In this document: positions 1-35,207 of the stretch, piece by piece
How the letters are laid out: every line of letters starts with the position of its first letter
How positions within the stretch are numbered: the stretch's first letter is position 1
Assembly: GCA_964355785.1 (NCBI GenBank)
Contig: CAYHEU010000001.1
Span: 1 to 35,207, forward strand
Reading direction: 5' to 3'
Length of the DNA: 35,207 nucleotides
Source: an uncultured Candidatus Saccharibacteria bacterium
GTDB lineage: Bacteria; Patescibacteriota; Minisyncoccia; UBA6257; 2-01-FULL-56-20
Notes under the pieces: generated by a model
The model's input: only the letters and a program-made list of their open reading frames with translations
Database searches by the model: none
Told to the model about the DNA's origin: nothing
Made by a program: the position numbers and the translations under genes

Positions 1-62
1 ATCTGCTACTTCACATTTTAAAGGAAAAAATATAAAATGAAAAGCAGTTACAATTAGATGAC

Positions 63-133
63 GGGCCTATAGTAAAATGGTATTACGGATCCATGGCATG
101 GATCAGGCCGGGGTTCGATTCCCCGTAGGTCCA
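63..133 (+). tRNA. tRNA-Ala (anticodon GGC)
   Basis: Hand-folded cloverleaf. Acceptor GGGCCTA/TAGGTCC with the G3:U70 Ala identity pair. D stem GTAA/TTAC. Anticodon stem GATCC/GGATC with loop AT-GGC-AT. T arm CGGGG-TTCGATT-CCCCG. Discriminator A, followed by CAC, so no encoded CCA. Confidence 0.85.
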
Positions 134-135
134 CA

Positions 136-162
136 CTTCGCCTTCGTGGAACGAAGGCGAAG
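136..162. other. Perfect 11-bp hairpin directly 3' of tRNA-Ala(GGC)
   Basis: CTTCGCCTTCG-TGGAA-CGAAGGCGAAG. No U-tract follows, so it is not a classical intrinsic terminator. It lies between the tRNA 3' end and the yvcK start. Confidence 0.6.
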
Positions 163-174
163 TATAAACCGCTG

Positions 175-1140
175 ATGAAAAAGAAACCAAAAATTGTCGT
201 GATGGGCGGAGGTACGGGAACCTTCACCGTCCTCACCGGACTCAAAAAATATCCCCTCCAGCTCACCGCAATCGTTTCCATGGCGGACGACGGGGGCTCG
301 ACTGGAATTCTCCGCGATGAATTGGGAGTTCTTCCGCCGGGCGACGTGCGGCAGTGCCTCGTTGCGCTCTCACGCTCCGATCGCCTCATGCGGAATCTTA
401 TGAACTACCGTTTCGCGAATGGAAAACTCGGAGGACACAGCTTCGGGAATCTCCTTCTCTCCGCCCTTGAAAAGATCACCGGAAGTTTCGACTCTGCCGT
501 TGAAAAAGTTTCTGAAGTGCTCCGCCTTCAAGGGAATGTGGTACCCGTAACCTTGAAAAAAATAAAGCTTGTCGCCCACCTTAAGAACGGCGTTGTCGTC
601 ACGGGGCAAAGCGCCGTCCATGAGCACGATTTGAGCGATATGAAAAAGATCGCGCTCGAACCCAAAGCGAAGGCAAATCCAAAAGCGCTCGCCGCGATAC
701 GAGACGCAAACTTTATCGTAATCGGTCCCGGCGATTTCTACTCAAGCCTCGTTCCAAATCTGCTCGTTGCCGCCATACCCCAGGCGATAAGAAAAAGCCG
801 CGCGAAGAAAATCTATATATCTAACCTCATGACCAAAACCGAACATACCGACGGTTTTACCGTCAAAGATTATACGAAAGAGATAGAACACTACCTCGGG
901 GGAAAGATGGATTACGTGATTTATAACAATAAGCGTCCGAGTGCCCGGCTCCTCCACCGCTACGCGCGCGAAGGCGAACGATTCGTGGAATTAAACGCAA
1001 AACTTCCCAAGAAAAAATTCTTCGGCGCAGATCTTGTGAGTAAAAAATTTCCGAAACAACATAGAGGCGACCTTATGAAACGAAATCTCATCCGCCACAA
1101 TCCCGAAGCGCTTGCCAGGCTCATCATGAAGCTTCTCTAA
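175..1140 (+). CDS. yvcK: YvcK/CofD-like (UPF0052, gluconeogenesis-factor family) protein
   Basis: 321-aa ORF. N-terminal KIVVMGGGTGTFTVLTGLK, then SMADDGGSTGILRDELGVLPPGDVRQCLVAL and IVIGPGDFYSSLVPNL, all typical of the YvcK/CofD family. Confidence 0.85.
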   Translation: MKKKPKIVVMGGGTGTFTVLTGLKKYPLQLTAIVSMADDGGSTGILRDELGVLPPGDVRQCLVALSRSDRLMRNLMNYRFANGKLGGHSFGNLLLSALEKITGSFDSAVEKVSEVLRLQGNVVPVTLKKIKLVAHLKNGVVVTGQSAVHEHDLSDMKKIALEPKAKANPKALAAIRDANFIVIGPGDFYSSLVPNLLVAAIPQAIRKSRAKKIYISNLMTKTEHTDGFTVKDYTKEIEHYLGGKMDYVIYNNKRPSARLLHRYAREGERFVELNAKLPKKKFFGADLVSKKFPKQHRGDLMKRNLIRHNPEALARLIMKLL

Positions 1141-1155
1141 AGATACCTCCTGCCC

Positions 1156-1184
1156 TTGAAAAAATAGCCGCTTTTAAGTACAAT
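1156..1184 (+). promoter_or_regulatory. Sigma-70-like promoter (TTGAAA-17 nt-TACAAT)
   Basis: -35 TTGAAA (1156-1161), a 17-nt spacer, then -10 TACAAT (1179-1184). It lies about 50 nt upstream of the GGGAGG RBS and GTG start at 1234. Confidence 0.55.
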
Positions 1185-1233
1185 AAATTTAGTTTCCTTT
1201 TACAAACAACTTCTTTCTCTAGGGAGGTGTGCC

Positions 1234-1590
1234 GTGTGCCACATCGGGAATAGAGAAGGCCCGCTCCACGAAGCAATCATCGAACGGCTTTCGTACCTCT
1301 ACGATTTCGCATGCGGAGAGCAGGACGTTCTCTGCGACATCGGGTTCGAGGAACTGGGAACGCGCCTGGGAAATGTTGAGGGTGTGCGCGTCGCTCCCGA
1401 CGGTTTTCCATACCTCATCTTCGGGCCCACCACGGACCACGAGGCGTTCGTTTACTATTTCGACGGGACGGATCCTCTACGCACGCTCCACGGGGATATC
1501 ATGGCCGCAGATGGCCTGTGTCGTAAAGACAGGGTCGCCCTGTATCGCGAAGACAAGCCGGGTCACTGGGCAAAAATCAAAACGAGCTGA
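1234..1590 (+). CDS. Hypothetical protein (118 aa), first gene of a GC-rich two-gene cassette
   Basis: GTG start 6 nt after GGGAGG (1222-1227). No recognisable motifs. The region is noticeably more GC-rich than its neighbours. It is tightly followed by the GNAT gene. Confidence 0.6.
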   Translation: MCHIGNREGPLHEAIIERLSYLYDFACGEQDVLCDIGFEELGTRLGNVEGVRVAPDGFPYLIFGPTTDHEAFVYYFDGTDPLRTLHGDIMAADGLCRKDRVALYREDKPGHWAKIKTS

Positions 1591-1604
1591 AAAGGAGATT
1601 CCTG

Positions 1605-2144
1605 GTGGAAACGAACAGTATTGTCGTGCGCCGCGCTTCCGAAGGAGACATTCCCGCGATGACTGAGGTGAACATGGAATGTTTCCACGGCGACCGAGGA
1701 AGCCCCGTGAGCGCTACCAAATGGCTCATGTGCCGGGTCAAATCCTTTCCTCTTTACCAGCTTTTCGTCATCGAAGTAGGTGGCAAGGTCGCTGGCTACG
1801 TGGGATGGGAAATTCATGGCGGATTTCTCCGGACCGAGCCCGTGGTGGAGTTAGAGCAAATCGGCATCCTTGAACAGGAGCGGAACCTCAAACTCGGCTC
1901 TCAACTCCAAGAGGAATCTCTGCGGGCGATAACTGACTGGGTGAAGGAGAACAACCCACGGATCGAGAGCTCCGTGAGCTTTGTCGTGTGGGTGTACGCA
2001 CACAACCTCCGTGCCATCAACATCTACCTCAAGGTCTTCACGGATGGCATCGTAGGGATGCGAACCCAGTACGGAAATCGTTCGGAAGTTATGCTCCGGC
2101 ACCGTGTCCCTCTCGTGGTCGGCGTACCCAAGGAAGAGCGGTAA
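1605..2144 (+). CDS. GNAT-family N-acetyltransferase
   Basis: 179-aa ORF with GTG start after AAGGAG. GNAT-like core: VIEVGGKVAGYVGWEI, then LEQIGILEQERNLKLGSQLQEESL (acetyl-CoA motif A-like). Confidence 0.8.
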   Translation: METNSIVVRRASEGDIPAMTEVNMECFHGDRGSPVSATKWLMCRVKSFPLYQLFVIEVGGKVAGYVGWEIHGGFLRTEPVVELEQIGILEQERNLKLGSQLQEESLRAITDWVKENNPRIESSVSFVVWVYAHNLRAINIYLKVFTDGIVGMRTQYGNRSEVMLRHRVPLVVGVPKEER

Positions 2145-2152
2145 CAATCTAT

Positions 2153-2194
2153 GCGCCGTGTGGGTCTCCCGGGATTCAACGGCGCTTTTTCTTT
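2153..2194 (+). terminator. Rho-independent terminator of the hypothetical-GNAT cassette
   Basis: Stem GCGCCGT (2153-2159) / ACGGCGC (2179-2185) followed by TTTTTCTTT. Starts 9 nt after the GNAT stop codon. Confidence 0.6.
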
Positions 2195-2236
2195 ACGAGG
2201 AAAAATTCTTCGAGTAAAATAACAAGAGTGCAACGA

Positions 2237-2302
2237 GGGCCTATAGCTTAGTGGCACCCGCCCGACCGAACACATCGGTCGTTCGGGCGGGGAGCATCCG
2301 GT
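2237..2302 (+). pseudogene. Truncated 5' half of tRNA-Ala(UGC), positions 1 to about 32, interrupted by a 35-nt hairpin in the D-loop
   Basis: 2237-2256 (GGGCCTATAGCTTAGTGGCA) and 2292-2302 (GAGCATCCGGT) are identical to nt 1-31 of the intact tRNA at 2540. Identity stops in the anticodon loop. No anticodon 3' strand, T arm or acceptor 3' strand follows. Confidence 0.75.
2257..2291 (+). repeat. Structured palindromic mini-element, family 1 (CCCGCCCGAC...GTCGTTCGGGCGGG)
   Basis: CCCGCCCGAC-CGAACACATCG-GTCGTTCGGGCGGG. 9-bp outer stem, 4-bp inner stem CCGA/TCGG, and a 3' TCGT bulge. It shares its 10-nt and 14-nt termini with the copy at 13240..13275. Confidence 0.8.
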
Positions 2303-2305
2303 AGT

Positions 2306-2554
2306 ATGTACACTGTATATATTCTTCAAGACAGCCGAGGAAAATTGTATAAAGGAATGACGAATAATCTGAAAAGAAGGTTGAAAGAACACCGAAGTGG
2401 ACACACGAAGACAACTTCACGTATGATCAATATCTCTGTGGTATATACCGAAACATTCAAGGAGTTAGGTTCGGCAAGAAAACGAGAGCTGTACCTTAAA
2501 TCCGCCGCCGGCAGAAGATTCTTGAAGAAGATACTGCAAGGGCCTATAGCTTAG
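2306..2554 (+). CDS. GIY-YIG nuclease-superfamily protein (short UPF0213-like, 82 aa)
   Basis: N-terminus YTVYILQDSRGKLYKGMTNNLKRRLKEH matches the GIY-(10-11)-YxG...R...E pattern. The ATG lies 4 nt after the tRNA-fragment homology ends. The last 5 codons and the stop (GPIA*) are encoded by the first 15 nt of the intact tRNA-Ala. Confidence 0.8.
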   Translation: MYTVYILQDSRGKLYKGMTNNLKRRLKEHRSGHTKTTSRMINISVVYTETFKELGSARKRELYLKSAAGRRFLKKILQGPIA

Positions 2555-2610
2555 TGGCAGAGCATCCGGTTTGCATCCGGAAGATGGGGGTTCGATTCCC
2601 CCTAGGTCCA
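2540..2610 (+). tRNA. tRNA-Ala (anticodon UGC)
   Basis: Acceptor GGGCCTA/TAGGTCC with G3:U70. D arm GCTT-AGTGGCA-GAGC. Anticodon stem TCCGG/CCGGA with loop TT-TGC-AT. T arm GGGGG-TTCGATT-CCCCC. Discriminator A, no encoded CCA. Confidence 0.9.
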
Positions 2611-2617
2611 CGAAAAA

Positions 2618-3241
2618 ATGCAAAAACGCGTTTTCATAATTCACGGTTGGGATAGCTCCCCTTACGACGCATGGATCCCATGGCTTTGGACGGAGCTCGA
2701 GAACCATGACTTCAAGGTGGAGGTTCCTCTAATGCCGAACGCACAGGCGCCGGAGATAGAAATCTGGGTGAGCCACTTGAAGAATCTCGTGGGCGATCCG
2801 GACGAAGAAACTTATTTCGTGGGACACAGCGTCGGATGCCAAGCCATTATTCGCTATCTCGAATCACTCGAGGAAGGAACGAAAGTCGGCGGCGCAGTTT
2901 TTGTGGGAGGGTGGTTCACCTTGAGCGGTGATGCAATGAAAACCGAGGAGGAAAAGGAAGTTGCCCTCCCGTGGCTCGAGACGCCAATTGATTTCGAGAA
3001 AGCGAAAAGAGTCACGACGAATTTCGCCGCAGTGCTTTCAGATAATGACCCCTATGTACCCCTCAAGGACAATAAAGAAATTTTTCAAGAAAAGTTCTCT
3101 GCCCGAGTGATCATCGAGCACAACAAGGGACATTTCAGCCGAGAAGACAACATTACCGAGCTTCCGATCACGCTCGATCTGCTTCTTGATATGGTATATC
3201 AAAAAGATAAATTAGGCGTGGATGAGGAAACTTCTTCTTAG
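2618..3241 (+). CDS. Alpha/beta serine hydrolase (YdeN/RBBP9-like Ser_hydrolase family)
   Basis: 207 aa. FIIHGWDSS, nucleophile elbow VGHSVGC, LSDNDPYVP and HNKGHF form a Ser-Asp-His arrangement typical of this family. The ATG is only 7 nt after the tRNA-Ala 3' end. Confidence 0.8.
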   Translation: MQKRVFIIHGWDSSPYDAWIPWLWTELENHDFKVEVPLMPNAQAPEIEIWVSHLKNLVGDPDEETYFVGHSVGCQAIIRYLESLEEGTKVGGAVFVGGWFTLSGDAMKTEEEKEVALPWLETPIDFEKAKRVTTNFAAVLSDNDPYVPLKDNKEIFQEKFSARVIIEHNKGHFSREDNITELPITLDLLLDMVYQKDKLGVDEETSS

Positions 3242-3264
3242 AAAACTTGGGGTATTCGGTTCAT

Positions 3265-6200
3265 CTACTGACTGAAGTTTTTCATGAGCTCATTCATCTT
3301 CCCCCTCGTCTTCGGCCCCACATAGCCGAAGGCGGAGTCATCCTCGGTCGTGATACCGTGCTTCAACTGGAAGCGCTGAACGGCGCGTTTCGTGAGCGGC
3401 CCGAAATAGCCGGTCACGAGGGCTTCGGGATAGATCTCCGATCCTTGTGAGGAGAGGAACTCTTGGAGAATTTTTACTTCGTCATCCTTGAGGCCAGGGT
3501 AAAGGGGTTTCGTGAAGGTGTGCTGTGGAACGCTCCCGGTTGGGGCAGACATTCCCCCGCCCCCTAATAAGGCATTGAGCTTCGTCTGAAGCACGGCGAG
3601 CTGTGTGAGGAACTCCTGGATGCGCGCCTGGATTCCCGAGGAAGAAGAAGGCGATGGGAGAAAAACGGGAGGGCTTGAGGTGGACGTCGTGGTCGAAACA
3701 ATTGGCGCGGGCGGTGGCGAATAGCCGGAGTAGTTTCCGGAGATGGTGACGGCAGGATTCGTTACACCTCCGCTTGAGGGGCAGGCGGTGGTGCCTTGGG
3801 TGATCGCGGTGGCATCGGAACTCTGCACGCCATCGCCATTTCTCACCCGTGCTTTCCAGGTATAGCTGGTATCGCAGGTAAGGCCGGTCGCGGTCCAGGT
3901 GTTCGTCTGTATCCAGTCGGAGTTCGGGTTGCCATCGGTGCTACTTGCGTAGAAGTAATATCCCGAGGAACTTGCTGTGGGGTTGTTGATCGCGGTGACG
4001 GAGAGCCCCACGCTTGTGCCAGCGACGGAGGTGGTGGCGAAGCCGAGGGGGGAAGTTGCGACAGCTTTGGTGTATCTCAAGAACGGAGAGGAGAGCGCTG
4101 AAACGTTCGTGGATGATGCGGCATCACGCACCTGCGCTTGGAAAGAATATTGGGTGTTCGCGGTGAGACCGGTCTTACTCCACAGATTTGACGACTGAAA
4201 TCCAGCACTACTCGACGTTATGCCCTCGCGGAAGTAATACGGGGTGGAATTGAGTCCGGAGCTTGTGTCGGTTGCATTATTGATTCTCACCTGAATCGAG
4301 ATATAAGTGAAAAGAGTGGTCGTTGAAAGCGAAAACCCGCTCGGGGCTGTCGTATCGATCTTGAATGCCCGCGTCGTGTAGCCGTCCGAGACCACATTGT
4401 CAACATCTAAGGCGATCTCGTGAACATAATAGGTGCCATCTCCCGAGAGCGAGCTCGAGGCAATCGTGAAGGCGCCATCGACATCCGTAGTGCCGCTTGC
4501 GTTCACCGTTGAGGTTGACGCGGTGGAACTTTGATTGAAAAGGTATTTGTAAGTTGTTGAGGCATCGTCCGTAAATCCTAAACCGACATCAATCGTCGTC
4601 GTGCTGTACCACGTGGTGCTCGTGGAGTGCGATGCGCTTGTGATAACTGGATTACTCGGAATCACGTTTTCGTACGCGCCGACATCATAGTACGTTATCG
4701 TACCGCTCCCGCTATTAGTAATACCCAGTGTGTCATACCGGCTACGGCCAAGATAATCAGTTGAAGTCGCTCCAAAATTACTCGTGCCCGCGTCAATAAT
4801 TGTAGAACTTGTGAAGAGACGGAAGTCGAAGGTGGAAGAAGAACGGTAGAGGGGGTTTACGAAATAACTATTGGTGCTGGTGCCAGCGCTGAGATTCGCG
4901 CTATTTGCCCAGAAATCGTTGAAGGCAAGCGATGATGACGCGGCGTCCGATGCACCTCCGGAGAAATTCACGGCAGTGTCATTCTGCGAAAAGATGGAAT
5001 TGTACACGGTCGTATAATTCGGACTGACGGTTATTATGCCCGTGCCGTTCCCGTGGAATACCGAGTTCCGGACCGTGGTGGACGCGCGGTTGTCGATCGC
5101 GTACTGGCCGCTGTTATTGTAAAACAAGCTGTTATCAAGCGTGAGCTGCGCATTGGAAGCTGTCTGAACTCCGGTCGTGCCGCTATGGTGGATCTTTAAT
5201 TTATTCGCGTTCACCACCGAACCGTTTGTTGCTTGCAAAGCCTTATTTGAAGTGGTCCCCGACGCTTGATAATTGGAAATCGTTACGGTGCTGCTGTTTA
5301 CGCTGATTCCTACGCCGGCGAGTCCGGAGACATAGATATTATTAAGAGTGACATTAGATGCGGTGTTAGTAATCTCTATTCCGGTGCCGGCAGTGTTTTG
5401 TATGGTAGCGGTCGCAACGGTCGCGTTAGCGCCGGCAATAGTGATGCCCACACCGGTCCCTGTTGTTGTTACATTAATCGCATTACTCCCATTTCCTCCT
5501 AAATACAGGCCGGTTGCACTCCCGCCGTTGAAGATGATATCCCTTGCCGTAAAATTATTCGCGGCATTAAGGATTCCATAGCTCGTGCCTACAACAGTGC
5601 CATTTTTGACGGTGGTGCTCGCTGTCGTACCGGCCTCAAGACGTACGCCGATATCAACAGAACTCGGATTCATGGTAAGTCCCGTAAGATCCACCGTGGA
5701 GGTTCCGGAGCCGTTCAGATAGATACCATAAAGTCCGGAAGAAATGGTGGTGCTTGTAAAATTAATATTCCACACCGCGCCGCCTGATAGCGAGATTGGC
5801 GATCGGCTAGCCCCGGAGTTAAAGGTCACATTGTTCAGATTGATCCTGCTGGCATTCCCTCCTTGTAAAAGAAGGACGCTGTTTATGAAATTCGTGCTCG
5901 AAACATTGAGTATCACCTCCCCCGCCGTATCTTGCGATAAAATAAGACCGCTTGAACTGCTTGAGATGGTGGAATTGGTGAGCGAACTCGTTCTTGTTAT
6001 GCCGTCGTTCGCGTAGGTGCTAAACCCAAGACAGTGGCCGTTGCCCACGCACGTCACATTGTTCGCGTCAGTTTGCGCGGTGGTTCCATGGTCCATGGCG
6101 CCGCCAGGATTGTTGGCGAGATATGCCCCTTCCACGCTCCCAGACGACGTATCATGGAATGAAATGCCGTCATCGCCGTTGTCGGTGCTTGTGACATTCG

Positions 6201-6981
6201 TATATGCCACACTGGTCGAGCCGTTTTGTTGGAACCCGTCGTTCTCGCTGTTATATGCTTCCAAATTATTGACTGTTATCCCGCTCGCCGATCCGCCGGT
6301 TAGAATGTGCCAGGCGTTGGATGCAGGCGACCTTAATATAAAATTATTGAATGCAACATTGCTCACGTTTGGAGAAATGGCGATCGCATACGTTCGAGAC
6401 GATACCTCGATCGTGCCGCCTGTTGGGTTTGCCCCGATATTCACGAAGAGCTCATTCGCGGTCCAATCCCACTGGTTCAAGCTCAAGCTCGCAAAATTGC
6501 CATCACTGGGAGCAAGATTAGTTACGGCAGCGGTTGAAGTCCCCACGGTAACATTCCCCGTAACTCCGGCCAGCGCCGATGAACTTGCCCTATAAATATT
6601 CCCCGAGTACACGGCCCATGTGCCGTTCAGATTCTCCGAGCCGTAGATGGTTGGTTTTGTGCCAGAGCCATAGTCCTGATATACGATAGGGTTTGCGACT
6701 GTACCCGAGACGCTCACCGTAAGCTGTTCCCGCCAGATTTCTCCGCGCTTGAAATTGACGGTATCGCCCGACTGGAAAATAGAAGATGATGCATTTACCT
6801 TGGCGATGGTCCGCCACGCTGTGCTTGAAGCAGTGCCGTTATTGGAGTCGCTTCCTCCGGTTGCATCCACAAAGTAGCTCGCGGCGAGGGTGAGGTTAAA
6901 AAGCGCGAGATAGTGTAGTACCGCAAGCAAGAGGGTTATGGAAAGCGCTTTCCTGTATCGGCTATGGTGATGAAAAAACAT
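3265..6981 (-). CDS. Giant secreted surface protein: right-handed beta-helix repeats, FN3-like repeats, C-terminal coiled coil and peptidoglycan-binding-like domain
   Basis: 1238 aa. N-terminal hydrophobic signal/anchor (ALSITLLLAVLHYLALF). Long N/S/T/G-rich repeats (…NNSGQYAIDN…, VFHGNGTGI) typical of pectate-lyase-like beta-helices. Two FN3-like units (…GLTANTQYSFQAQVRD…, …GLTCDTSYTWKARVRNGDG). C-terminal LKDDEVKILQEFLS…GYFGPLTKRAVQRFQ resembles PG_binding_1. Confidence 0.85.
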   Translation of the reverse strand: MFFHHHSRYRKALSITLLLAVLHYLALFNLTLAASYFVDATGGSDSNNGTASSTAWRTIAKVNASSSIFQSGDTVNFKRGEIWREQLTVSVSGTVANPIVYQDYGSGTKPTIYGSENLNGTWAVYSGNIYRASSSALAGVTGNVTVGTSTAAVTNLAPSDGNFASLSLNQWDWTANELFVNIGANPTGGTIEVSSRTYAIAISPNVSNVAFNNFILRSPASNAWHILTGGSASGITVNNLEAYNSENDGFQQNGSTSVAYTNVTSTDNGDDGISFHDTSSGSVEGAYLANNPGGAMDHGTTAQTDANNVTCVGNGHCLGFSTYANDGITRTSSLTNSTISSSSSGLILSQDTAGEVILNVSSTNFINSVLLLQGGNASRINLNNVTFNSGASRSPISLSGGAVWNINFTSTTISSGLYGIYLNGSGTSTVDLTGLTMNPSSVDIGVRLEAGTTASTTVKNGTVVGTSYGILNAANNFTARDIIFNGGSATGLYLGGNGSNAINVTTTGTGVGITIAGANATVATATIQNTAGTGIEITNTASNVTLNNIYVSGLAGVGISVNSSTVTISNYQASGTTSNKALQATNGSVVNANKLKIHHSGTTGVQTASNAQLTLDNSLFYNNSGQYAIDNRASTTVRNSVFHGNGTGIITVSPNYTTVYNSIFSQNDTAVNFSGGASDAASSSLAFNDFWANSANLSAGTSTNSYFVNPLYRSSSTFDFRLFTSSTIIDAGTSNFGATSTDYLGRSRYDTLGITNSGSGTITYYDVGAYENVIPSNPVITSASHSTSTTWYSTTTIDVGLGFTDDASTTYKYLFNQSSTASTSTVNASGTTDVDGAFTIASSSLSGDGTYYVHEIALDVDNVVSDGYTTRAFKIDTTAPSGFSLSTTTLFTYISIQVRINNATDTSSGLNSTPYYFREGITSSSAGFQSSNLWSKTGLTANTQYSFQAQVRDAASSTNVSALSSPFLRYTKAVATSPLGFATTSVAGTSVGLSVTAINNPTASSSGYYFYASSTDGNPNSDWIQTNTWTATGLTCDTSYTWKARVRNGDGVQSSDATAITQGTTACPSSGGVTNPAVTISGNYSGYSPPPAPIVSTTTSTSSPPVFLPSPSSSSGIQARIQEFLTQLAVLQTKLNALLGGGGMSAPTGSVPQHTFTKPLYPGLKDDEVKILQEFLSSQGSEIYPEALVTGYFGPLTKRAVQRFQLKHGITTEDDSAFGYVGPKTRGKMNELMKNFSQ

Positions 6982-7103
6982 CTTTCTCTGGATTATTCAA
7001 TAAAAATTATACAAGATATACTTCTTTCGTGGAAACTGCTTTTTGATCCACAGCTATTGAATTATTGTCCTTTCTCTACAAGAATATGGATGGGTTCGCA
7101 TAT

Positions 7104-7188
7104 GGAGGGTTGCGCCGAATGGTAAGGCACCAGTCTTGAAAACTGGGGCTCCGCAAGGGGCTTAGAGGTTCGAGTCCTCTACCCTCCG
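7104..7188 (+). tRNA. tRNA-Ser (anticodon UGA), class II with long variable arm
   Basis: Acceptor GGAGGGT/ACCCTCC. Anticodon stem CCAGT/ACTGG with loop CT-TGA-AA. 17-nt variable arm GGCTCCGCAAGGGGCTT. T arm AGAGG-TTCGAGT-CCTCT. Discriminator G, followed by CCC rather than CCA. Confidence 0.85.
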
Positions 7189-7264
7189 CCCGATTTTTTA
7201 TGTCATGAAGTGCTATAATAGCCGTATATTTCGAACAAAGGTCGAAAGTTTTTGAACCAAAATC

Positions 7265-7561
7265 ATGAGTAAAAAAACAATTGCAGTAGTGGTTATCATC
7301 ATCGTGATCGTTGGATTGATCTTTGTCGCGGGCGGTCCGCTCTGGATCGGGCAAAAAGGTTCTCCTGAATCTGAAACGGGAGAGCGACCAATAGAACAAA
7401 CTCCCGTTGCGACCGGAAATGTTGACGACGCGATAAGTGCCGCGCTTCAGGACATTGCGGGCGACGAAGCGGCGGTCGGCGAAACAGATTCTTCCATCTT
7501 TTCCGAGAATGATGAAGCGATAAATGGTTTTGGTCAATCGTTCGATACAACGCAACTTTAA
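7265..7561 (+). CDS. Small membrane-anchored acidic protein (hypothetical)
   Basis: 98 aa. N-terminal TM helix IAVVVIIIVIVGLIFVAGG followed by an acidic tail. No obvious SD. Its stop lies 1 nt before the next ATG. Confidence 0.55.
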   Translation: MSKKTIAVVVIIIVIVGLIFVAGGPLWIGQKGSPESETGERPIEQTPVATGNVDDAISAALQDIAGDEAAVGETDSSIFSENDEAINGFGQSFDTTQL

Positions 7562-7562
7562 T

Positions 7563-8336
7563 ATGGGGAAAATTCTTAAAATCGCGCTCGCAAGCATCGT
7601 GGCAGCAGCGTTCATTCTGCCGCAGAGCTCGGGCGCACAGAATCAGACAAGCACTCCGCGAAGAGGAGAGAATTTCTGCAACGTCCTTACAGAGCGTTTG
7701 TCGAAAATTGATCAAAATCTTACGGAGAGAATGGGGAAAATTGACGCGCGGCGAACCGAGCGGAAGACCAAAATCGAAGACAGAGTCGACGAACGGAAAG
7801 ATCGGGTAACAGAACATCGTGAAAGGATGGACGAACGGCTCAGCGAACATATGGCAAAGATCGAGGAACGCGCAGCAACCGAAACCCAAAAACAGGCGGT
7901 TGCGGCATTCAGAACCGCGATGACCCAAGCGATAAACGCACGGAGAACCGCAGTAGATCAGGCGGTAAACGCGTTTCACGGAACTGTCGGTCAACTTGTT
8001 GCCCAAAGGAAGACCACAATTGATCAGGCAATCTCGGCCGCAAAGAGTGCAAAGCAGGCGGCATTCGATAAAGCAAAGACGGATTGCGCCGCGAGCGTGG
8101 ACGCGAGAACCGTTCGCGAGAATCTCGTTGCCGCGATAAAATCAACGAAGGATACTTTCACTATCACAGTAAAGGCAGCGCAGGATGCATTTAGGACCAG
8201 TTTTGAAGCCGCGAAGAACACAAAGAAAGCGGCTTTTGAAAAAGCGCACGCGGACTTCAAGGCGGCGCTCGAGAAAGCAAAAGCGGACCTGAAGGCAGTA
8301 CTCGGAAACACCGGATCAACGAGCACGACGCCATAA
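7563..8336 (+). CDS. Secreted all-alpha repeat protein (hypothetical)
   Basis: ATG at 7563 gives the signal peptide MGKILKIALASIVAAAFILPQSSGAQ. The remainder is K/E/A/R-rich heptad-like helical repeats. The ORF-track start at 7524 is an upstream extension that overlaps the previous gene. Confidence 0.75.
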   Translation: MGKILKIALASIVAAAFILPQSSGAQNQTSTPRRGENFCNVLTERLSKIDQNLTERMGKIDARRTERKTKIEDRVDERKDRVTEHRERMDERLSEHMAKIEERAATETQKQAVAAFRTAMTQAINARRTAVDQAVNAFHGTVGQLVAQRKTTIDQAISAAKSAKQAAFDKAKTDCAASVDARTVRENLVAAIKSTKDTFTITVKAAQDAFRTSFEAAKNTKKAAFEKAHADFKAALEKAKADLKAVLGNTGSTSTTP

Positions 8337-8362
8337 TCGTTCTTTCTGCCTTTTTGGTGTAG

Positions 8363-8397
8363 ACCGAGCCCCGCTTAGTGGGGCTCGGTTTTGTGTT
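8363..8397 (+). terminator. Rho-independent terminator
   Basis: ACCGAGCCCC-GCTTAGT-GGGGCTCGGT followed by TTTTGTGTT, 27 nt after the stop at 8336. Confidence 0.75.
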
Positions 8398-8409
8398 ACA
8401 ATACAACGT

Positions 8410-9468
8410 ATGGAAGACAAAAAAATCATCTCCACCATCAAAAAGGTGATGCCTGCGGTCGTTTCGATCATAATCTCAAAACACCTTGAAGATATCGAAA
8501 AAGAAATCCCGCCGGAACTTTATCCTTTTCTTCCCGTTGATCCAAGCGACCCGGCTCACCCGAAACTTAAGATACCCGATGCACTCGTCGACAAGCGCGG
8601 CATGGTGAAGATCGGGGGCGGATCCGGCTTCATAGTAGAGTCTGATGGCCTTATCCTTACGAATAAGCATGTGATCAGCGACCCGAAGGCGGAATATACG
8701 ATCATCGCGGATGATGGCCGGAGGTTCAGCGGAGAAATCTTGACCCGCGACCCCATAAACGATGTCGCAATCCTTAAAATCAACGCATCAAATCTTCCGC
8801 GGGTGTTGCTCGGCAATGCCGCAAAACTTGAGCTTGGCCAAGGCGCAATCGCAATCGGAAACGCTCTGGGGCTTTTCAAAAATACCGTTTCTTTGGGCAT
8901 AATATCAGGACTCTCGCGTTCAATCTCCGCACAGGCGGATCCAAAATCCCCGCCGCAGGAAATGCGGGGGCTTATCCAAACGGACGCGGCAATCAATCCG
9001 GGAAACTCCGGCGGCCCCCTCGTGGACCTCTCCGGCTTCGCGATCGGCATAAACGCCGCAATCGTCTTTGGCGCCCAAAACATCGGCTTTGCGATTCCCA
9101 TAAACGCCGCGAAGCGGGATCTTGACGATCTCAAAAAATTTGGACGCATCCGGCGTCCGCTCTTAGGCGTCCGCTATATTACGATCGACGACAACCTCAA
9201 GGAAAAAATGAATTTGCCGGTAAGCTACGGGGCGCTCGTAATGCGCGAATCACCGCACGATCACGGCGTGCTTCCAAACGGACCCGCACACAAAGCCGGC
9301 ATCCGCGAAAAAGACATTATTCTCGAATGTAACCACAAGAAGGTTGACCGCGACCACCCTATCCAGGATGTTCTCGAGAACTTGAATGTCGGCGATATCC
9401 TCGAACTTCTCGTGCTCCGCGGCGAAAAAAAGTTCCCCGTAAAACTCACGCTCGCAGAGAGAAAGTAG
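8410..9468 (+). CDS. HtrA/DegP-family (S1C) serine protease with C-terminal PDZ domain
   Basis: 352 aa. Catalytic triad contexts LTNKHV (His), NDVAILKI (Asp) and GNSGGPLVD (Ser). PDZ-like C-terminus (GALVMRE…GDILELLVLRG). Confidence 0.9.
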   Translation: MEDKKIISTIKKVMPAVVSIIISKHLEDIEKEIPPELYPFLPVDPSDPAHPKLKIPDALVDKRGMVKIGGGSGFIVESDGLILTNKHVISDPKAEYTIIADDGRRFSGEILTRDPINDVAILKINASNLPRVLLGNAAKLELGQGAIAIGNALGLFKNTVSLGIISGLSRSISAQADPKSPPQEMRGLIQTDAAINPGNSGGPLVDLSGFAIGINAAIVFGAQNIGFAIPINAAKRDLDDLKKFGRIRRPLLGVRYITIDDNLKEKMNLPVSYGALVMRESPHDHGVLPNGPAHKAGIREKDIILECNHKKVDRDHPIQDVLENLNVGDILELLVLRGEKKFPVKLTLAERK

Positions 9469-9501
9469 AACAGCGAGTAGAAAGTAGGCGGTAGAAAGTA
9501 G
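9466..9501 (+). repeat. Heptad-periodic TAG array (left arm, GTAG heptamers)
   Basis: Plus-strand TAG at 9466 (the htrA stop), 9478, 9485, 9492 and 9499. The last four are spaced exactly 7 nt apart, so all three frames are closed. The arm is imperfectly complementary to the right arm at 9873..9903. Confidence 0.8.
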
Positions 9502-9514
9502 AGCTTTCAAGAAA

Positions 9515-9865
9515 ATGACCGGTGGATACAAAAATCTTATTGTGTGGCAAAAAGCGAAACTGCTTGCGATAGAAGTCTACAAACTAACCGACAACTTTCC
9601 AAAATCAGAAGTTTATGGCATTAGCTCGCAAATGCGCAGGGCGGCAGTTTCTATTCCCTCTAATATAGCTGAGGGTTATCGCCGGCACCATCACAAAGAA
9701 CAACTCCAATTTTTCAGAATAGCTTTCGGTTCGGGTGCGGAACTTGAGACTCAAATCGAAATAAGCAAAGAGATTTTCCCTCAATACAAATTGAATTTCA
9801 CAAAGGTGGAAATTCTGCTTGAGGAAATAATGAAAATACTCAACAAGCTAACTTTAGCCGATTGA
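9515..9865 (+). CDS. Four-helix-bundle protein (23S rRNA intervening-sequence protein / Avd-like family)
   Basis: 116 aa. YKNLIVWQKA…LAIEVYKLTDNFPKSE…ISSQMRRAAVSIPSNIAEGY…FFRIAFGSGAELETQIEIS is the hallmark pattern of this family. Confidence 0.85.
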   Translation: MTGGYKNLIVWQKAKLLAIEVYKLTDNFPKSEVYGISSQMRRAAVSIPSNIAEGYRRHHHKEQLQFFRIAFGSGAELETQIEISKEIFPQYKLNFTKVEILLEEIMKILNKLTLAD

Positions 9866-9872
9866 TCGCGCC

Positions 9873-9903
9873 TTACTCTCTACTCTCTACTTGCTACTCT
9901 CTA
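9873..9903 (-). repeat. Heptad-periodic TAG array (right arm, read on the minus strand)
   Basis: Plus-strand CTA at 9880, 9887, 9894 and 9901, which reads as minus-strand TAG every 7 nt. The last one is the stop codon of the 9901..10809 gene. CTACTCT heptamers. Confidence 0.8.
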
Positions 9904-10809
9904 GTATGTGTAGAGATCCACAAGGAGGCCGTTCTGATCGAGGAGAAGCACTCTGTCGTGCCGAAAATCAAGGAACTTGCTGTTTGGGCCGGTGTTCCCC
10001 GTCCACGCACGAACTTCTCTCCCAAGAAAATCCTCGTCGTTCTGATATTTTTCAAAACACCCGCGGTAGTTGATTTTATTCAAATACGCACGGCATTCGT
10101 AGTCGTCGAGCGCAATCGGCGGGTTCGATTCCGGCTCTGCGCAGTAACCGAGGGAATAAATATAGTCCTGACACTCACCGCGAAACCTCGAGATTCCATA
10201 CGAATCGACGATCGAAGGACAACCTCCGTAAAGCGGCGGATTAAAGTCGTAGTACTTCTCGAGATAGCCGAGGCACTTGTTAAGCCGCAAGTTGCGGCCG
10301 ATGGGACTTACCGTTGAGTAAATATTTAAGGAATCGCCGCTCCGCAGATAAATGTTGTTTTCCGGAGCATTCCCGAGCGGATCATAAACCTGAACGGCGC
10401 GATAAGGAACATTTTGAAAGCTTTTGTTCCCTTGGAGGCGCCAGCCCTTGAGCGGAATCGCGCGTTCGCCGTCGAACCATGCCGAAAGGACGATTTGGCT
10501 GTAATCGTCCGGAGAACCCGGGAATGCGGTCGCAATTCTCACCTTGTGGAAATAGGGTGAGAGCTGGTCGAGCGTAAATCCTTGGGGAATTTCTCCGGGG
10601 TCAATACTCGGAAGATTCCCTTGCGGCGGGGGCTCTTCCTGTGGTGGTTCGTTTTGCGGCGGAGGAATATTTTCCCCTCCCTCGTGAACCGCTCCTTTGG
10701 TCGACGTTGAATTTTCTCCTAGAGGACCCTGGAGCCGCCCCGGCTGATTTACATAAATCGCGGCTCCGATAAGAACGGCGAAAATTACAATTCCAAAAAT
10801 CCTCCCCAT
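9901..10809 (-). CDS. Membrane-anchored secreted protein, possible lamin-tail-like (LTD) domain plus Cys-rich C-terminal region
   Basis: 302 aa. GGAGG RBS. N-terminal TM helix IFGIVIFAVLIGAAIYV, a Pro-rich linker, then …IVLSAWFDGERAIPLKGWRLQGNK…IYLRSGDSLNIYS (LTD-like pattern), followed by 6 Cys. Confidence 0.75.
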   Translation of the reverse strand: MGRIFGIVIFAVLIGAAIYVNQPGRLQGPLGENSTSTKGAVHEGGENIPPPQNEPPQEEPPPQGNLPSIDPGEIPQGFTLDQLSPYFHKVRIATAFPGSPDDYSQIVLSAWFDGERAIPLKGWRLQGNKSFQNVPYRAVQVYDPLGNAPENNIYLRSGDSLNIYSTVSPIGRNLRLNKCLGYLEKYYDFNPPLYGGCPSIVDSYGISRFRGECQDYIYSLGYCAEPESNPPIALDDYECRAYLNKINYRGCFEKYQNDEDFLGREVRAWTGNTGPNSKFLDFRHDRVLLLDQNGLLVDLYTY

Positions 10810-10818
10810 ACCTCCTAA

Positions 10819-13800
10819 TTAAACCACGATATTTATCAAACGTTGAGGAACGTAGATCACGCGCTTCGGCTTTTTCCCCGCGAGAAACGCCGTTATTTTC
10901 TCTCTCCGAAGTGCGGTCTCTTTTGCATCAGATTCGGAAATATCCACATTGACCTCAACGCTGTCCCGAACCTTACCATTCACCTGAATTACCAACATAA
11001 ACTTTTCATCTTGAATAAGGCGTTCATCGTACGAAGGCCACGGCGAAATGTGGATTGAGTTCTTGTTTCCCAAAACATTTCTCCAAATCTCCTCGGTAAT
11101 GTGGGGCGCAAACGGGGCGAGGAGCTTGAGAAAATCTGAATAAGATTTTTTATCAGTCCCCTTTTCAAGTTCGGATAAAAGAATCATAAGCGAGCTTATT
11201 GCCGTATTGTAATGAAGATTTTCTATATCCTCGGTGATTTTCTTAATTGTTTTATGTACCAATCGCTCAATTTTCTTATTCGTGGCATTCGAGTTCATTT
11301 GGAGATTTGCATTGTGTTCTAATTTCCAAACCCGTTCCAAAAATCTCACCGGTCCCAAAATCCCCGCATCGCGGAAATCGCCGCCTTCCTCAAAGGGACC
11401 GATAAACATAAGATGCATACGGAGCGCATCTGCGCCAAATTTTTTGATGAACTCATCGGGGTTCACGATATTTCCCCGCGACTTTGAAATCTTTTTTCCT
11501 TCACGGATCAAAAGACCGTGCGCGCGAAATTTTTTTGCAGGTTCGTCTCCGCCCGAGGCGGATCCGCCTTTGGCGGAAAAAGGTAAAATCCCTAAGTCAC
11601 AAAGCGCTTTCCACATAAACCGGACGTAGAGAAGGTGGAGTACCGCGTGCTCCGCGCCGCCGATATACATATGAACCGGCAACCATTTTTTTATCCTGAG
11701 CTTGTCGAAGGGCGAATTCTTATCTTTTGGATCAAGATAGCGAAGATAGTACCACGCAGAATCAAGGAATGTGTCCGAAACGTCGGTTTCGCGAACCCCT
11801 TTTGCGCCACAGTGAGGACACTTCACCTCATAGAACGACCTTACCGTCGCAAGCGGCGATTTTCCCATGCCTTTCGGACGGAAATTTTTTACTTTCGGAA
11901 GTTCCACCGGCAAATCATTTTCTGGAACCGCATGCCAACCGGGCATATCATCCCTCTCGCCTCTTTTCTCCTTGGCACACGCCCCGCAGTAGATCATTGG
12001 AATCGGCGGCCCCCAATAGCGCTGGCGCGAGATCAACCAATCACGGAGGCGGTACTGGACCTTTTTTACTCCTCCGACATCACGCATCACCTTATCGCTA
12101 TCCACGAGCGGCGCATCGCTCGCGGGAAGCCCGAACATTTCCGCGAACTCCGCATCCCGCTCATCGTGCGCGGGGACGGCCATAATGGCGCCCGTGCCGT
12201 AACCCATAACCACATAATCAGCAACCCAGATGGGAATTTCTCGTTTTGTTCCGGGATTCATTGCCTCCACTCCTTTAAGCTCCACGCCTGTTTTCTTTCT
12301 TCCCTCGGCAATCCGCTCGTTTTCGGATTTCTTCTTTGCTCTTCTCACATATGCCTCAACTTCCCGAAGATTTAAGATCTGAGATTTTCCGCCCGAGGCG
12401 GATCCGCCTTTGGCGGAAAGATTTGAGATCAGTGGATGCTCTGGCGCAAGCACCACGTAGGTTGCGCCGTAGAGCGTGTCGGGACGCGTGGTGAAAACTT
12501 TTATTGTGGGCAACAGAGTATTTAATATAAGAGGTTCTTGCGCTCCTGTAAGATGCTCTTTATGTGCAAATCCTTCAATAAATTTAGTTTGTAATTTATC
12601 GCGCAAGTATTCTAAGTATGGACCTCGCTTATCTTTCTCCAGGGAATCGGAAATTATGGTTACAGAATTGCTCAATTTTTTCAGCAATTCGTAGTCATAT
12701 TCAAATGAAAAAGTTTTCCAAAATGGCCTCTCTTCGCCGGTACGAAAACGAGGCTCTACGGCTGGGGCAACAAGAACAAGCCCAGCGATGGGACGATTAA
12801 TCTTTTGCAATACTTTCATGGCTACTACTCCTCCTAAGCTATGACCAACGATAATAGTGTGCTCATTTATTCGGCAATTTTTAACAACATAATCAACTTG
12901 TTCCGATTCTACGGGATGATCAGTATTAGGCATTTGAGGTGCTTGGACACCAAAACCCTGTTGCTCCAGTTTCTCTTTTAACCACGGAATGAAGTTCTTA
13001 TTTACATGGCCAGTATAACCGTGGAGGATCAAAAAATTGGTATTTTTATTCAATACAACCGGAAAATCTATCTCCGTGCCTTCCGACTTCCCTATCCAGT
13101 TCCGCTGGGCAACTTTGATTCTCTCCGACCAATCAAGACCGTCCAGGTCTTTAATAAGGCGCTCGGCGTACTTGGTAATCCTGAAAAACCACTGTTCAAG
13201 CTCTTTTTTCTCCACGACAGAATCGCAGCGCTCGCATTTCCCGCCCGAACGACTGACGTCGCTCAGTCGGGCGGGCCCGCCAACAACCTGCTCGTCGGCT
13301 AAAACCGTGAGGCACGAGGGGCACCAGTTTACCGCCTGCTTTCTGCGGTAAGCCAGTCCGTTCTTGAACATTTGGGTGAAGATCCATTGCGTCCATTTGT
13401 AATACTTTGGATCAAAGGTTTCCAGATGCTCATTCCAAGCAAAACCATTGCCAATTTCACGGAGTTGGCGATAGAAGTTTTTCTCTGAAATTTTCGCTTG
13501 CTCGGCAGGATGCTTCTTTGTTTTCAATGCATAGTTTTCGGAGTGGATTCCAAAGCCATCAAGCCCGATCGGCTCGAAAACGTCATTCCCCTGCATCCGT
13601 TTCACGCGCCCATAGATATCGGATCCAACGAACGCATACATATTCCCGACATGGAGGCCCTCTGCCGATGGATATGGGAACATCATTAGGTTATAAAAAG
13701 GCGCAGCCTTTTTACCATGAGCCCGTCGAAGGGCAGAATGGTCACCTTGAGCGAAGGAGGGCTCATAAACCCCCTCTTTTAACCACTTGCTTTGCCAGTA

Positions 13801-13830
13801 TTTTTCTATCCTCTTAAAATCGTATTTCAT
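10819..13830 (-). CDS. leuS: Leucyl-tRNA synthetase with several in-frame insertions, including an alpha/beta-hydrolase domain
   Basis: Class I motifs: PYPSAEGLHVGN (HIGH-like) and KISKSRGN (KMSKS). Also NWCPSC…CERC Zn motif, NWIGKSEG, VFTTRPDT, YGTGAIMAVPAHDERD (CP1 editing domain) and RLRDWLISRQRYWG. Start placed at M18 (MKYDFKRIEKYWQ), which matches the conserved LeuRS N-terminus. The ORF itself extends up to 13881. Confidence 0.95.
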   Translation of the reverse strand: MKYDFKRIEKYWQSKWLKEGVYEPSFAQGDHSALRRAHGKKAAPFYNLMMFPYPSAEGLHVGNMYAFVGSDIYGRVKRMQGNDVFEPIGLDGFGIHSENYALKTKKHPAEQAKISEKNFYRQLREIGNGFAWNEHLETFDPKYYKWTQWIFTQMFKNGLAYRRKQAVNWCPSCLTVLADEQVVGGPARLSDVSRSGGKCERCDSVVEKKELEQWFFRITKYAERLIKDLDGLDWSERIKVAQRNWIGKSEGTEIDFPVVLNKNTNFLILHGYTGHVNKNFIPWLKEKLEQQGFGVQAPQMPNTDHPVESEQVDYVVKNCRINEHTIIVGHSLGGVVAMKVLQKINRPIAGLVLVAPAVEPRFRTGEERPFWKTFSFEYDYELLKKLSNSVTIISDSLEKDKRGPYLEYLRDKLQTKFIEGFAHKEHLTGAQEPLILNTLLPTIKVFTTRPDTLYGATYVVLAPEHPLISNLSAKGGSASGGKSQILNLREVEAYVRRAKKKSENERIAEGRKKTGVELKGVEAMNPGTKREIPIWVADYVVMGYGTGAIMAVPAHDERDAEFAEMFGLPASDAPLVDSDKVMRDVGGVKKVQYRLRDWLISRQRYWGPPIPMIYCGACAKEKRGERDDMPGWHAVPENDLPVELPKVKNFRPKGMGKSPLATVRSFYEVKCPHCGAKGVRETDVSDTFLDSAWYYLRYLDPKDKNSPFDKLRIKKWLPVHMYIGGAEHAVLHLLYVRFMWKALCDLGILPFSAKGGSASGGDEPAKKFRAHGLLIREGKKISKSRGNIVNPDEFIKKFGADALRMHLMFIGPFEEGGDFRDAGILGPVRFLERVWKLEHNANLQMNSNATNKKIERLVHKTIKKITEDIENLHYNTAISSLMILLSELEKGTDKKSYSDFLKLLAPFAPHITEEIWRNVLGNKNSIHISPWPSYDERLIQDEKFMLVIQVNGKVRDSVEVNVDISESDAKETALRREKITAFLAGKKPKRVIYVPQRLINIVV
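11548..11577 (-). repeat. Double-hairpin mini-element, family 2 (copy 2), in frame in leuS
   Basis: The sense strand TCCGCC-AAA-GGCGGA-TCCGCC-TCG-GGCGGA is exactly 10 codons (SAKGGSASGG) in phase. It is identical to 12388..12417. Confidence 0.85.
12388..12417 (-). repeat. Double-hairpin mini-element, family 2 (copy 1), in frame in leuS
   Basis: Same 30-mer (32 nt identical when flanks are included), encoding SAKGGSASGG at residues 489-498 of the ORF. Confidence 0.85.
13240..13275 (-). repeat. Structured palindromic mini-element, family 1, in frame in the leuS Zn-finger loop
   Basis: The sense strand CCCGCCCGAC-TGAGCGACGTCA-GTCGTTCGGGCGGG is exactly 12 codons (PARLSDVSRSGG, ORF codons 203-214). 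It sits between VVGG and KCERC. Same termini and same fold as 2257..2291. Confidence 0.85.
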
Positions 13831-13922
13831 TTTTTCTGCCTGCCCGCCGTAGTCCCGCAAAACGGAACGAAGGAGGGCCAATATTTTTCTATTTTTTGGA
13901 AGTTATAACTCTTCATTCAATA

Positions 13923-14324
13923 TTACAGGTTTCCTTTTTCTAGAAGTTCTCTTAAATAAATATCCACGCCCTGAAGTTTTTTTAAATCTTCTGGTTTAAA
14001 CCACTGGAATTCTGTATTTTCTTCGTTGAGCTTCACTACACCCTCCGCCTCCCCCAAGTACGTCAATCTCACAACGTGCCTACCCGAAACCCGCAAAATA
14101 TCTTGAGCAGCTATCAATTTTGGTTCTCCTGGAAGATCAAGGCCAACCTCCTCGCTAACTTCCCGTTTCAGGTTTTCCAATAAGGTTGAGCCGGGATTGA
14201 TACGCCCACCAGGAATGTCCCACACGCTACCAACCTCGGGATATTTATCCGAAGATCTCCGAACCATTAAGTATTTCCCCTCCTTGTCTCGTAATAGAAT
14301 TTTTACCCCGACCTGTAGTTCCAT
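13923..14324 (-). CDS. NUDIX hydrolase
   Basis: 133 aa with a Nudix box: GGRINPGSTLLENLKREVSEEVGL (GX5EX7REUXEEXGU pattern). Confidence 0.85.
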   Translation of the reverse strand: MELQVGVKILLRDKEGKYLMVRRSSDKYPEVGSVWDIPGGRINPGSTLLENLKREVSEEVGLDLPGEPKLIAAQDILRVSGRHVVRLTYLGEAEGVVKLNEENTEFQWFKPEDLKKLQGVDIYLRELLEKGNL

Positions 14325-14370
14325 TCTTATATTCTCTCTTATTTTAGATTAATCGCAAGGTTTTCGTCAC

Positions 14371-14406
14371 GTTTCAAAAAGAAAGCCCACCGGTTTTCAG
14401 TGGGCT
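14371..14406 (-). terminator. Rho-independent terminator (minus strand)
   Basis: Minus strand reads AGCCCAC-TGAAAACCG-GTGGGCT followed by TTCTTTTTG. The stem overlaps the last codons of the 98-aa ORF. Confidence 0.7.
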
Positions 14407-14693
14407 TGAGGATCCCTGCGGACACCCTTGATCTTTCTCTCCAATTCTTCCCGTATTGCACGGACATCCTCGGTGATTTCTTCCTCGGAGCATGTCCCGT
14501 GAAAGAGATCTGGCTTGAGCGAGAACATCGCCGCGCTGGCAAGGGGCGAGTCGTGCTCCCAGCCGTTCCGTTTTTTGAGGGAAGGAAAGATTTCTTCTTC
14601 CCACTTCGTAAGAATCGCATGAACAAGCCCTTCCCGTGCCTTGGGATCGTTCATCTGGATGAGCGGAATCTCGATCACAACTATTTTTGACAT
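14397..14693 (-). CDS. Hypothetical protein (98 aa)
   Basis: ATG 5 nt after GGAGG, with its own terminator. The C-terminal …EEEITEDVRAIREELERKI resembles the motif in the neighbouring 58-aa ORF. Confidence 0.65.
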   Translation of the reverse strand: MSKIVVIEIPLIQMNDPKAREGLVHAILTKWEEEIFPSLKKRNGWEHDSPLASAAMFSLKPDLFHGTCSEEEITEDVRAIREELERKIKGVRRDPQAH

Positions 14694-14726
14694 ATCAGCC
14701 TCCGAATGAAGACTTTCGGTGAACTG

Positions 14727-14737
14727 ATTATATTATA
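14727..14737 (-). promoter_or_regulatory. Candidate -10 element(s) for the 98-aa gene
   Basis: Minus strand reads TTGTATAATATAATC, giving two overlapping TATAAT hexamers. These lie directly after the upstream terminator and about 35-40 nt before the ATG at 14693. Confidence 0.35.
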
Positions 14738-14763
14738 CAATAAAAAGCCCCGAATGGGGCTTT
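14736..14763 (-). terminator. Rho-independent terminator (minus strand)
   Basis: Minus strand reads AAAGCCCC-ATTC-GGGGCTTT followed by TTATTG. It overlaps the TAA of the 58-aa ORF. Confidence 0.7.
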
Positions 14764-14938
14764 AGTTGATATGGAATCTGCGCTGCCAGTCGCGAGGCGG
14801 AATCCGACTCACTTGATCTACTTCTCTTTGAAGCTCTTCCCGAATCCGGCGGGCGCGTTTCGCGATCTCCGCGATCCTTTTTGGGGAAAGCTTCTTTACT
14901 CTTAGCAACCCCTTCGGAATATTCCGCGGTTTCTTCAT
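14762..14938 (-). CDS. Small highly basic protein (58 aa), absent from the supplied ORF track
   Basis: Hand translation: MKKPRNIPKGLLRVKKLSPKRIAEIAKRARRIREELQREVDQVSRIPPRDWQRRFHIN*. ATG lies 4 nt after GGGGAGGTG, with a terminator at the stop. The overlapping 80-aa track ORF (14733..14975) has no RBS and low-complexity sequence. Confidence 0.6.
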   Translation of the reverse strand: MKKPRNIPKGLLRVKKLSPKRIAEIAKRARRIREELQREVDQVSRIPPRDWQRRFHIN

Positions 14939-15104
14939 CAATCACCTCCCCGAAGATCTGCCATAAGAATATCATAAAAAAAGACCGCTGGGTGAGCCAG
15001 GTAATTAAAAATAACAGCGATTCGCATAAACCATGAGCTTGTTTTTTTATATCTTTCGTATATGGTAATTAAAGATACTTTTCGCGAAAGGAGGTGATCG
15101 GGAG

Positions 15105-15344
15105 GTGGAACACGAAGAAATTGTGAGACGAGCGAACGAGATTGTAGCGCCATACGGTCTCCAAGCAGAAATCCTCGGCGACATTCATTCTGTAGGAGTA
15201 GGAGGTGACCATCGCACCTATACGCCAGTGGTGAACCTCATTGGCACTCACCCAGGAGACGAAGTTCTCGCCAGACTCTCTACGGAGATCGGGAACAAGC
15301 TCCCAATCAACCGTATCACATTCCAGTTCGCAACGAAATCTTAG
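15105..15344 (+). CDS. Stand-alone GMP synthase C-terminal (dimerisation) domain protein, 79 aa
   Basis: HSVGVGGDHRTYTPVVNL and LARLSTEIGNKLPINRITFQF match the GuaA C-terminus (…SVGVMGDxRxY…VxLR…; …RVxNxI…VNRVVYDI). GTG start 10 nt after AGGAGG, with a terminator downstream. Confidence 0.7.
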   Translation: MEHEEIVRRANEIVAPYGLQAEILGDIHSVGVGGDHRTYTPVVNLIGTHPGDEVLARLSTEIGNKLPINRITFQFATKS

Positions 15345-15353
15345 AGCTTTGAC

Positions 15354-15384
15354 GGAGTGGTGAAATTCACCGCTCCGCTTTTTT
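15354..15384 (+). terminator. Rho-independent terminator
   Basis: GGAGTGGTGAA / TTCACCGCTCC stem (one G-U pair) followed by GCTTTTTT. The U-tract overlaps the convergent tatD stop. Confidence 0.7.
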
Positions 15385-16213
15385 ACAAACCAAAAATCTG
15401 CTTCGCATTCTCAAAAATCCGCCTTTTCATCTCCTCCACCGAAACATTTTTAAGTTCCGCCAATTTTTTAACGACTTCAACCACATACGACGGTTCGTTG
15501 CGTTTACCACGATACGGAGCCGGAGATACGTATGGCGCATCGGTTTCGCTTAATATCCTATTCATAGGGAGCATCTTAATAACTTCGTCGTAATCGCGGG
15601 CGAATGTAATAACTCCGCCGAAAGTAAACAAAAATCCCATATCCAAAAGTGTTTTAGCGTCTTCTTTCGTACCGCTAAAGAAGTGAATGATGCCAGGATT
15701 GGGACGATTTAAGATTTTAGATTTAAGATTTAAGATTTCAATTAAATCCGCGAATGCCTGGCGACAATGGATCATCAACGGCTTCTTTACCTCGTTCGCA
15801 AGCTCAATTTGTTTTATAAATGTTTCGGCCTGTTTCTTCTTCGTTTCCTCGCCCAGACGGTAATAATCCAAACCACATTCCCCTATTGCCACAACCTTCG
15901 GGTCAGCGGCTAATTTTTTATAATAGTCGTAATCAAACGCTTCCCCGCGACTCGTAAATTCTTTCGCTTTATCGTCTGCGCCCAATTCTTTTATATCGTG
16001 ATAGGACTTCTCCGTATGAATTGGATGAAGCCCAATTGCAGCATAGACACCTTCTTTATACAAATTCGCAACCTCAACCGCTTTTTTTGAGGTATCTCTC
16101 TGCGTTCCGACATTCACTATCCAAACATTATTTCCGAGCGCACGGTCAATTACATCTTTCCGGTCCTCTTCGAATGCGGCAAACTGAACGTGGGTGTGGG
16201 CGTCAAAATACAT
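15383..16213 (-). CDS. tatD: TatD-family metal-dependent hydrolase/DNase
   Basis: 276 aa. MYFDAHTHVQF (HxH), IGECGLDY, LMIHCR, GIIHFFSG and SETDAPYV are canonical TatD motifs. Confidence 0.9.
   Translation of the reverse strand: MYFDAHTHVQFAAFEEDRKDVIDRALGNNVWIVNVGTQRDTSKKAVEVANLYKEGVYAAIGLHPIHTEKSYHDIKELGADDKAKEFTSRGEAFDYDYYKKLAADPKVVAIGECGLDYYRLGEETKKKQAETFIKQIELANEVKKPLMIHCRQAFADLIEILNLKSKILNRPNPGIIHFFSGTKEDAKTLLDMGFLFTFGGVITFARDYDEVIKMLPMNRILSETDAPYVSPAPYRGKRNEPSYVVEVVKKLAELKNVSVEEMKRRIFENAKQIFGL
15706..15740. repeat. Five tandem heptamers (GATTTAA-like) inside the tatD coding sequence
   Basis: GATTTAA GATTTTA GATTTAA GATTTAA GATTTCA, encoding …EILNLKSKILN… on the minus strand. Related to the TAGGATT arrays found at gene boundaries. 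Confidence 0.75.
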
Positions 16214-16222
16214 GCGAGAATA

Positions 16223-16248
16223 TAGGATTTAGGATTTAGGATTTAGGA
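16223..16248. repeat. Heptad-periodic stop array (TAGGATT x3-4) at the metG/tatD junction
   Basis: Plus-strand TAG at 16223, 16230, 16237 and 16244. Minus-strand TAA at 16229-31 (the metG stop), 16236-38 and 16243-45. Exact 7-nt period on both strands. Confidence 0.85.
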
Positions 16249-17683
16249 AACGGGGAAAAAGATTTTCACCCTTACTAACTTTTAAAATCTTACCTGACCA
16301 ATTGATATTTTTGGTTATCTTTTCTGAAGTTTCCGGCAGAAAGGGCCTAAGAAGCGCGGCGACGTTATCCAGCATTACGACCAAATTAAACACCGCCTCG
16401 CGATCGTTTGTTTCCCAGGGTTTTTTGGCGTTTACATATTCATCTCCAAAAGCGATAAAATCCCAAATTTTCCCGAGTGCCTCATGAAACTTAAATTCTG
16501 CTATTTTTTGTTCCACAGCACTTTTGGTTTCCGTGATTGTTTTCTCAACCTCCCCGGCAACCTTGGTCCCGCCGTCCAGATCTTCGTATTTCGAGGCTAA
16601 GGCCATAACGCGCGCGGCGAAATTGCCCAAACCATTGGCCAGATCGCCGTTATATCGTTCCTTAAACTTCGCCTCGGAAAAATCCCCGTCGTCAGCCGTC
16701 GGAATCTCGCGGAGCAAATAGTAACGGACTGCATCGACTCCGTATTTTTTAACCAGATCAAACGGATTAACAACATTACCGATCGTTTTCGACATTTTCT
16801 GCCCCTCTACCGTGACAAATCCGTGGACAAAAAGTTTTTTAGGAAGTTCGAGATTGGCCGCGAGAAGCATCGCGGGCCAAATTGCCCCATGAAATCTCAG
16901 TATGTCTTTTCCTATCACCTGCACGTCGGCAGGCCACCATTTTTTGTAGTCGTCGTTTCTCCCGTAGCCGATCGCCGAGAGATAATTCGTGAGCGCATCG
17001 CACCAGACATACATCACCTGGGCTTCATCCCCCGGAATGGGAATTCCCCACTCCAAACTCTTTTTCGATCGCGAAAAACTCACATCCTCAAGTCCGGCAT
17101 TGATGAGCGAGAGGATTTCGTTCTTTCGCCATTCCGGCACGATTTGGAACTCTCCGCTTTGTATCCGCCTCTTTATCTCGCCAGCGTAATCCGAAAGTTT
17201 GAAAAACCAATTCTCTTCTTCTATCACTTCCGGTTCGCGCTGGTGATCGGGGCACCTTCCGCCCACGAGCTCCTTTTCCGTAATGAACGCCTCGTGGCCC
17301 ACGCAGTACAATCCTTTGTATGTTCTCCTTTCAAGCTTCCCTGCTTTCTCGAGCGAGAGCCACATCGCTTGGGCGCCCGGCCAATGGCGCTCCTTATCTG
17401 TCGTGCGGATAAAATCGTCGAAAGAGAGGTTCAACGCTTCCTTGAATCCCCTGAACTTATCCGCGATCGCGTCCACAAATTCCTGCGGCTCTTTGCCCGC
17501 CGCCGCGGCGGCGCGCACAATTTTCGTTCCGTGCTCGTCAGTGCCGGTCAAAAATAAAACTTCGTCACCCTTCCCACGATGGAATCTCGCGAGCACGTCG
17601 GCCTGTATTTTTTCGAGCGCGTGCCCAATGTGGGGATCGGCGTTCGCATAATCAATTGCGGTCGTTATATAGAACTTTCCCAT
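16229..17683 (-). CDS. metG: Methionyl-tRNA synthetase (short form, no C-terminal tRNA-binding domain)
   Basis: MGKFYITTAIDYANADPHIGH (HIGH), KMSKTIGN (KMSKS) and WCDALTNY. Start placed at M30. The 29-codon upstream extension to 17770 overlaps the preceding gene. Confidence 0.95.
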   Translation of the reverse strand: MGKFYITTAIDYANADPHIGHALEKIQADVLARFHRGKGDEVLFLTGTDEHGTKIVRAAAAAGKEPQEFVDAIADKFRGFKEALNLSFDDFIRTTDKERHWPGAQAMWLSLEKAGKLERRTYKGLYCVGHEAFITEKELVGGRCPDHQREPEVIEEENWFFKLSDYAGEIKRRIQSGEFQIVPEWRKNEILSLINAGLEDVSFSRSKKSLEWGIPIPGDEAQVMYVWCDALTNYLSAIGYGRNDDYKKWWPADVQVIGKDILRFHGAIWPAMLLAANLELPKKLFVHGFVTVEGQKMSKTIGNVVNPFDLVKKYGVDAVRYYLLREIPTADDGDFSEAKFKERYNGDLANGLGNFAARVMALASKYEDLDGGTKVAGEVEKTITETKSAVEQKIAEFKFHEALGKIWDFIAFGDEYVNAKKPWETNDREAVFNLVVMLDNVAALLRPFLPETSEKITKNINWSGKILKVSKGENLFPRFLNPKS

Positions 17684-17687
17684 TTGT

Positions 17688-18716
17688 CTATGCAGCGGCC
17701 CCTTTCGGTCTTTTCTTGCTGGACCACTCCTCGATAACTTCTTGGAATACCGCCGCAGCGGGCACCGCAATAATCATCCCCAGGAAACCGGCGACCTCGA
17801 CACCGATTAAGAGCGCAATGATCACGATCACAGGATGGAGCCCCACCGAGCGGCGCGTCAGAATCGGTACCAAGAGATTGTTTTCAAGCTGTTGAATGCC
17901 CAGAAAAACAAAAAGAGTGTAGAGCGCAAGCGGCACCGAGGTGCTGAGCGCTACGAGGACCGCCGCTGCGCCCGCCAAAATAGGACCCACAAAAGGCACG
18001 ATTTCGAAAACTGCCGCAAGTACCGCGAGAAGGAAAGCGTGGTTAACGCGGAGCGCGACGAGTGCCACCCACACGACAAGCCCGACCACTAAACTCAAGA
18101 TAACCTGGGTCTGGAACCATCTCCCTATCTGTTTCTTTGATCGCTCGTATATGCGGAGCGCCGTCTCCTCGGAACTTGCGGGAAGAACCGCGCGGATGAA
18201 GCGTTCAATCCCGTCGCGGCTCAAAGTCAAATAAAATGAGCTTACAAAAACCGCGATCGCGAGCCCCAGCCCTCCCAAAACCTGTGAGAATATGCCGAAG
18301 GGAGAAACTCCCGCGCTCTTCGAGAAAAGATTCGTCGAAATCGTGCTCACGAGGTTATTGATCGACTCAAGAACTTTTGTGTTCACGATCGGCCCAATAC
18401 CAAGATCTTTCGCAGATTGATTAAAACTTACCATCACGCTGTTCACTTCGGTGATAAGCAGGGGAACGATCGTGTAGAGAAAAAGTATAAGAAAGAGAAT
18501 TATAAGGAGGAAAACGAGGATGACGCCGAGCGATCGAGGAAGGCCACGCCGCTCGAAAAAGTTGACGAGCGTATCCAAGCCAGTAGAAATCACGATCGCA
18601 AGGAAAAGGCCGAGTAAGACCTGCCGGCCGAGGAACATAAAAAGGACGAGTAAAAAGAAGAAAAAGGCCCGCCAGAGCGTCTGCCACGAAATTTCAACGT
18701 TGATTTTGTCCTTCAT
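17688..18716 (-). CDS. AI-2E family transporter (PerM/UPF0118-like permease)
   Basis: 342 aa, multi-TM. …IVPFVGPILAGAAAVLVAL… and …GLHPVIVIIALLIGVEVAGFLGMIIAVP… are typical of the family. 4-nt overlap with the upstream M16 gene. Confidence 0.85.
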   Translation of the reverse strand: MKDKINVEISWQTLWRAFFFFLLVLFMFLGRQVLLGLFLAIVISTGLDTLVNFFERRGLPRSLGVILVFLLIILFLILFLYTIVPLLITEVNSVMVSFNQSAKDLGIGPIVNTKVLESINNLVSTISTNLFSKSAGVSPFGIFSQVLGGLGLAIAVFVSSFYLTLSRDGIERFIRAVLPASSEETALRIYERSKKQIGRWFQTQVILSLVVGLVVWVALVALRVNHAFLLAVLAAVFEIVPFVGPILAGAAAVLVALSTSVPLALYTLFVFLGIQQLENNLLVPILTRRSVGLHPVIVIIALLIGVEVAGFLGMIIAVPAAAVFQEVIEEWSSKKRPKGAAA

Positions 18717-19981
18717 ACCTTCAATATCTTCTTAAACGGCGCTTCGTTTTTGTAGGGGCCGATCACGGCGAGATTCAAGTTGCGGGGGTTAAAAATCGCC
18801 CGCGCGATGCTCCGTATCTCCTCGGCACCCACCTTCTGTATCCGCCGGATGAGTTCCCTGGGCATAATAAAGGATCCCGTAAGAATTTCCTGGCCTCCGT
18901 AGAAAGTCGCGAGATCGTCGGCTCCCTCAAGAGAAAGCATAAGGTTTCCGCTCAAATGATCCTTCGCTTTTTGAAGTTCTTCCTTCCCCACGAGCTCGCT
19001 CTTCACACGACCGAACTCTTCGAGAATCGCCTGAATCACCTTCCCAATCTTTGAGTGATCGACGCCGGAGGACACGTCAAATGACCCATGATCAATAAGG
19101 AGATCCGCTCCCGCACGGATATAATAGGCGGCTCCCAGTTCTTCGCGTACTTTGTGAAAAAGCCGGGAGCTCATGCCGCCGCCCAAGACATCCGCAAGGA
19201 GCTCAATTGCATACCTCCGCTTATCAAAAACGTCGAACGCACGAACGCCGATCACGAGATGGCTCTGGTCTGACTCTTTATGCTTTAAAAGTACGCGGGG
19301 CTTGTTCTGTTCCAGCGTTTTCGTCTTCACCTTTCCAATCTTTTTTGCGCGAGGCAAATCCCCGAAAAATTTCTTTACCTGCGTGAGCATCTTTGTCTTA
19401 TCAAAATTTCCCGCAATAACCACTACCGTCTTCGGCGCAACGTAATGAAGCGAACGATATTTCATGAAATCTTCGCGCGTGAGGCTCCGAATCACCTCTT
19501 TCCGCCCCGCAATATCCCACCCTGCCGGCTGATCGCCATAGAGAAGAGAGGTAAAAAGCTCTTGCACGCGCCGCATCGGCGTGTCTTCATACATATTAAT
19601 CTCCTCAATCACCACGCCGCGCTCCTTGTCGATTTCTTGCGAATTGAAGACGGGATTCAAATAAAGATCCGATACGATCTCAAGTATCTTGCTCGCTTTC
19701 TCGCTTCTCACCTTCGCCCAATACCCGGTATATTCCTGGCTGGTGAACGCATTCGATTGCGCTCCCAGTCCGTCAAGCTCGCGCGCAATCGTTCCGGGCT
19801 TCGGTCGGTTCGTCGTTCCCTTGAACGTCATATGTTCCAAAAAATGCGAGAGGCCGTTCACTTTTTTCGTTTCATACTCGGATCCCGCCTCAACAAGAAT
19901 AAGCACCGTCGCCGCCAAGCTTGACGGCGCGTGAACAGTAATGAGTCGGAGGCCGTTTCTGAAGATCGTTTTCCGGGTCAT
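18713..19981 (-). CDS. M16-family (pitrilysin/insulinase-like) zinc peptidase
   Basis: 422 aa. Inverted zinc motif HFLEHMTFKGT (HxxEH) plus a downstream Glu region. Confidence 0.85.
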   Translation of the reverse strand: MTRKTIFRNGLRLITVHAPSSLAATVLILVEAGSEYETKKVNGLSHFLEHMTFKGTTNRPKPGTIARELDGLGAQSNAFTSQEYTGYWAKVRSEKASKILEIVSDLYLNPVFNSQEIDKERGVVIEEINMYEDTPMRRVQELFTSLLYGDQPAGWDIAGRKEVIRSLTREDFMKYRSLHYVAPKTVVVIAGNFDKTKMLTQVKKFFGDLPRAKKIGKVKTKTLEQNKPRVLLKHKESDQSHLVIGVRAFDVFDKRRYAIELLADVLGGGMSSRLFHKVREELGAAYYIRAGADLLIDHGSFDVSSGVDHSKIGKVIQAILEEFGRVKSELVGKEELQKAKDHLSGNLMLSLEGADDLATFYGGQEILTGSFIMPRELIRRIQKVGAEEIRSIARAIFNPRNLNLAVIGPYKNEAPFKKILKV

Positions 19982-19991
19982 TCCCTACATT

Positions 19992-21416
19992 CTAACCCGC
20001 AATCGTGTCAATGTCAGCTTGAAATCTCGTGGCCCGGCTTACTATCGCTTCCCCATAGGTCCAAAGGTATCTTTGCCACCTGCCGCCGGCGTAATACCTC
20101 GCCGCCGCAATCCGTTCCTTACTCACCGTCGCGTTTGCGGCTCCTGCGTCCTTCAAATAAAGTGCGGTCGCGACGAATGCGTCCGCATTATTCCACGGAG
20201 ATGCAGGCGAGCTCCCGGTAACCTGGGAAACCTTGTTCCGATAGAGCATCCATGTCGAAGGAATAAACTGGGCGGGACCCATCGCACCCCCATAAAATCC
20301 GTCCTTATTTGCGCAGGAAATCGTGATCGTATCGGGATTAATCCCCAATTCTCTCGTAATCTCAAGAAAAATCGGCTGATTCGATGGGCTCATCGAGGTT
20401 TTATAGTTGCACCGCCCGACGTTCTGCCCGAGTGCGGACTCGCGGTCGAGCACCGCCAAGATGAGGGCCGCGCGGACTCCCGTGGCGCTTGAAGCAAGTT
20501 TTGCGTACTGGTACGCCTGCTCAAAGGTAAGTTCTCCACCACCCAAAAGTTGGAAAAGCCGGCTTCGTATCTGTGCCGCGGTTTTTTTGGTTTCCTTAAG
20601 AAGCGTTTGATATTTGGATTCCTGCCCCTTCGTTGCAGCAAGCAGGGTGTCTTTTTCTTTTCTTGTCTTCTCCGTTTCGAGCCTCTGCGCCTCCTGATAG
20701 CCCTTTGCGCTCGTCGCATCTGCTCGCACAACCGCGAGCTGTGTTTTCTGCTCATTAAGCTCTTCACTCAGGTTCACCGCCTCCGCAAGCACCGTCTGTA
20801 AATTACTTTGAAGGAGCGTTACGTTATTCAAGTCATCGAAGAAATCCGAAAGTCGCGGCCGCTCAAGAAAAATTTCGATAAGACTTGCTTCCCCTTTTTG
20901 GTAGATGTCCCTCAAAAGAACCCTGAGCGACTCTCGGTTATTCCGAATTCCGTCTTCGGTGATTACAATCTGTTCCTCGGTCTCGACAATCTTGTCATCA
21001 AGCTGGCTCAAGGTGAGATTGATGGCCTTAATCTGGAGGTTAAGTTTCGAAATTTTGCTGTTTAAAAGCGATAGCTGGTTTTTGAGCGTACTCCCCTGCT
21101 TTTGATACGCGGTAATTTGATCTTCGTATTGATCAATTTGGCCCTCAAGTTCTTTGAGTTGATTTTCAAGCGCCCGCCGCTCTTCGACGCTCGTCGTGCT
21201 CGCAGAAGAAAGCTGGAAGGTAGGTGCCGCAACCGAGCCCATAATGAGGGAGAGCGCCGCACCCGAAACGAAAAAGAGTTTTAAAAAACTATAGAACGGA
21301 ACTCGCACTACTCTTACGACCGGACGGAGATTCACGCGTGATGCAAGGATCCGGCGAGTGCTTCTCCCGGCATGCGAAACATCCTCTAATATTTTTGGTT
21401 TCAAATGCCGAAACAT
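19992..21416 (-). CDS. Secreted coiled-coil protein with C-terminal lytic transglycosylase (MltB/SLT_2-like) domain
   Basis: 474 aa. TM/signal segment, about 250 aa of heptad coiled coil, then [10 protein letters not shown]…[14 protein letters not shown]…[15 protein letters not shown]. The true start could lie downstream of 21416. Confidence 0.75.
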
Positions 21417-21449
21417 TCCCCAATATACGAACGAAGGGCCTACGGAAAA

Positions 21450-22109
21450 TTACTGTTCCGCTTTTTCGCTCTCCGCTTTTTCACCCACCCGCTCTGCTTT
21501 CTTCTCTTCCGTTTCAACCTTCACGGCGCTCACATCCACCGGCTCAACAACTTTTTCTTCCTCCTTCACAGGAGGCATTGCAGTTACAATCGCCGTGTCT
21601 GGCTCGGTCAGGACTCTTACGTCGGGCGACACCCGAAGATCACGCACATAAATACTTTTGCCAAATTGATCGAGAACCTCGAGATTTACCTCAAACGAGT
21701 GGGGTAAATTTCCCGGAAGCGCTTCAACCTCAACATCGGCGAGCGTCTTATTGAGGAGTCCTCCCTGCTCTTTGACTGCAGGCGCCTCGCCCACGAAAAC
21801 GATCGGCACGGGAACCTTAATCTTTTCATCTATCCGTATCTGATAGAAATCAACGTGGCTTATCTCCCCGGAGAGATAATCGCGCTCTACATCGTGCACA
21901 AGCGCGGGTTTTTTCTCTTTTCCGACAACAAGATTGATCACCGTGTTCTCCCCGGCAACTCTGTATACCTTCTCGAAATTCTTTGCGTTTAGGGCAAGAT
22001 GAAGATTTTCCACTCCGCGCCCATAGAGCTCCGCGGGAACGAGGCCTTCTTTTCGGAGCGCTTTATTCGCTTTTCCAAATTTTTCCCTTGTTTCTACGGC
22101 TAAATCCAT
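21450..22109 (-). CDS. rplY: 50S ribosomal protein bL25 (Ctc form)
   Basis: 219 aa. REKFGKANKALRKEGLVPAELYG… N-terminus, two-domain length and an acidic/Lys-rich tail. Confidence 0.85.
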   Translation of the reverse strand: MDLAVETREKFGKANKALRKEGLVPAELYGRGVENLHLALNAKNFEKVYRVAGENTVINLVVGKEKKPALVHDVERDYLSGEISHVDFYQIRIDEKIKVPVPIVFVGEAPAVKEQGGLLNKTLADVEVEALPGNLPHSFEVNLEVLDQFGKSIYVRDLRVSPDVRVLTEPDTAIVTAMPPVKEEEKVVEPVDVSAVKVETEEKKAERVGEKAESEKAEQ

Positions 22110-22162
22110 GCGAGAAGCATAGCAAAAGAACGAATTCGACGCAACCTCGCCCTTATAAGAAT

Positions 22163-22234
22163 TAGAGAGTAGCTTGTAGCCAGTAGTGAGTAGGAAGAAC
22201 TTTTGATTTTCTACTTACTACTCTCTACTTTCTA
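22163..22234. repeat. Cargo-less inverted pair of heptad TAG arrays
   Basis: Left arm has plus-strand TAG at 22163, 22170, 22177, 22184 and 22191. Right arm has plus-strand CTA (minus-strand TAG) at 22211, 22218, 22225 and 22232, the last being the thyX-like stop. About 17-nt spacer. The reverse complement of the right arm, GCGAGTAGAAAGTAG, is identical to 15 nt of the left arm at about 9473-9487. Confidence 0.85.
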
Positions 22235-23953
22235 CTCGCTTTTGTTTGGAGAACTTTCCCCTACCCCCTGCCTCTTTTTCGCAAGTTTCTCGACAATATC
22301 CTTTTCTTTCTCGGAGATTTTCTCTTCTGTGCCGCGCCGCGCAATTGCGTAGTCGTTCATGTCCACAAGCATGAAACTCGCAAGAAGCGGAAATTTTTCT
22401 TTCACCAACCGATACTTTTCCTGCTCAATAAACCGGTAGTCGGGATGTCCTTGGGAAATGGTGCGAAGCTCTGTTTCCCAAAAAAGCTGACGGAAGTTCT
22501 TCCATTGATAAAATCGGAGGCGATACGCGAGCGGTACGACGTACTGCGCAAGAACCGGATCTTTCTCTTCGATCTTTCTGAAAAATGCGCTCGCTCCTTC
22601 CAAAGCTTCCCGGAATTGGCCCTCAAGGCCCGCCTCGGGGATTTCCGGCGGGACATCATAGCCATGGTGAGTCGAGAAGTATTCGCGATCCTGCGTCATC
22701 ATCCGGTGGCGGTGGAGATCTCGATAACTCCCGATATTCATCGTAATCTCAAAACGCAGGTATGAATTCTCAAACGCACGTCCGACTTTGTGCCAGCGCG
22801 CCGAACGATTCAAAAGATAGAAGCTTATTATTTCTTTTCGCTCCGATCCGGAAAGTTCTCTTGCGATCTGAAGCACTCTTTCCCATGTTGCGTGGGTGGC
22901 GGGAAAAATTATTCCCGCAATAATTTTTTCCTCCGCACGCGGGTCGCACTCCACGAGTTTCACCTCGGGCTTCGTCCCTCCTTTTTCGAGCAATTTCCCC
23001 TCTTCCGCATGCCGGGAGCTTTGGAGAAAACGGTGAACGGCCGCGCTCCGTTCGGCAAGATACCGCTGATATCCCTCCGATTTCTCGTCCCCAAGCCGCA
23101 AAAGAAGCGAAGGAATCTCGTTATCCAGTTCTCGCTTCACGGCGGAGGAAATCCACCGGAGTTCTCCCAAGGAATGCTTTGCGGTGCGATTAATCAAATA
23201 TTCGAGGGCCTGCGCATTCCCCCGGAACGCAACCTGCCCCAAGGTCGCCATAGGAAGAAGCCCCCGAAGGGTGTCGAACGCTTTTTTCTCCAAGACGGAT
23301 TCTTTTTCCTCGTAATTCTCCTTAAGCCACGCGAGAAGCCGCGGCAGGAGCTCCACGTAGGTATCAAAAAGATGGTCTAGCGTTTTCCGATACTCAGGAA
23401 GGATTCCGAGGCGTTCAAGATCCGGCTTCGGAATATAGTAGAGATAGCGATCCCTAATTTTCTTCCCAAAATTTACGTAGCGCGTGGATTTCTCGATCGG
23501 TTCGAGCCCAATCCGCTGATCCTCAACGAATTTCATCGCAACCTGCGAAATCCCCCAGAAGAGCACGTGCGTGCCCGTCATCTGGGCAATAGAGTCGTCG
23601 CCGTACTGGGAGAGCCACTTTGCATAAAATTCCTGCGCGCGCTGATTATTCAAGATATTTTTAAATCCCCGTTCGCGGAGAAAACTCACCGTCTCCTCGA
23701 GTTCTTTCGCGAGCGCTTTGTTTTCGCCCTCAAGGATCGGATAGAAATATTCCTTGAGAAGCACGCGGAGGAGCGAGTGCGGCGCACGGCTCGCGCGCGA
23801 ACAGAGCGCCCCTACGATCTCCGGCGGCAGGTTCCGAAGCACGTGCACGAGGCCGTCCACGTTTGTTGCGAACGGCTCCAAAAGGAATTTATCTTTTTCC
23901 GACCATTCTTCCCCGGGAAAATCGGGCGCGTACGCGTCTCTACTCTCCGGCAT
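22232..23953 (-). CDS. Long ThyX-like (FAD-dependent thymidylate synthase family) protein
   Basis: 573 aa. …GALCSRASRAP… and …YRDLHRHRMMTQ… resemble ThyX signatures. It is about twice the canonical length, and the RHR-x7-S serine is not at the canonical spacing. Confidence 0.6.
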   Translation of the reverse strand: MPESRDAYAPDFPGEEWSEKDKFLLEPFATNVDGLVHVLRNLPPEIVGALCSRASRAPHSLLRVLLKEYFYPILEGENKALAKELEETVSFLRERGFKNILNNQRAQEFYAKWLSQYGDDSIAQMTGTHVLFWGISQVAMKFVEDQRIGLEPIEKSTRYVNFGKKIRDRYLYYIPKPDLERLGILPEYRKTLDHLFDTYVELLPRLLAWLKENYEEKESVLEKKAFDTLRGLLPMATLGQVAFRGNAQALEYLINRTAKHSLGELRWISSAVKRELDNEIPSLLLRLGDEKSEGYQRYLAERSAAVHRFLQSSRHAEEGKLLEKGGTKPEVKLVECDPRAEEKIIAGIIFPATHATWERVLQIARELSGSERKEIISFYLLNRSARWHKVGRAFENSYLRFEITMNIGSYRDLHRHRMMTQDREYFSTHHGYDVPPEIPEAGLEGQFREALEGASAFFRKIEEKDPVLAQYVVPLAYRLRFYQWKNFRQLFWETELRTISQGHPDYRFIEQEKYRLVKEKFPLLASFMLVDMNDYAIARRGTEEKISEKEKDIVEKLAKKRQGVGESSPNKSE

Positions 23954-23955
23954 TG

Positions 23956-24822
23956 CTAGATCTTACCAAACAATTTGAGACGCCCTGCGACAACTCGCTT
24001 CATTCCCTCGAGCGCGGGTCCATAAATTCTGTAGGGTGCGAGTTCTGCGGGATTTTCCCTGAGACCGTCCTCGATCCCCTTCCGCCATGCGGCTCTGATT
24101 TCAGTGTTGATGTGAATAATATTTACTCCCGCTTTGACCGCAGCTACAAAATCCTCGTCGGGAAGGCCCGAGGCGCCGTGGAGCACAAGCGGAACGCCGA
24201 CCGCGCTTCTGATTGCAGATATCCGATCGACGTAGAGCTTTTCAACAAATCCTTCTTTGATCACAATCCCGTGGATGTTTCCGACTGCGGGAGCAAGCAT
24301 ATCAACGCCCGTTTCTTTTACAAACTGCGCGGCCTCCTCGGGGGTCGTGAGATCCTCGGGTTTCACTGCTGCGCCCTCGGGCAACTCTCGGTGAATTTCA
24401 GAAGACGAACCGATATAGCCGATCTCTCCTTCGACTAAAATCTTGGGGTTCTTCGACTTCACGTACTCGACAACCTGCTTTGTAAGTTTGATGTTTTCGT
24501 GAAGCGGCATCCGGCTCGCATCAAAAAGTACTGCATCGTACCCTGCCTCAACTGCTTCTTTTATCCTTTCCAGGGAGTGCGTGTGGTCGGCATTGAGGTA
24601 TATCGGGTAGCTATATTCTTCGCGAATACTCCGCACAAGCGCCACCGCGCGCCGCGCTCCCAAAAAATCGCGCTCCCCTTCCGATGTTCCGATAATCACG
24701 GGTACGTTCGCCTCGTGTGCCGCCTCGAAAATCGCCTTAAGTGCTACGGCGTCTGAAACATTAAAATGCCCGATCGCGGCTTTCTTATTCTCGGCCTCGC
24801 GGATTATTTGAATGAGTTCCAT
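23956..24822 (-). CDS. fba: Class II fructose-1,6-bisphosphate (ketose-bisphosphate) aldolase
   Basis: 288 aa. AAIGHFNVSD, LNADHTHS, VLHGASGLPDED and NINTE motifs. Confidence 0.9.
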   Translation of the reverse strand: MELIQIIREAENKKAAIGHFNVSDAVALKAIFEAAHEANVPVIIGTSEGERDFLGARRAVALVRSIREEYSYPIYLNADHTHSLERIKEAVEAGYDAVLFDASRMPLHENIKLTKQVVEYVKSKNPKILVEGEIGYIGSSSEIHRELPEGAAVKPEDLTTPEEAAQFVKETGVDMLAPAVGNIHGIVIKEGFVEKLYVDRISAIRSAVGVPLVLHGASGLPDEDFVAAVKAGVNIIHINTEIRAAWRKGIEDGLRENPAELAPYRIYGPALEGMKRVVAGRLKLFGKI

Positions 24823-24848
24823 TACGCTTCCATCTTACCACACTTCCC

Positions 24849-26078
24849 CTACCTCGTGGCGTTGTAGTATCCCTGAATCTCCGTTGCGCTCAAGGGGCGA
24901 TTATAGATGCGGACTTCGTCGATCACGGCGCTCAAATACTGCACGGGAGTGGTGATGCGGGCCGCAACCCTGAAATCCGAATTGGCGAACACATACGAGG
25001 AGGATGCAGAAGCAAGCGCAATGCCATTTTTATAAAGCGTCATGGTAAACCCATCGTACACTCCCACAATATGCGTCCAAGTACTCGTCGGAGCACCCCC
25101 GCCGGATATTTGACTGACGGCCTGACTGGTATCCCCCACGGCGAACGACCAGTTTAAGGTCAACGCATCCAAACTGTATCCTTGGGGGTCTCCTAAAAAA
25201 TTTGTTTTTCTCGTTCCCATAACAGTGCGGTTTAATGATCCCCCTTCAAATTTCACCCACGCCATGACGGTGAAAATGGCGGGATGAATTCGCGAGGAAT
25301 TCGGCGCCCACACATAATCGGCCGTACCGTTAAAGTCAAGAGCTTTGCCTACTTTTCCATTCACCCATTGGGGGCTTCCCACAAATGATCCCTGCACGTT
25401 TCCGCCGGAAGAATCTCCTGCGGTCGTTCCAGACCCTTCATCAAATTTCCAATACACCGAGAGGCCGGATGCTTGAGTCCAGAGGTTGATATCCGTCCCC
25501 AACTCAACCCTTCCCGCGTCCGTACCGCCGTCGGGCAGAGCAGAGGCGGCAAGATGCTTGTTCGACTCAAGAGCTCCCGTGAGCGCATAACTTCCACCGG
25601 TTACATAGGCATAATAAAGACCGGAAGCGGCGGTATTTACAGGATCCACGGGGAGCGCAGAGAACGGTGCCCCGCCGGTAAAAGACGGGAAGTTAATCGG
25701 CAGCCATCCGCTTCCGCTTATGAGACGTAAGTTCGCATTGGTGACGCAATTATAAGTCCATCCCGAAGGAGGCGCGGGGAGTCCTACGTTTGCGCAGATA
25801 GGTGACGTATCGGGAAGCGACACATAGATCGTTGAAGCACTCCCCAAATTCACAACGTCTTCCGTTCCGACAATCCCGATCGCGCGGTTCAAAATTGCGA
25901 GATCCGAAAGGCGAACTGCGTCACGGCTTTGTTTCAGGAGCTCGGCGGGGTTCAACGCTATCACCACCGCAACGGAGAGCACGGCGAGCACGCCGATAAC
26001 GATAAGGAGTTCGATCAAGGTGAAGCCGCCGATTGTTCCCAAGGGAACAAAACCAGCGTGTCTTGCATTGCTTGTCAT
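24849..26078 (-). CDS. Type IV pilin-like protein with C-terminal LamG/concanavalin-like domain
   Basis: 409 aa. Prepilin cleavage/methylation motif G|FTLIELLIVIGVLAVLS. C-terminal …LSVYWKFDEGSGTTAGDSSGGN…NGKVGKALDFNG…MAWVKF…DEVRIYNRPLSATEI is LamG-like. Confidence 0.85.
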   Translation of the reverse strand: MTSNARHAGFVPLGTIGGFTLIELLIVIGVLAVLSVAVVIALNPAELLKQSRDAVRLSDLAILNRAIGIVGTEDVVNLGSASTIYVSLPDTSPICANVGLPAPPSGWTYNCVTNANLRLISGSGWLPINFPSFTGGAPFSALPVDPVNTAASGLYYAYVTGGSYALTGALESNKHLAASALPDGGTDAGRVELGTDINLWTQASGLSVYWKFDEGSGTTAGDSSGGNVQGSFVGSPQWVNGKVGKALDFNGTADYVWAPNSSRIHPAIFTVMAWVKFEGGSLNRTVMGTRKTNFLGDPQGYSLDALTLNWSFAVGDTSQAVSQISGGGAPTSTWTHIVGVYDGFTMTLYKNGIALASASSSYVFANSDFRVAARITTPVQYLSAVIDEVRIYNRPLSATEIQGYYNATR

Positions 26079-26185
26079 CTTGCTTTCCTATTCTACCACA
26101 CGGCGGCAAATCCCGGGTTTCTTATTCAGTGGGTAAGATATGTTTTTTTAATTGTAGAACTTTTCAAAAAGGAGTTCTCCGTTCC

Positions 26186-27181
26186 TTATATTTCCCTCGG
26201 AAAATATCCTTCGGGCGGGCGCGCAAGGAAAGATTCGAGTTCGTTGCGGCCGAGAAGCCCTTCGCGCGCCCCAACCTTCTGCACTACCGACATTGAGTTC
26301 ACTGGAGCCCACCGGAGCGCTTCTTTTATATCAAGTCCCAGCGCGAGCGCAACGGTAAAAGTCGATGAGAATGCATCCCCCGCACCGGTGCGCTCAAGCG
26401 GCGGCTTAGGATCCGGATAGGGCGGCATAAACCATATCGTCTCTTTCTCCATCGCATAGGCGCCTTCTTTCCCGTCTGTAATCACGGTGATTTTTGGCCC
26501 AAGCGACTGGATTCCCTTGAGGAGAATTTTGATGTCGCTCTCGCCTTTGAGTCCCAAGATGCGCCGCGCTTCTTATTTGTTGCAGAAAAACACCTCCGAA
26601 AGCTTGTAGATTACGGCCAACTTTTCTTTCCCCGCCTTAATCTGAAACGTCCCCGGCTGGAACGCGAGCTTGATCTTGGGATGCGCCGCAAGATACTCCT
26701 TGATCTCGCGGTGGAACGGGCCGCTCTCCTCTCCCAAGGAGGAAAGATACATCCATTTCGGATCCCCTATCGCGGGAAGTGCGTAGGGATACTTTTCATG
26801 CTTGATAAGAATAGTACGATCGTCCTCGTACCAGAGCACATAGTGATAATTCGTCTTCTCGCCCTTGTGCACCGCAACAAAGCCGGTCGCAACGTTTTCT
26901 TTCTTTAAGGCATCAAGACACTCCTTGCCGAAGTAGTCGTCTCCGAGGTTTGAAACGAGCGCGCTCCGGAGCCCCAGACGTGAGGCGGAGACCGCCGCGT
27001 TTGAGCTATTCCCGACCGCCGGAATTATATACACATCCTCGTAGGGAATCTTGTCCCCAAACCGCATGCAAATTTCGCAACGCTCGTGCCGCAGATCGCA
27101 GTGGACGGAAGCGTCCTTGAGCCGGATAAAGGCGTCGGTCACAATGTCGCCGATGGCAATGAAATCGTAGGATTGTTTCAT
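26186..27181 (-). pseudogene. PfkB-family carbohydrate (ribokinase-like) kinase interrupted by one in-frame TAA
   Basis: The N-part 26573..27181 (…AVGNSSNAAV…) and C-part 26186..26557 (…TGAGDAFSSTF…) are in the same frame. They are separated only by TAA at 26573-26575. The sequence reads …VFFCNK*EARRILG…, where the family normally has N-x-E-E-A. Confidence 0.75.
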
Positions 27182-27195
27182 GTGTGCGGTTTGAT

Positions 27196-28191
27196 CTATT
27201 TCTTCCGTCTTAGGACTTTTTTTACTGCTCGTATGATATCCTTGACTCCCATACCGTATTTTTCAATAAGCGCCGCGGGCGGTCCCGATTCGCCGAAAAC
27301 ATTCTGCATGCCGATAAATTCCATCGGCGTTGGCGCGTGATTAGCTAAAACCTCGGCCACCGCCCCTCCCAATCCCCCGCTTATCTGGTGCTCTTCAACC
27401 GTGACTACCGCACCGGTCTTTTTGGCGAGTTCCACGATTTTTTTCTCGTCTATCGGCTTTATGGTGTGATTATTTAAGACTATAACGCCAATTTTTTCTC
27501 CTTCTAATTCTTTGGCAGCAAGAAGCGCGTTATAAAGAAGCGAGCCGCAGGCGATTATAACAGCTTCGGCTTTGCCTTTCGGAATCCAAAATATTTCTGC
27601 TTTCCCTGGAATAAACGGAGTTTTTTCGGTTGTCATGACCGGAGTCTTTTCACGGCCATACCTTAGATACACCGGCCCCCAGATTTTTGCCGCGGCAACC
27701 GTTGCTTTCCTCGCCTCAATCGCGTCGCAGGGAATATAAACGCGCATATTCGCCATGACGCGCATTGTCGCGATGTCTTCCACCGCCTGATGCGTTGCGC
27801 CGTCCGGTCCCACAGAAATCCCCGAATGGTGGCCTGCAATTTTCACGTTGGAATCGTTGTAGGCGATTGTGGTCCGGATCTGCTCCCAATTCCGGCCGGG
27901 AGAAAATGTGGCGTACGAAGCGATGAACGGAATTTTTCCGCTGATACCCAATCCCGAGGCGATTGTCGCCATATTCTGCTCGGCAACACCAACTTGGAAA
28001 TAGCGATCAGGATATTTTTTTGCAAACGCCTCGGTATGCGTGGATTCAGTGAGATCCGCGCAGAGCGCAACTACGTTTTTATTTTCATCGCCCGCCTGCA
28101 CCAAGCCCACCCCGTAACCCGCGCGGGTTGGTTTTTGTTCAATATCCGATTCAAAAATTTTTTCTGATAGTTTTGCGTCGAGATTAATCAT
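27196..28191 (-). CDS. Transketolase, C-terminal subunit (pyrimidine-binding plus C-terminal domains)
   Basis: …DLTESTHTEAF…FQVGVAEQNM…GPDGATHQAVEDIA… Start placed at ATG 28191 (MINLDAK). The ORF-track TTG start is at 28200. Confidence 0.9.
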   Translation of the reverse strand: MINLDAKLSEKIFESDIEQKPTRAGYGVGLVQAGDENKNVVALCADLTESTHTEAFAKKYPDRYFQVGVAEQNMATIASGLGISGKIPFIASYATFSPGRNWEQIRTTIAYNDSNVKIAGHHSGISVGPDGATHQAVEDIATMRVMANMRVYIPCDAIEARKATVAAAKIWGPVYLRYGREKTPVMTTEKTPFIPGKAEIFWIPKGKAEAVIIACGSLLYNALLAAKELEGEKIGVIVLNNHTIKPIDEKKIVELAKKTGAVVTVEEHQISGGLGGAVAEVLANHAPTPMEFIGMQNVFGESGPPAALIEKYGMGVKDIIRAVKKVLRRKK

Positions 28192-28200
28192 GGCAATCAA

Positions 28201-28244
28201 CTAATAACTAATTTATACTAATGTACTAATCACGATAATACTAA
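28201..28244. repeat. Degenerate CTAAT/ATTAG repeat spacer upstream of the tkt C-subunit gene
   Basis: CTAATAACTAATTTATACTAATGTACTAATCACGATAATACTAA. CTAA recurs with spacings of 7, 10, 8 and 15 nt, giving stops in all frames on both strands. Less regular than the other arrays. Confidence 0.4.
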
Positions 28245-28290
28245 AATTTTCTTAAGCAAGGCCTTTATTCGTATATTCGTACCAAATTCG

Positions 28291-28944
28291 TTATTCGCTG
28301 ATATTTATGAATTTGAAGGTGGAGAGGATCAGCGATGAATTTTTTTCGTGTGTAGTAATATCAGTAGCTCTTGGCGGATCACCACACACACTGTATTCAA
28401 GCTGTATCATCTTACTTCTCATGCGAAATGGTATAAAGTAAGCATCCCATACACAGAAACCAGAACCTCCGATATACCTGTAAACTTCAAACGATGTCTG
28501 AATTGCAACAGGTTCATTCTCGGAATCATTTGTTTTGGGTGACGGAGTCCAGTTCTTTTTTTGAGAGTCGAAAATGTACGTTCCGCCAAAATTATCTGAA
28601 TACTCGAAAAGATAAATATTCTTCTCCTCTATGTCTATAGCGAATGTTTCGGAATAGCCATAATTGCCGGAATATAAATTCGTGTTTAGTGGATATTTGA
28701 ACTCAAGTCCATACTTCTCGTTGCGGTAGGTCCTCCAGCTCGAGACATCTAAAACCTGGGCTTCAGTAGCCACGGATCTTTGCATCTCCGACCTCTCGCT
28801 TATTTTCTCCTGCTGGACCGTTTTTGAAAGATTCTCCACGATGTTCTGGAGCGAAACGATCTTCACGACCGCGACGATGTTCAAGCCCAAGGTAAGCGCG
28901 AACGCGGCGGTAAGATAAATTGTTGATTTTGAAACCTTATTCAT
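28291..28944 (-). CDS. Hypothetical membrane-anchored protein (AT-rich gene between the two transketolase halves)
   Basis: ATG at 28944, 3 nt after GGAG. TM helix STIYLTAAFALTLGLNIVAVV, then …WRTYRNEKYGLEFKYP…. Visibly lower GC than the flanking tkt genes. Confidence 0.65.
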   Translation of the reverse strand: MNKVSKSTIYLTAAFALTLGLNIVAVVKIVSLQNIVENLSKTVQQEKISERSEMQRSVATEAQVLDVSSWRTYRNEKYGLEFKYPLNTNLYSGNYGYSETFAIDIEEKNIYLFEYSDNFGGTYIFDSQKKNWTPSPKTNDSENEPVAIQTSFEVYRYIGGSGFCVWDAYFIPFRMRSKMIQLEYSVCGDPPRATDITTHEKNSSLILSTFKFINISE

Positions 28945-28977
28945 GATCTCCAAGTCCTATGTTCGAAGCTCTTTGTT

Positions 28978-29838
28978 CTATTTGTGTCCCCTCCTTATTT
29001 TTTCCCCCCATTCGCGAAGTTCACGGAGCGCAATTTTTGCTTCCTCCGGCTTCGGGGGCTTGCCGTGCCAGCGGTAATCATCCTCCATAAAACTCACTCC
29101 TCTTCCCGGAATCGTGTACGCAATAATCATCGTAGGCCGCTCGTGAATCGCACGCGCTTCCGCAACCGCATCCGTGAAATCTTGGATGTTGTGCCCGTCA
29201 ACTTCCATCACGTGCCAATTGAACGATTCGTACTTCGCGCGGAGCGGTTCCAGGGGCATTATGTTCTCCGTAGATCCGTCTATCTGGATATTGTTCCTGT
29301 CCAAAATCGCGGTTAAGTTGCTGATTCTATTTTTCCCCGCAAACATCACCGCCTCCCATGTATTCCCCTCTTGGTGCTCGCCGTCGGACATAAGGCAATA
29401 GATACGGTATTTCTTGCTGTCCAGCTTTGCTGCAAGGGCCATCCCAATTGCTTGAGAAAGTCCGGAACCTAAAGGACCGGAGGTTGTCTCAACTCCAGGA
29501 AGCGCCGCGCGATGCGGATGCCCCTGGAGGCGCGAGTTTATTTTCCTTAGGGTTTTCAGTTCCTCAAGCGGGAAATACCCCGCGCGCGCGAGCGTCGCAT
29601 AGAGAATCGGGCAGATGTGGCCGTTTGAGAGCACCACTTTGTCTCGCTCAGGCCAGTGTGGTTTTTTGGGATCGTGGTTCAGGATATGGAAGTAGAGCGT
29701 TGCGAAGATATCAGCCATTCCCAAGGGTCCCGCAGAGTGTCCCGAACCGGCCTCTACGAGCATCTTAATCACATCTTGGCGCAACGTATTCGCCATCTCC
29801 TCAAGAAATTTTATTTTGTTTTCGTGAAGACCTTCCAT
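28978..29838 (-). CDS. Transketolase, N-terminal subunit (TPP-binding)
   Basis: 286 aa. …GSGHSAGPLGMADI…, …SNGHICPILYA… and …CLMSDGEHQEGNTWEA… (the GDG-x-E-G TPP motif region). Confidence 0.9.
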   Translation of the reverse strand: MEGLHENKIKFLEEMANTLRQDVIKMLVEAGSGHSAGPLGMADIFATLYFHILNHDPKKPHWPERDKVVLSNGHICPILYATLARAGYFPLEELKTLRKINSRLQGHPHRAALPGVETTSGPLGSGLSQAIGMALAAKLDSKKYRIYCLMSDGEHQEGNTWEAVMFAGKNRISNLTAILDRNNIQIDGSTENIMPLEPLRAKYESFNWHVMEVDGHNIQDFTDAVAEARAIHERPTMIIAYTIPGRGVSFMEDDYRWHGKPPKPEEAKIALRELREWGEKIRRGHK

Positions 29839-29843
29839 AAGAA

Positions 29844-29881
29844 TAGGAATTAGAATTTAGGAGTTAGTATTTAGGCAATAG
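29844..29881. repeat. Heptad-periodic stop array at the rpe/tkt-N junction
   Basis: Plus-strand TAG at 29844, 29851, 29858, 29865, 29872 and 29879, an exact period of 7 repeated six times. Minus-strand TAA (plus TTA) at 29850, 29857, 29864 and 29871. Confidence 0.85.
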
Positions 29882-29884
29882 ATT

Positions 29885-30562
29885 TTATAATGATTTGAGC
29901 GTTTCATAGGCCGCTTTCGGATCACGACTCTCAAAAATATGGGAGGCGGATGTGACGATGTCTGCGCCTGCATCCTTCACAAGCTTTGCAATTTCTTCAT
30001 TCACGCCGCCGTCAACCTCAATTTTAGCATGCGGCAGTTTGATTCTTAAAAATTTCACCTTCTCGAGCATAAGGGGAAGGAATTTCTGCCCGGCAAGGCC
30101 GGGATGGACCGCAAGGATCTGGAACTCAAGAAATTTTCCGCCTGCGGCGAGCAATTCTTCGACTGGCGTCTCGGGATTTATCGCAAGCATCGCCTCCGCG
30201 CCGTATTCTGCGCATTTCGCATACACCCACTCGATTCTTTTCGGATCAACCTCAATCGAACCTTCTCTTTTTGTGAGCGCCTCGAGATGCACGATCACGC
30301 GCTCCGCGCCGGCTTCGAGCCAATCCGGGATCGCCCGCTCCGGCTCCTCCACCATAAGATGAATTTCAAACTGAATGTCAGGATGTTTTTTCTTGAGGAG
30401 CTTGAACCCTTCCGGATTTCCCCACGTCTTGTTGAATGTAAAGCGGGCGTCGGCCACGTCAATATGAAGCCAGCCGTCCTTCGGAAGAAATTTCTTGGCC
30501 GCGGCAACTTTTTCGACTACGCACTCTGGCTCCACGCAATTAATCGCGGGAATGACTTGCAT
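29885..30562 (-). CDS. rpe: Ribulose-phosphate 3-epimerase
   Basis: 225 aa. …LHIDVADARF…, …HLMVEEP… and …EVDGGVN… motifs. Confidence 0.9.
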   Translation of the reverse strand: MQVIPAINCVEPECVVEKVAAAKKFLPKDGWLHIDVADARFTFNKTWGNPEGFKLLKKKHPDIQFEIHLMVEEPERAIPDWLEAGAERVIVHLEALTKREGSIEVDPKRIEWVYAKCAEYGAEAMLAINPETPVEELLAAGGKFLEFQILAVHPGLAGQKFLPLMLEKVKFLRIKLPHAKIEVDGGVNEEIAKLVKDAGADIVTSASHIFESRDPKAAYETLKSL

Positions 30563-30589
30563 AGGATTTAGGATTGAACCGATAGACCT

Positions 30590-31051
30590 TTAACTCGAAT
30601 ACGCGCGATTTTCGATGTCAGAGATTTTTTCAAGGCGGCGGCGATGGCGCTCCTCACCGGAGAAAGGAGTTTCAAGAAATACTTTTGTTATTTTTGCGGC
30701 ATCTTCGTTGCTCACGAAATCGGCTGCAAACGTGAGCACGTTTACATCGTCATCGTGCCGCGCGTCGTAGACCTGATCGCCGGAGAGAGCAAGCACCGAG
30801 CGGACGCGGGAGAATTTGTTTGCCGCAATATCCATCCCCGTGCCAGAACCACACATAAGAATGCCTTTGCTTCCTTCGGGATCCGCGCTCACTTTTTTTA
30901 CCACCGCCGCGGCGAAATCTGGATAGTCGTCTTTCTCGTCGTACACCTTGTTTCCCATATCAACAACTTCAAACGCCTGCTCTTTCACAAGTTCCTTGAG
31001 ATATTCTTTGAGATTGAATCCCCGATGGTCCGCGCCGAAGTAGATAATCAC
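30590..31051 (-). CDS. rpiB: Ribose-5-phosphate isomerase B (RpiB/LacAB family)
   Basis: …IIYFGADHRGFNLKE…GILMCGSGTGMDIAANK…DARHDDDVNVLTF… Start is uncertain. GTG at 31051 is preferred because the track TTG start at 31078 lies inside the upstream terminator hairpin. Confidence 0.8.
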   Translation of the reverse strand: MIIYFGADHRGFNLKEYLKELVKEQAFEVVDMGNKVYDEKDDYPDFAAAVVKKVSADPEGSKGILMCGSGTGMDIAANKFSRVRSVLALSGDQVYDARHDDDVNVLTFAADFVSNEDAAKITKVFLETPFSGEERHRRRLEKISDIENRAYSS

Positions 31052-31066
31052 CCCTACATTATAACA

Positions 31067-31095
31067 AACCCCGCCCAACGGGGCGGGGTTTTCTC
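31067..31095 (-). terminator. GC-rich hairpin terminator after the 774-aa gene (bidirectional shape)
   Basis: AACCCCGCCC-AACG-GGGCGGGGTT. The minus strand is followed by TGTTATAAT and the plus strand by TTCTCGTTT. A TATAAT hexamer (minus strand, 31058-31063) directly follows. Confidence 0.6.
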
Positions 31096-31110
31096 GTTTA
31101 TAAGTCGGCG

Positions 31111-33435
31111 CTATCGCAAACTTTGAAGCTGATTGAGTATTGTCTGGAGCTGACGCGTAATCTCGTCAATTTGCGCTTGGTACGATTGGAGAAGCGAGCC
31201 GGAGATAGGTTTTGTCGTGCCGCCGGGAGTTGGACTTGTTCCGCCGCCGCTTGTCGTAAGAGTAAAGGAATTATCGCTTGTATCCCGTGTGAGCACCTGA
31301 TTGGTAGTGAAGGAATAGAGCACGGCCACTATGCGATACTGGCTATCCGCCAGCGCGGTCACCACACCAGCAGTCGAAACATAATCACCCGCTTTCCATG
31401 TATATGAGCCGGCGGTCGGCAGTCCTCCTGCACCAAGAAGCACGCCGGTTGCGCCCGGCACGAACGGCGGATCGCCGGGCTTCTCAAGCGCGAGATATAC
31501 CACGTTATTTCCTGTAGGTAGTGTACCACCGGCCTTCCAGCTTATCGTGGTATTGCTCCCGATTTGTAGTTGCTCCCCGCCATTTGGCGCAAGGACGGTG
31601 ATGGCGGGGGCTGTTGAAATTGCTGTAACAATGCTGAATGCCGCGTCACTCAAGTCTAAATTACACTTCTCCTGGGTACTTGATAAACAATAATTCCCAT
31701 TGGCAGTTTCAGATACGACGATGATCTTATATGATCCCGCAATAACAGGCCAACGCACGGTGGTGGTTAAATCGGTTACATATTTACCATCCCACGTTAC
31801 AAAACTATTTGGCGTTGCAGTTAGATTGATCCATCCGAGCAAACCAGAACCGACGTCAGGGTCTGTCTGTGGGTCATAGGTTGGCCTTACAAGACCAATC
31901 TGAACTTTATTTTTTCCTCCAGACCAACTGATTTTGTTTACGCCACCCTGGAGAAAAGTTTCGCCGCCATTTGGAGAAAGCACGGTGATAGTGGGCACGG
32001 TGGTACCGGAGGTAATCGTAAACGGCGCGTCACTTGAATCACACATAGCCTTACCGGTCGGATTCGGAGTTTGTTCGTCGCAAATAGAGATACGATACTG
32101 GCCAGACGGTACGTTCGAAGCCTCTGGAGGCAATATACGTTCATTGTTTCCAATCAAACCACTCGCCGGTCCTGAGTAATACATGAGACCATTTGACCCG
32201 AATAGGCGAATAACAAGGGACGATGCCGAATAAATTTGATTCCAACGTACCGTGATAGAAGTCCCGGTCTGATATATCTCTCCGCCGTTCGGCGAGAGAA
32301 CGGTAATCACGGGGGCGGTGGTAACGCCACACTGAAACTCTGCGTATTCGTTATTGCCGTCAATCGTCGTATACGCATATCCGCCGCAACTCGATTTCCA
32401 CGTGAGCTTCGTACCTTGAGGCCCGCTTACGTCAGTCACGCACGTGCCAATGCCGCTACAGCCAAAGGTGAGGGGGCTGCCACTCTCAACTGCCGTGTAG
32501 CACCGTTGTTCGGCCGTTGTGTTATTAAATACACACTTCACCTGCTCTTTTACAATAGTGGCGCCGTCGGAGGTTGTGAGCGCAAAAGTTCCAATGTTGC
32601 TTGTGCCGTTCACGTTGGTCACCGAAACCGGATAGAGTCCGACTGCCGCCGAAGGCACTTGAAATGATAATTTTGTCAGGTCCTTATCTATCGCGGGAAC
32701 ATCTTTTATCACAATACTCCCGAATGTAACGTCGTTCTTTATCGGCTTGAAGTTCCCACCGGTGATCGTAACCGAAGTACCGGGAGGAGCAACCGATGGC
32801 GACATGCTCGTGATAAAAGGAAACCCTTTGGTTTCAAGTGAAGTCGTATCCTCCTTGACGCCGGTAAATGTTTTAGCCGCCTCAAGCGTCGGAGCTAATA
32901 CTAAACCGCACTCCGGTATCGCTCTCTGATTTACGGCAATTCTCTCGTTGAGCTTTGCCTTGGTTGCGTCATCAAGGACTCCGCTCACGGGGAAATTGTA
33001 TTTTTGCTGGAATCGTTTGAACGCTACTTCCGTGAGCGGTCCATAGTAGCCAGTTACATATCCTTCGGGATACACTTTTTCGTCGAGCGAGAGGTATCTC
33101 TGGAGCACGCTCACGCTGTCGCCCTTGAGTCCGATCGCAACCGCCTGTGGAAGATTACAAGCCTGTGGAGTCTTTTGTAGCACCGAAGCGAATATCGGCG
33201 ACGGCTCCGTCGGCACTATACCAATATTGGGATTAGTGGGCACTAAAAACGGCTGCCCTTGCGCGTTTGTCTGTGCCGGCAGAGCGGCGTTCACCTGCGC
33301 TTGAAGCGCGTTTACCTGCTGAAGCAACGCTTGTATCTGCGCCTGCAACTCTTCGACTGTTTGCGCTTTTGTTCGAGCAAAACCCGCAAACAAAAGCAAA
33401 CCGACCGCTAACGATAGAACGATGGTTTTTTTCAT
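31111..33435 (-). CDS. Secreted surface protein: signal peptide, coiled coil, PG-binding-like domain, IPT/TIG-like domain, three ITVL(S/A)PNGGE repeats, C-terminal coiled coil
   Basis: 774 aa. MKKTIVLSLAVGLLLFAGFA signal. LQAQIQALLQQVNALQAQV. VSVLQRYLS…GYYGPLTEVAFKRFQ. SMSPSVAPPGTSVTITGGNF…VSVTNVNGTSN. Three repeats begin P(V/T/A)ITVL(S/A)PNGGE. Confidence 0.85.
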   Translation of the reverse strand: MKKTIVLSLAVGLLLFAGFARTKAQTVEELQAQIQALLQQVNALQAQVNAALPAQTNAQGQPFLVPTNPNIGIVPTEPSPIFASVLQKTPQACNLPQAVAIGLKGDSVSVLQRYLSLDEKVYPEGYVTGYYGPLTEVAFKRFQQKYNFPVSGVLDDATKAKLNERIAVNQRAIPECGLVLAPTLEAAKTFTGVKEDTTSLETKGFPFITSMSPSVAPPGTSVTITGGNFKPIKNDVTFGSIVIKDVPAIDKDLTKLSFQVPSAAVGLYPVSVTNVNGTSNIGTFALTTSDGATIVKEQVKCVFNNTTAEQRCYTAVESGSPLTFGCSGIGTCVTDVSGPQGTKLTWKSSCGGYAYTTIDGNNEYAEFQCGVTTAPVITVLSPNGGEIYQTGTSITVRWNQIYSASSLVIRLFGSNGLMYYSGPASGLIGNNERILPPEASNVPSGQYRISICDEQTPNPTGKAMCDSSDAPFTITSGTTVPTITVLSPNGGETFLQGGVNKISWSGGKNKVQIGLVRPTYDPQTDPDVGSGLLGWINLTATPNSFVTWDGKYVTDLTTTVRWPVIAGSYKIIVVSETANGNYCLSSTQEKCNLDLSDAAFSIVTAISTAPAITVLAPNGGEQLQIGSNTTISWKAGGTLPTGNNVVYLALEKPGDPPFVPGATGVLLGAGGLPTAGSYTWKAGDYVSTAGVVTALADSQYRIVAVLYSFTTNQVLTRDTSDNSFTLTTSGGGTSPTPGGTTKPISGSLLQSYQAQIDEITRQLQTILNQLQSLR

Positions 33436-33542
33436 TTTTTTGAATCCTCGGGCGAAAATACCCAGAATCCGGTTTATTCGTGACCTTTTGAGGTATTGTA
33501 TCTCATTACTGGTCTGAAGTATAGCGGAATAACCTATAACGG

Positions 33543-34583
33543 TTAGTCGGCCAAATACGGTTGGTACTCTATCGAAAAATTCACGTAAACCTTGTCTATC
33601 TTAATGATTTTCCTGTCGCGAACGATGGTTTTGAGTATCAATCCCGTTTTGGTTTCTTCGGAAAAATTCTGGTCAAAGACAAAATTGCCCAAGCTGTAAG
33701 CGATCCAGCCGTCCTTATATTTTTCTACCTCTTGGATTACGTGCGGGTGGTGGCCGACCACGAGGTCTGCGCCAGCGTCTATGAGCGCGTGAGCAGTATT
33801 CCGCTGCGTCCCATTCACTGCGGTTTTGTACTCTTCTCCCCAATGGAAGGAGATAACAACAATGTCCGCCGTACCAGAATTTTTTATTTCTCTTATATCT
33901 TTACGTATGCGCTCGAAATAAAACGAACTTATGCCGGAAGAAAATCCTCCTGCTTCCAAACTTTCCAGATACAAATCAGTAAAAGCGAAAAACGCGATTT
34001 TACTCTCGCCGACATTTTTCACAACCGGCGCGTTCGCTTCCTTAAAATTTCTGCCGGCACCGACGGGCGATATATCGTTCGCCCTAAGAATATCGATCGT
34101 GTCCTCCAAGGCGTCCCGACCCCAATCCCAAGCGTGGTTGTTCGCAAGCGAAAGAATATCGAAACCCGCAAACACAAGCCCTTCCGCAACCTTTGGATCC
34201 GCACGGAACGAGTACTCGCTCCCCTGATTTTTCCCCCGAGCAGAGATTGGCCCCTCTAAATTCCCAAAGACAAGATCCGCGGACCGAAGATAATCGGCAA
34301 TTTTTGAAAATGGGTACCGCGGATCACTCTTTTCTTCAATGTACTTTGCGACGTTCCGCGAAAGCATAACGTCTCCCGCAAAAATGAGAGTTGCGCTCCT
34401 TTTCTCTTTGAGTCGTTCTTGAAGTTCACCATCGCTCAATTGGATTTTGAGGAGTTCTGCCTGCACCTTGGCGCGAAACGCTCGCCGCCACGCAAGATTA
34501 AGTTCTCGCCCCACGAGCGCAAAACTCTCTCCCCAGAGGATGAGGAGAAGAATCGCAATAACGAAATAAATTTTCTGCCTCAA
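33543..34583 (-). CDS. CapA-family (PGA_cap metallophosphatase-like) protein
   Basis: 346 aa. …LIFAGDVMLSRNV…, …SLANNHAWDWG…, …ISFHWGEEY… and …GADLVVGHHPHVIQ…. TTG start, N-terminal TM helix. Confidence 0.8.
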   Translation of the reverse strand: MRQKIYFVIAILLLILWGESFALVGRELNLAWRRAFRAKVQAELLKIQLSDGELQERLKEKRSATLIFAGDVMLSRNVAKYIEEKSDPRYPFSKIADYLRSADLVFGNLEGPISARGKNQGSEYSFRADPKVAEGLVFAGFDILSLANNHAWDWGRDALEDTIDILRANDISPVGAGRNFKEANAPVVKNVGESKIAFFAFTDLYLESLEAGGFSSGISSFYFERIRKDIREIKNSGTADIVVISFHWGEEYKTAVNGTQRNTAHALIDAGADLVVGHHPHVIQEVEKYKDGWIAYSLGNFVFDQNFSEETKTGLILKTIVRDRKIIKIDKVYVNFSIEYQPYLAD

Positions 34584-34584
34584 G

Positions 34585-34650
34585 CTAGATGAGTGCCGCG
34601 ACGCGCAGGATATGTTTCACGAGTGTGGAAACGTACCCAGCGTCGCGATT
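34585..34650 (-). pseudogene. Relic 3' end of a glyceraldehyde-3-phosphate dehydrogenase gene
   Basis: Minus strand encodes …NRDAGYVSTLVKHILRVAALI*, against the live gap C-terminus …DNEAGYVSTLIKHVQRVAQII*. 13 of the last 19 aa are identical, and most differences are synonymous-type with GC-richer codons. Its TAG lies 1 nt before the capA-family TTG start. Confidence 0.7.
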
Positions 34651-34743
34651 CGCTATACAGCAAATCGCTTCTTCAGAACCCACGGTTCTGAATAATCTTC
34701 TACACGGGAGGAACCTCATACTTTCCTCCCGACCCCTCCTTCG

Positions 34744-34823
34744 GCGGGATATGTATCGACTTTCACTCATATAATTTGCGCTACTCTTTGAACGTGCTTA
34801 ATTAAAGTCGATACATATCCCGC
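34744..34823. repeat. Perfect 20-bp inverted repeat spanning the gap stop codon
   Basis: GCGGGATATGTATCGACTTT (34744-34763) and its exact reverse complement AAAGTCGATACATATCCCGC (34804-34823, inside gap codons AGYVSTL). The 40-nt loop contains the gap TGA stop. Confidence 0.85.
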
Positions 34824-35207
34824 TTCGTTGTCATACCACGAAAACACTTTTACCAAATCGCCGTCCACGACTTTCGTAAAGTTCGTGTCCACTATCGCGC
34901 CGTAGGGCTCGCCCACGATGTCCGAGGACACAAGCTGGTCGTCCGTCACTTTCAAGATTCCCTTCCAGTGAGGACTCGCTGCCGCCTTCCGCAAAATGTC
35001 GTTCACCTCTTCCACGGTTACTTTGCGTTTGGCGAGGAAAGTGATATCGGCAATGGAGCCGCTCACGATCGGCACCCTGATAGCGATACCGTCAAACTTT
35101 CCTTCCAAATCGGGAATGGCGCGCGTAACCGCGATTGCCGCGCCGGTCGAGGACGGCACAATATTCTGCGCCGCGGCGCGCCCGCGGCGAAAGTCGGGTC
35201 CCCGCGT
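34767..35207 (-). CDS. gap: Glyceraldehyde-3-phosphate dehydrogenase, C-terminal part (gene continues beyond the window)
   Basis: …RRGRAAAQNIVPSSTGAAIAVTRAIPDLEGKFDGIAIRVP…WYDNEAGYVSTL… The frame stays open to the window edge at 35207. Confidence 0.9.
   Translation of the reverse strand, partial: TRGPDFRRGRAAAQNIVPSSTGAAIAVTRAIPDLEGKFDGIAIRVPIVSGSIADITFLAKRKVTVEEVNDILRKAAASPHWKGILKVTDDQLVSSDIVGEPYGAIVDTNFTKVVDGDLVKVFSWYDNEAGYVSTLIKHVQRVAQII

Follow-up and report, generated by a model that had tools for sequence, protein, structure and literature searches.

Near the start of the window, by which we mean the whole 35,207-nt stretch of DNA analysed from an uncultured Candidatus Saccharibacteria bacterium, lies an intact tRNA-Ala(UGC) gene on the forward strand (2540..2611 by ARAGORN; Rfam RF00005, 2540-2610, 72.3 bits). 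Its 5′ part is present a second time upstream, on the same strand, as a dead fragment in two exact pieces, tRNA nt 1-20 at 2237..2256 and nt 21-31 at 2292..2302. The 20-mer GGGCCTATAGCTTAGTGGCA has two exact copies within the 35-kb window (2237-2256 and 2540-2559), and a second copy was seen in 0 of 100 dinucleotide-preserving shuffles with up to 3 mismatches permitted. Likewise, GAGCATCCGGT at 2292-2302 repeats 2560-2570 (tRNA nt 21-31). The identity stops after 2302, with A at 2303 and T at 2571, the start of the anticodon loop. The dead fragment, hereafter the fossil, is interrupted exactly between nt 20 and 21 by a GC-rich bulged palindrome of 35 nt (CCCGCCCG...CGGGCGGG; 2257..2291), with a one-G ambiguity at its boundary. 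Folded as DNA it reaches -15 kcal/mol (z -4.4), a stability found in 0 of 200 shuffles.

Between the fossil and the live tRNA runs an ORF (2306-2554, forward strand) which starts with ATG at 2306 and encodes an 82-aa GIY-YIG protein of the UPF0213/Slx1 type with QGPIA as its C-terminus. The original prediction held that this ORF ends inside the intact tRNA, and this is confirmed: the TAG stop at 2552-2554 is tRNA nt 13-15, and the last 15 nt of the ORF double as nt 1-15 of that tRNA. The positions it gave for the repeat, hairpin, ORF and tRNA all hold on re-analysis. One copy only of the ORF is present in the window, and an exact look-up of it came back empty because it had never been called in the public contig. 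The complete structure recurs in L081 (ENA ERZ1292624, Hainich groundwater), a contig of 3536 nt with a record of its own, which corresponds to window 79-3614 at 99.9% and is identical over 2100-2700; this excludes an assembly artefact, a concern raised at the outset.

A consensus scan found three promoter-like sites in the region against 0.6 expected. One of these (TTTACG-17 nt-TAAAAT; 2192..2220, forward strand) lies 17 nt 5′ of the fossil and may be the promoter from which the tRNA was first read, with fossil, ORF and tRNA now sharing one transcript. Another (TGGACA-18 nt-TATGAT, 10/12 matches; 2398..2427, forward strand) lies within the ORF, and could allow transcription of the tRNA independently of the ORF start.

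The window ORF matches the Pfam GIY-YIG family (PF01541) over residues 1-69 (E 7e-12; 45.9 bits vs a cut-off of 22.6). Residues Y5, Y15, R24/R25, H29 and E61 do not vary among 31 family sequences, and the two tyrosines, the arginine and the glutamate are, by homology, putative catalytic or metal-binding residues. An AlphaFold2 model (pLDDT 90.5) places strands at 2-8, 14-19 and 44-51 and helices at 22-31, 54-65 and 67-77, giving the beta-beta-alpha-beta-alpha-alpha fold of the GIY-YIG superfamily, a three-stranded sheet flanked by helices. In Foldseek the top four structural matches to this model are UPF0213/Slx1 structures, with the UvrC N-terminal domain also among the best matches, and a profile search of PDB sequences returned 1YWL (E 2.2e-8) and 1ZG2 (E 8.2e-7). 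Judged by sequence and model, the protein is a single-domain predicted nuclease of the UPF0213/Slx1-like branch. It shares its fold and conserved catalytic residues with UPF0213/YhbQ and Slx1 proteins (PDB 1YWL, 1ZG2, 6SEH, 4XM5), for which we know of no linkage to tRNA genes or mobility. Slx1 requires Slx4 and has an additional RING domain.

Classical GIY-YIG homing enzymes achieve site-specific cleavage through a separate DNA-binding domain. The 82 residues of the window protein amount to a bare catalytic domain with no space for one, and the NCBIfam 'group I intron endonuclease' model is missed (17.9 bits vs a cut-off of 56). This is in line with the initial description of a UPF0213-type protein lacking an obvious DNA-binding domain, and we therefore describe the ORF as homing-ORF-like and do not class it as a canonical homing endonuclease.

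The arrangement recurs throughout Patescibacteria (CPR). Homologous ORFs had been expected to lie beside tRNA sequence, and 77 of 78 in Patescibacteria genome contigs have a same-strand tRNA directly 3′. The partners comprise approximately 14 isoacceptors, including Ala, Thr, Asp, Phe, Ile, Val, Lys, His and Arg. The window and 76 loci from genome contigs were analysed together; in 64 of these 77 ORF-tRNA loci the stop codon falls inside the tRNA, usually in U8-A9-G10; it occupies nt 8-10 in 50 loci and nt 13-15, the class of the window, in 10. A significant 5′ tRNA fragment lies upstream in at least 57 of the 77, and nearly all of these dead fragments carry palindromes of one family. In about 8 of 73 loci a 3′ tRNA remnant lies downstream, rather than a fragment upstream. 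The wider UPF0213 GIY-YIG family comprises 1,623 clusters at 50% identity (E <= 1e-10), its members being annotated for the most part generically, as 'GIY-YIG nuclease family protein' or 'putative endonuclease'.

Forty-eight fossils are clean enough to place both ends. They begin at tRNA nt 1-3 and finish at nt 20-43, with 0-28 nt between the fossil end and the ATG; most ends fall in the anticodon stem-loop, and a second class in the D-loop. Of the 48, 28 have not yet diverged at all from the live tRNA (100% identity). The original prediction had a nuclease ORF and a replacement tRNA 5′ half entering the anticodon loop, restoring the gene and leaving a fossil behind. The recurrent architecture, in which most fossils break off within the anticodon stem-loop and immediately ahead of the ATG, supports the core of this proposal. 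A single, intron-like entry site in the anticodon loop is contradicted by the scatter of the junctions over nt 20-43 and by the D-loop class. Nor is the replacement always a half: in several loci (L020, L004, L056 and L062) the incoming unit carries a whole tRNA. The 3′ acceptor strand of the live tRNA has no pairing partner in the fossil there, so the live tRNA is not a hybrid.

Fossils can also stand without the ORF. Locus L161 has a half-tRNA and hairpin beside a live tRNA-Ala(UGC) 94% identical to that of the window, and no ORF; in the spacers of ORF-less fossil-tRNA pairs no ORF remnant was found by nhmmer at E <= 10. Half-tRNAs of this kind in related genomes had been foreseen as evidence against the proposal, and they do weaken a strict dependence on the ORF, while being compatible with loss of the ORF or with non-autonomous derivatives.

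The hairpin in the D-loop of the window fossil, already remarked on in the original prediction, proves not to be incidental. At least one palindrome is present in 47 of the 48 clean fossils, and most related loci have the same family at the same tRNA position. A second copy in the window (13240..13275), in the orientation opposite to that at 2257-2291, lies in frame within the leucyl-tRNA synthetase gene, to which it adds PARLSDVSRSGG, and its presence there shows that the hairpin is an independent element. The family is found at more than 120 metagenome loci, is general in CPR and specific to them as far as sampled, and also occurs inside protein genes. Copies are found in both orientations, and insertion is clean, without target duplication, at unpaired positions: in tRNA the D-loop, anticodon loop and T-loop, in other hairpins a loop or a bulge. 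The hairpin is a separate, widespread palindromic element. REP/BIME sequences and the Rickettsia palindromic elements are likewise GC-rich imperfect palindromes of 30-40 nt in many copies, the Rickettsia elements lying in frame within protein genes. The CPR hairpin resembles them in length, GC content, copy number and in-frame protein-gene sites, but differs in its marked preference for loops, both in tRNA-like DNA and in further copies of itself, and, from REP, in that no RAYT-type transposase was seen nearby.

One explanation of these loci would do without mobility of the ORF. A stable GIY-YIG gene useful to the host, e.g. a structure-specific repair nuclease, might live off tRNA promoters while tandem duplication and deletion provoked by the palindromes produce the fossils, with no homing. 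Several observations are in its favour. The ORF family is under strong purifying selection (dN/dS 0.05-0.12 in 8 pairs), which marks it as a genuine enzyme gene under either account. Selection lasting over dS 0.4-1.0 is seldom expected of an endonuclease that is selfish and nothing else, and a host function would fit too; the Slx1-like predicted fold would suit a repair enzyme. In one syntenic pair (L007/L013) the ORF is conserved to the same degree as the flanks and looks vertically inherited. In 76 of 77 loci the ORF has a higher AT content than the flanking DNA, with a mean difference of 9 points (40% GC for the window ORF vs 50% for the whole window), but this is weak as proof of foreign origin, as ORF GC follows host GC (r 0.71) and the encoded protein is rich in Lys, Arg and Asn. 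Presence/absence polymorphism was looked for in the strain contig sets of P0043 and P0027 and none was found, the cassette locus being identical or at least 99.7% identical throughout.

Nevertheless, four further lines of evidence run counter to a resident gene, and we consider that account improbable. Firstly, similarity between some loci is limited to the module (L001/L002, L043/L062 and L006/L018). In L001/L002 the shared span has 85% identity and runs exactly from the fossil start to the tRNA end, and in L020/L027 the ORF and tRNA are 90.6% identical at the nucleotide level against 48-65% amino acid identity for the flanking proteins. Secondly, L247 has two stacked ORFs with their fossils ahead of one live tRNA-Lys, and the two ORFs share 42% identity only, which argues against local duplication. 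Thirdly, the resident tRNA-Thr of L020 is cut into 5′ and 3′ fossils which flank an ORF and a different, complete tRNA-Thr. Fourthly, one ORF family sits on some 14 isoacceptors, and the ORF tree shows partial clustering by tRNA identity with clear mixing, from 75 aligned residues, which are few for firm inference. In L126 the order is the 3′ end of a truncated ORF (nhmmer 3e-13), nt 1-38 of a dead tRNA-Arg, a full ORF and a live tRNA-Arg. The older unit of ORF and tRNA 5′ part directly upstream of a newer one, in L126 and L247, lends further support to entry of a nuclease with a replacement tRNA. Together, the stacked (L126, L247) and nested (L020) cassettes indicate, from their layout, that tRNA genes have been invaded repeatedly.

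On balance, window 2237-2611 is probably one copy of a recurrent, horizontally moving tRNA-gene cassette of Patescibacteria. The cassette consists of a GIY-YIG-only ORF of approximately 79-82 aa fused to a functional tRNA 5′ end, with the tRNA providing the stop codon. It is best read as a homing-like combination of a UPF0213/Slx1-type predicted nuclease with a replacement tRNA, in part (5′) or whole, and with a unit of about 270-375 nt it looks like a previously undescribed selfish element. In full-text literature outside subscription journals, neither tRNA-linked GIY-YIG cassettes nor such CPR palindromes were found.

We infer the following mechanism. The nuclease would cut a resident tRNA gene of matching type at some point from D-loop to anticodon loop, and repair would copy the cassette-bearing donor, the tRNA-derived sequence flanking the ORF acting as portable homology arms. 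The ORF would bring in a substitute for the tRNA 5′ part or for the entire gene, so that the tRNA is functional without splicing, and the displaced piece of the resident gene would persist as a fossil (in the window, nt 1-31 at 2237-2302). As the fossil and the live tRNA of the window are identical over these 31 nt, the order of events is not readable from the sequence, and the upstream copy is taken to be the resident one in this scheme. Regeneration of a live tRNA would make renewed invasion possible, and fossils and old ORFs would then pile up upstream. The 35-nt palindrome would be a separate short mobile element that enters the unpaired loops of folded DNA and builds up in dead tRNA copies; it may in turn stabilise the cassette by interrupting a direct repeat that could otherwise allow excision.

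Some observations sit uneasily with a homing cassette. The fossil ends are spread over nt 20-43 and do not mark one cleavage site, the nearest structural relatives of the protein are structure-specific or repair nucleases and not homing enzymes, and some live tRNAs have a fossil and hairpin next to them without a detectable ORF remnant. A regenerated target also carries a risk of self-cleavage, against which a means of protection is not evident. An unoccupied orthologous site was not found for the window, and the collections contain no near relative of its genome. Apart from the window's own strain, relatives of the flanking hydrolase reach 61% identity at most, and three homologues of it lie in non-syntenic surroundings with no tRNA.

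A broader possibility, which we regard as speculative and rather unlikely, is that the CPR UPF0213 proteins are structure-specific endonucleases cutting unpaired loops, in the cloverleaves of tRNA genes and in palindrome hairpins alike, and so drive both cassettes and palindromes. The cassettes would then home with a replacement tRNA into tRNA genes of many identities, the 36-nt palindromic elements would be non-autonomous passengers put into the same loops, and a stop codon in the universal U8-A9-G10 would make the ORF portable from tRNA to tRNA. Cutting by RNase P removes that stop codon, so synthesis of the nuclease would be limited to uncut transcripts.

The hairpins may also be placed at the centre. 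The GIY-YIG protein would mobilise the 36-nt palindromes in trans, as in RAYT/REP, with hairpins killing tRNA copies and tRNA duplicates arising as by-products or rescues. This would suit the abundance of hairpins just upstream of the ORFs, where 58 of 81 hairpin-like sites in about 300 kb scanned lie within the 170 nt before the ATG, an enrichment of more than 100-fold. It would also suit the presence of a hairpin in 47 of 48 fossils of which 28 remain 100% identical to the live tRNA, and the insertion at unpaired positions, as expected of a structure-specific Slx1-like nuclease. Yet only some 10-13 of 122 metagenomic palindrome copies are near an ORF of this GIY-YIG family, most lying in unrelated genes or spacers, and the fusion of the ORF to a live tRNA that contains its stop codon is left unexplained; we hold this account to be improbable.

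That the tRNA is interrupted or split at the RNA level, with ORF and hairpin removed as an intron (group I or archaeal bulge-helix-bulge) or by trans-splicing, is very improbable. The break does adjoin the anticodon loop and the hairpin is inserted cleanly, but the downstream tRNA is complete by itself, Rfam intron families all stay below the gathering threshold in the window, an uninterrupted tRNA copy is kept beside the interrupted ones in every locus, and the hairpin occurs in both orientations and in protein genes. Chance similarity or misassembly has the metagenomic origin of the sequence in its favour, nothing more, and is refuted by the shuffles, the independent contig and the repetition of the architecture in dozens of unrelated assemblies.

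The closest parallels to the cassette are the mobile endonuclease ORFs (mORFs) of fungal mitochondria, described as carrying a replacement gene end and leaving the native end as a remnant (Paquin et al., 1994, in PMC3630166). Cases given there are atp6 of Allomyces macrogynus and atp6, atp9, cox2 and nad3 of Glomus, with the inserted segment sometimes of foreign origin (PMC3630166). As in mORFs, an intron-less endonuclease ORF sits in an essential gene with a substitute segment, so that function is kept, and the native segment stays alongside as a remnant. Unlike mORFs, which target protein genes, the cassette targets a bacterial tRNA gene, and its polarity is mirrored, the 5′ part being replaced and the ORF lying upstream. 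The cassette ORF also overlaps an RNA gene and borrows its stop codon, its enzyme is a bare 82-aa UPF0213 domain, and palindromic elements have colonised its fossils. Endonuclease activity has been shown for fungal mORFs and is predicted for the window protein.

Phage T4 SegB, which the original prediction had cited as a precedent, is a free-standing GIY-YIG homing endonuclease in a tRNA gene cluster (PMC2330249). The comparison is apt for a GIY-YIG gene among tRNA genes and for spread of the gene-conversion type, but not for the enzyme: the relatives of the window protein are UPF0213/Slx1 and not SegB or I-TevI. SegB is larger, I-TevI-like, phage-borne and located between genes, with neither the tRNA duplication nor the tRNA overlap of the window ORF. 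Integrase-driven islands and prophages are described as entering tRNA genes and restoring them with their own tRNA end (Williams, 2002, in PMC9897764). They share with the cassette the tRNA target, the substitute tRNA sequence and the partial repeat left behind; however, what they duplicate is the 3′ part, and they span kilobases and use a tyrosine or serine integrase, whereas the cassette spans about 270-375 nt, leaves mostly a 5′ repeat and has a GIY-YIG nuclease as its sole gene. An integrase-mediated element was rejected on these grounds. In CPR rRNA genes, GIY-YIG ORFs occur in non-intron insertions which are sparse and not obviously spread by homing (PMC11270868). The bacterial group, the nuclease superfamily, the stable RNA gene and the lack of a recognisable intron are common to both, while no tRNA linkage, fossils or palindromes are described for the rRNA insertions (PMC11270868).

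If the cassette reading is correct, it has several consequences. The known routes of mobile elements into essential RNA genes are self-splicing and integrase-mediated restoration of the 3′ end, and a nuclease with a spare tRNA would add a third, very compact route of about 270-375 nt. The UPF0213 GIY-YIG family would gain a concrete role, which under the loop-cutting hypothesis would be its first biological one. In CPR genomes, cassettes would explain pseudo-fragments of tRNAs and errors in gene calling, such as the uncalled ORF of the window, and could serve as a marker of horizontal exchange between ultra-small bacteria. A minimal nuclease predicted to recognise tRNA-gene structure, together with a short palindrome that inserts into loops, could also interest tool developers.

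Other candidate roles and origins for parts of the locus were considered. The window ORF matched no family among PADLOC models at E <= 0.01, and a defence system was rejected. A phage origin was also set aside, as viral contigs give only distant GIY-YIG relatives, with up to 62% identity in short partial matches and at most 45% once the match exceeds approximately 30 residues. The hairpin is not a terminator: it has no T-run after it, and a terminator scan of the ORF strand was empty. Isoacceptors are free in some genomes and occupied in others, which is weak evidence for occupied and empty alleles of one site; for example, the tRNA-Ala(GGC) of the window (63-134) is free of a cassette and an 86%-identical gene in L016 is occupied. 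Finally, the hairpin junction, where the 3′ arm plus GAGC yields GGGGAG, was considered as a ribosome-binding site and is enriched without being general, GGAG or GAGG lying 4-13 nt 5′ of the ATG in 21 of 77 loci compared with 8% at random positions.

The intact tRNA-Ala(UGC) gene lies at 2540-2611 according to ARAGORN (2540-2610 in Rfam, 72.3 bits), and upstream of it stands a dead 5' fragment of the same gene, here called the fossil. This consists of an exact copy of tRNA nt 1-20 (2237-2256) and a copy of nt 21-31 (GAGCATCCGGT; 2292-2302), between which lies a GC-rich palindrome of 35 nt (2257-2291; DNA fold -15 kcal/mol, z -4.4). Identity with the live tRNA ends after nt 31, at the anticodon loop edge. 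An 82-codon GIY-YIG ORF (2306-2554) has its ATG 3 nt past the second fossil block, and its final five codons (GPIA and the stop) coincide with nt 1-15 of the live tRNA. The half-tRNA repeat and ORF of the original prediction, with both copied blocks and the 2306-2554 frame, were all verified. A second copy of nt 1-20 arose in none of 100 dinucleotide-preserving shuffles, with 3 mismatches tolerated. Mis-assembly, which had been raised as a way in which the fragment could be spurious, is ruled out by the separate record of a 3.5-kb Hainich groundwater contig (L081, ENA ERZ1292624) that is identical across the entire structure. The ORF was left uncalled by the gene caller of L081, and the window protein is consequently missing from the protein index. 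Because the fossil and live copy are identical, resident and incoming sequence are indistinguishable in the window. A promoter-like site upstream of the fossil (2192-2220), a consensus match only, would fit co-transcription. A mechanical 87-aa ORF (1988-2251, plus strand), which overlaps the 3' end of the GNAT gene, likewise ends ...RGPIA* because it runs in the same frame into the fossil; it can almost certainly be dismissed as a gene. Immediately after tRNA-Ala(GGC) (63-134) a perfect inverted repeat at 136-165 (cttcgccttcg...cgaaggcgaag) may serve as a terminator or as a hairpin for processing.

There is very little doubt that fossil, ORF and live tRNA form a conserved, recurrent cassette, and it is widespread in CPR bacteria (the ultra-small Patescibacteria). 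Eighty genome loci encoding relatives were fetched and scanned for tRNAs, giving 78 recognisable ORFs, 77 of which are followed by a same-strand tRNA. The commonest partners are Ala(UGC) (22), Thr(UGU) (14), Asp (10), Ala(GGC) (7), Phe (6) and Ile(UAU) (4), with Thr(GGU), Val, Lys, His and Arg less frequent. The ORF terminates within the tRNA in 64 of the 77 loci, at nt 8-10 in 50, where the near-universal U8-A9-G10 is read as TAG, and at nt 13-15, as in the window, in 10; nine further ORFs terminate no more than 20 nt ahead of the tRNA. Each tRNA was also gap-aligned to the 220 nt preceding its ORF, significance being set at z >= 5 against shuffles. The predicted association of GIY-YIG copies elsewhere with tRNA halves was borne out, with a significant 5' fragment in 57 of 77 loci. 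The 48 clean fossils start at tRNA nt 1-3 and end at nt 20-43, the ATG follows 0-28 nt further on, and mean identity to the live tRNA is 98% (100% in 28). In about eight loci, mostly those without an upstream fossil, the remnant is instead a 3' piece (nt ~10-76) that follows the live tRNA. One uninterrupted tRNA is retained at every locus. Among ORF-less tRNAs in the same loci, fossil and hairpin pairs turned up only in second-level events within cassettes or in loci selected by the hairpin.

The ORF product matches Pfam GIY-YIG far over threshold (E 7e-12), scores far under the cut-off of the NCBIfam group I intron endonuclease model, and has no match in a PADLOC scan. A profile of 31 family members searched against PDB sequences recovered only 1YWL (2e-8) and 1ZG2 (8e-7), both UPF0213 structural-genomics proteins. 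The same two are the structures nearest to the AlphaFold2 model (pLDDT 90.5), followed by the Slx1 nuclease domain and the UvrC N-terminal domain. Y5, Y15, R24/R25, H29 and E61 are invariant across the 31 members. The protein is the catalytic domain alone, with nothing added. The family is large: nearly all of 402 word-indexed homologues are 75-85 aa long, and the named ones are almost all from Patescibacteria lineages; an exhaustive search gave 1,623 clusters (50% identity, E <= 1e-10). In eight closely related pairs dN/dS is 0.05-0.12, indicating a maintained coding gene. Many database homologues are 100-118 aa long, the conserved domain beginning at residue 20-40; these are probably gene calls that begin upstream and take in the fossil and the hairpin.

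The unit probably moves horizontally. Two loci, L001 and L002, match at 85% with limits exactly from fossil start to tRNA end, and L020 and L027 are 90.6% identical over ORF and tRNA while their left-side proteins are 48-65% identical. Similarity likewise stops at the module edges in L043/L062 and L006/L018; L007/L013 and L043/L069 show plain synteny. Occupancy appears patchy: tRNA-Ala(GGC) is occupied in L016 (86% identical), and the 62 nt available upstream of the window gene contain no ORF-like sequence. A clean empty orthologous site was sought for the window and other loci and not found.

Invasion also appears in layers. L126 reads intact tRNA-Lys, an ORF remnant of the final ~90 nt (nhmmer 3e-13), tRNA-Arg nt 1-38 with hairpin, full ORF and live tRNA-Arg, the junction between the remnant and tRNA-Arg nt 1-38 being precisely that of live modules. 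L247 (2575-3301; Zambryskibacteria, Rifle aquifer) has two ORFs in front of a single live tRNA-Lys(UUU), ORF1 following one fossil and ORF2 a second one with hairpin, so that each ORF has a dead tRNA-Lys 5' fragment bearing palindromes ahead of it; the structure is at least 99.7% identical over eight strain contigs and the same in L246 and L248-L253. The two ORFs are only 42% identical and represent different lineages that arrived one after the other, not a local duplication. Nesting is seen in L020, where a resident tRNA-Thr (acceptor GCCAGCG...CGCTGGC) survives as 5' and 3' fossils that flank a second fossil, an ORF and a complete tRNA-Thr of different sequence (GCCACCC...GGGTGGC); L062 is nested similarly. 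In L121 (2150-2520) and L180 (3000-3300) the live tRNA is preceded by a tandem array of two or three dead 5' tRNA-Thr halves, each cut short within the anticodon loop and having ~16 nt of upstream flank and a differing D-loop palindrome, and no nuclease ORF is present. These arrays could record repeated events or be non-autonomous derivatives.

We give about an even chance to the likeliest mechanism, a specific route of cleavage and repair. The nuclease would cut the resident tRNA gene somewhere from its D-loop to its anticodon loop; the left break end would anneal to tRNA-derived sequence lying 5' of the donor ORF, and its right counterpart to the donor live tRNA. Repair synthesis would then bring in the ORF and replacement tRNA sequence, leaving the recipient tRNA functional without splicing and the displaced piece as a fossil. 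With arms of tRNA sequence, flank homology would be unnecessary and movement among distant genomes possible. The shared D-arm would permit occasional transfer across isoacceptors; the ORF tree is mixed with respect to isoacceptor. As the live tRNA is regenerated, re-invasion and stacking would be expected. Ending at U8-A9-G10 would make a stop codon available in almost any tRNA, and RNase P cleavage would strip it, which could conceivably limit nuclease synthesis.

The proposal that a nuclease ORF of this kind entered the anticodon loop with a replacement tRNA 5' half is supported in part, by the recurrence, stacking and nesting, but fossil ends are scattered across >20 nt and not at one site, and some arrivals may have involved whole tRNAs. 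In L004, L056 and L020 the fossil differs from the live tRNA and is unable to pair with the live 3' acceptor strand, so either the ORF brought a whole tRNA along or the fossil was carried over from a previous host. The expectation that half-tRNAs occur only with a GIY-YIG gene failed: for example, in L161 (whose tRNA is 94% identical to that of the window), L116, L169, L174 and L154 a fossil with hairpin stands beside a live tRNA with a spacer too short for the ORF, in which no ORF remnant was detected. These pairs might, by assumption, be decayed or non-autonomous derivatives. Strong purifying selection, the Slx1-like fold and ORF GC that partly follows host GC (r 0.71) leave room for a host function.

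The hairpin has a wider distribution. At least one insert of 26-49 nt precisely interrupts the tRNA sequence in 47 of the 48 clean fossils; a few larger inserts, nested or composite, reach 165 nt. Insertions follow tRNA nt 20-22 (the D-loop, the window site) in 36 cases, nt 9 in nine and nt 12-14 in ten, with others in the anticodon loop. All belong to a single bulged-palindrome family (CCCGCCCG, a 4-nt bulge, an inner stem-loop, CGGGCGGG) with a few sub-types. Both orientations are found, L001 and L002 (85% identical modules) having exact reverse complements, and inserts nest in loops or bulges of one another. Across ~300 kb of loci, 58 of 81 hairpin-like sites are within 170 nt upstream of an ORF start. 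Searching metagenome contigs with one 17-mer arm gave at least 120 loci (L082-L201) with 122 copies. Among the matches listed, 10 of 122 copies are no more than 400 nt from a family ORF by tblastn (~13 loci by nucleotide profile), ~20 lie in tRNA-like sequence and the remainder in unrelated contexts; modal length is 36 nt, and length is divisible by three in 61 of 85 measurable copies. The surroundings of many metagenome copies are coding or resemble short tandem repeats, and ~11 copies contain another palindrome in their loop or bulge. The palindrome is abundant in CPR-type metagenome contigs and resembles the in-frame Rickettsia palindromic elements. In L200 (~3600-3660, minus strand) and L156 (~2100) a tRNA-like remnant has it inserted in the T-loop (gggttc, hairpin, gattccc), extending the insertion sites beyond the D-loop and anticodon loop. 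We take the hairpin to be a short, mobile and independent palindrome with a strong preference for unpaired loops of folded DNA. tRNA-like DNA provides several such loops, and insertion is tolerable only in dead copies. Its near-universal presence in fossils, even those identical to the live tRNA, possibly means that fossils are colonised very quickly, that hairpin and cassette are transferred together, or that survivorship is at work, as an uninterrupted 30-nt direct repeat flanking the ORF would favour precise excision.

Integrase-driven islands rebuild tRNA 3' ends through recombinases. The closest mechanism is that of fungal mitochondrial mobile endonuclease ORFs, which enter atp6, atp9, cox2 or nad3 with a replacement C-terminal segment, the native one being left (PMC3630166); the CPR cassette is a mirror image, in a bacterial RNA gene and with a far smaller enzyme. 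T4 SegB, a GIY-YIG homing enzyme, also lies among tRNA genes, but its architecture is different (PMC2330249). CPR rRNA genes carry non-intron insertions encoding GIY-YIG proteins, for which no tRNA linkage was reported (PMC11270868). A full-text literature search, with subscription journals outside its scope, yielded no description of the arrangement. We rate the unit as an intron-less mobile endonuclease ORF with replacement gene sequence, and the cassette is apparently previously undescribed.

The window has a second palindrome of the same family, 36 nt long (13240-13275), in opposite orientation to that at 2257-2291 and in frame in the leucyl-tRNA synthetase (LeuRS) gene (10819-13881, minus strand), where it contributes PARLSDVSRSGG between ...EQVVGG and KCERC... 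The arms of the two copies are one compensatory pair apart (ACTGA/TCAGT vs ACCGA/TCGGT). The same gene contains a different 43-nt GC-rich palindromic repeat (TCCGCCCGAGGCGGATCCGCCTTTGGCGGA...) in two copies 88% identical (11548-11590 and 12388-12430), each coding SAKGGSASGG in the LeuRS frame. A short TACTCTCTAC-type repeat has direct and inverted copies 12 kb apart in the window (9469-9502, 9874-9914, 22163-22252). LeuRS residues 283-396 form an alpha/beta-hydrolase insert (Pfam Ser_hydrolase, E 4e-9) before a shortened editing domain; the free-standing hydrolase gene adjoining the tRNA (2618-3241) belongs to that Pfam family too. A homologous hydrolase in L233 has as its neighbour a class I aminoacyl-tRNA synthetase that contains a His_Phos_1 insert.

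Follow-up and report, generated by a model that had tools for sequence, protein, structure and literature searches.

Genes of the PF05635 four-helix-bundle family are packaged, as a rule and across phyla, between two inverted arrays of a short tandem repeat, usually 7 nt in period. Gene and arms form a single unit, and we are confident that the arms are the property of the cassette rather than of the host site at which it is found. The case set out here comes from a window of 35,207 nt (the whole stretch of DNA that was analysed), in which one such gene, with its arms, lies between two protein-coding genes.

The cassette and its arms

The locus is organized as follows:

8410-9468, plus strand: upstream host gene, an HtrA-like serine protease (Trypsin_2 + PDZ), co-directional with the cassette gene
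9462-9503, plus strand: 5′ arm, about five 'nRAGTAG' heptads, the final unit ending 13 nt ahead of the ATG
9515-9865, plus strand: four-helix-bundle ORF, 116 aa, PF05635 / TIGR02436
9870-9905, plus strand: 3′ arm, four to five 'CTACTYn' heptads, reverse-complementary to those of the 5′ arm
9901-10809, minus strand: convergent host gene, 302 aa, without a family match; its orthologues served to map occupied and empty sites

In the 5′ arm a TAG recurs on the plus strand every 7 nt (9478, 9485, 9492, 9499), and the first TAG of the arm, at 9466, is the stop codon (9466-9468) of the HtrA-like gene. The 3′ arm has its TAGs on the minus strand, again every 7 nt, from 9880 to 9903; the one at 9901-9903 (CTA on the plus strand) ends the reading frame of the convergent 302-aa gene. 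Over 29 nt each (9472-9500 and 9874-9902) the arms are 79% complementary, they pair with each other in the minimum-free-energy fold, and their RNA duplex has an energy of -34.2 kcal/mol (z = -3.0 against a shuffled 3′ arm). The original prediction was that inverted heptad-TAG arms bracket this ORF and no other, that they could form a stem of about 30 bp, and that this is the architecture of an rRNA intervening sequence (IVS) outside rRNA. It holds on all of these points: Rfam finds three tRNAs in the window, and no rRNA.

The product of 9515-9865 matches PF05635 over all 106 of the 106 profile positions (E 2.7e-35, 121.2 bits against a cutoff of 33.8), TIGR02436 at 114.5 bits (cutoff 24), and the structure of XCC0516 (PDB 2GSC) over residues 6-87 (E 2.1e-17). 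Homology to 2GSC, a homopentamer of four-helix bundles, fixes the predicted fold. The family's conserved motif, (G)xxRxxxSxxxNxxE (Lin 2006; Zhang 2013, PMC3936711), is present as R42-AAV-S46-IPS-N50-IA-E53, invariant in the alignment, with Q39 instead of G at the first position. Because Avd scores fall below their thresholds (bAvd, E 7.6e-6 and 26.8 bits, cutoff 40; NF033474, the Avd equivalog, 22.6 bits, cutoff 80) and no reverse transcriptase domain occurs among the 38 window ORFs scanned, a DGR reading of the locus was rejected; nor does the window contain a template/variable repeat pair anywhere.

A gene-less copy of the arms

The same arms occur a second time in the window, with nothing but a short loop between them:

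22160-22196, plus strand: left arm, four to five 'nnnGTAG' heptads
22197-22210: loop, approximately 14-17 nt, ORF-free
22211-22240, plus strand: right arm, four 'CTACnnn' heptads, including a 15-mer in common with the cassette
22232-23953, minus strand: ThyX gene, its stop codon (22232-22234) inside the right arm

This is a 33-nt inverted repeat (22164-22196 and 22208-22240), 76% complementary, with four heptads on each side and a fold energy of -26.7 kcal/mol (z = -3.2). It bears out the earlier claim of an empty copy with a spacer of about 17 nt at 22163-22234, and the further claim that 15 nt are identical between the two loci proves correct, too: GCGAGTAGAAAGTAG is found at 9473-9487 on the plus strand and at 22225-22239 on the minus strand. 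When up to two mismatches are allowed, GCGAGTAGAAAGTAG has five matches, each in one of the four arms, where 0.06 are expected; GTAGNNNGTAGNNNGTAG, with at most one mismatch, has 10, all within the cassette and the gene-less hairpin, where 0.02 are expected. The hairpin is a gene-less copy of the cassette's arm family, and represents either a MITE-like derivative or an additional site for binding or processing. In other genomes, too, occupied cassettes are accompanied by gene-less hairpins of the same heptad. The same empty hairpin is conserved in a 95% relative (L173); no occupied orthologue of it was found, one relative (L174) having an unrelated 410-nt spacer, and another (L175) a different neighbour. 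Further heptad arrays occur in the window away from any four-helix-bundle gene, at 15706, 16223, 29844 and 30563; arrays of TAGGATT/GATTTAA are among the repeats of the window. Elsewhere in this genome a second paralogue, of the 'SGTSVGANY' subfamily and with GATTTAG heptads on its flanks, is predicted.

Occurrence in relatives

Two independent sets of relatives were compared, GTDB genomes and metagenome contigs, with flank complementarity counted as positive at a score of at least 10. Among the GTDB genomes, 54 of 77 PF05635 genes reached this score versus six of 148 neighbouring genes (Mann-Whitney p = 1.9e-23), and the metagenome contigs replicate this, with complementary flanks at 54/72. 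Arms therefore flank other four-helix-bundle genes as a rule, a check that the original prediction had proposed: overall 70-75% of PF05635 genes have them versus approximately 4-6% of neighbouring genes. When flank partners were permuted between loci, 39 of 76 PF05635 loci exceeded the 99th percentile of the resulting null. High scores were found for 15 of 263 'control' genes, and six of these 15 turned out to be divergent four-helix-bundle paralogues. With lenient settings, Tandem Repeats Finder reports an array in at least one flank at 139/145 loci (96%) and in both flanks at 100/145, with a period of 7 in about 75% and of 8 in about 20%. Upstream, the copy number peaks at four to five (80/116). 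The arrays lie close to the ORF, at median distances of 17.5 nt ahead of the start and 6 nt past the stop; in the flanks of related loci as a whole, arrays occur about once per 4-5 kb. Packaged PF05635 genes were seen in Patescibacteria, Bacteroidota, Clostridia, Planctomycetota, Acidobacteriota, Proteobacteria and cyanobacteria, the last including the cultured Nostoc punctiforme PCC 73102 (NPUN_RS34290), Trichormus (Anabaena) variabilis ATCC 29413 (AVA_RS28115) and Picosynechococcus PCC 7003 (AWQ21_RS15215).

Cassette genes and the operons around them nearly always point in the same direction: in a count made with crude ORF calls, the two neighbours were (+,+) at 94 of 119 loci and (-,-) at five. 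The 5′ arm is the G-rich one in 93 loci versus 10 (p = 5e-18). To take this as a polarity relative to the gene proved wrong, for X…rc(X) reads identically on both strands—a property of the palindrome itself—and so the G-first rule cannot separate inversion from re-insertion. Solo direct arrays show no clear bias with respect to transcription, the sense strand being C-rich in 18 and G-rich in 10, and since they occur in both orientations, a simple 5′-UTR operator model fits them poorly.

Gene and arms as one unit

The junction between the HtrA-like and 302-aa genes can be followed through relatives, and the presence/absence polymorphism that the original prediction proposed to look for is found there. 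It is occupied in the window and in L163, L168/169, L176-178 and L179-184, lineages that spread over the entire tree of the neighbour gene, and it is empty in L164, L165-167 and L170. All three empty junctions are free of heptads; in them the convergent genes overlap by 7 nt or stand 6-17 nt apart. Across occupied lineages with just 43-54% identity in the neighbour protein, the TAG spacing is 7 in 49 of 55 cases; heptad positions 3-4 are A and G in 55 of 66 units, while position 1 is random. The heptad consists, then, of a conserved core (AGTAG here) and two free positions, in exact 7-nt phase. Heptads also differ between paralogues within one genome, and diverge together with the protein: 68% of pairs at 70-85% protein identity share at least 6 of 7 heptad positions, versus 3% of pairs at 40-50% identity (Mantel r = 0.33, p = 0.001). 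It is because empty junctions lack heptads, paralogues bear different ones, and heptad similarity tracks protein identity that we assign the arms to the cassette.

Nature of the pairing

What makes the arms complementary is a common core of 4-5 nt repeated strictly every 7 nt; at the variable positions one arm does not compensate the other. When the order of units was permuted, complementarity was not reduced at 22 of 25 loci (median z = 0.4; 3/25 significant), and the idea of a finely selected helix was dropped because unit orders mostly lack mirrored compensation. The 'hairpin' is two inverted arrays of one core motif more than it is a tuned stem. Arm mismatches on the sense strand comprise 46 G:U and 42 A:C, no wobble bias, and pairing as RNA is therefore neither proven nor excluded; symmetric mismatches would be expected if the arms acted as DNA or as protein-binding sites, and they make a selected RNA helix less likely. 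A stem broken every 5 bp by 2-nt mismatches is also a poor classical substrate for RNase III.

Proposed explanation

The reading that we favour, and to which we would give an even chance, is that this is an IVS-type PF05635 cassette that resides in mRNA instead of rRNA, and is co-transcribed with its host operon. The heritable unit would comprise a G-rich array of four to five heptads, a promoter-less 116-aa ORF, and the same array inverted. A consensus scan found no promoter consensus in the cassette, including upstream of 9515-9865, and no terminator-like site (a short G+C-rich stem and a T run) is present at 9300-10050 or 22000-22400. The cassette would be transcribed by read-through from the upstream gene, here probably the HtrA-like gene at 8410-9468. 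In the transcript the arms would then pair as an interrupted stem of some 30 bp, with the ORF as its loop. In rRNA-borne members of the family the equivalent stem is the site at which RNase III cuts, and a cut here would detach the insert from the transcript of the host. By analogy, we put processing of the stem by RNase III at a little short of even. TAGs in all three frames, facing both incoming strands, would let the flanking genes end cleanly.

The arms are, in addition, probably read by a multimeric factor, as the fixed phase of the core, the uncompensated spacers, the four to five copies and the G-rich arm always coming first suggest. The most economical candidate is the encoded four-helix-bundle protein, since its homologue XCC0516 is a homopentamer. 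That this protein binds the heptads is a tentative idea, less likely than not, and the match between four to five copies and a pentamer is only suggestive.

Alternative explanations

The strongest alternative, improbable in our estimation, is a DNA mobile element of the foldback or MITE type, in which case the cassette would transpose, invert and excise as DNA. The inverted arrays would be terminal sites for a recombinase or transposition factor (the four-helix-bundle protein or a recruited host enzyme) and the solo hairpin a non-autonomous, gene-less derivative. Much in the data is agreeable to this. Arms and gene are jointly present or absent at one orthologous junction; terminal inverted repeats occur in multiple copies per genome, gene-less ones included, as the shared 15-mer illustrates here and other genomes illustrate elsewhere; and in 9-10 of 17 cases the gene-less hairpin and the resident cassette have a heptad in common (p = 2.7e-5). 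The cassette gene is reversed relative to its flanks in L168/169, and the number of heptad units changes rapidly, differing between L179 and L184 although their proteins are identical. Symmetric mismatches and uncompensated arms suit sites in duplex DNA in inverted orientation, and Ralph and McClelland proposed, as cited in PMC4990558, that the IVS ORF serves mobility. Against it, the cassette has persisted at one junction over a time in which the neighbour protein fell to 43-54% identity, its own protein remaining better conserved (70-74%), and insertion at random would not be expected to match the operon's direction by 94:5, a ratio that speaks for selection on expression. Ordinary recombination between inverted arms can account for the inversion. 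PF05635 is a family of small proteins—116 aa here—without a catalytic domain that we know of, and no transposase domain lies in or adjoining the cassette. Occupied and empty junctions, diverged as they are (neighbour identity 53-80%), show no recognisable target-site duplication. A search for RNA runs that hold this region found none. The DNA contigs of four groundwater runs, placed on it, are of low depth and break at the arms, and excision or inversion joints were absent from them; because contigs end there, the arms deserve notice as a source of assembly breaks.

The original prediction went another way, and supposed that the gene inserts into, or is excised from, the centre of a long hairpin. 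On this model heptad hairpins would already stand at host gene ends, serving there in termination or processing. We consider this quite unlikely. It would explain the gene-less hairpin with the same heptads, its conservation in L173, and the occupied and gene-less pairs of other genomes. It is contradicted by the orthologous junctions, three out of three of which are heptad-free when gene-less, by the different heptads of paralogues within a genome, and by the co-divergence of heptad and protein; the hairpin at 22160-22240, for its part, has no occupied orthologue among the relatives found.

That heptad repeats are simply common between genes, and the PF05635 gene lies among them by chance, can be set aside as very improbable: the solitary arrays of the window and their general density give it some colour, but the generic arrays that the original prediction feared are contradicted by the permuted-flank null, by the excess over neighbouring genes in both sets of relatives, by arrays that abut the ORF, and by an inverted arrangement of fixed G-first polarity.

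Wider significance

To our knowledge, the PF05635 family is without a known function more than 30 years after its discovery inside rRNA intervening sequences, and bacterial intergenic tandem heptamers have gone unexplained for about as long. The packaging of PF05635 genes between cassette-specific inverted heptads links these two puzzles. A more speculative reading, one on which we would not insist, is that PF05635 proteins and tandem heptamer arrays make up a single, widespread, unrecognised protein-repeat system. Each paralogue would then read a 7-nt code of its own, with every subunit of a pentameric ring taking up one heptad, and two copies of the code, inverted to each other, would enclose its gene. 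The same protein would also act at solo arrays and hairpins across the genome, among them the STRRs of cyanobacteria, TAACTGA in Beggiatoa, GGGAATC in Xanthomonas, and the TAGGATT/GATTTAA arrays of the window; and the intervening sequences of rRNA would be cassettes that happened to land in rRNA loops. If true, this would supply a function for a large family (20,153 clusters at 50% identity match the 9515-9865 query) and a cause for heptamer repeats. Both puzzles become approachable by experiment in N. punctiforme, T. variabilis, Picosynechococcus PCC 7003 and Xanthomonas. In Picosynechococcus PCC 7003 the cassette lies between cas10 and cmr3, and the family's reported 'CRISPR association' may have no deeper cause than such a placement.

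Comparison with known systems

The closest relatives of the element are the intervening sequences of 23S rRNA in Leptospira, Coxiella burnetii, Haemophilus and Brucella, which carry the same S23p/PF05635 family in the loop and end in inverted repeats whose stem is about 28-30 bp long, as at 9462-9905. They differ in location: in helix 25 or 45 of 23S rRNA, rather than between two protein-coding genes. In Coxiella the terminal stem is 28 bp, RNase III cleaves at the first repeat, and two to three tandem GACAGAT heptamers, variable in number among strains, directly precede the S23p ORF (PMC4990558); here, four to five nRAGTAG units precede the ATG, and the heptad sequence is different. In the literature found, heptad arms are not generalised beyond Coxiella, and a full-text search returned no paper that links the PF05635 family in general to heptad arrays.

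DGR Avd proteins share the four-helix-bundle fold by homology, Avd being a pentameric accessory protein that handles nucleic acid; the locus differs in its sub-threshold scores and in having neither reverse transcriptase nor template/variable repeat pair. The likeness to TRAP, which recognises 11 GAG/UAG triplets, is one of working principle—a short core, fixed spacing, free spacer bases, and a copy number near the number of ring subunits—for the folds are unrelated, and binding by the four-helix bundle is purely inferred.

MITEs, Correia elements and foldback transposons are likewise short inverted-repeat elements at gene ends that are co-transcribed with their neighbours, with gene-less copies beside coding ones and, in foldback elements, arms made of tandem short repeats; Correia elements are substrates of RNase III. 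The cassette differs from all of these by its conserved, small, non-enzymatic ORF, by its long vertical persistence at one site, and by the lack of a transposase and of a recognisable target-site duplication.

Intergenic heptamers, finally—the STRRs of cyanobacteria, TAACTGA of Beggiatoaceae and GGGAATC of Xanthomonas—are tandem 7-nt units, in 2-14 copies, that are specific to their genomes. TAACTGA repeats close all three reading frames and lie just upstream of start codons (PMC4679880), and of the approximately 185 GGGAATC sites 70-75 form convergent inverted pairs (PMC4692102). Neither report mentions PF05635 or S23p; the taxa that carry STRR, TAACTGA and GGGAATC repeats encode PF05635 genes, too.

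The cassette and its arms

The inverted heptad-TAG arms that the original prediction placed around the four-helix-bundle ORF are there, in every detail as claimed, and so is the ORF-less hairpin of the same heptads that it located at 22163..22234, with one 15-mer identical between the two loci. In this contig, Parcubacteria-like Patescibacteria DNA of Hainich groundwater, the features concerned are as follows:

8410-9468 (+): HtrA-like gene, co-directional with the cassette gene; its stop codon is the first TAG of the 5' arm
9462-9503 (+): 5' arm of about five nRAGTAG heptads, directly upstream of the four-helix-bundle ORF
9515-9865 (+): four-helix-bundle gene, 116 aa, matching the PF05635/TIGR02436 profiles and PDB 2GSC
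9870-9905: 3' arm of four to five reverse-complement heptads, directly downstream of the ORF
9901-10809 (-): convergent 302-aa gene; its stop codon is the last CTA of the 3' arm
22160-22240: solo (gene-less) hairpin of 4+4 heptad units, with a loop of ~14-17 nt and no ORF

In profile searches the ORF scores 121 bits against PF05635 (cutoff 33.8) and 114.5 bits against TIGR02436 (cutoff 24), and its protein matches PDB 2GSC at E 2e-17; by these matches it is unambiguously a member of the PF05635/TIGR02436 'four helix bundle', or 23S rRNA-IVS, family. The arms, 29 nt long and 79% complementary, pair with each other when the entire region is folded to minimum free energy, with an RNA duplex energy of -34.2 kcal/mol (z = -3.0); the solo hairpin, whose folding had also been proposed as a check, reaches -26.7 kcal/mol (z = -3.2). 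In the Logan assemblies of four groundwater runs (X1-X4), contigs stop at or near the arms (window 9470-9510 and 9865-9905), and a separate 584-nt contig matches the right arm only (9870-9902, 3 differences): heptad arms break short-read assemblies, and like arms occur elsewhere in the community.

Heptad packaging across the family

Two results would, on its own terms, have refuted the original prediction: a lack of arms at other four-helix-bundle genes, and generic arrays with no preference for this gene. Both points came out in its favour, since other such genes do bear arms and the preference is strong. By eye, a run of ~7-nt repeats upstream, and its reverse complement downstream, accompanies almost every PF05635 gene, the repeat varying between genomes (GGTTAGT, GGCAATG, CGTATGT, CAGTGAA, GGGTATA, AGCGTWT, etc.). 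In 80 PF05635 loci from GTDB contigs, one genome per species, with genes called as ORFs, we compared the 100 nt preceding each gene with the reverse complement of the 100 nt that follow it, a score of at least 10 counting as high. High scores were obtained for 54/77 PF05635 genes versus 6/148 other genes of the same loci (Mann-Whitney p = 1.9e-23), and 39 of 76 PF05635 loci exceeded the 99th percentile of a null obtained by permuting flank partners between loci. An independent replicate of 80 loci from metagenome contigs gave 54/72; in both sets pooled, 15 of 263 control genes scored high, six of them divergent four-helix-bundle paralogues with arms of their own.

Tandem Repeats Finder, run leniently, detects a tandem array no more than 100 nt from 139/145 ORFs; 100/145 have one on each side. 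Periods are 7 in ~75% and 8 in ~20%; copy number upstream peaks sharply at 4-5 (80/116), and the median distances are 17.5 nt from arm end to start codon and 6 nt from stop codon to arm. Such cassettes occur in Patescibacteria, Bacteroidota, Clostridia, Planctomycetota, Acidobacteriota, Gammaproteobacteria and Nitrospira, and on plasmids of the cultured cyanobacteria Nostoc punctiforme (GGGTGTA arms), Trichormus variabilis and Picosynechococcus PCC 7003.

Some members of the family have peculiarities of their own. The Picosynechococcus sp. PCC 7003 cassette (L190; plasmid NZ_CP016476.1, 126543-126899; GGAGATA/TATCTCC arms) lies between cas10 and cmr3 in a type III-B operon; 23S_rRNA_IVP has been reported as CRISPR-associated (PMC3936711, PMC10910872), and operon-embedded cassettes of this kind may explain the association. 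Related cassettes of Nostoc PCC 7120 (pCC7120gamma; L185) and a Stanieria NIES-3757 plasmid (L189) have an extra inner leader (ACTTCAAACTT repeated) between left arm and ATG, preceded by a TTGACT...TATAAT-like promoter, with CTTCTGC/CCTCTGC arrays downstream; some cassettes, then, may have gained a promoter of their own. The domain is also found N-terminally in many database 'proteins' of 240-630 aa (P0272-P0327), and in four loci (L107, L115, L121, L152) the ORF continues beyond its normal end into the sequence that follows; such long forms are either genuine fusions or the product of a lost stop codon and read-through.

Occupied and empty junctions

Orthologues of the 302-aa neighbour gene allow the junction to be compared in eight lineages. 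It is occupied, with nRAGTAG arms, in the window, in L163 (93% neighbour identity), and in L176-178 and L179-184, which hold the closest four-helix-bundle homologues (74% and 71% identity, respectively); in L168/169 it is occupied too, but the gene there is reversed with respect to the flanks. It is empty in L164 (80% neighbour identity), L165-167 (51%) and L170 (54%), where the convergent genes either overlap (7 nt) or are separated by 6-17 nt, and no heptads are present at these empty junctions. In the neighbour-gene tree, occupied lineages span the whole clade with empty ones interspersed, and so the cassette would be either ancestral, with at least three near-precise losses, or gained repeatedly. 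Either way, arms and gene are gained or lost as one.

Paralogous cassettes on one contig bear unlike heptads (L037, L093, L105 and others), and heptad similarity follows protein identity (Mantel r = 0.33, p = 0.001): at least 6 of 7 heptad positions are common to 68% of pairs at 70-85% protein identity versus 3% at 40-50%. Unit number can vary even between identical proteins (about 8 in L179, 4 in L184), echoing the variation between Coxiella strains. All of this agrees with arms and gene forming one unit. The IVS-like architecture originally predicted is upheld, as is the presence/absence polymorphism that had been proposed as a check, but entry of the gene into a pre-existing host hairpin is contradicted: empty sites are heptad-free, paralogues differ in their heptads and the heptad tracks the protein.

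Constraint on the arms

In the window's clade the first heptad position is random, the second is a purine, A and G follow (55/66 each), and then TAG; TAGs are spaced by exactly 7 in 49/55 cases, despite divergence of the neighbour protein to 43-54% identity. Of 25 testable loci, 22 showed no loss of complementarity when the unit order of one arm was permuted (median z = 0.4), and inter-arm mismatches on the sense strand show no G:U excess (G:U 46 versus A:C 42). The 'stem', therefore, consists of one core motif arrayed twice, in inverted orientation, with spacers that are free and uncompensated; a helix tuned pair by pair is rejected.

On either strand the G-rich array comes first (93 loci versus 10, p = 5e-18), an order that, with TAG-type heptads, closes two to three reading frames to translation from either side (79/107 loci). 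Because X...rc(X) reads alike on both strands, this polarity is uninformative about gene orientation, and inversion by arm-arm recombination, as in L168, would preserve it. By crude ORF calls the gene is co-directional with both neighbours in 94/119 loci and antisense to both in 5/119. Taken with a consensus scan of the window's cassette that found no promoter or terminator, this orientation implies that the cassette is probably expressed by read-through, and is under selection for it.

Gene-less hairpins

The solo hairpin lies between a ThyX gene, whose stop codon is inside an arm, and an L25 gene. All ten three-unit GTAG patterns found fall within the four arms of the two loci (0.02 expected). 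The hairpin is kept in a 95% relative and lacking in a 73% relative. Gene-less hairpins are real and recur: 17 lie near cassettes, 9-10 of them with the resident cassette's heptad (p = 2.7e-5). In origin, the solo hairpin could be a derivative without the gene, an additional site, or a target. The adjacent ThyX-type thymidylate synthase (22232-23953, minus strand) has 573 aa, roughly double the normal size, and only its C-terminal part matches the Thy1 domain; this long form is widespread in Patescibacteria (many matches of 550-590 aa, ~70% identity).

How the cassette might work

Of the systems studied by experiment, the rRNA IVSs are the closest relatives. That of Coxiella has a terminal stem of 28 bp around the S23p ORF and, directly ahead of this ORF, three tandem GACAGAT heptamers; RNase III cuts at the first repeat in vitro and, to judge by mapped ends, in vivo as well (PMC4990558). 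We therefore read the window's element, by analogy and with a confidence a little short of even, as the same kind of cassette, resident in mRNA and with an RNase III-cleavable stem. The element would share a transcript with the HtrA gene, in which its arms could form an interrupted stem with the ORF looped out; RNase III could cut this stem, which would insulate the transcripts of the host, and the flanking genes would be ended by stop codons that the arms supply in every frame.

Pairing alone accounts for strict phase, a conserved core with free spacers, 4-5 copies and a cassette-specific motif less well than would a multimeric factor that recognizes the arms. The economical candidate for this factor is the encoded protein. 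Its homologue XCC0516 is a pentamer, as is Avd of DGRs; that the protein recognizes the heptads is a somewhat doubtful proposition.

A serious if less likely rival is that the element acts as DNA, as a foldback or MITE-like element whose arms are recombination sites. The symmetric mismatch spectrum, solo copies, inversion and clean losses are explained equally well in this way, but long vertical persistence at one site and the bias in gene orientation fit more poorly, as does the lack of a catalytic domain and of a recognisable target-site duplication at the occupied and empty junctions, which have diverged.

Other heptads and features in the window

A second heptad, TAGGATT (= GATTTAG), forms solo direct arrays in intergenic spacers of minus-strand operons:

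16223-16248: MetRS/TatD spacer
29844-29884: rpe/transketolase spacer
30563-30575: rpiB/rpe spacer

Each array stops a few nt short of the start codon that follows it, and the repeat supplies the final codons of MetRS (..LNPKS*). A divergent four-helix-bundle subfamily, marked by an 'SGTSVGANY' motif, has A/T-rich heptads of this kind (GATTTAG, AATTTAA) on its flanks in other CPR genomes, and so a second paralogue is predicted elsewhere in this genome. Five GATTTAA/GATTTTA heptads at 15706-15738, within the TatD DNase ORF (15383-16213, minus strand), are read in the sole open frame, encoding ..EILNLKSKILN..; this looks like an in-frame heptad array inserted into coding sequence.

At 2260-2611, a partial tRNA-Ala 5' half (GGGCCTATAGCTTAGTGGCA) with an inserted G+C hairpin precedes an 82-aa GIY-YIG ORF (2306-2554; Pfam E 7e-12) that overlaps the start of an intact tRNA-Ala(TGC) (2540-2611); the arrangement suggests a GIY-YIG element that has copied a portion of the tRNA it targets. 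Leucyl-tRNA synthetase (10819-13881, minus strand; 1020 aa) has an alpha/beta-hydrolase (Ser_hydrolase) domain inserted at residues ~283-396. The L168 orthologue (1005 aa) has the insert too, faintly, and those of L165 and L170 (868 and 867 aa, respectively) lack it; the window also has a Ser_hydrolase gene standing alone, at 2618-3241. A PfkB-family sugar kinase (26186-27181, minus strand) occupies two adjacent ORFs, 26573-27181 matching the N-terminal and 26186-26557 the C-terminal part of the profile: either the gene is frameshifted or broken in some other way, or the sequence contains an error.

Relation to known systems

Heptamer repeats are themselves known: TAACTGA in Beggiatoaceae (PMC4679880), GGGAATC in Xanthomonas, with 70-75 convergent inverted pairs (PMC4692102), and the cyanobacterial STRRs. 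The papers covered draw no link between these repeats and PF05635 proteins. Our full-text search, in literature that includes few subscription journals, found no account of a PF05635-heptad packaging rule, and so an earlier description may exist. It is this family-wide packaging that should surprise the specialist, in a very large family: 20,153 clusters at 50% identity match the query protein. Identity with DGR Avd was rejected: scores are sub-threshold, and the window encodes no reverse transcriptase. The element resembles an rRNA IVS in build and, by analogy, may do so in working, but it lacks the location that defines one, the window containing no rRNA; we rate the locus as an IVS-type cassette outside rRNA.

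What the first reader, a model, noticed from the sequence alone, without database searches (positions are those of the whole stretch)
12517..13056. Complete alpha/beta serine-hydrolase domain inserted in frame into LeuRS at the entry of the CP1 editing domain
Seen in sequence:
- About 180 codons (ORF residues about 276-455) lie between the LeuRS motifs NWIGKSEGTEIDF and KVFTTRPDT. From my recollection of E. coli LeuRS, only about 10 residues separate these motifs in canonical bacterial enzymes.
- The extra codons read as a full alpha/beta hydrolase: FLILHGYTG, nucleophile elbow VGHSLGG, IISDS and HKEH.
- The domain is collinear with the free-standing YdeN/RBBP9-like hydrolase at 2618..3241 (FIIHGWDS / IPWL / MPN / VGHSVGC / LSDND / KGHF). 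It therefore looks like a paralog of a resident gene.
- The insert is clearly more AT-rich than the flanking leuS DNA.
- The frame is intact and the CP1 editing motifs downstream (TTRPDT, GTGAIMAVPAHDERD) are present.

Inference: a serine esterase sits at the hinge of the editing domain of an aminoacyl-tRNA synthetase. It could act on aminoacyl esters as an extra or alternative proofreading or deacylase activity. It could also be a recently captured passenger domain. I do not know of this LeuRS architecture being described.
Basis: partly seen in the sequence, partly recalled or inferred. Interest (0 to 1): 0.8.

Follow-up and report, generated by a model that had tools for sequence, protein, structure and literature searches.

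The report
Esterase domain nested inside leucyl-tRNA synthetase
A complete serine-esterase domain with all its catalytic residues sits inside the proofreading region of this bacterium's leucyl-tRNA synthetase; the arrangement is common and evolutionarily mobile in Patescibacteria, I found no paper describing it, and it gives a testable lead on what an orphan enzyme family does.

Summary
Residues 276-455 of the leuS ORF (window 12517-13056, minus strand) form a YdeN/RBBP9-type serine hydrolase domain. Pfam PF06821 scores above its cut-off, and the AlphaFold model matches YdeN and RBBP9 at TM 0.81. The domain is inserted where Thermus LeuRS has six residues. The host is a complete bacterial LeuRS with intact HIGH, KMSKS and CP1 editing motifs.

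It is neither an assembly artefact nor a one-off. 90 of the 120 closest LeuRS proteins and 22 genomes of different species carry the domain at the same site, always in frame. The triad (Ser348, Glu415, His443 here) is invariant in 108 of 108 inserts.

Related hydrolases also sit at three other LeuRS sites and in ValRS, AlaRS, UvrA and Der. Of ten free-standing genes of the same subgroup, six lie immediately upstream of a LeuRS gene and two more lie close to one. NUDIX and Ham1 domains occupy the same LeuRS loops.

Insert and host similarities disagree, which indicates cassette exchange between leuS genes. The resident gene at 2618-3241 is not the donor.

Most likely function (inferred): an aminoacyl-ester hydrolase that needs a free alpha-amine and works alongside LeuRS. 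I found no description in the literature.

The parts
10819..13830 (-). leuS gene, bacterial-type leucyl-tRNA synthetase. The ORF is open up to a TTG at 13881; the likely start is the ATG at 13830 (M18 of the ORF).
   Evidence: NCBIfam TIGR00396 leuS_bact scores 802.9 bits against a cut-off of 548. The AlphaFold model matches LeuRS structures at TMt 0.74-0.83. Homologues begin at KYDFxKIEKKWQ.
12517..13056 (-). Inserted YdeN/RBBP9-type serine hydrolase domain (LeuRS residues 276-455).
   Evidence: Pfam PF06821 at E=2.2e-10. Fold match to 1uxo and 2qs9 at TM 0.81. pLDDT 80-97 in the full-length model. The same insert is present in 90 of the 120 closest LeuRS proteins.
12838..12840 (-). Codon of the nucleophile Ser348 (GHSLGG elbow).
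   Evidence: Ser in 108 of 108 LeuRS site-A inserts. Aligns with RBBP9 Ser75.
12637..12639 (-). Codon of the triad acid Glu415 (SLEKD).
   Evidence: This column is Asp (87) or Glu (21) in 108 of 108 inserts. Aligns with RBBP9 Asp138.
12553..12555 (-). Codon of the triad His443 (HKEH, second His).
   Evidence: His in 108 of 108 inserts. Aligns with RBBP9 His165.
13057..13095 (-). Upstream junction strand NWIGKSEGTEIDF (residues 263-275), the N-terminal beta-strand leading into CP1.
   Evidence: Aligns with Thermus LeuRS up to residue 236. Predicted strand 265-276.
12475..12516 (-). Downstream junction LLPTIKVFTTRPDT (residues 456-469), including the threonine-rich editing motif.
   Evidence: Aligns with Thermus LeuRS from residue 243. 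T464, R466 and T469 are invariant in 66 relatives.
12007..12516 (-). CP1 editing domain proper (residues 456 to about 625). It includes GTGAIMAVPAHDERD, with AHDERD at 12154-12171.
   Evidence: Pfam PF13603 at E=6.7e-46, residues 457-588. D573, R575 and D576 are invariant.
13642..13653 (-). HIGH-type signature (HVGN, residues 77-80) of the synthetic site.
   Evidence: Read from the translation. H77 is nearly invariant in alignment A3.
11479..11493 (-). KMSKS-type signature (KISKS, residues 797-801).
   Evidence: K797, S799, K800 and S801 are invariant in alignment A3.
13923..14324 (-). Free-standing NUDIX hydrolase gene directly upstream of leuS on the same strand.
   Evidence: Pfam PF00293 at E=1.5e-19. 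Relatives carry NUDIX domains inside LeuRS. NUDIX and Ser_hydrolase are also found fused or clustered elsewhere.
2618..3241 (+). Resident free-standing Ser_hydrolase gene. Same family, different subgroup; not the source of the insert.
   Evidence: PF06821 at E=1.6e-20. 32% identity over 93 aa to the insert. Its nearest neighbours are free-standing proteins P0015, P0013 and P0014.

Best explanation
Shown:
- An independently folding YdeN/RBBP9-type serine hydrolase domain, with the full catalytic triad (Ser348, Glu415, His443) in place, is nested in the beta-hairpin that leads into the CP1 editing domain.
- The host is otherwise a complete bacterial LeuRS with its editing motifs intact.
- The architecture is widespread in Patescibacteria.
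- The cassette appears to be exchanged between leuS genes.
- The same hydrolase subgroup also exists as a separate gene, usually immediately upstream of leuS.

Inferred: the domain is an accessory hydrolase that works together with LeuRS, in cis when inserted and in trans when encoded next door. It most likely cleaves aminoacyl esters (or thioesters or amides) of hydrophobic amino acids that carry a free alpha-amine. Candidate substrates are mis-acylated tRNA(Leu), or other aminoacyl by-products of LeuRS that CP1 does not clear. It adds to CP1 editing rather than replacing it. It belongs to a wider set of 'housecleaning' domains (NUDIX, Ham1, YbaK-like) that these bacteria attach to LeuRS or encode next to it.
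For: Domain identity and fold:
- establish the family and the fold.

Catalytic competence:
- The triad is invariant in 108 of 108 site-A inserts, although mean insert identity is only 41.5%.
- It maps onto RBBP9 S75, D138 and H165. An acidic-Arg pair (E384-R385) aligns with RBBP9 E108-R109, the anchor for the alpha-amine.

Host integrity:
- The protein passes the leuS_bact equivalog cut-off.
- The editing residues are invariant in relatives with and without the insert.
- The full-length model has pLDDT 82.9. The insert is joined to the two flanking strands by short linkers of about 3 to 5 residues.

Not an artefact:
- 22 genomes of different species have uninterrupted ORFs with the insert at the same site.
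- 90 of the 120 closest LeuRS proteins carry it.

Specific link to LeuRS:
- Of ten free-standing hydrolases of the same subgroup, six lie immediately upstream of a LeuRS gene (L023, P0172, P0160, P0177, P0189, P0207). For P0207 the neighbour is called LeuRS only tentatively.
- One lies in an operon Ser_hydrolase, Ser_hydrolase, YbaK-like tRNA_edit, Ham1, archaeal-type LeuRS.
- One lies within 1.4 kb of leuS.
- Three free-standing genes from outside that subgroup, used as controls (P0005, P0014 and the window's own paralog), are not next to a synthetase.
- The domain was also inserted at three other LeuRS sites and in ValRS and AlaRS.

Chemistry:
- RBBP9 forms acyl-enzymes with single Leu/Ile, Met, Phe, Tyr or Trp residues and needs a free alpha-amine. 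The authors say it may cleave amide, ester or thioester bonds (PMC8866121).
- RBBP9 also activates valacyclovir, which I know to be an L-valyl ester of a nucleoside analogue (paper title cited in PMC7730578).
Against: - There is no biochemical evidence for any substrate.
- The CP1 editing site is intact, so a second deacylase is not obviously needed.
- The same hydrolase is also inserted in UvrA and the Der GTPase.
- Unrelated domains (GNAT, IS200-type transposase, Ham1, NUDIX) occupy the same LeuRS loop. This fits permissive loops carrying passengers.
- Two of ten free-standing relatives are not near leuS.
- The search that found these hosts started from a LeuRS insert, so it is biased towards LeuRS.
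- I could not read model coordinates. The distance from Ser348 to the editing pocket or to the path of the tRNA 3' end is unknown.
- Alignment of the amine-anchor loop is uncertain.
Confidence: 0.45

Rival explanations
1. Passenger enzyme. The hydrolase is an autonomous housekeeping esterase or aminopeptidase with no role in leucylation. Surface loops around CP1 simply tolerate inserted domains. Riding inside an essential, constitutively expressed gene (or sitting in its operon) secures expression and prevents loss.
For: - The same domain is inserted in UvrA and Der as well as in synthetases.
- The same LeuRS loop hosts Ham1, GNAT, NUDIX and even an IS200-type transposase domain in other genomes.
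- The insert evolves faster than the host (41.5% against 64% mean identity).
- Gains and losses are frequent on the host tree.
- Cassettes are exchanged between hosts.
Against: - Eight of ten free-standing genes of the subgroup are linked to a LeuRS gene, including an archaeal-type one. None of three controls from outside the subgroup is.
- At least four independent LeuRS sites plus ValRS and AlaRS were colonised.
- One operon also holds a YbaK-like aminoacyl-tRNA deacylase.
Confidence: 0.27
2. Amino-acid supply. The domain is an RBBP9-like aminopeptidase that releases N-terminal leucine or other hydrophobic residues from scavenged peptides, feeding LeuRS in bacteria that cannot make amino acids.
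For: - RBBP9 is an aminopeptidase that traps Leu/Ile, Met and aromatic residues.
- The hydrolase is linked to LeuRS, ValRS and AlaRS, all of which charge hydrophobic amino acids.
- Patescibacteria generally lack amino-acid biosynthesis (my own knowledge).
Against: - It does not explain the association with NUDIX, Ham1 and a YbaK-like deacylase.
- Free leucine diffuses, so tethering the enzyme gives little obvious gain.
- The pocket residues that give RBBP9 its aromatic preference (Y99, L103, F140, L141) are not conserved in the window insert under the RBBP9 alignment.
Confidence: 0.15
3. Assembly chimera or sequencing artefact that joins a hydrolase gene into leuS.
For: The composition shifts sharply across the insert.
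Against: - The identical architecture, in frame, occurs in 22 independent genomes of different species and in more than 100 distinct proteins from NCBI, JGI, ENA and Logan assemblies.
- The junctions fall exactly on the conserved LeuRS strands.
- The lower GC3 of the insert is seen in 21 of 22 other genomes.
Confidence: 0.01
4. Selfish element of the intein type, removed from LeuRS after translation, or a recent duplication of the resident gene at 2618-3241.
For: - It is nested in an essential gene and moves between hosts.
- A gene of the same family is present in the window.
Against: - No Hint, intein or homing-endonuclease domain was detected, and the junction residues (F|PV ... IK|V) lack the Cys/Ser/Thr and His-Asn splice signature.
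- The catalytic triad of an esterase is conserved instead.
- The resident gene is only 32% identical over half the domain and belongs to another subgroup. Other free-standing proteins are closer, at 42-45%.
Confidence: 0.02

Closest known systems
YdeN (B. subtilis, PDB 1UXO) and RBBP9 (human, PDB 2QS9, 7OEX): Pfam Ser_hydrolase PF06821
   Same: - Same fold (TM 0.80-0.81).
- Same size, about 180 aa.
- Same Ser, Asp/Glu, His triad and HG motif.
- Scores above the Pfam cut-off.
   Different: - Known members are free-standing proteins. This one is nested inside another enzyme.
- The acid is Glu rather than Asp in this copy.
- Sequence identity to the solved structures is only about 19-22%.
- The residues of RBBP9's aromatic cage are not conserved in the window insert.
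Canonical bacterial LeuRS with CP1 editing domain (E. coli 4AQ7/4ARC, T. thermophilus 2BYT/2BTE)
   Same: - Same domain order and the same HIGH, KMSKS and editing motifs.
- The model superposes at TMt 0.74-0.83.
   Different: - 184 residues, a whole hydrolase domain, replace the six-residue turn at Thermus 237-242.
- The C-terminal part of CP1 is shortened: 41 aa between AHDERD and RDW, against 72-90 in most relatives.
Free-standing trans-editing deacylases (YbaK/ProX family PF04073, AlaX, D-Tyr-tRNA deacylase)
   Same: - Proposed role: hydrolysis of aminoacyl esters alongside a synthetase.
- A YbaK-like gene shares an operon with two of these hydrolases and a LeuRS gene.
   Different: - Unrelated fold and chemistry. 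This is a covalent serine-hydrolase mechanism.
- No sequence similarity to those families.
- From my own knowledge, no trans-editing factor has been described for LeuRS.
Isoleucyl-tRNA synthetase with an N-acetyltransferase domain (NCBIfam NF040702, ileS_w_GNAT)
   Same: A catalogued case of a class I synthetase that carries an extra enzyme domain.
   Different: - Different host enzyme and a different guest domain.
- No model of this kind exists in NCBIfam for LeuRS with a hydrolase. The insert alone matched no hydrolase family there.
Inteins
   Same: Nested in essential genes, patchy distribution, exchange between hosts.
   Different: No splicing motifs or Hint domain. The guest is a conserved esterase, presumably retained in the mature protein.

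Membership tests
Bacterial leucyl-tRNA synthetase (TIGR00396 leuS_bact) | Whole-protein score above the curated equivalog cut-off | tested here: met
   802.9 bits against a cut-off of 548.4, despite the insert.
Bacterial leucyl-tRNA synthetase (TIGR00396 leuS_bact) | Class I signatures HIGH and KMSKS | tested here: met
   HVGN at residues 77-80 and KISKS at 797-801. Both are conserved in 66 relatives.
Bacterial leucyl-tRNA synthetase (TIGR00396 leuS_bact) | CP1 editing domain with the threonine-rich motif and the conserved Asp (E. coli D345 equivalent) | tested here: met
   PF13603 at E=6.7e-46. TTRPDT at 464-469 and AHDERD at 571-576, with invariant columns T464, R466, T469, D573 and D576.
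Bacterial leucyl-tRNA synthetase (TIGR00396 leuS_bact) | Leucylation and editing activity | not testable with these tools
   Requires an enzyme assay.
Ser_hydrolase PF06821 (YdeN/RBBP9) | Profile score above the Pfam gathering cut-off | tested here: met
   41.2 bits against 22 for the 180-aa insert. The best stretch covers profile positions 1-93 of 172. Other site-A inserts match up to profile positions 148-154.
Ser_hydrolase PF06821 (YdeN/RBBP9) | Minimal alpha/beta-hydrolase fold of about 180 residues | tested here: met
   AlphaFold pLDDT 87, pTM 0.86. Foldseek top hits are 1uxo, 2qs9, 7oex and 9fcr at TM 0.80-0.81, E about 1e-11 to 1e-9.
Ser_hydrolase PF06821 (YdeN/RBBP9) | Catalytic triad Ser (GxSxG), Asp and His | tested here: met
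   S348, E415 and H443 align with RBBP9 S75, D138 and H165. All three columns are fully conserved (acid Asp or Glu) in 108 of 108 LeuRS inserts.
Ser_hydrolase PF06821 (YdeN/RBBP9) | Hydrolysis of aminoacyl-X substrates with a free alpha-amine (RBBP9 property) | not testable with these tools
   Only a suggestive alignment of E384-R385 with the RBBP9 E108-R109 amine anchor.
Intein / Hint-domain self-splicing element | Hint fold and splice-junction residues (Cys/Ser/Thr at both junctions, His-Asn at the C-terminal end) | tested here: not met
   No Hint or intein family in the Pfam scan of the full protein. The junctions read ...IDF|PVVLN and ...PTIK|VFTT.
Known aminoacyl-tRNA trans-editing families (YbaK/ProX PF04073, AlaX/tRNA_SAD, DTD) | Sequence or fold membership | tested here: not met
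   The insert matches only alpha/beta-hydrolase families in Pfam, and only alpha/beta hydrolases appear among the 50 Foldseek hits listed.

The most novel reading that the evidence does not exclude
The LeuRS-linked YdeN/RBBP9-type hydrolases are a previously unrecognised class of aminoacyl-ester or aminoacyl-tRNA proofreading factor with an alpha/beta-hydrolase fold and a covalent serine mechanism. They are dedicated to LeuRS and act in cis when nested in CP1 and in trans when encoded just upstream. They would form part of a Patescibacteria-specific 'quality-control supermodule' with NUDIX, Ham1 and YbaK-like enzymes. This would also reveal the ancestral biochemical role of the orphan YdeN/RBBP9 family.
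Probability: 0.3. Interest if true: 0.85.

Novelty: new variant of a known kind. Interest (0 to 1): 0.7.

Why it matters
- Aminoacyl-tRNA synthetase proofreading is thought to use a small, well-known set of editing folds. A conserved esterase with all its catalytic residues, built into the LeuRS editing region in a whole bacterial superphylum and encoded beside leuS when not inserted, suggests an extra layer of quality control or by-product clearance that has not been studied.
- It gives a concrete, testable partner and substrate class for the YdeN/RBBP9 family, whose physiological role is unsettled even in humans.
- It shows that the loops around CP1 in Patescibacteria LeuRS are hot spots for exchangeable enzyme cassettes (serine hydrolase, NUDIX, Ham1, GNAT). 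This is an unusual mode of protein evolution in organisms with tiny genomes.
- It is a caution for annotation pipelines. NCBI names some of these LeuRS proteins 'alpha/beta fold hydrolase'.

Tried and rejected
1. Assembly chimera: rejected because the architecture recurs in frame in many independent assemblies.
2. Recent duplication of the resident hydrolase gene at 2618-3241: rejected on identity and subgroup.
3. Intein-like element: no motifs.
4. Hydrolase as a replacement for a degenerate CP1: rejected for the inserted forms, because the editing residues are invariant with and without the insert. Among LeuRS genes next to free-standing hydrolases, only one (L053) has a degenerate threonine-rich motif.
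5. AT-richness as proof of recent capture: weakened, because the insert's GC3 is below the host's in 21 of 22 other genomes.
6. The window's upstream NUDIX as the counterpart of the NUDIX domains embedded in relatives: only weak similarity.
7. Target-site duplications at the insert borders: reading the junction DNA showed none.
8. Literature searches found nothing relevant. The combinations tried were LeuRS or aminoacyl-tRNA synthetase with serine hydrolase, Patescibacteria, Candidate Phyla Radiation, NUDIX, domain insertion and esterase.
10. The host NJ tree is star-like (all relatives 66-70% identical to the window's LeuRS). The insertion in this lineage therefore could not be dated, and the gain/loss count (at least 11) is rough.
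Full report
**The observation**

The minus strand of the window carries one open reading frame from 13881 to 10819, 1020 codons long. Homologues start at the equivalent of Met18, and the first 16 residues are predicted disordered. The gene therefore most likely starts at the ATG at 13830.

Window 12517-13056 translates without stops into 180 residues, ORF residues 276-455. They lie between NWIGKSEGTEIDF and KVFTTRPDT.

In Thermus thermophilus LeuRS the same two strands are separated by six residues (237-242). Here they are separated by 184. LeuRS relatives without an insert have 25 residues from NWIGK to TTRPDT, against 203 here.

Pfam places the flanks in tRNA-synt_1 (residues 29-256) and in the LeuRS editing domain PF13603 (457-588, E=6.7e-46). 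It places the 180 residues in Ser_hydrolase PF06821 at 41.2 bits against a cut-off of 22, along with four generic alpha/beta-hydrolase families that also clear their cut-offs.

**Fold and catalytic residues**

An AlphaFold model of the insert, built with 13 homologues, has pLDDT 87 and pTM 0.86. Its best matches among solved structures are B. subtilis YdeN (1uxo, TM 0.81) and human RBBP9 (2qs9, 7oex, 9fcr; TM 0.80-0.81).

In the full-length model (pLDDT 82.9, pTM 0.76) the insert scores 80-97. It is joined to strand 265-276 and strand 459-464 by short linkers of about 3 to 5 residues, which is the geometry expected for a domain implanted in a hairpin. The rest of the model superposes on bacterial LeuRS structures at TMt 0.74-0.83.

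I aligned 171 related hydrolase domains. In the 108 that sit at this LeuRS site:
- the nucleophile (window Ser348) is Ser in 108;
- the acid position (window Glu415) is Asp in 87 and Glu in 21;
- the histidine (window His443) is His in 108.

These three map onto RBBP9 Ser75, Asp138 and His165. Inserts are on average only 41.5% identical to each other, against 64% for the host parts. An invariant triad at that divergence means selection for catalysis.

**The host enzyme**

The protein passes NCBI's bacterial LeuRS equivalog model at 802.9 bits against 548.4. It keeps the HIGH-type motif (HVGN) and the KMSKS-type motif (KISKS).

It also keeps the editing residues: TTRPDT and GTGAIMAVPAHDERD. T464, R466, T469, D573, R575 and D576 are invariant in 66 relatives, 48 with and 18 without the insert. 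The hydrolase is therefore an addition to CP1 editing, not a substitute for it.

**Not an artefact and not a one-off**

A scan of one genome per species found 22 loci in which the hydrolase lies collinearly inside leuS. The record titles name Saccharibacteria, Kaiserbacteria, Kerfeldbacteria, Curtissbacteria, Uhrbacteria, Taylorbacteria and others. All 22 have uninterrupted ORFs of 822-1735 codons.

Among the 120 best LeuRS matches in the protein collection, 90 carry the domain at this site. These are 50-65% identical to the window protein, and the named ones are Liptonbacteria, Sungbacteria and Paceibacterota. This rules out a chimeric assembly.

**A wider pattern around CP1**

Hydrolase domains related to this one, some closely and some more distantly, occur at three further LeuRS positions:
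- between AHDxRD and RDWxxSRQR;
- about 25 residues after RDWxxSRQRYWG, inside a zinc knuckle;
- near residue 854 in window numbering.

One Kerfeldbacteria LeuRS has a hydrolase at the first site, a NUDIX domain at the second and another hydrolase at the third.

The domain is also inserted in a ValRS, an AlaRS, a UvrA and a Der GTPase.

The loop used in this window holds other domains in other genomes: a Ham1/ITPase domain, NUDIX plus hydrolase, GNAT plus hydrolase, or an IS200-type transposase domain. The second site very often holds a NUDIX domain.

In this window a free-standing NUDIX gene (13923-14324) lies directly upstream of leuS, although it is only weakly similar to the embedded NUDIX domains. 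Elsewhere NUDIX and this hydrolase family are found fused in one protein or as adjacent genes.

**A specific link to leuS**

Several roughly 180-aa free-standing proteins cluster with the LeuRS inserts, at 45-57% identity to them, rather than with other free-standing hydrolases. I examined the genomic context of ten.

| Context | Examples |
|---|---|
| Immediately upstream of a LeuRS gene, same strand, gaps of 0-36 nt | L023, P0172, P0160, P0177, P0189, P0207 |
| Tight operon: hydrolase, hydrolase, YbaK-like tRNA_edit deacylase, Ham1, archaeal-type LeuRS | P0168 (L050) |
| 1.4 kb from leuS | P0178 (L052) |
| Not near a synthetase (one on a 3-kb contig) | P0148, P0155 |

For P0207 the downstream gene is a 957-aa class I synthetase. 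I call it LeuRS only on weak similarity of a truncated copy, so that case is tentative.

Three free-standing genes from outside that subgroup served as controls: P0005, P0014 and the window's own gene at 2618-3241. None is next to a synthetase.

Locus L053 is syntenic with the window: TatD, a small ORF, the hydrolase, then leuS. This subgroup therefore exists in two interchangeable states, a separate gene just upstream of leuS or a domain inside it. These cases are not phylogenetically independent, but the pattern is far from what random gene order would give.

**Origin of this copy**

The resident gene at 2618-3241 is the same Pfam family. It is only 32% identical over 93 residues, and its nearest relatives are other free-standing proteins. 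It is not the donor.

Relative to the window, LeuRS hosts that are only 44-48% identical (L001-L004) carry inserts that are 61-66% identical. Many hosts that are 60-66% identical carry inserts that are only 30-37% identical. The Spearman correlation is -0.32 over 112 proteins. On a (poorly resolved) host tree, presence or absence needs at least 11 changes among 66 taxa, and the Glu-type insert is scattered. This points to exchange of the cassette between leuS genes, presumably by recombination through the conserved flanks.

The insert is AT-rich: GC3 is 32% against 55% for the host. The best low-GC3 segment spans codons 309-455 and ends exactly at the insert border. However, the same bias appears in 21 of 22 other genomes, with a mean difference of -0.10. 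It is a property of these inserts in general, so it is not proof of a recent event here.

**Likely function (inference)**

The only member of the family with a defined substrate class is RBBP9.
- Substrate trapping showed acyl-enzymes with single Leu/Ile, Met, Phe, Tyr or Trp residues.
- Activity needs a free alpha-amine, anchored by Glu108.
- The authors note that it may cleave amide, ester or thioester bonds (PMC8866121).
- It was also identified as a valacyclovir-activating enzyme (paper title cited in PMC7730578). Valacyclovir is, from my own knowledge, an L-valyl ester of a nucleoside analogue.

An aminoacyl-tRNA is an amino-acid ester of a ribose with a free alpha-amine. Ile, Met and norvaline are the classical LeuRS mischarging problems (established knowledge). 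LeuRS also converts homocysteine to a reactive thiolactone (PMC5370406). In the window insert an acidic-Arg pair (E384-R385) aligns with the RBBP9 amine anchor E108-R109, but the loop alignment is uncertain.

Taken together with the leuS linkage and the YbaK-like neighbour, the best-supported reading is an accessory aminoacyl-ester hydrolase that works with LeuRS. I put this at about 0.45.

The main rival, at about 0.27, is that the CP1 loops merely tolerate passenger enzymes. The UvrA and Der hosts and the variety of guest domains support it. A third reading, at about 0.15, is an aminopeptidase that supplies leucine.

**Comparison with what is known, and novelty**

The domain meets every testable criterion of PF06821, and the host meets those of bacterial LeuRS. 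It is not an intein and not a member of any known trans-editing family. NCBIfam holds a model for an IleRS with a GNAT domain, which is a precedent for guest enzyme domains in class I synthetases. It holds nothing for LeuRS with a hydrolase.

Six full-text literature searches found no description of this architecture. The sequences themselves are already in public databases, sometimes annotated as 'alpha/beta fold hydrolase' or 'leucyl-tRNA synthetase/predicted alpha/beta hydrolase family esterase'.

I rate it a new variant of a known kind, with interest 0.7.

Noticed in passing
window 11548-11580 and 12388-12420 (also 13240-13275): A 33-nt GC-rich twin-hairpin repeat occurs twice, only inside leuS, in frame. 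Each copy encodes SAKGGSASGG (residues 490-499 and 770-779), and both stretches are predicted disordered. The same peptide sits at what appears, from its position in the protein, to be the second of these sites in several LeuRS relatives (P0028, P0029, P0121, P0045). A third palindrome encodes GGPARLSDVSRSGG (residues 201-214). These look like small in-frame palindromic insertion elements.
   Followed up: partly
window 13923-14324 (-): A free-standing NUDIX hydrolase gene lies directly upstream of leuS. Many relatives carry a NUDIX domain inside LeuRS between AHDxRD and RDW. NUDIX and Ser_hydrolase are also fused (P0231, P0249) or clustered (L038) elsewhere. The window's NUDIX is only weakly similar to the embedded ones.
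   Followed up: partly
proteins P0107, P0109, P0219, P0151, P0186 (LeuRS relatives): The same CP1-entry loop holds other guest domains in other genomes: Ham1/ITPase, GNAT plus hydrolase, NUDIX plus hydrolase, and an IS200-type Y1 transposase domain.
   Followed up: partly
proteins P0182 (ValRS), P0169 (AlaRS), P0190 (UvrA), P0257 (Der/EngA): Close relatives of the insert are nested in other large housekeeping proteins, not only in LeuRS.
   Followed up: partly
L005:1-2466 and L022:2156-7360: A Kerfeldbacteria LeuRS fragment carries three guest domains: hydrolase, NUDIX and a second hydrolase. A Taylorbacteria leuS ORF is 1735 codons long with several further insertions.
   Followed up: partly
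L050:3501-7549: An operon of two Ser_hydrolase genes, a YbaK-like tRNA_edit deacylase, Ham1 and an archaeal-type LeuRS, with overlapping or abutting genes.
   Followed up: partly
L053:1036-4558: Syntenic with the window (TatD, small ORF, free-standing hydrolase, leuS). Its LeuRS has a degenerate threonine-rich editing motif (SYDSVPQT instead of FTTRPDT).
   Followed up: partly
window 12007-12171 (LeuRS residues 571-625): This LeuRS has only 41 residues between AHDERD and RDW, against 72-90 in most relatives. The Pfam editing-domain match stops at profile position 137 of 185. The C-terminal part of CP1 is trimmed, as in 8 of the 120 closest LeuRS proteins, this one included.
   Followed up: no
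L001-L022 inserts versus host leuS: The hydrolase insert has lower third-position GC than the surrounding leuS in 21 of 22 genomes (mean -0.10, down to -0.30). The cause is unexplained: weaker constraint, or a shared low-GC gene pool.
   Followed up: partly
window 22232-23953 (-): The ThyX-like ORF is 573 aa, with the Thy1 domain best matched only at residues 374-522 (two stretches). That is far longer than a usual ThyX, which from my own knowledge is about 220-250 aa. It may be a duplication or an N-terminal addition.
   Followed up: no
protein P0182 (ValRS), residues 253-272, 450-466, 979-995: The peptide SPPTPLTEGGVE (or a near copy) is inserted three times in one ValRS. This resembles the repeated SAKGGSASGG insertions in the window's LeuRS.
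   Followed up: no
window 2540-3241 (+): The resident free-standing Ser_hydrolase gene starts 7 nt after a tRNA-Ala(TGC) gene. MetRS (16229-17770) and TatD (15383-16213) lie upstream of leuS on the same strand.
   Followed up: no

Follow-up and report, generated by a model that had tools for sequence, protein, structure and literature searches.

A short GC-rich palindrome, referred to here as E, occurs twice in the window (the whole stretch of DNA analysed, 35,207 nt). It belongs to a widespread family of mobile DNA elements that are palindromic, GC-rich and very short. One copy interrupts leuS in frame, and the other splits a displaced tRNA-Ala fragment next to a GIY-YIG nuclease gene (Table 1). 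As a whole explanation, to which we give a probability of roughly 0.6, E is a short mobile palindrome coupled to GIY-YIG cassettes that invade tRNA genes.

Table 1. Position and supporting evidence of the features discussed.
Feature	Position	Strand	Evidence
Element E, solo copy, 36 nt = 12 codons	13240..13275	-	Pattern match, reading frame, folding, ortholog absence
Element E, cassette copy, 35 nt	2257..2291	+	Pattern match; empty site from intact tRNA 283 nt downstream
Displaced 5' fragment, tRNA-Ala(TGC)	2237..2302	+	2237-2256 plus 2292-2302 = 31 nt identical to 2540-2570, split by E
Free-standing GIY-YIG nuclease gene, 82 aa	2306..2554	+	Pfam GIY-YIG, E-value = 7e-12
Intact tRNA-Ala(TGC), the cassette's restored target gene	2540..2611	+	ARAGORN; Rfam 72.3 bits
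leuS (leucyl-tRNA synthetase), host gene of E	10819..13833	-	Pfam tRNA-synt_1, LeuRS editing domain, Anticodon_1

Two copies of E in the window

The leuS sense strand reads CCCGCCCGAC-TGAGCGACGTCA-GTCGTTCGGGCGGG and the copy in the tRNA-Ala fragment reads CCCGCCCGAC-CGAACACATCG-GTCGTTCGGGCGGG. Re-reading of both strands gave exactly the sequences listed in the first-pass annotation of this DNA. The E pattern matched twice in the window and not once in 100 dinucleotide-preserving shuffles, and no further copy was found in the 35,207 nt when relaxed patterns were included. The folds of the leuS and the cassette copy, in that order, have energies of -25.4 kcal/mol (z = -5.1) and -22.7 kcal/mol (z = -3.75), far more stable than those of shuffled sequence. 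The strong hairpin drawn earlier was recovered, but its inner helix was not in the case of the leuS copy, where the minimum-energy inner helix is GCGAC/GUCGU and the two folds compete. The inner-stem change described as compensatory, a single T-A to C-G difference between the copies, proved to be a recurrent covarying pair family-wide. The window's second palindrome family is a double hairpin.

At leuS the insertion is codon-exact, as had been claimed: 12 codons in phase 0 specify the peptide PARLSDVSRSGG between VVGG and KCERC, which places it at the zinc-knuckle tip (CxxC...CxxC). The listed leuS ORF opens at TTG, 13881; translation probably begins with MKYDF, at the ATG in position 13833. 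The suggested comparison with leuS orthologs defined the empty site both at the protein level, the insert being absent at this point in ~105 of 120 related LeuRS proteins, and at the DNA level in one ortholog (L290). Another LeuRS ortholog (P0081) has, at the protein level, the insert PARQARPGVAGG. In an AlphaFold model of the LeuRS N-terminus of moderate confidence (pLDDT 68.5), the insert is a coil between two short strands. GGCGGG in the leuS flank repeats the end of E, a feature which is not general among the copies.

The host of the second copy is indeed a tRNA-Ala fragment, in which 31 nt from the 5' portion of the intact gene are duplicated, but not an expressed tRNA as the first-pass annotation supposed. 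The fragment is dead; neither ARAGORN nor Rfam called a tRNA at 2237-2302, and none of 134 E copies lies in a tRNA predictable after removal of E. The element follows the final base of the D loop and precedes the D stem's 3' strand, and the intact gene supplies its exact empty site (ggca/gagc versus ggca/E/gagc, a slash marking the junction), with no target-site duplication. The GIY-YIG ORF begins 3 nt past the fragment, its stop codon TAG (2552-2554) falls within the intact tRNA-Ala, and the encoded protein comprises the catalytic domain only. The first-pass annotation had overlooked that this copy belongs to a GIY-YIG endonuclease cassette invading tRNA-Ala, and that nearly all such cassettes hold a palindrome at that place.

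Spread and anatomy of the E family

An exact search was carried out with the 24 terminal bases of E, a pattern for which ~0.1 match is expected by chance in 596 Gb. Among the matches listed were >119 genome stretches, so that the window copies are not the only two in existence, a possibility left open in the annotation. They come from Patescibacteria, Bacteroidota (including cultured isolates), Ignavibacteria and a few other bins, and some of the MAG taxonomic labels may be binning errors. Carriers of E include Chitinophagaceae MMS25-I14 (CP197396), Zeaxanthinibacter enoshimensis DSM 18435 and Niastella soli MAH-29. These results show that one ~30-nt DNA element circulates between distant phyla. 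The earlier reading of E as mobile selfish palindromic DNA is borne out by the empty sites at both window loci, by compensatory changes in the stem and by the hundreds of copies found elsewhere. Rfam has no family for E, either at gathering thresholds or in E-value mode (limit 10), and no published description was found in the full-text literature, searches with the literal sequence included. A relaxed pattern applied to viral contigs returned mostly unrelated terminator-like hairpins.

E copies are 28-48 nt long, most commonly 36, 30 and 29 nt, with termini CCCGCCCGAC...GTCGTTCGGGCGGG around a variable centre in which pairing is kept. They begin with CCCGCCCG or with variants such as CCTGCCCG and CCAGCCCG; the strict search pattern fixes the termini, and their conservation is therefore partly an ascertainment effect. 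Positions 14-19 hold most of the variation, and covariation is seen in the stems. Pair 11-22 is UA in 35 copies, CG in 7 and other in 1, and pair 13-20 is AU in 25, GC in 7, GU in 2 and other in 9. Many one-sided changes are G-U compatible. The covariation test proposed with the annotation counted 14 double-sided cells where shuffles gave 3.6 +/- 1.6, and as none of 500 shuffles reached the observed value, compensatory changes in the central stem exceed those of shuffled data. The structure or symmetry of E is under constraint.

Most copies are single, although nested (L216, L219, L230, L257) and tandem copies also occur. In ORFs 8 copies are sense and 14 antisense, and in tRNA fragments the orientations number 12 to 10. 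The common orientation noted for the two window copies relative to the host sense strand is thus correct for them, but is not a rule of the family. Since orientation is random with respect to transcription, symmetry of the DNA, as in a hairpin, a cruciform or the site of a dimeric protein, is favoured over strand-specific RNA structure; conservation at the nucleic-acid level, as annotated, holds with this qualification. Outside tRNA contexts the flank consensus is weak (G-A-T-N/). Generic targeting of hairpin loops was rejected as a general rule, flank stems of >=4 bp being present at 24% of the sites versus 27% of random positions; tRNA loops and palindrome centres stand out as exceptions.

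Around 20 copies run in frame through real genes, in either orientation, always with a length of 30 or 36 nt and free of stop codons; their hosts include SecA, PolA, CarB, PurH, AlaRS, PheT, TGT and EF-P. Besides the leuS copy there are 19 robust coding copies, every one of 30 or 36 nt; among non-coding copies, 66 of 112 have a length divisible by 3 (Fisher p = 1.5e-4). Essential proteins gain 10-12 amino acids from E and, to judge from the reading frames, coding E is translated, not removed.

GIY-YIG cassettes and the origin of E

More than 124 GIY-YIG relatives were found in metagenomes, and nearly all adjoin a tRNA gene. A set of 80 loci was picked by protein similarity alone, of which 66 were assessable. 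About 72 of the 80 adjoin an intact tRNA gene, with 14 different specificities represented, and the intact ORF beside a conserved target gene recurs in many genomes. An upstream tRNA 5' duplicate is present in 62 of the 66 assessable loci, and in ~58 of the 66 a GC-rich palindrome splits the duplicated piece, at tRNA position 9, 13, 20-22 or 36-37. Mirror-image cassettes have the palindrome in a 3' fragment. A few cassettes lacking the fragment or the palindrome were also seen (L218, L248/L249, L258). The fragment can still be identical to the tRNA though occupied, over 31 of 31 nt in the window and 38-40 of 40 in L223 and L244. This architecture of tRNA fragment, palindrome, GIY-YIG gene and intact tRNA is very common and apparently undescribed.

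Viewed from the side of E, a GIY-YIG ORF is 13-45 nt away in the case of 12 of the 134 copies found by pattern, and a tRNA junction was detected at >=22 of 133 copies versus 0 of 400 random positions. Most solo copies show no GIY-YIG gene in the available 8 kb. To see whether E separates resident from incoming DNA, mismatch rates on its two sides were compared: they are 0.066 per site on the 5' side versus 0.17 on the 3' side, a difference confounded by the shortness of the 3' piece and by its running into the ORF. Subtype E1 accompanies GIY-YIG proteins that are mutually only 37-50% identical. Co-evolution of E subtype with GIY-YIG clade found no support: subtypes E1, E1b and E3 are interleaved among the protein clusters and the clustering is star-like, so that there is no clean enzyme-site co-evolution. 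The link between nuclease and palindrome is a correlation, and the varied positions and orientations of the palindrome in the fragments fit repeated independent insertion as well as a fixed module. Tandem arrangements at three loci (L174, L224, L255), which look like products of re-invasion, hint at GIY-YIG activity.

In the explanation favoured here, E enters DNA without target-site duplication and in either orientation. The main niche of the family is the displaced tRNA piece beside a free-standing GIY-YIG homing-endonuclease gene, and the cassette copy of the window occupies it. The GIY-YIG gene has inserted into tRNA-Ala, bringing or regenerating an intact tRNA copy, and the palindrome breaks the direct repeat that the fragment and that copy make up. 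New copies may arise at the DNA level when double-strand breaks, probably made by the GIY-YIG nuclease, are repaired from a template (gene conversion). The palindrome may be kept in cassettes because the nuclease or recombination target in the fragment is destroyed. Were recombination to occur within the repeat but distal to the palindrome, the resulting tRNA would be dead, disrupted by the palindrome; this outcome, together with less uninterrupted homology for clean deletion, would make loss of the cassette rarer. On the favoured explanation the leuS element is a solo copy that landed between two codons in a surface loop of the zinc knuckle, is transcribed and translated as part of the protein, and persists because it consists of 12 sense codons with no stop.

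The palindrome could instead be primarily a selected functional module of the cassette, with solo copies as rare by-products. It might lock the cassette against deletion or self-cleavage, or form a 5' hairpin with a stabilising or regulatory effect on the nuclease mRNA. Such a role would account for its nearly constant presence in the duplicated segment whatever the family, position or orientation, for the unrelated palindromes (e.g. CCTGCCTGCCGGCAGGCAGG) or double hairpins of distant GIY-YIG clades, and for the copying of palindrome together with ORF in the tandem units (L224, L255, L174). Solo copies are not rare, however, tRNA contexts making up at most ~1/3 of the pattern-found copies, and fragment-free cassettes exist. 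We regard this explanation as doubtful, although it deserves serious weight.

Movement by a transposase encoded elsewhere (e.g. Y1/HUH) is a further possibility, and an unlikely one. E would then be MITE- or REP-like, the dead tRNA fragments would be harmless preferred landing sites and the nuclease would be uninvolved. The varied positions (9, 13, 20-22, 36-37 and the T loop), the use of both orientations, the nested or multiple palindromes of different families in one fragment, the failure of E types to follow GIY-YIG clades and the many solo copies distant from any GIY-YIG gene are all compatible with it. An occupancy of ~90% of fragments of ~35 nt, even of tRNA-identical ones, would nevertheless need extreme target preference. 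Moreover, E has neither target-site duplication nor GTAG head, no Y1/RAYT or other transposase was present among the ORFs scanned in the 35-kb window, and the 24 terminal bases are identical across phyla, unlike species-specific REP/RAYT pairs.

An action of E at the RNA level is very improbable. An intron-like intervening sequence or processing hairpin, removed from transcripts and harmless in leuS and tRNAs, would agree with the stable hairpin, the G-U compatible changes and the location in tRNA loops, which in archaea can house introns. Against it, no copy among 134 is in a complete tRNA, coding copies are limited to multiples of three with no stop codon, both orientations relative to the host gene occur and no Rfam match to E was obtained within an E-value limit of 10. 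A tRNA intron (group I or bulge-helix-bulge) was likewise rejected, as deletion of E followed by ARAGORN gave a spanning tRNA for 0 of 134 copies. A chance origin of the two GC-rich hairpins, or an artefact of assembly, has nothing but the small element size in its favour and is practically out of the question given 0 matches in shuffles, >130 copies in independent assemblies, including complete genomes of cultured Bacteroidota, and a leuS reading frame intact despite E.

A coupling of E to the cassettes may be part of something broader. As a tentative proposal, GC-rich mini-palindromes and catalytic-domain-only GIY-YIG nucleases might be the two parts of one mobile system that is common in Patescibacteria and in the Bacteroidota/Ignavibacteria group. 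The nuclease would invade tRNA genes, and the palindrome would be the cis partner that marks or locks the fragment, and would be copied in trans into nuclease-made breaks, writing 10-12-residue inserts into essential proteins. If true, the system would be a general source of many small protein inserts in candidate-phyla-radiation bacteria.

Relation to known palindromic elements and nucleases

E would explain the origin of some of the short inserts, specific to single lineages, that ultra-small bacteria carry in essential proteins. The movement of ORF-less GC-rich palindromes becomes directly testable, with a defined candidate enzyme, target sites and cultured Bacteroidota hosts. For annotation, the tRNA fragments and the inserts confuse tRNA and gene callers.

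The REP-like reading of the first-pass annotation was not upheld. E resembles REP/BIME elements with RAYT in being a ~35-nt palindrome in many copies, but it differs from them in having no GTAG/GGAG head, in lying inside ORFs in ~20 cases and so not being confined to extragenic DNA, in forming no inverted doublets and in having one sequence across phyla; no Y1/RAYT gene was seen in the window. Terminal inverted repeats, as in MITEs, are present, but target-site duplication is absent at the tRNA site, and E is not assigned to this class.

The annotation's comparison with Rickettsia palindromic elements (RPE), reportedly described by Ogata et al. in 2000, fared better. RPE are roughly 100-150 nt long, belong to one genus and have no encoded transposase. 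Like them, E is palindromic selfish DNA that lies in frame in housekeeping genes (leuS and the other robust coding copies, with the ORF preserved) and adds a surface peptide, is also found in non-coding DNA and beside RNA genes, and encodes no transposase. In contrast to RPE, E is 3-4 times shorter (28-48 versus roughly 100-150 nt), occurs across several phyla and is tightly tied to GIY-YIG cassettes in tRNA genes. Its length and its occurrence in Patescibacteria/Bacteroidota make sequence homology to RPE implausible, and the likeness is functional only. RPE are also mentioned elsewhere (PMC1779305).

A precedent for the coupling to GIY-YIG is SegB, an endonuclease of this type from phage T4: its recognition site is a conserved motif of tRNA genes (PMC2330249), and segmental amplification is driven by it (PMC13096335). 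The cassettes share with SegB a small GIY-YIG gene embedded in or among tRNA genes, a conserved tRNA-gene sequence as target, which permits spread across distant hosts, and tandem amplification of units. The window protein, however, has 82 aa and the catalytic domain only, its ORF overlaps the tRNA gene and leaves a duplicated tRNA fragment, and the fragment almost always carries a palindrome, features not described for SegB.

Yeast mitochondrial GC clusters and Allomyces double-hairpin elements are mobile GC-rich palindromes of 30-80 nt which merge and nest, and whose hairpin is under constraint (PMC4478555). They are organellar and mostly intergenic, with a putative AG/TAG target duplication (PMC4478555), and their mobilisation by organellar homing endonucleases has been proposed (PMC4478555; Paquin et al. 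2000 cited there). E is likewise short, GC-rich and hairpin-forming, with loop-concentrated substitutions and nesting. It differs in being bacterial, in showing no AG/TAG duplication at the tRNA site and in having as its endonuclease partner a specific recurrent neighbour. If the two-part system is true, it would be the bacterial counterpart of the partnership proposed for mitochondrial GC clusters and endonucleases.

Copies of element E in the window and in other genomes

The pattern CCCGCCCGAC-N(11-12)-GTCGTTCGGGCGGG, describing the short GC-rich palindromic element E, matched exactly twice in the window and in none of 100 dinucleotide-preserving shuffles of it; the two copies seen in the first-pass annotation are thus borne out. 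Relaxed patterns gave no additional copies within the window. Shuffled versions folded much less well than either copy, the energies of the two being -25.4 kcal/mol (z = -5.1) and -22.7 kcal/mol (z = -3.75). Two mutually exclusive inner helices can be drawn: 4 bp between positions 10-13 and 20-23 with TCGT unpaired, as first proposed, or 7 bp in which GAACGAC is paired with GTCGTTC.

Coordinates of E, its cassette and other features in the window
Feature	Position	Strand	Remark
E copy	2257-2291	+	35 nt; tRNA-Ala fragment
GIY-YIG nuclease ORF	2306-2554		82 aa; stop TAG at 2552-2554
Intact tRNA-Ala(TGC)	2540-2611		overlaps ORF at 2540-2554
Free-standing Ser_hydrolase gene	2618-3241		right after cassette's tRNA
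Heptamer runs	9469-9502; 9874-9914; 22198-22252		gene ends
30-nt double hairpin	11548-11577; 12388-12417	- (coding)	inside leuS
Ser_hydrolase insert (PF06821)	~12691-13035	-	~175 aa of LeuRS
E copy	13240-13275	-	36 nt; leuS sense strand
NUDIX gene	13923-14324		directly upstream of leuS
ThyX ORF	22232-23953	-	573 aa

The heptamer runs are of TACTCTC/TACTTTC type, direct and inverted (families D1, I2, I3). In the ThyX ORF the Thy1 domain covers residues 374-522 only, and therefore a long N-terminal part or insert is present.

A scan for the exact 24 terminal bases around a 4-24-nt centre, carried out on one genome per species, gave more than 119 stretches among the matches listed, against a calculated chance expectation of ~0.1. 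The hosts among these matches were many classes of Patescibacteria, as well as Ignavibacteria and Bacteroidota; some of the Bacteroidota genomes are complete or come from isolates (Chitinophagaceae MMS25-I14, Zeaxanthinibacter enoshimensis DSM 18435, Niastella soli). A few further bins carry the label Planctomycetota or Gammaproteobacteria, which may reflect mis-binning. Among the 134 copies listed, most were 36 nt (n=51), 29 nt (n=20) or 30 nt (n=19) long.

Association of E with tRNA fragments and GIY-YIG genes

The upstream copy had been assigned to a tRNA-Ala fragment. The host is a fragment and not a functional tRNA; its 31 nt repeat the 5' part of the intact tRNA-Ala gene downstream. The 35-nt element is the sole difference between the two (...agtggca-E-gagcatccggt), and the comparison revealed no target duplication at this site. 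The GIY-YIG ORF begins 3 nt past the fragment, and its last four codons and stop fall within the intact tRNA gene, an overlap seen in most relatives. Fragment with palindrome, nuclease gene and intact tRNA are referred to as the cassette.

Among the matches listed, a GIY-YIG ORF was 13-45 nt away in 12 pattern-found copies. Removal of E left a junction matching a real tRNA in at least 22 of 133 listed copies, compared to 0 of 400 random positions, and none of the pattern-found copies listed was inside a complete tRNA. Orientation in the fragments was the same in 12 and opposite in 10. In one architecture, a 5' fragment with E is followed by the GIY-YIG gene and the intact tRNA; in its mirror, the intact tRNA comes first and a 3' fragment carries E in the T loop or anticodon loop. 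E in tRNA fragments lacking a nearby nuclease gene is attributed to ORF-less cassette relics.

An unbiased test was carried out on 80 metagenomic loci chosen by GIY-YIG protein similarity alone. An intact tRNA adjoined the gene in ~72 of the 80 (14 specificities), 62 of the 66 loci that had a tRNA downstream and sufficient sequence upstream carried a duplicate of its 5' part on the upstream side, and a GC-rich palindrome interrupted ~58 of these 62 duplicates, at tRNA position 9, 13, 20-22 or 36-37. Occupancy was high even in duplicates still identical to the tRNA (31/31 in the window; also loci L223 and L244). Nuclease relatives at least 60% identical have E itself or one of the variants E1b (CCCGCCCGTACCGAACGGTACGTTCGGGCGGG) and E3 (CCTGCCCGAATGAAC...TTCAGGCGGG). 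In distant GIY-YIG clades unrelated palindromes occupy the equivalent place: tRNA-Arg cassettes have CCTGCCTGCCGGCAGGCAGG, while those in Ser and Gln tRNAs have double hairpins. Tandem cassette units duplicate the palindrome along with the ORF (L224, L255, L174). Tandem tRNA 5' fragments with palindrome and spacer or ORF lie upstream of one intact tRNA in L174 (Ignavibacteriae), L224, L255, L176 and L164; these arrays resemble the outcome of repeated re-invasion, or of segmental amplification, at one tRNA gene.

In-frame copies and the leuS insertion

In leuS (1,005 codons) E adds 12 codons in phase 0, encoding PARLSDVSRSGG, in the part of the LeuRS zinc knuckle that links its two CxxC motifs. 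In an AlphaFold model of moderate confidence (pLDDT 68.5), residues 186-197 form a coil flanked by two short strands. Among the N-termini of 120 LeuRS proteins from Patescibacteria (best identity 72%), none had this insert, and ~105 read uninserted ADEQV-[I/V/E]-x-G-[K/E]-CERC. At the DNA level, an ortholog with matching flank residues has GTT ATT GGT GGA / AAG TGT GAG CGT where the window has GTT GTT GGC GGG [36 nt] AAA TGC GAG CGC, so that the empty site sought from the start is recovered. The left flank GGCGGG equals the last six bases of E, which leaves a 6-nt uncertainty in the boundary. About ten orthologs (among them P0001, P0003, P0031, P0043, P0046, P0051, P0081 and P0099) carry other inserts at this tip, and the loop therefore tolerates insertions; they include an E-like PARQARPGVAGG, a tandem repeat (L291) and a different small palindromic element encoding ILSERSESKD (L292). 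The knuckle tip is thus a hotspot for insertions across Patescibacteria.

Among the matches listed from the 24-base scan, 22 copies read through long ORFs. The robust coding copies were all 30 or 36 nt (19/19), whereas length was divisible by three in 66 of 112 non-coding copies (Fisher p = 1.5e-4). They are mostly in phase 0 and encode P-A-R...S-G-G whichever the orientation. The hosts include SecA, DNA polymerase I, Pif1-type and Mfd-like helicases, CarB, PurH, AlaRS, PheRS beta, TGT, EF-P and beta-CASP RNase. Such in-frame residence in housekeeping genes agrees with the behaviour initially suggested, that of Rickettsia palindromic elements (RPEs).

Two copies of a second mini-element family, the 30-nt double hairpin TCCGCCCGAGGCGGA/TCCGCCTTTGGCGGA, are present in leuS, each as exactly 10 codons (SAKGGSASGG); at the first site orthologs are uninserted (ISNL/KSQI). 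Members of this family are found in other genomes as well, among them one in a D loop, where the tRNA fragment adjoins a GIY-YIG gene (L096), and one in an EF-P gene which carries E too (L162). The alpha/beta Ser_hydrolase insert lies between the LeuRS catalytic core and editing domain, where orthologs have 63-85 aa and P0016 has a hydrolase too. The N-terminal part of LeuRS is called as a separate gene in L290 and L291, and a NUDIX domain is among the Pfam matches of the L291 LeuRS product.

Mobility, constraint and known systems

E is a mobile, structured palindrome tolerated in frame, with a strong coupling to GIY-YIG cassettes that invade tRNA genes. It is inferred that new copies arise when double-strand breaks, made by the GIY-YIG nuclease, are repaired from a template, and that cassettes keep the palindrome because it disrupts the direct repeat, or the site of the nuclease, within the displaced fragment. 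Three points speak against a simple enzyme-site partnership: E subtypes fail to follow the clades of the nuclease, positions and orientations vary, and most solo copies (those outside cassettes) lack a nuclease gene in the surrounding 8 kb. The same three points favour movement by an unseen transposase using tRNA fragments as safe havens, and this explanation therefore stays a serious rival.

Covariation was studied in 43 distinct 36-mers among the matches listed, the centre being unconstrained by the search. Two pairs of the originally proposed inner stem covary: 11-22 was U-A in 35, C-G in 7 and unpaired in 1, and 13-20 was A-U in 25, G-C in 7, G-U in 2 and unpaired in 9. Double-sided cells numbered 14, compared to 3.6 +/- 1.6 in shuffles (0/500 reached 14). 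Combinations of the C-G and G-C states vary, and 30-, 37- and 47-48-mers show these states as well, indicating several events, though the count of independent ones is modest. Changes in the 7-bp helix were one-sided and of G-U type only, because the search pattern fixed its 3' arm. Orientation relative to host genes is random, and the constraint could therefore lie in a hairpin or cruciform formed by DNA, or in a site of symmetry for a protein, rather than in RNA; an RNA-level, intron-like reading is nearly excluded.

Full-text literature searches, with the literal sequence included, found no description of E or the cassette architecture. RPEs are, like E, in-frame palindromic selfish DNA; they are much longer and belong to one genus. 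REP/RAYT elements share with E palindromes of ~35 nt in many copies, but the REP-like reading failed on head motif and location. MITEs have terminal inverted repeats as E does, and membership failed on target duplication. Mitochondrial GC clusters/double-hairpin elements, for which mobilisation by endonucleases has been proposed, share the size and nesting of E but are organellar and show target duplication (PMC4478555). T4 SegB, a GIY-YIG homing endonuclease, recognises conserved tRNA-gene motifs and amplifies segments; unlike in the window's cassette, a fragment or palindrome is not described there (PMC2330249, PMC13096335).

Follow-up and report, generated by a model that had tools for sequence, protein, structure and literature searches.

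The regularly spaced stop codons found at gene boundaries in the window (the whole 35,207-nt stretch of DNA analyzed here) probably belong to heptanucleotide tandem repeats of a known class, called STRR or heptameric simple repeats, carried by a CPR/Parcubacteria genome. Two families would be present: GTAG/CTAC units, which form the inverted arms of an S23p cassette of about 430 nt, and AGGATTT units, which form solitary arrays; the stop codons of both would be by-products. Four observations carry this reading: the anatomy of the arrays, their insertion polymorphism, their distribution, and the lack of a stop-specific signal. A first-pass annotation had proposed that the arrays are selected translation insulators and, alternatively, that they are the footprint of a repeat-generating or mobile process. 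The second proposal fits the evidence much better.

Pfam scans of the open reading frames identify a CPR-type gene set that includes a split transketolase, ThyX, a pilin, and an S23p protein (PF05635), and nearly all genes lie on the minus strand from 9901 onward. The contig derives from Hainich groundwater, and the best named relatives of the window sequence are Candidatus Liptonbacteria / Parcubacteria. At gathering thresholds, an Rfam search of the whole window returned three tRNAs only, with no match at the arrays. AGGATTT-type arrays begin at 15706, 16223, 29844, and 30562, and GTAG-type arrays at 9466, 9873, 22163, and 22210; in the window, arrays are found at 0-15 nt from a start codon or across a stop codon. 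The focal array (29844-29881, minus strand) occupies the 46-nt spacer between the rpe stop codon (29885-29887) and the start codon of the transketolase N-terminal gene (29838-29836). As first annotated, plus-strand TAG recurs at 29844, 29851, 29858, 29865, 29872, and 29879, exactly 7 nt apart, and minus-strand TAA (plus-strand TTA) occurs at 29850, 29857, 29864, and 29871. The units read TAGGAAT or TAGAATT on the plus strand and resemble CCTAAAT in the sense of the mRNA; the perfectly conserved TAGs are thus on the strand opposite to both flanking genes. The rpiB|rpe spacer holds two TAGGATT units (30562-30575, minus strand; previously placed at 30562-30576) immediately next to the rpe start codon. 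A perfect (TAGGATT)x3.7 array at the end of metG (16223-16248, minus strand) codes for the tail FLNPKS* of MetG (...LFPRFLNPKS*), including the metG stop (16231-16229), and is separated by 9 nt from the tatD start codon (16213-16211). Both this array and the focal array place stops in all three frames of both strands, and TAGGATT arrays appear on mRNA as AAAUCCU. The fourth member, absent from the earlier list, is in frame within TatD (15706-15738, minus strand; GATTTAA x4.7, sense AAATCTT x4.7, peptide EILNLKSKILNR). Its unit differs by one base from the AGGATTT family, and one of its frames is open.

GTAG heptamers are present where they had been reported (9466-9501, 9880-9903, and 22163-22234). 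The supposed degenerate heptad array at 28201-28244, in the spacer upstream of the transketolase C-terminal gene and assigned to neither strand, is instead a set of irregular ACTAAT repeats with spacings of 7, 10, and 8 nt; it is not a strict heptad array and receives no Tandem Repeats Finder call. The claim that natural stop codons are the first unit of an array is accurate for htrA and thyX, and for the 302-aa gene, whose stop is the edge unit, but not for metG: the metG stop had been described as the first minus-strand TAA of its array, and it is actually the third TAA that the ribosome encounters.

Tandem Repeats Finder calls period-7 repeats at 9476-9502, 9874-9903, 15706-15738, 16223-16248, 22210-22237, and 29844-29875, so that six window loci carry at least three head-to-tail copies of a 7-nt unit. 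The pattern (TAG-N4)x4 matches the window nine times, against 0.00 matches expected from 100 shuffles, and (TAR-N4)x4 matches 12 times, against 0.03 expected from shuffles. Among periods 4-15, the window scan yields three runs at period 7 and seven at period 14; period 15 contributes a single marginal run. The same preference is seen in a comparison set of 80 TatD-centered metagenome loci (780 kb), where a strict scan finds 32 period-7 arrays and at most eight for any other period from 2 to 21. At a repeat-finder score of at least 40, these loci contain 39 arrays of period 7, 20 of period 12, 19 of period 15, and 14 of period 9. In a further set of 120 listed loci from many phyla (810 kb), collected by their (AGGATTT)3 match, 258 arrays have period 7 and at most 31 have any other period. 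Seven is therefore the dominant tandem period in the window, where no other is enriched, in related loci, and across phyla.

Heptanucleotide repeats have served as cyanobacterial strain markers since 1990; to our knowledge, no function or origin has been established for them. The statement that such arrays had not been described is only partly right, as heptameric simple repeats near gene ends are documented (PMC4692102). Rehm et al. (2015) described GGGAATC in Xanthomonas and GGGGA(T/C)T in Nostoc, placed between aligned ORFs, at most 50 bp from the start on the non-coding strand or overlapping the stop, and often in inverted pairs (PMC4692102); an over-representation of heptamers among simple repeats in many bacteria was reported in 2007, according to the citation in PMC4692102. 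The window arrays have the same construction (7-nt tandems, a favored period of 7, and few unit families dispersed over many loci, here within 35 kb of one genome), the same placement between aligned ORFs near starts or over stops, the same inverted pairs, and the same variability between related genomes. The AGGATTT unit also shares a GGATT core with the Xanthomonas and Nostoc units. In contrast to the G-rich units, which by inspection contain no stop codon on either strand, the window units are A/T-rich, carry TAG or TAA, and close reading frames; the G-quadruplex proposed for G-rich units is impossible for them. The host is also different, being a member of the Parcubacteria (CPR), and many arrays are in frame in conserved genes (e.g., TatD and LeuRS), with a coding fraction (56% of lineage arrays) that exceeds the published description of heptameric repeats. 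The phase-variable heptanucleotide repeats of Haemophilus influenzae hmw promoters (PMC12721329, PMC8262952) are likewise 7-nt tandems upstream of genes, with a unit number that shifts by slippage. They occur in the promoter or 5'-UTR of genes for surface adhesins, whose expression they tune. The window arrays differ in occurring in housekeeping operons and proteins, and no length variation is seen at the population level in replicate assemblies: arrays of the window's own population are identical in copy number in both assemblies compared (L001 and L082).

The AGGATTT arrays are recent, solitary, lineage-specific insertions in spacers within apparent operons, and their unit is found across bacteria. 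At the metG|tatD junction an array is present in only 4 of 60 relatives, against a baseline of 3.8%. MetG of the relatives ends in ...LFPR(xx)*, 0-7 nt before the tatD ATG, which makes the window array a derived insertion of about 26 nt. In a relative with an 87% identical Rpe, rpiB and rpe overlap with no array between them, and a different heptad unit (NTCAAAA x4) follows rpe; in three more distant relatives with the focal operon, the rpe junctions contain no array. Compared across relatives, as the first-pass annotation had suggested, the positions of junction arrays are not conserved: at metG|tatD, rpiB|rpe, and rpe|tktN most relatives have no array or one of another unit. The unit itself is widespread. 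A scan for exact (AGGATTT)3 in one genome per GTDB species found at least 120 stretches, and the matches listed include Planctomycetota, Bacteroidota, Acidobacteriota, Verrucomicrobiota, Kiritimatiellia, Patescibacteria, Cyanobacteria (Nostoc), and others. Among these listed matches, arrays are typically 4-5 units long (median 4.6) and are placed between housekeeping genes (e.g., rplB-rpsS).

Arrays are not confined to spacers. The 39 period-7 arrays of the 80 related loci comprise 22 wholly within coding sequence, 9 across a gene end, and 8 in spacers. The reported tie to gene ends is real insofar as spacers and gene edges hold 44% of lineage arrays, although only 9% of the DNA is non-coding (a roughly five-fold enrichment of spacers), yet the remaining 56% are within coding sequence. 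Coding arrays recur in variable loops of conserved proteins, such as TatD and LeuRS; the TatD loop has period-7 arrays in 19 of 73 homologues, as compared with 5.3% of other genes. Heptads were also considered as an insertion signature at the borders of the inserted hydrolase domain of LeuRS, where none occurs; the heptads of relatives' LeuRS merely share the same variable loop. The AAATCTT unit of the window TatD array contains TAA, and a single T>A change in the third unit abolishes exactly the in-frame stop. A similar patch is found in the TatD array of locus L018, and these two arrays, worked by hand, constitute the evidence for in-frame patching. One-unit slippage would shift the frame of a coding array, so that the turnover of coding arrays needs another route.

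The GTAG/CTAC arrays are the paired arms of an IVS-like S23p cassette and of a miniature copy of it. The upstream GTAG arm (9466-9502, plus strand, five units) begins with the htrA stop codon and ends 12 nt before the start of a 116-aa S23p gene (9515-9865, plus strand; PF05635, Pfam E=2.7e-35). The downstream CTAC arm (9873-9903, plus strand, TACTCTC x4) ends with the stop codon of the convergent 302-aa gene. The two arrays bracketing the gene are mutual reverse complements, and the minimum-free-energy fold of 9455-9915 pairs them; with the arms joined by a linker, the fold has 28 inter-arm pairs and a z score of -4.2. The encoded protein belongs to the 23S rRNA intervening-sequence protein family (a bAvd-like four-helix bundle) and is homologous to Xanthomonas XCC0516 (PDB 2GSC, E=2e-17). 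Between thyX and rplY, a second element (22163-22237, minus strand) consists of a GTAG x4 arm, a 16-nt spacer, and a CTAC arm. Its minus-strand reading has the thyX stop as the first GTAG unit, and the CTAC arm supplies five TAGs on the plus strand. The element aligns in order with the two cassette arms, upstream arm first, and therefore represents an ORF-less copy; it is predicted to form a hairpin (-26.7 kcal/mol, z=-3.2) with a 17-nt loop in the fold.

Relatives preserve this arrangement and vary in its presence at the htrA|302-aa site. In related species, S23p orthologues are preceded by GTAG heptads and followed by CTAC heptads, the 3-nt spacers being variable, and the same holds for a homologue from another genomic setting. 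The downstream arm differs by 27 nt between two strain variants with an identical S23p protein, and unit number varies between loci whose proteins are identical or nearly so (L205 vs L212; L260 vs L261). The htrA|302-aa site contains the cassette in the window, L205, and L215, an ORF-less heptad hairpin in L021, and another array in L034; in L002 (HtrA 78% identical) and L003 the junction is only 4-12 nt. These empty sites indicate that the arm-ORF-arm unit of about 430 nt was inserted exactly between two convergent stop codons. The insertion borders fall on the TAG and CTA stop codons themselves, where a target-site duplication cannot be clearly delimited.

The closest published counterpart of the cassette is the 23S rRNA intervening sequence of Coxiella burnetii (and of Leptospira and others cited in PMC4990558), in which an S23p ORF is likewise located in the loop of a long stem of terminal inverted repeats. 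Two or three strain-variable GACAGAT heptamers directly precede the Coxiella ORF, and RNase III cleaves the stem (Warrier et al. 2016; PMC4990558); this element, too, is regarded as selfish or inserted. The window element has the S23p ORF and, in its predicted fold, the terminal inverted repeats that enclose it. It differs from a 23S intervening sequence in lying between protein-coding genes (htrA and the 302-aa gene) rather than in helix 25 or 45 of 23S rRNA, in having heptads in both arms, and in having an ORF-less copy in the window; cleavage of its arms would be an extrapolation from Coxiella. In the pairing of a full, ORF-bearing copy with an ORF-less palindromic derivative in one genome, the preference for short gene-end spacers, and the occupation of one conserved site by nothing, a cassette, or an ORF-less hairpin among relatives, the family also resembles MITE/REP elements. 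It departs from these in having arms built of tandem heptads, where MITE/REP elements have unique inverted repeats. The window ORFs scanned against Pfam include no transposase, and no duplicated target site could be made out. A diversity-generating retroelement with Avd was considered and rejected: no reverse-transcriptase domain was found by Pfam in the 30 window ORFs, and the neighbors are htrA, the 302-aa protein, and LeuRS.

The association of S23p genes with heptads extends to other phyla; the only earlier published mention found is that for the Coxiella 23S intervening sequence (PMC4990558). Inspection by eye of S23p flanks revealed heptad arrays in about 19 of 21 lineages, mostly inverted and with lineage-specific units. 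The genes inspected came from Pedobacter, Microgenomates, and a marine conjugative element, and from plasmids of Nostoc, Stanieria, Picosynechococcus, Geminocystis, Anabaena, Pseudanabaena, Leptolyngbya, Aulosira, Gemmatirosa, and Azospirillum. A strict test for inverted arms (the same 4-mer at least three times at period 7 in both flanks, reverse-complementary) is passed by 7 of 15 S23p genes and by 12 of 1531 other genes. A second, independent sample, from IMG/VR, gives 13 passes among 49 S23p genes and 1 among 206 other genes; an array in either flank accompanies 30 of the 49 and 40 of the 206. The association is specific to the period, with at most 3 of the 49 S23p genes passing the inverted-arm test at periods 6, 8, or 9. 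S23p flanks fold together in 12 of 18 cases (z<=-2.4) when judged by per-locus shuffles, which replaced a comparison of flank duplex energies with all other genes that was confounded by the GC range of the control loci. S23p homologues on plasmids are almost all from Nostoc, Calothrix, and Anabaena, the classic STRR-bearing taxa, and Xanthomonas has both S23p (XCC0516) and heptamer repeats. It is possible, and is put forward only tentatively, that heptad arrays and the genes of this Avd-like, pentameric four-helix-bundle protein (S23p, PF05635) form one system across bacterial phyla, in which arrays are cis arms of S23p cassettes, solitary or ORF-less arrays (cyanobacterial STRRs, Xanthomonas GGGAATC, and the window arrays) are derivatives or trans targets, and the protein ring reads one unit per subunit. 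Such a system would provide both a protein partner and a propagation mechanism for the excess of 7-nt repeats in bacteria. A search by tblastn and HMM for S23p homologues next to AGGATTT arrays returned only two, each with arms of another unit, and the solitary AGGATTT arrays are therefore not simply the arms of a nearby cassette.

Whether the arrays were selected as stops in every frame and on both strands, shielding packed genes from read-through or frameshifted ribosomes, can be judged from the distribution of the stops. The complete closure of the focal and metG arrays and the invariance of TAG in the focal array agree with such a role, as does the overlap of the upstream stop codon by 20 of the 64 co-directional (AGGATTT)n arrays among the matches listed. 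Insulators should also show stops enriched on the sense strand, after coding sequences, and at conserved positions, and here only weak trends are seen: the sense strand is fully closed slightly more often (63 vs 51 of 105), and spacer arrays chosen without regard to unit are mildly depleted at divergent junctions (12 vs about 20 expected). Both trends are expected if stop-overlapping arrays are counted. Against the proposal, over half of the arrays in the 80 related loci are within coding sequence, with in-frame stops patched in the two TatD arrays examined by hand. Their antisense strands are as stop-rich as spacer arrays (stop-bearing consensus units on 69% of antisense strands of coding arrays and on 76% of strands of spacer arrays, with 52% predicted from composition), so that stop content is a property of the unit families and not of location. 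TAG, or CTA, is the most enriched period-7 trinucleotide in Parcubacteria loci (about 2850-fold over expectation), and the period-7 chains there consist of 17 with TAG, 6 with TAA, and 4 with TGA. Real stop codons, in contrast, are most often TAA (53%), with TAG at 26%. The same figures argue against a separate idea, that TAG arrays are seeded by natural stops. Both genes next to the focal array have its conserved TAGs on their antisense strand, and among the matches listed (AGGATTT)n arrays use co-directional, divergent, and convergent junctions (64/19/16) as the baseline does (488/118/114). Across phyla, no part of the unit varies more than the TA of TAG: in degenerate units beside perfect cores among the matches listed, mismatch reaches 35% at T and 31% at A, as compared with 16-26% at other positions. 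The related units GGGAATC and GGGGATT are found at the same positions without stops, and positional conservation is absent at the metG|tatD and rpe junctions. An insulator function is thus highly improbable, and the stop codons, like the frame closure, are best taken as by-products. The overlap with natural stops is real but automatic, since an array that closes all frames and is inserted at a gene end provides the first in-frame stop. TAG is nonetheless invariant in the focal array and the GTAG arms while other positions vary, which points to some constraint on the core; GUAG-CUAC pairing explains it only for the paired family.

Protein binding is a rival explanation of the arrays. Ring proteins such as HutP and TRAP read periodic UAG or GAG triplets in RNA, and HutP reads UAG-N4-UAG-N4-UAG; UAG with 4-nt spacers is a period of 7, and the copy number of about 3-6 is similar as well. 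The window differs from such systems in that the proteins scanned include no homologue of HutP or TRAP and the TAGs of AGGATTT arrays are on the non-transcribed strand. Both paired and solitary arrays could be binding sites for the S23p/Avd-like ring, or for some other oligomer that recognizes a motif at 7-nt intervals. The heptad repeats of a genome would then serve in cis for a system that acts in trans, in regulation, RNA processing, or element propagation, and would not merely be products of slippage. The flanking of S23p genes by arrays of specifically period 7 in several phyla is consistent with this idea, as are the homology of the window protein to XCC0516, a homopentameric toroid (PMC4990558), the typical array size of 4-5 units among the matches listed, the presence of plasmid S23p homologues in STRR-bearing taxa and of both partners in Xanthomonas, and the combination of a conserved (G)TAG core with a variable spacer, which resembles a protein-read motif. 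It is nevertheless unlikely. The units of arms and of solitary arrays differ within one genome (in the window GTAG vs AGGATTT, with L062 and L099 showing the same kind of difference), and the occurrence of the AGGATTT unit in very distant phyla speaks against its having co-evolved with a lineage-specific protein. A REP-like role, in which transcribed hairpins or unstructured tracts terminate transcription or protect or partition polycistronic mRNA, is more doubtful still, indeed improbable. Inverted pairs do fold as hairpins between co-directional genes, arrays are combined with classic hairpins in L062 and L034, gene-end spacers are preferred, and most such repeats are transcribed (Rehm et al. 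2015; PMC4692102). A consensus scan of 9000-10500, however, found no promoter-like or terminator-like site at the arrays, the solitary AGGATTT arrays have no inverted partner and lie 0-15 nt before start codons in apparent operons, coding arrays cannot be terminators, and positions are not conserved.

Insertion of known heptanucleotide repeats, with incidental stops, remains the preferred reading, and a course of events can be proposed for each family. In the transcript, GTAG and CTAC arms would pair into a long imperfect stem around the ORF, and, with the 23S rRNA intervening sequences as a model for RNase III cutting of such a stem, the arms may be processed similarly. AGGATTT arrays may have been gained recently, by insertion or expansion, at metG|tatD, rpiB|rpe, and rpe|tktN, and in frame in the tolerant TatD loop; slippage or template switching with a 7-nt preference is a plausible origin. 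With A/T-rich unit families that contain TAG or TAA, arrays would persist only outside reading frames or after patching, and one located at a gene end would necessarily supply the first in-frame stop.

These findings extend the heptad-repeat class to the CPR/Parcubacteria, show the same AGGATTT unit across very distant phyla, and place heptad arrays in frame inside essential proteins. One heptad family corresponds to the arms of an S23p/Avd-like cassette, a regularity that held in two independent samples and several phyla. The S23p link turns an old descriptive puzzle into concrete, testable questions, namely the binding of S23p to the repeats and the processing of the arms by RNase III. Annotators of these genomes should allow for repeats that encode the C-terminal tails of genes as well as their stop codons. 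The scarcity of SD sequences noted for genes downstream of arrays is genuine but not specific to the arrays; it is a genome-wide trait, with an SD-like motif in only 5 of the 27 window genes.

About one-quarter of the Parcubacteria homologues of TatD have period-7 DNA arrays (head-to-tail runs of 7-nt units, or heptads) as the coding sequence of one loop, the one that precedes the GxxHFF strand. Arrays encoding this same loop occur in the window (15706-15738) and, in the alignment of TatD homologues (A1), at the compared loci L003, L018, L038, L044, L057, L060, L064, L066, and L078. The units vary (AAATCTT, AATTCWT, CGAATCA, AACTACT, CATGGAG, and others), yet the length of the loop is nearly constant. 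Taken together, this constancy and the differing units imply that heptad units have been turned over in place without frameshift. Further variable in-frame insertions are found in the TatD homologues P0005, P0009, P0036, P0057, P0056, P0023, and P0075 of the same alignment (e.g., SGVPERASPQ(Q/Y)GAGR following HCR, and PKKARLPAGAFLSPVASAKGEAKEG). These look like small repeat elements gained in frame, similar to the Rickettsia palindromic elements, which are small repeat elements inserted in frame.

The 1020-aa LeuRS of the window (10819-13881, minus strand) contains a complete PF06821 serine-hydrolase domain at residues ~284-460, immediately N-terminal of the editing domain; this domain is 26% identical to a free-standing hydrolase encoded at 2618-3241. 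At the same position, the LeuRS of relatives has a short loop, which in several of them is heptad-encoded. In three relatives, an array of AATTTYC units encodes the peptide KFSISSSQFSI (L003:12901-12932, L034:5134-5165, and L044:1914-1945). The DNA of this array is about 94% identical among the three loci and is better conserved than the coding sequence around it. The TatD proteins of these genomes differ markedly in how closely they match the window TatD (67%, 55%, and 47% identity).

Heptads also flank genes for S23p (PF05635, the Avd-like 23S rRNA intervening-sequence protein). Heptad-armed S23p cassettes lie within or adjoining CRISPR-cas operons on plasmids of Picosynechococcus (L231, in the cas10-cmr3 gap), Anabaena sp. 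90 (L235, in the cas6-cas4 gap), and Pseudanabaena (L236, upstream of cas4). The arrays flanking the S23p gene on the last of these, a Pseudanabaena galeata plasmid, are direct rather than inverted; about 15 copies of CTAAAAG precede the gene and about 9 copies of CCAAAAG follow it. At locus L222, the S23p cassette lies within a conjugation operon, with a PrgI-like gene on one side and a TraC-like gene on the other. In Nostoc spp. (L094, L115, and L133), (AGGATTT)n is present in the rplB-rpsS spacer and after rpsS, within the S10 ribosomal-protein operon, and reads AAAUCCU on the mRNA, the orientation of the window arrays.

A replicate assembly of the window's population (L082) is 99.9% identical to the window outside one stretch of about 90 nt in the transketolase-N gene, where identity falls to about 75% (L082:1685-1803 versus window 29651-29769). 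This stretch adjoins a duplicated segment; it may have arisen by recombination between strains, or the assembly may be chimeric there.

Within the window, a PfkB-family sugar kinase is divided between two adjacent ORFs (26186-26557 and 26573-27181, minus strand). Its N-terminal part is 202 aa and its C-terminal part 123 aa; possible readings are a pseudogene, a frameshift, and a truly split gene. The ThyX-like gene (22232-23953, minus strand) is roughly double the normal size at 573 aa, and the Thy1 profile matches two stretches of the protein, the best at residues 374-522. An SD-like motif is present upstream of only 5 of 27 window genes, so initiation in this genome appears to be largely independent of Shine-Dalgarno pairing.
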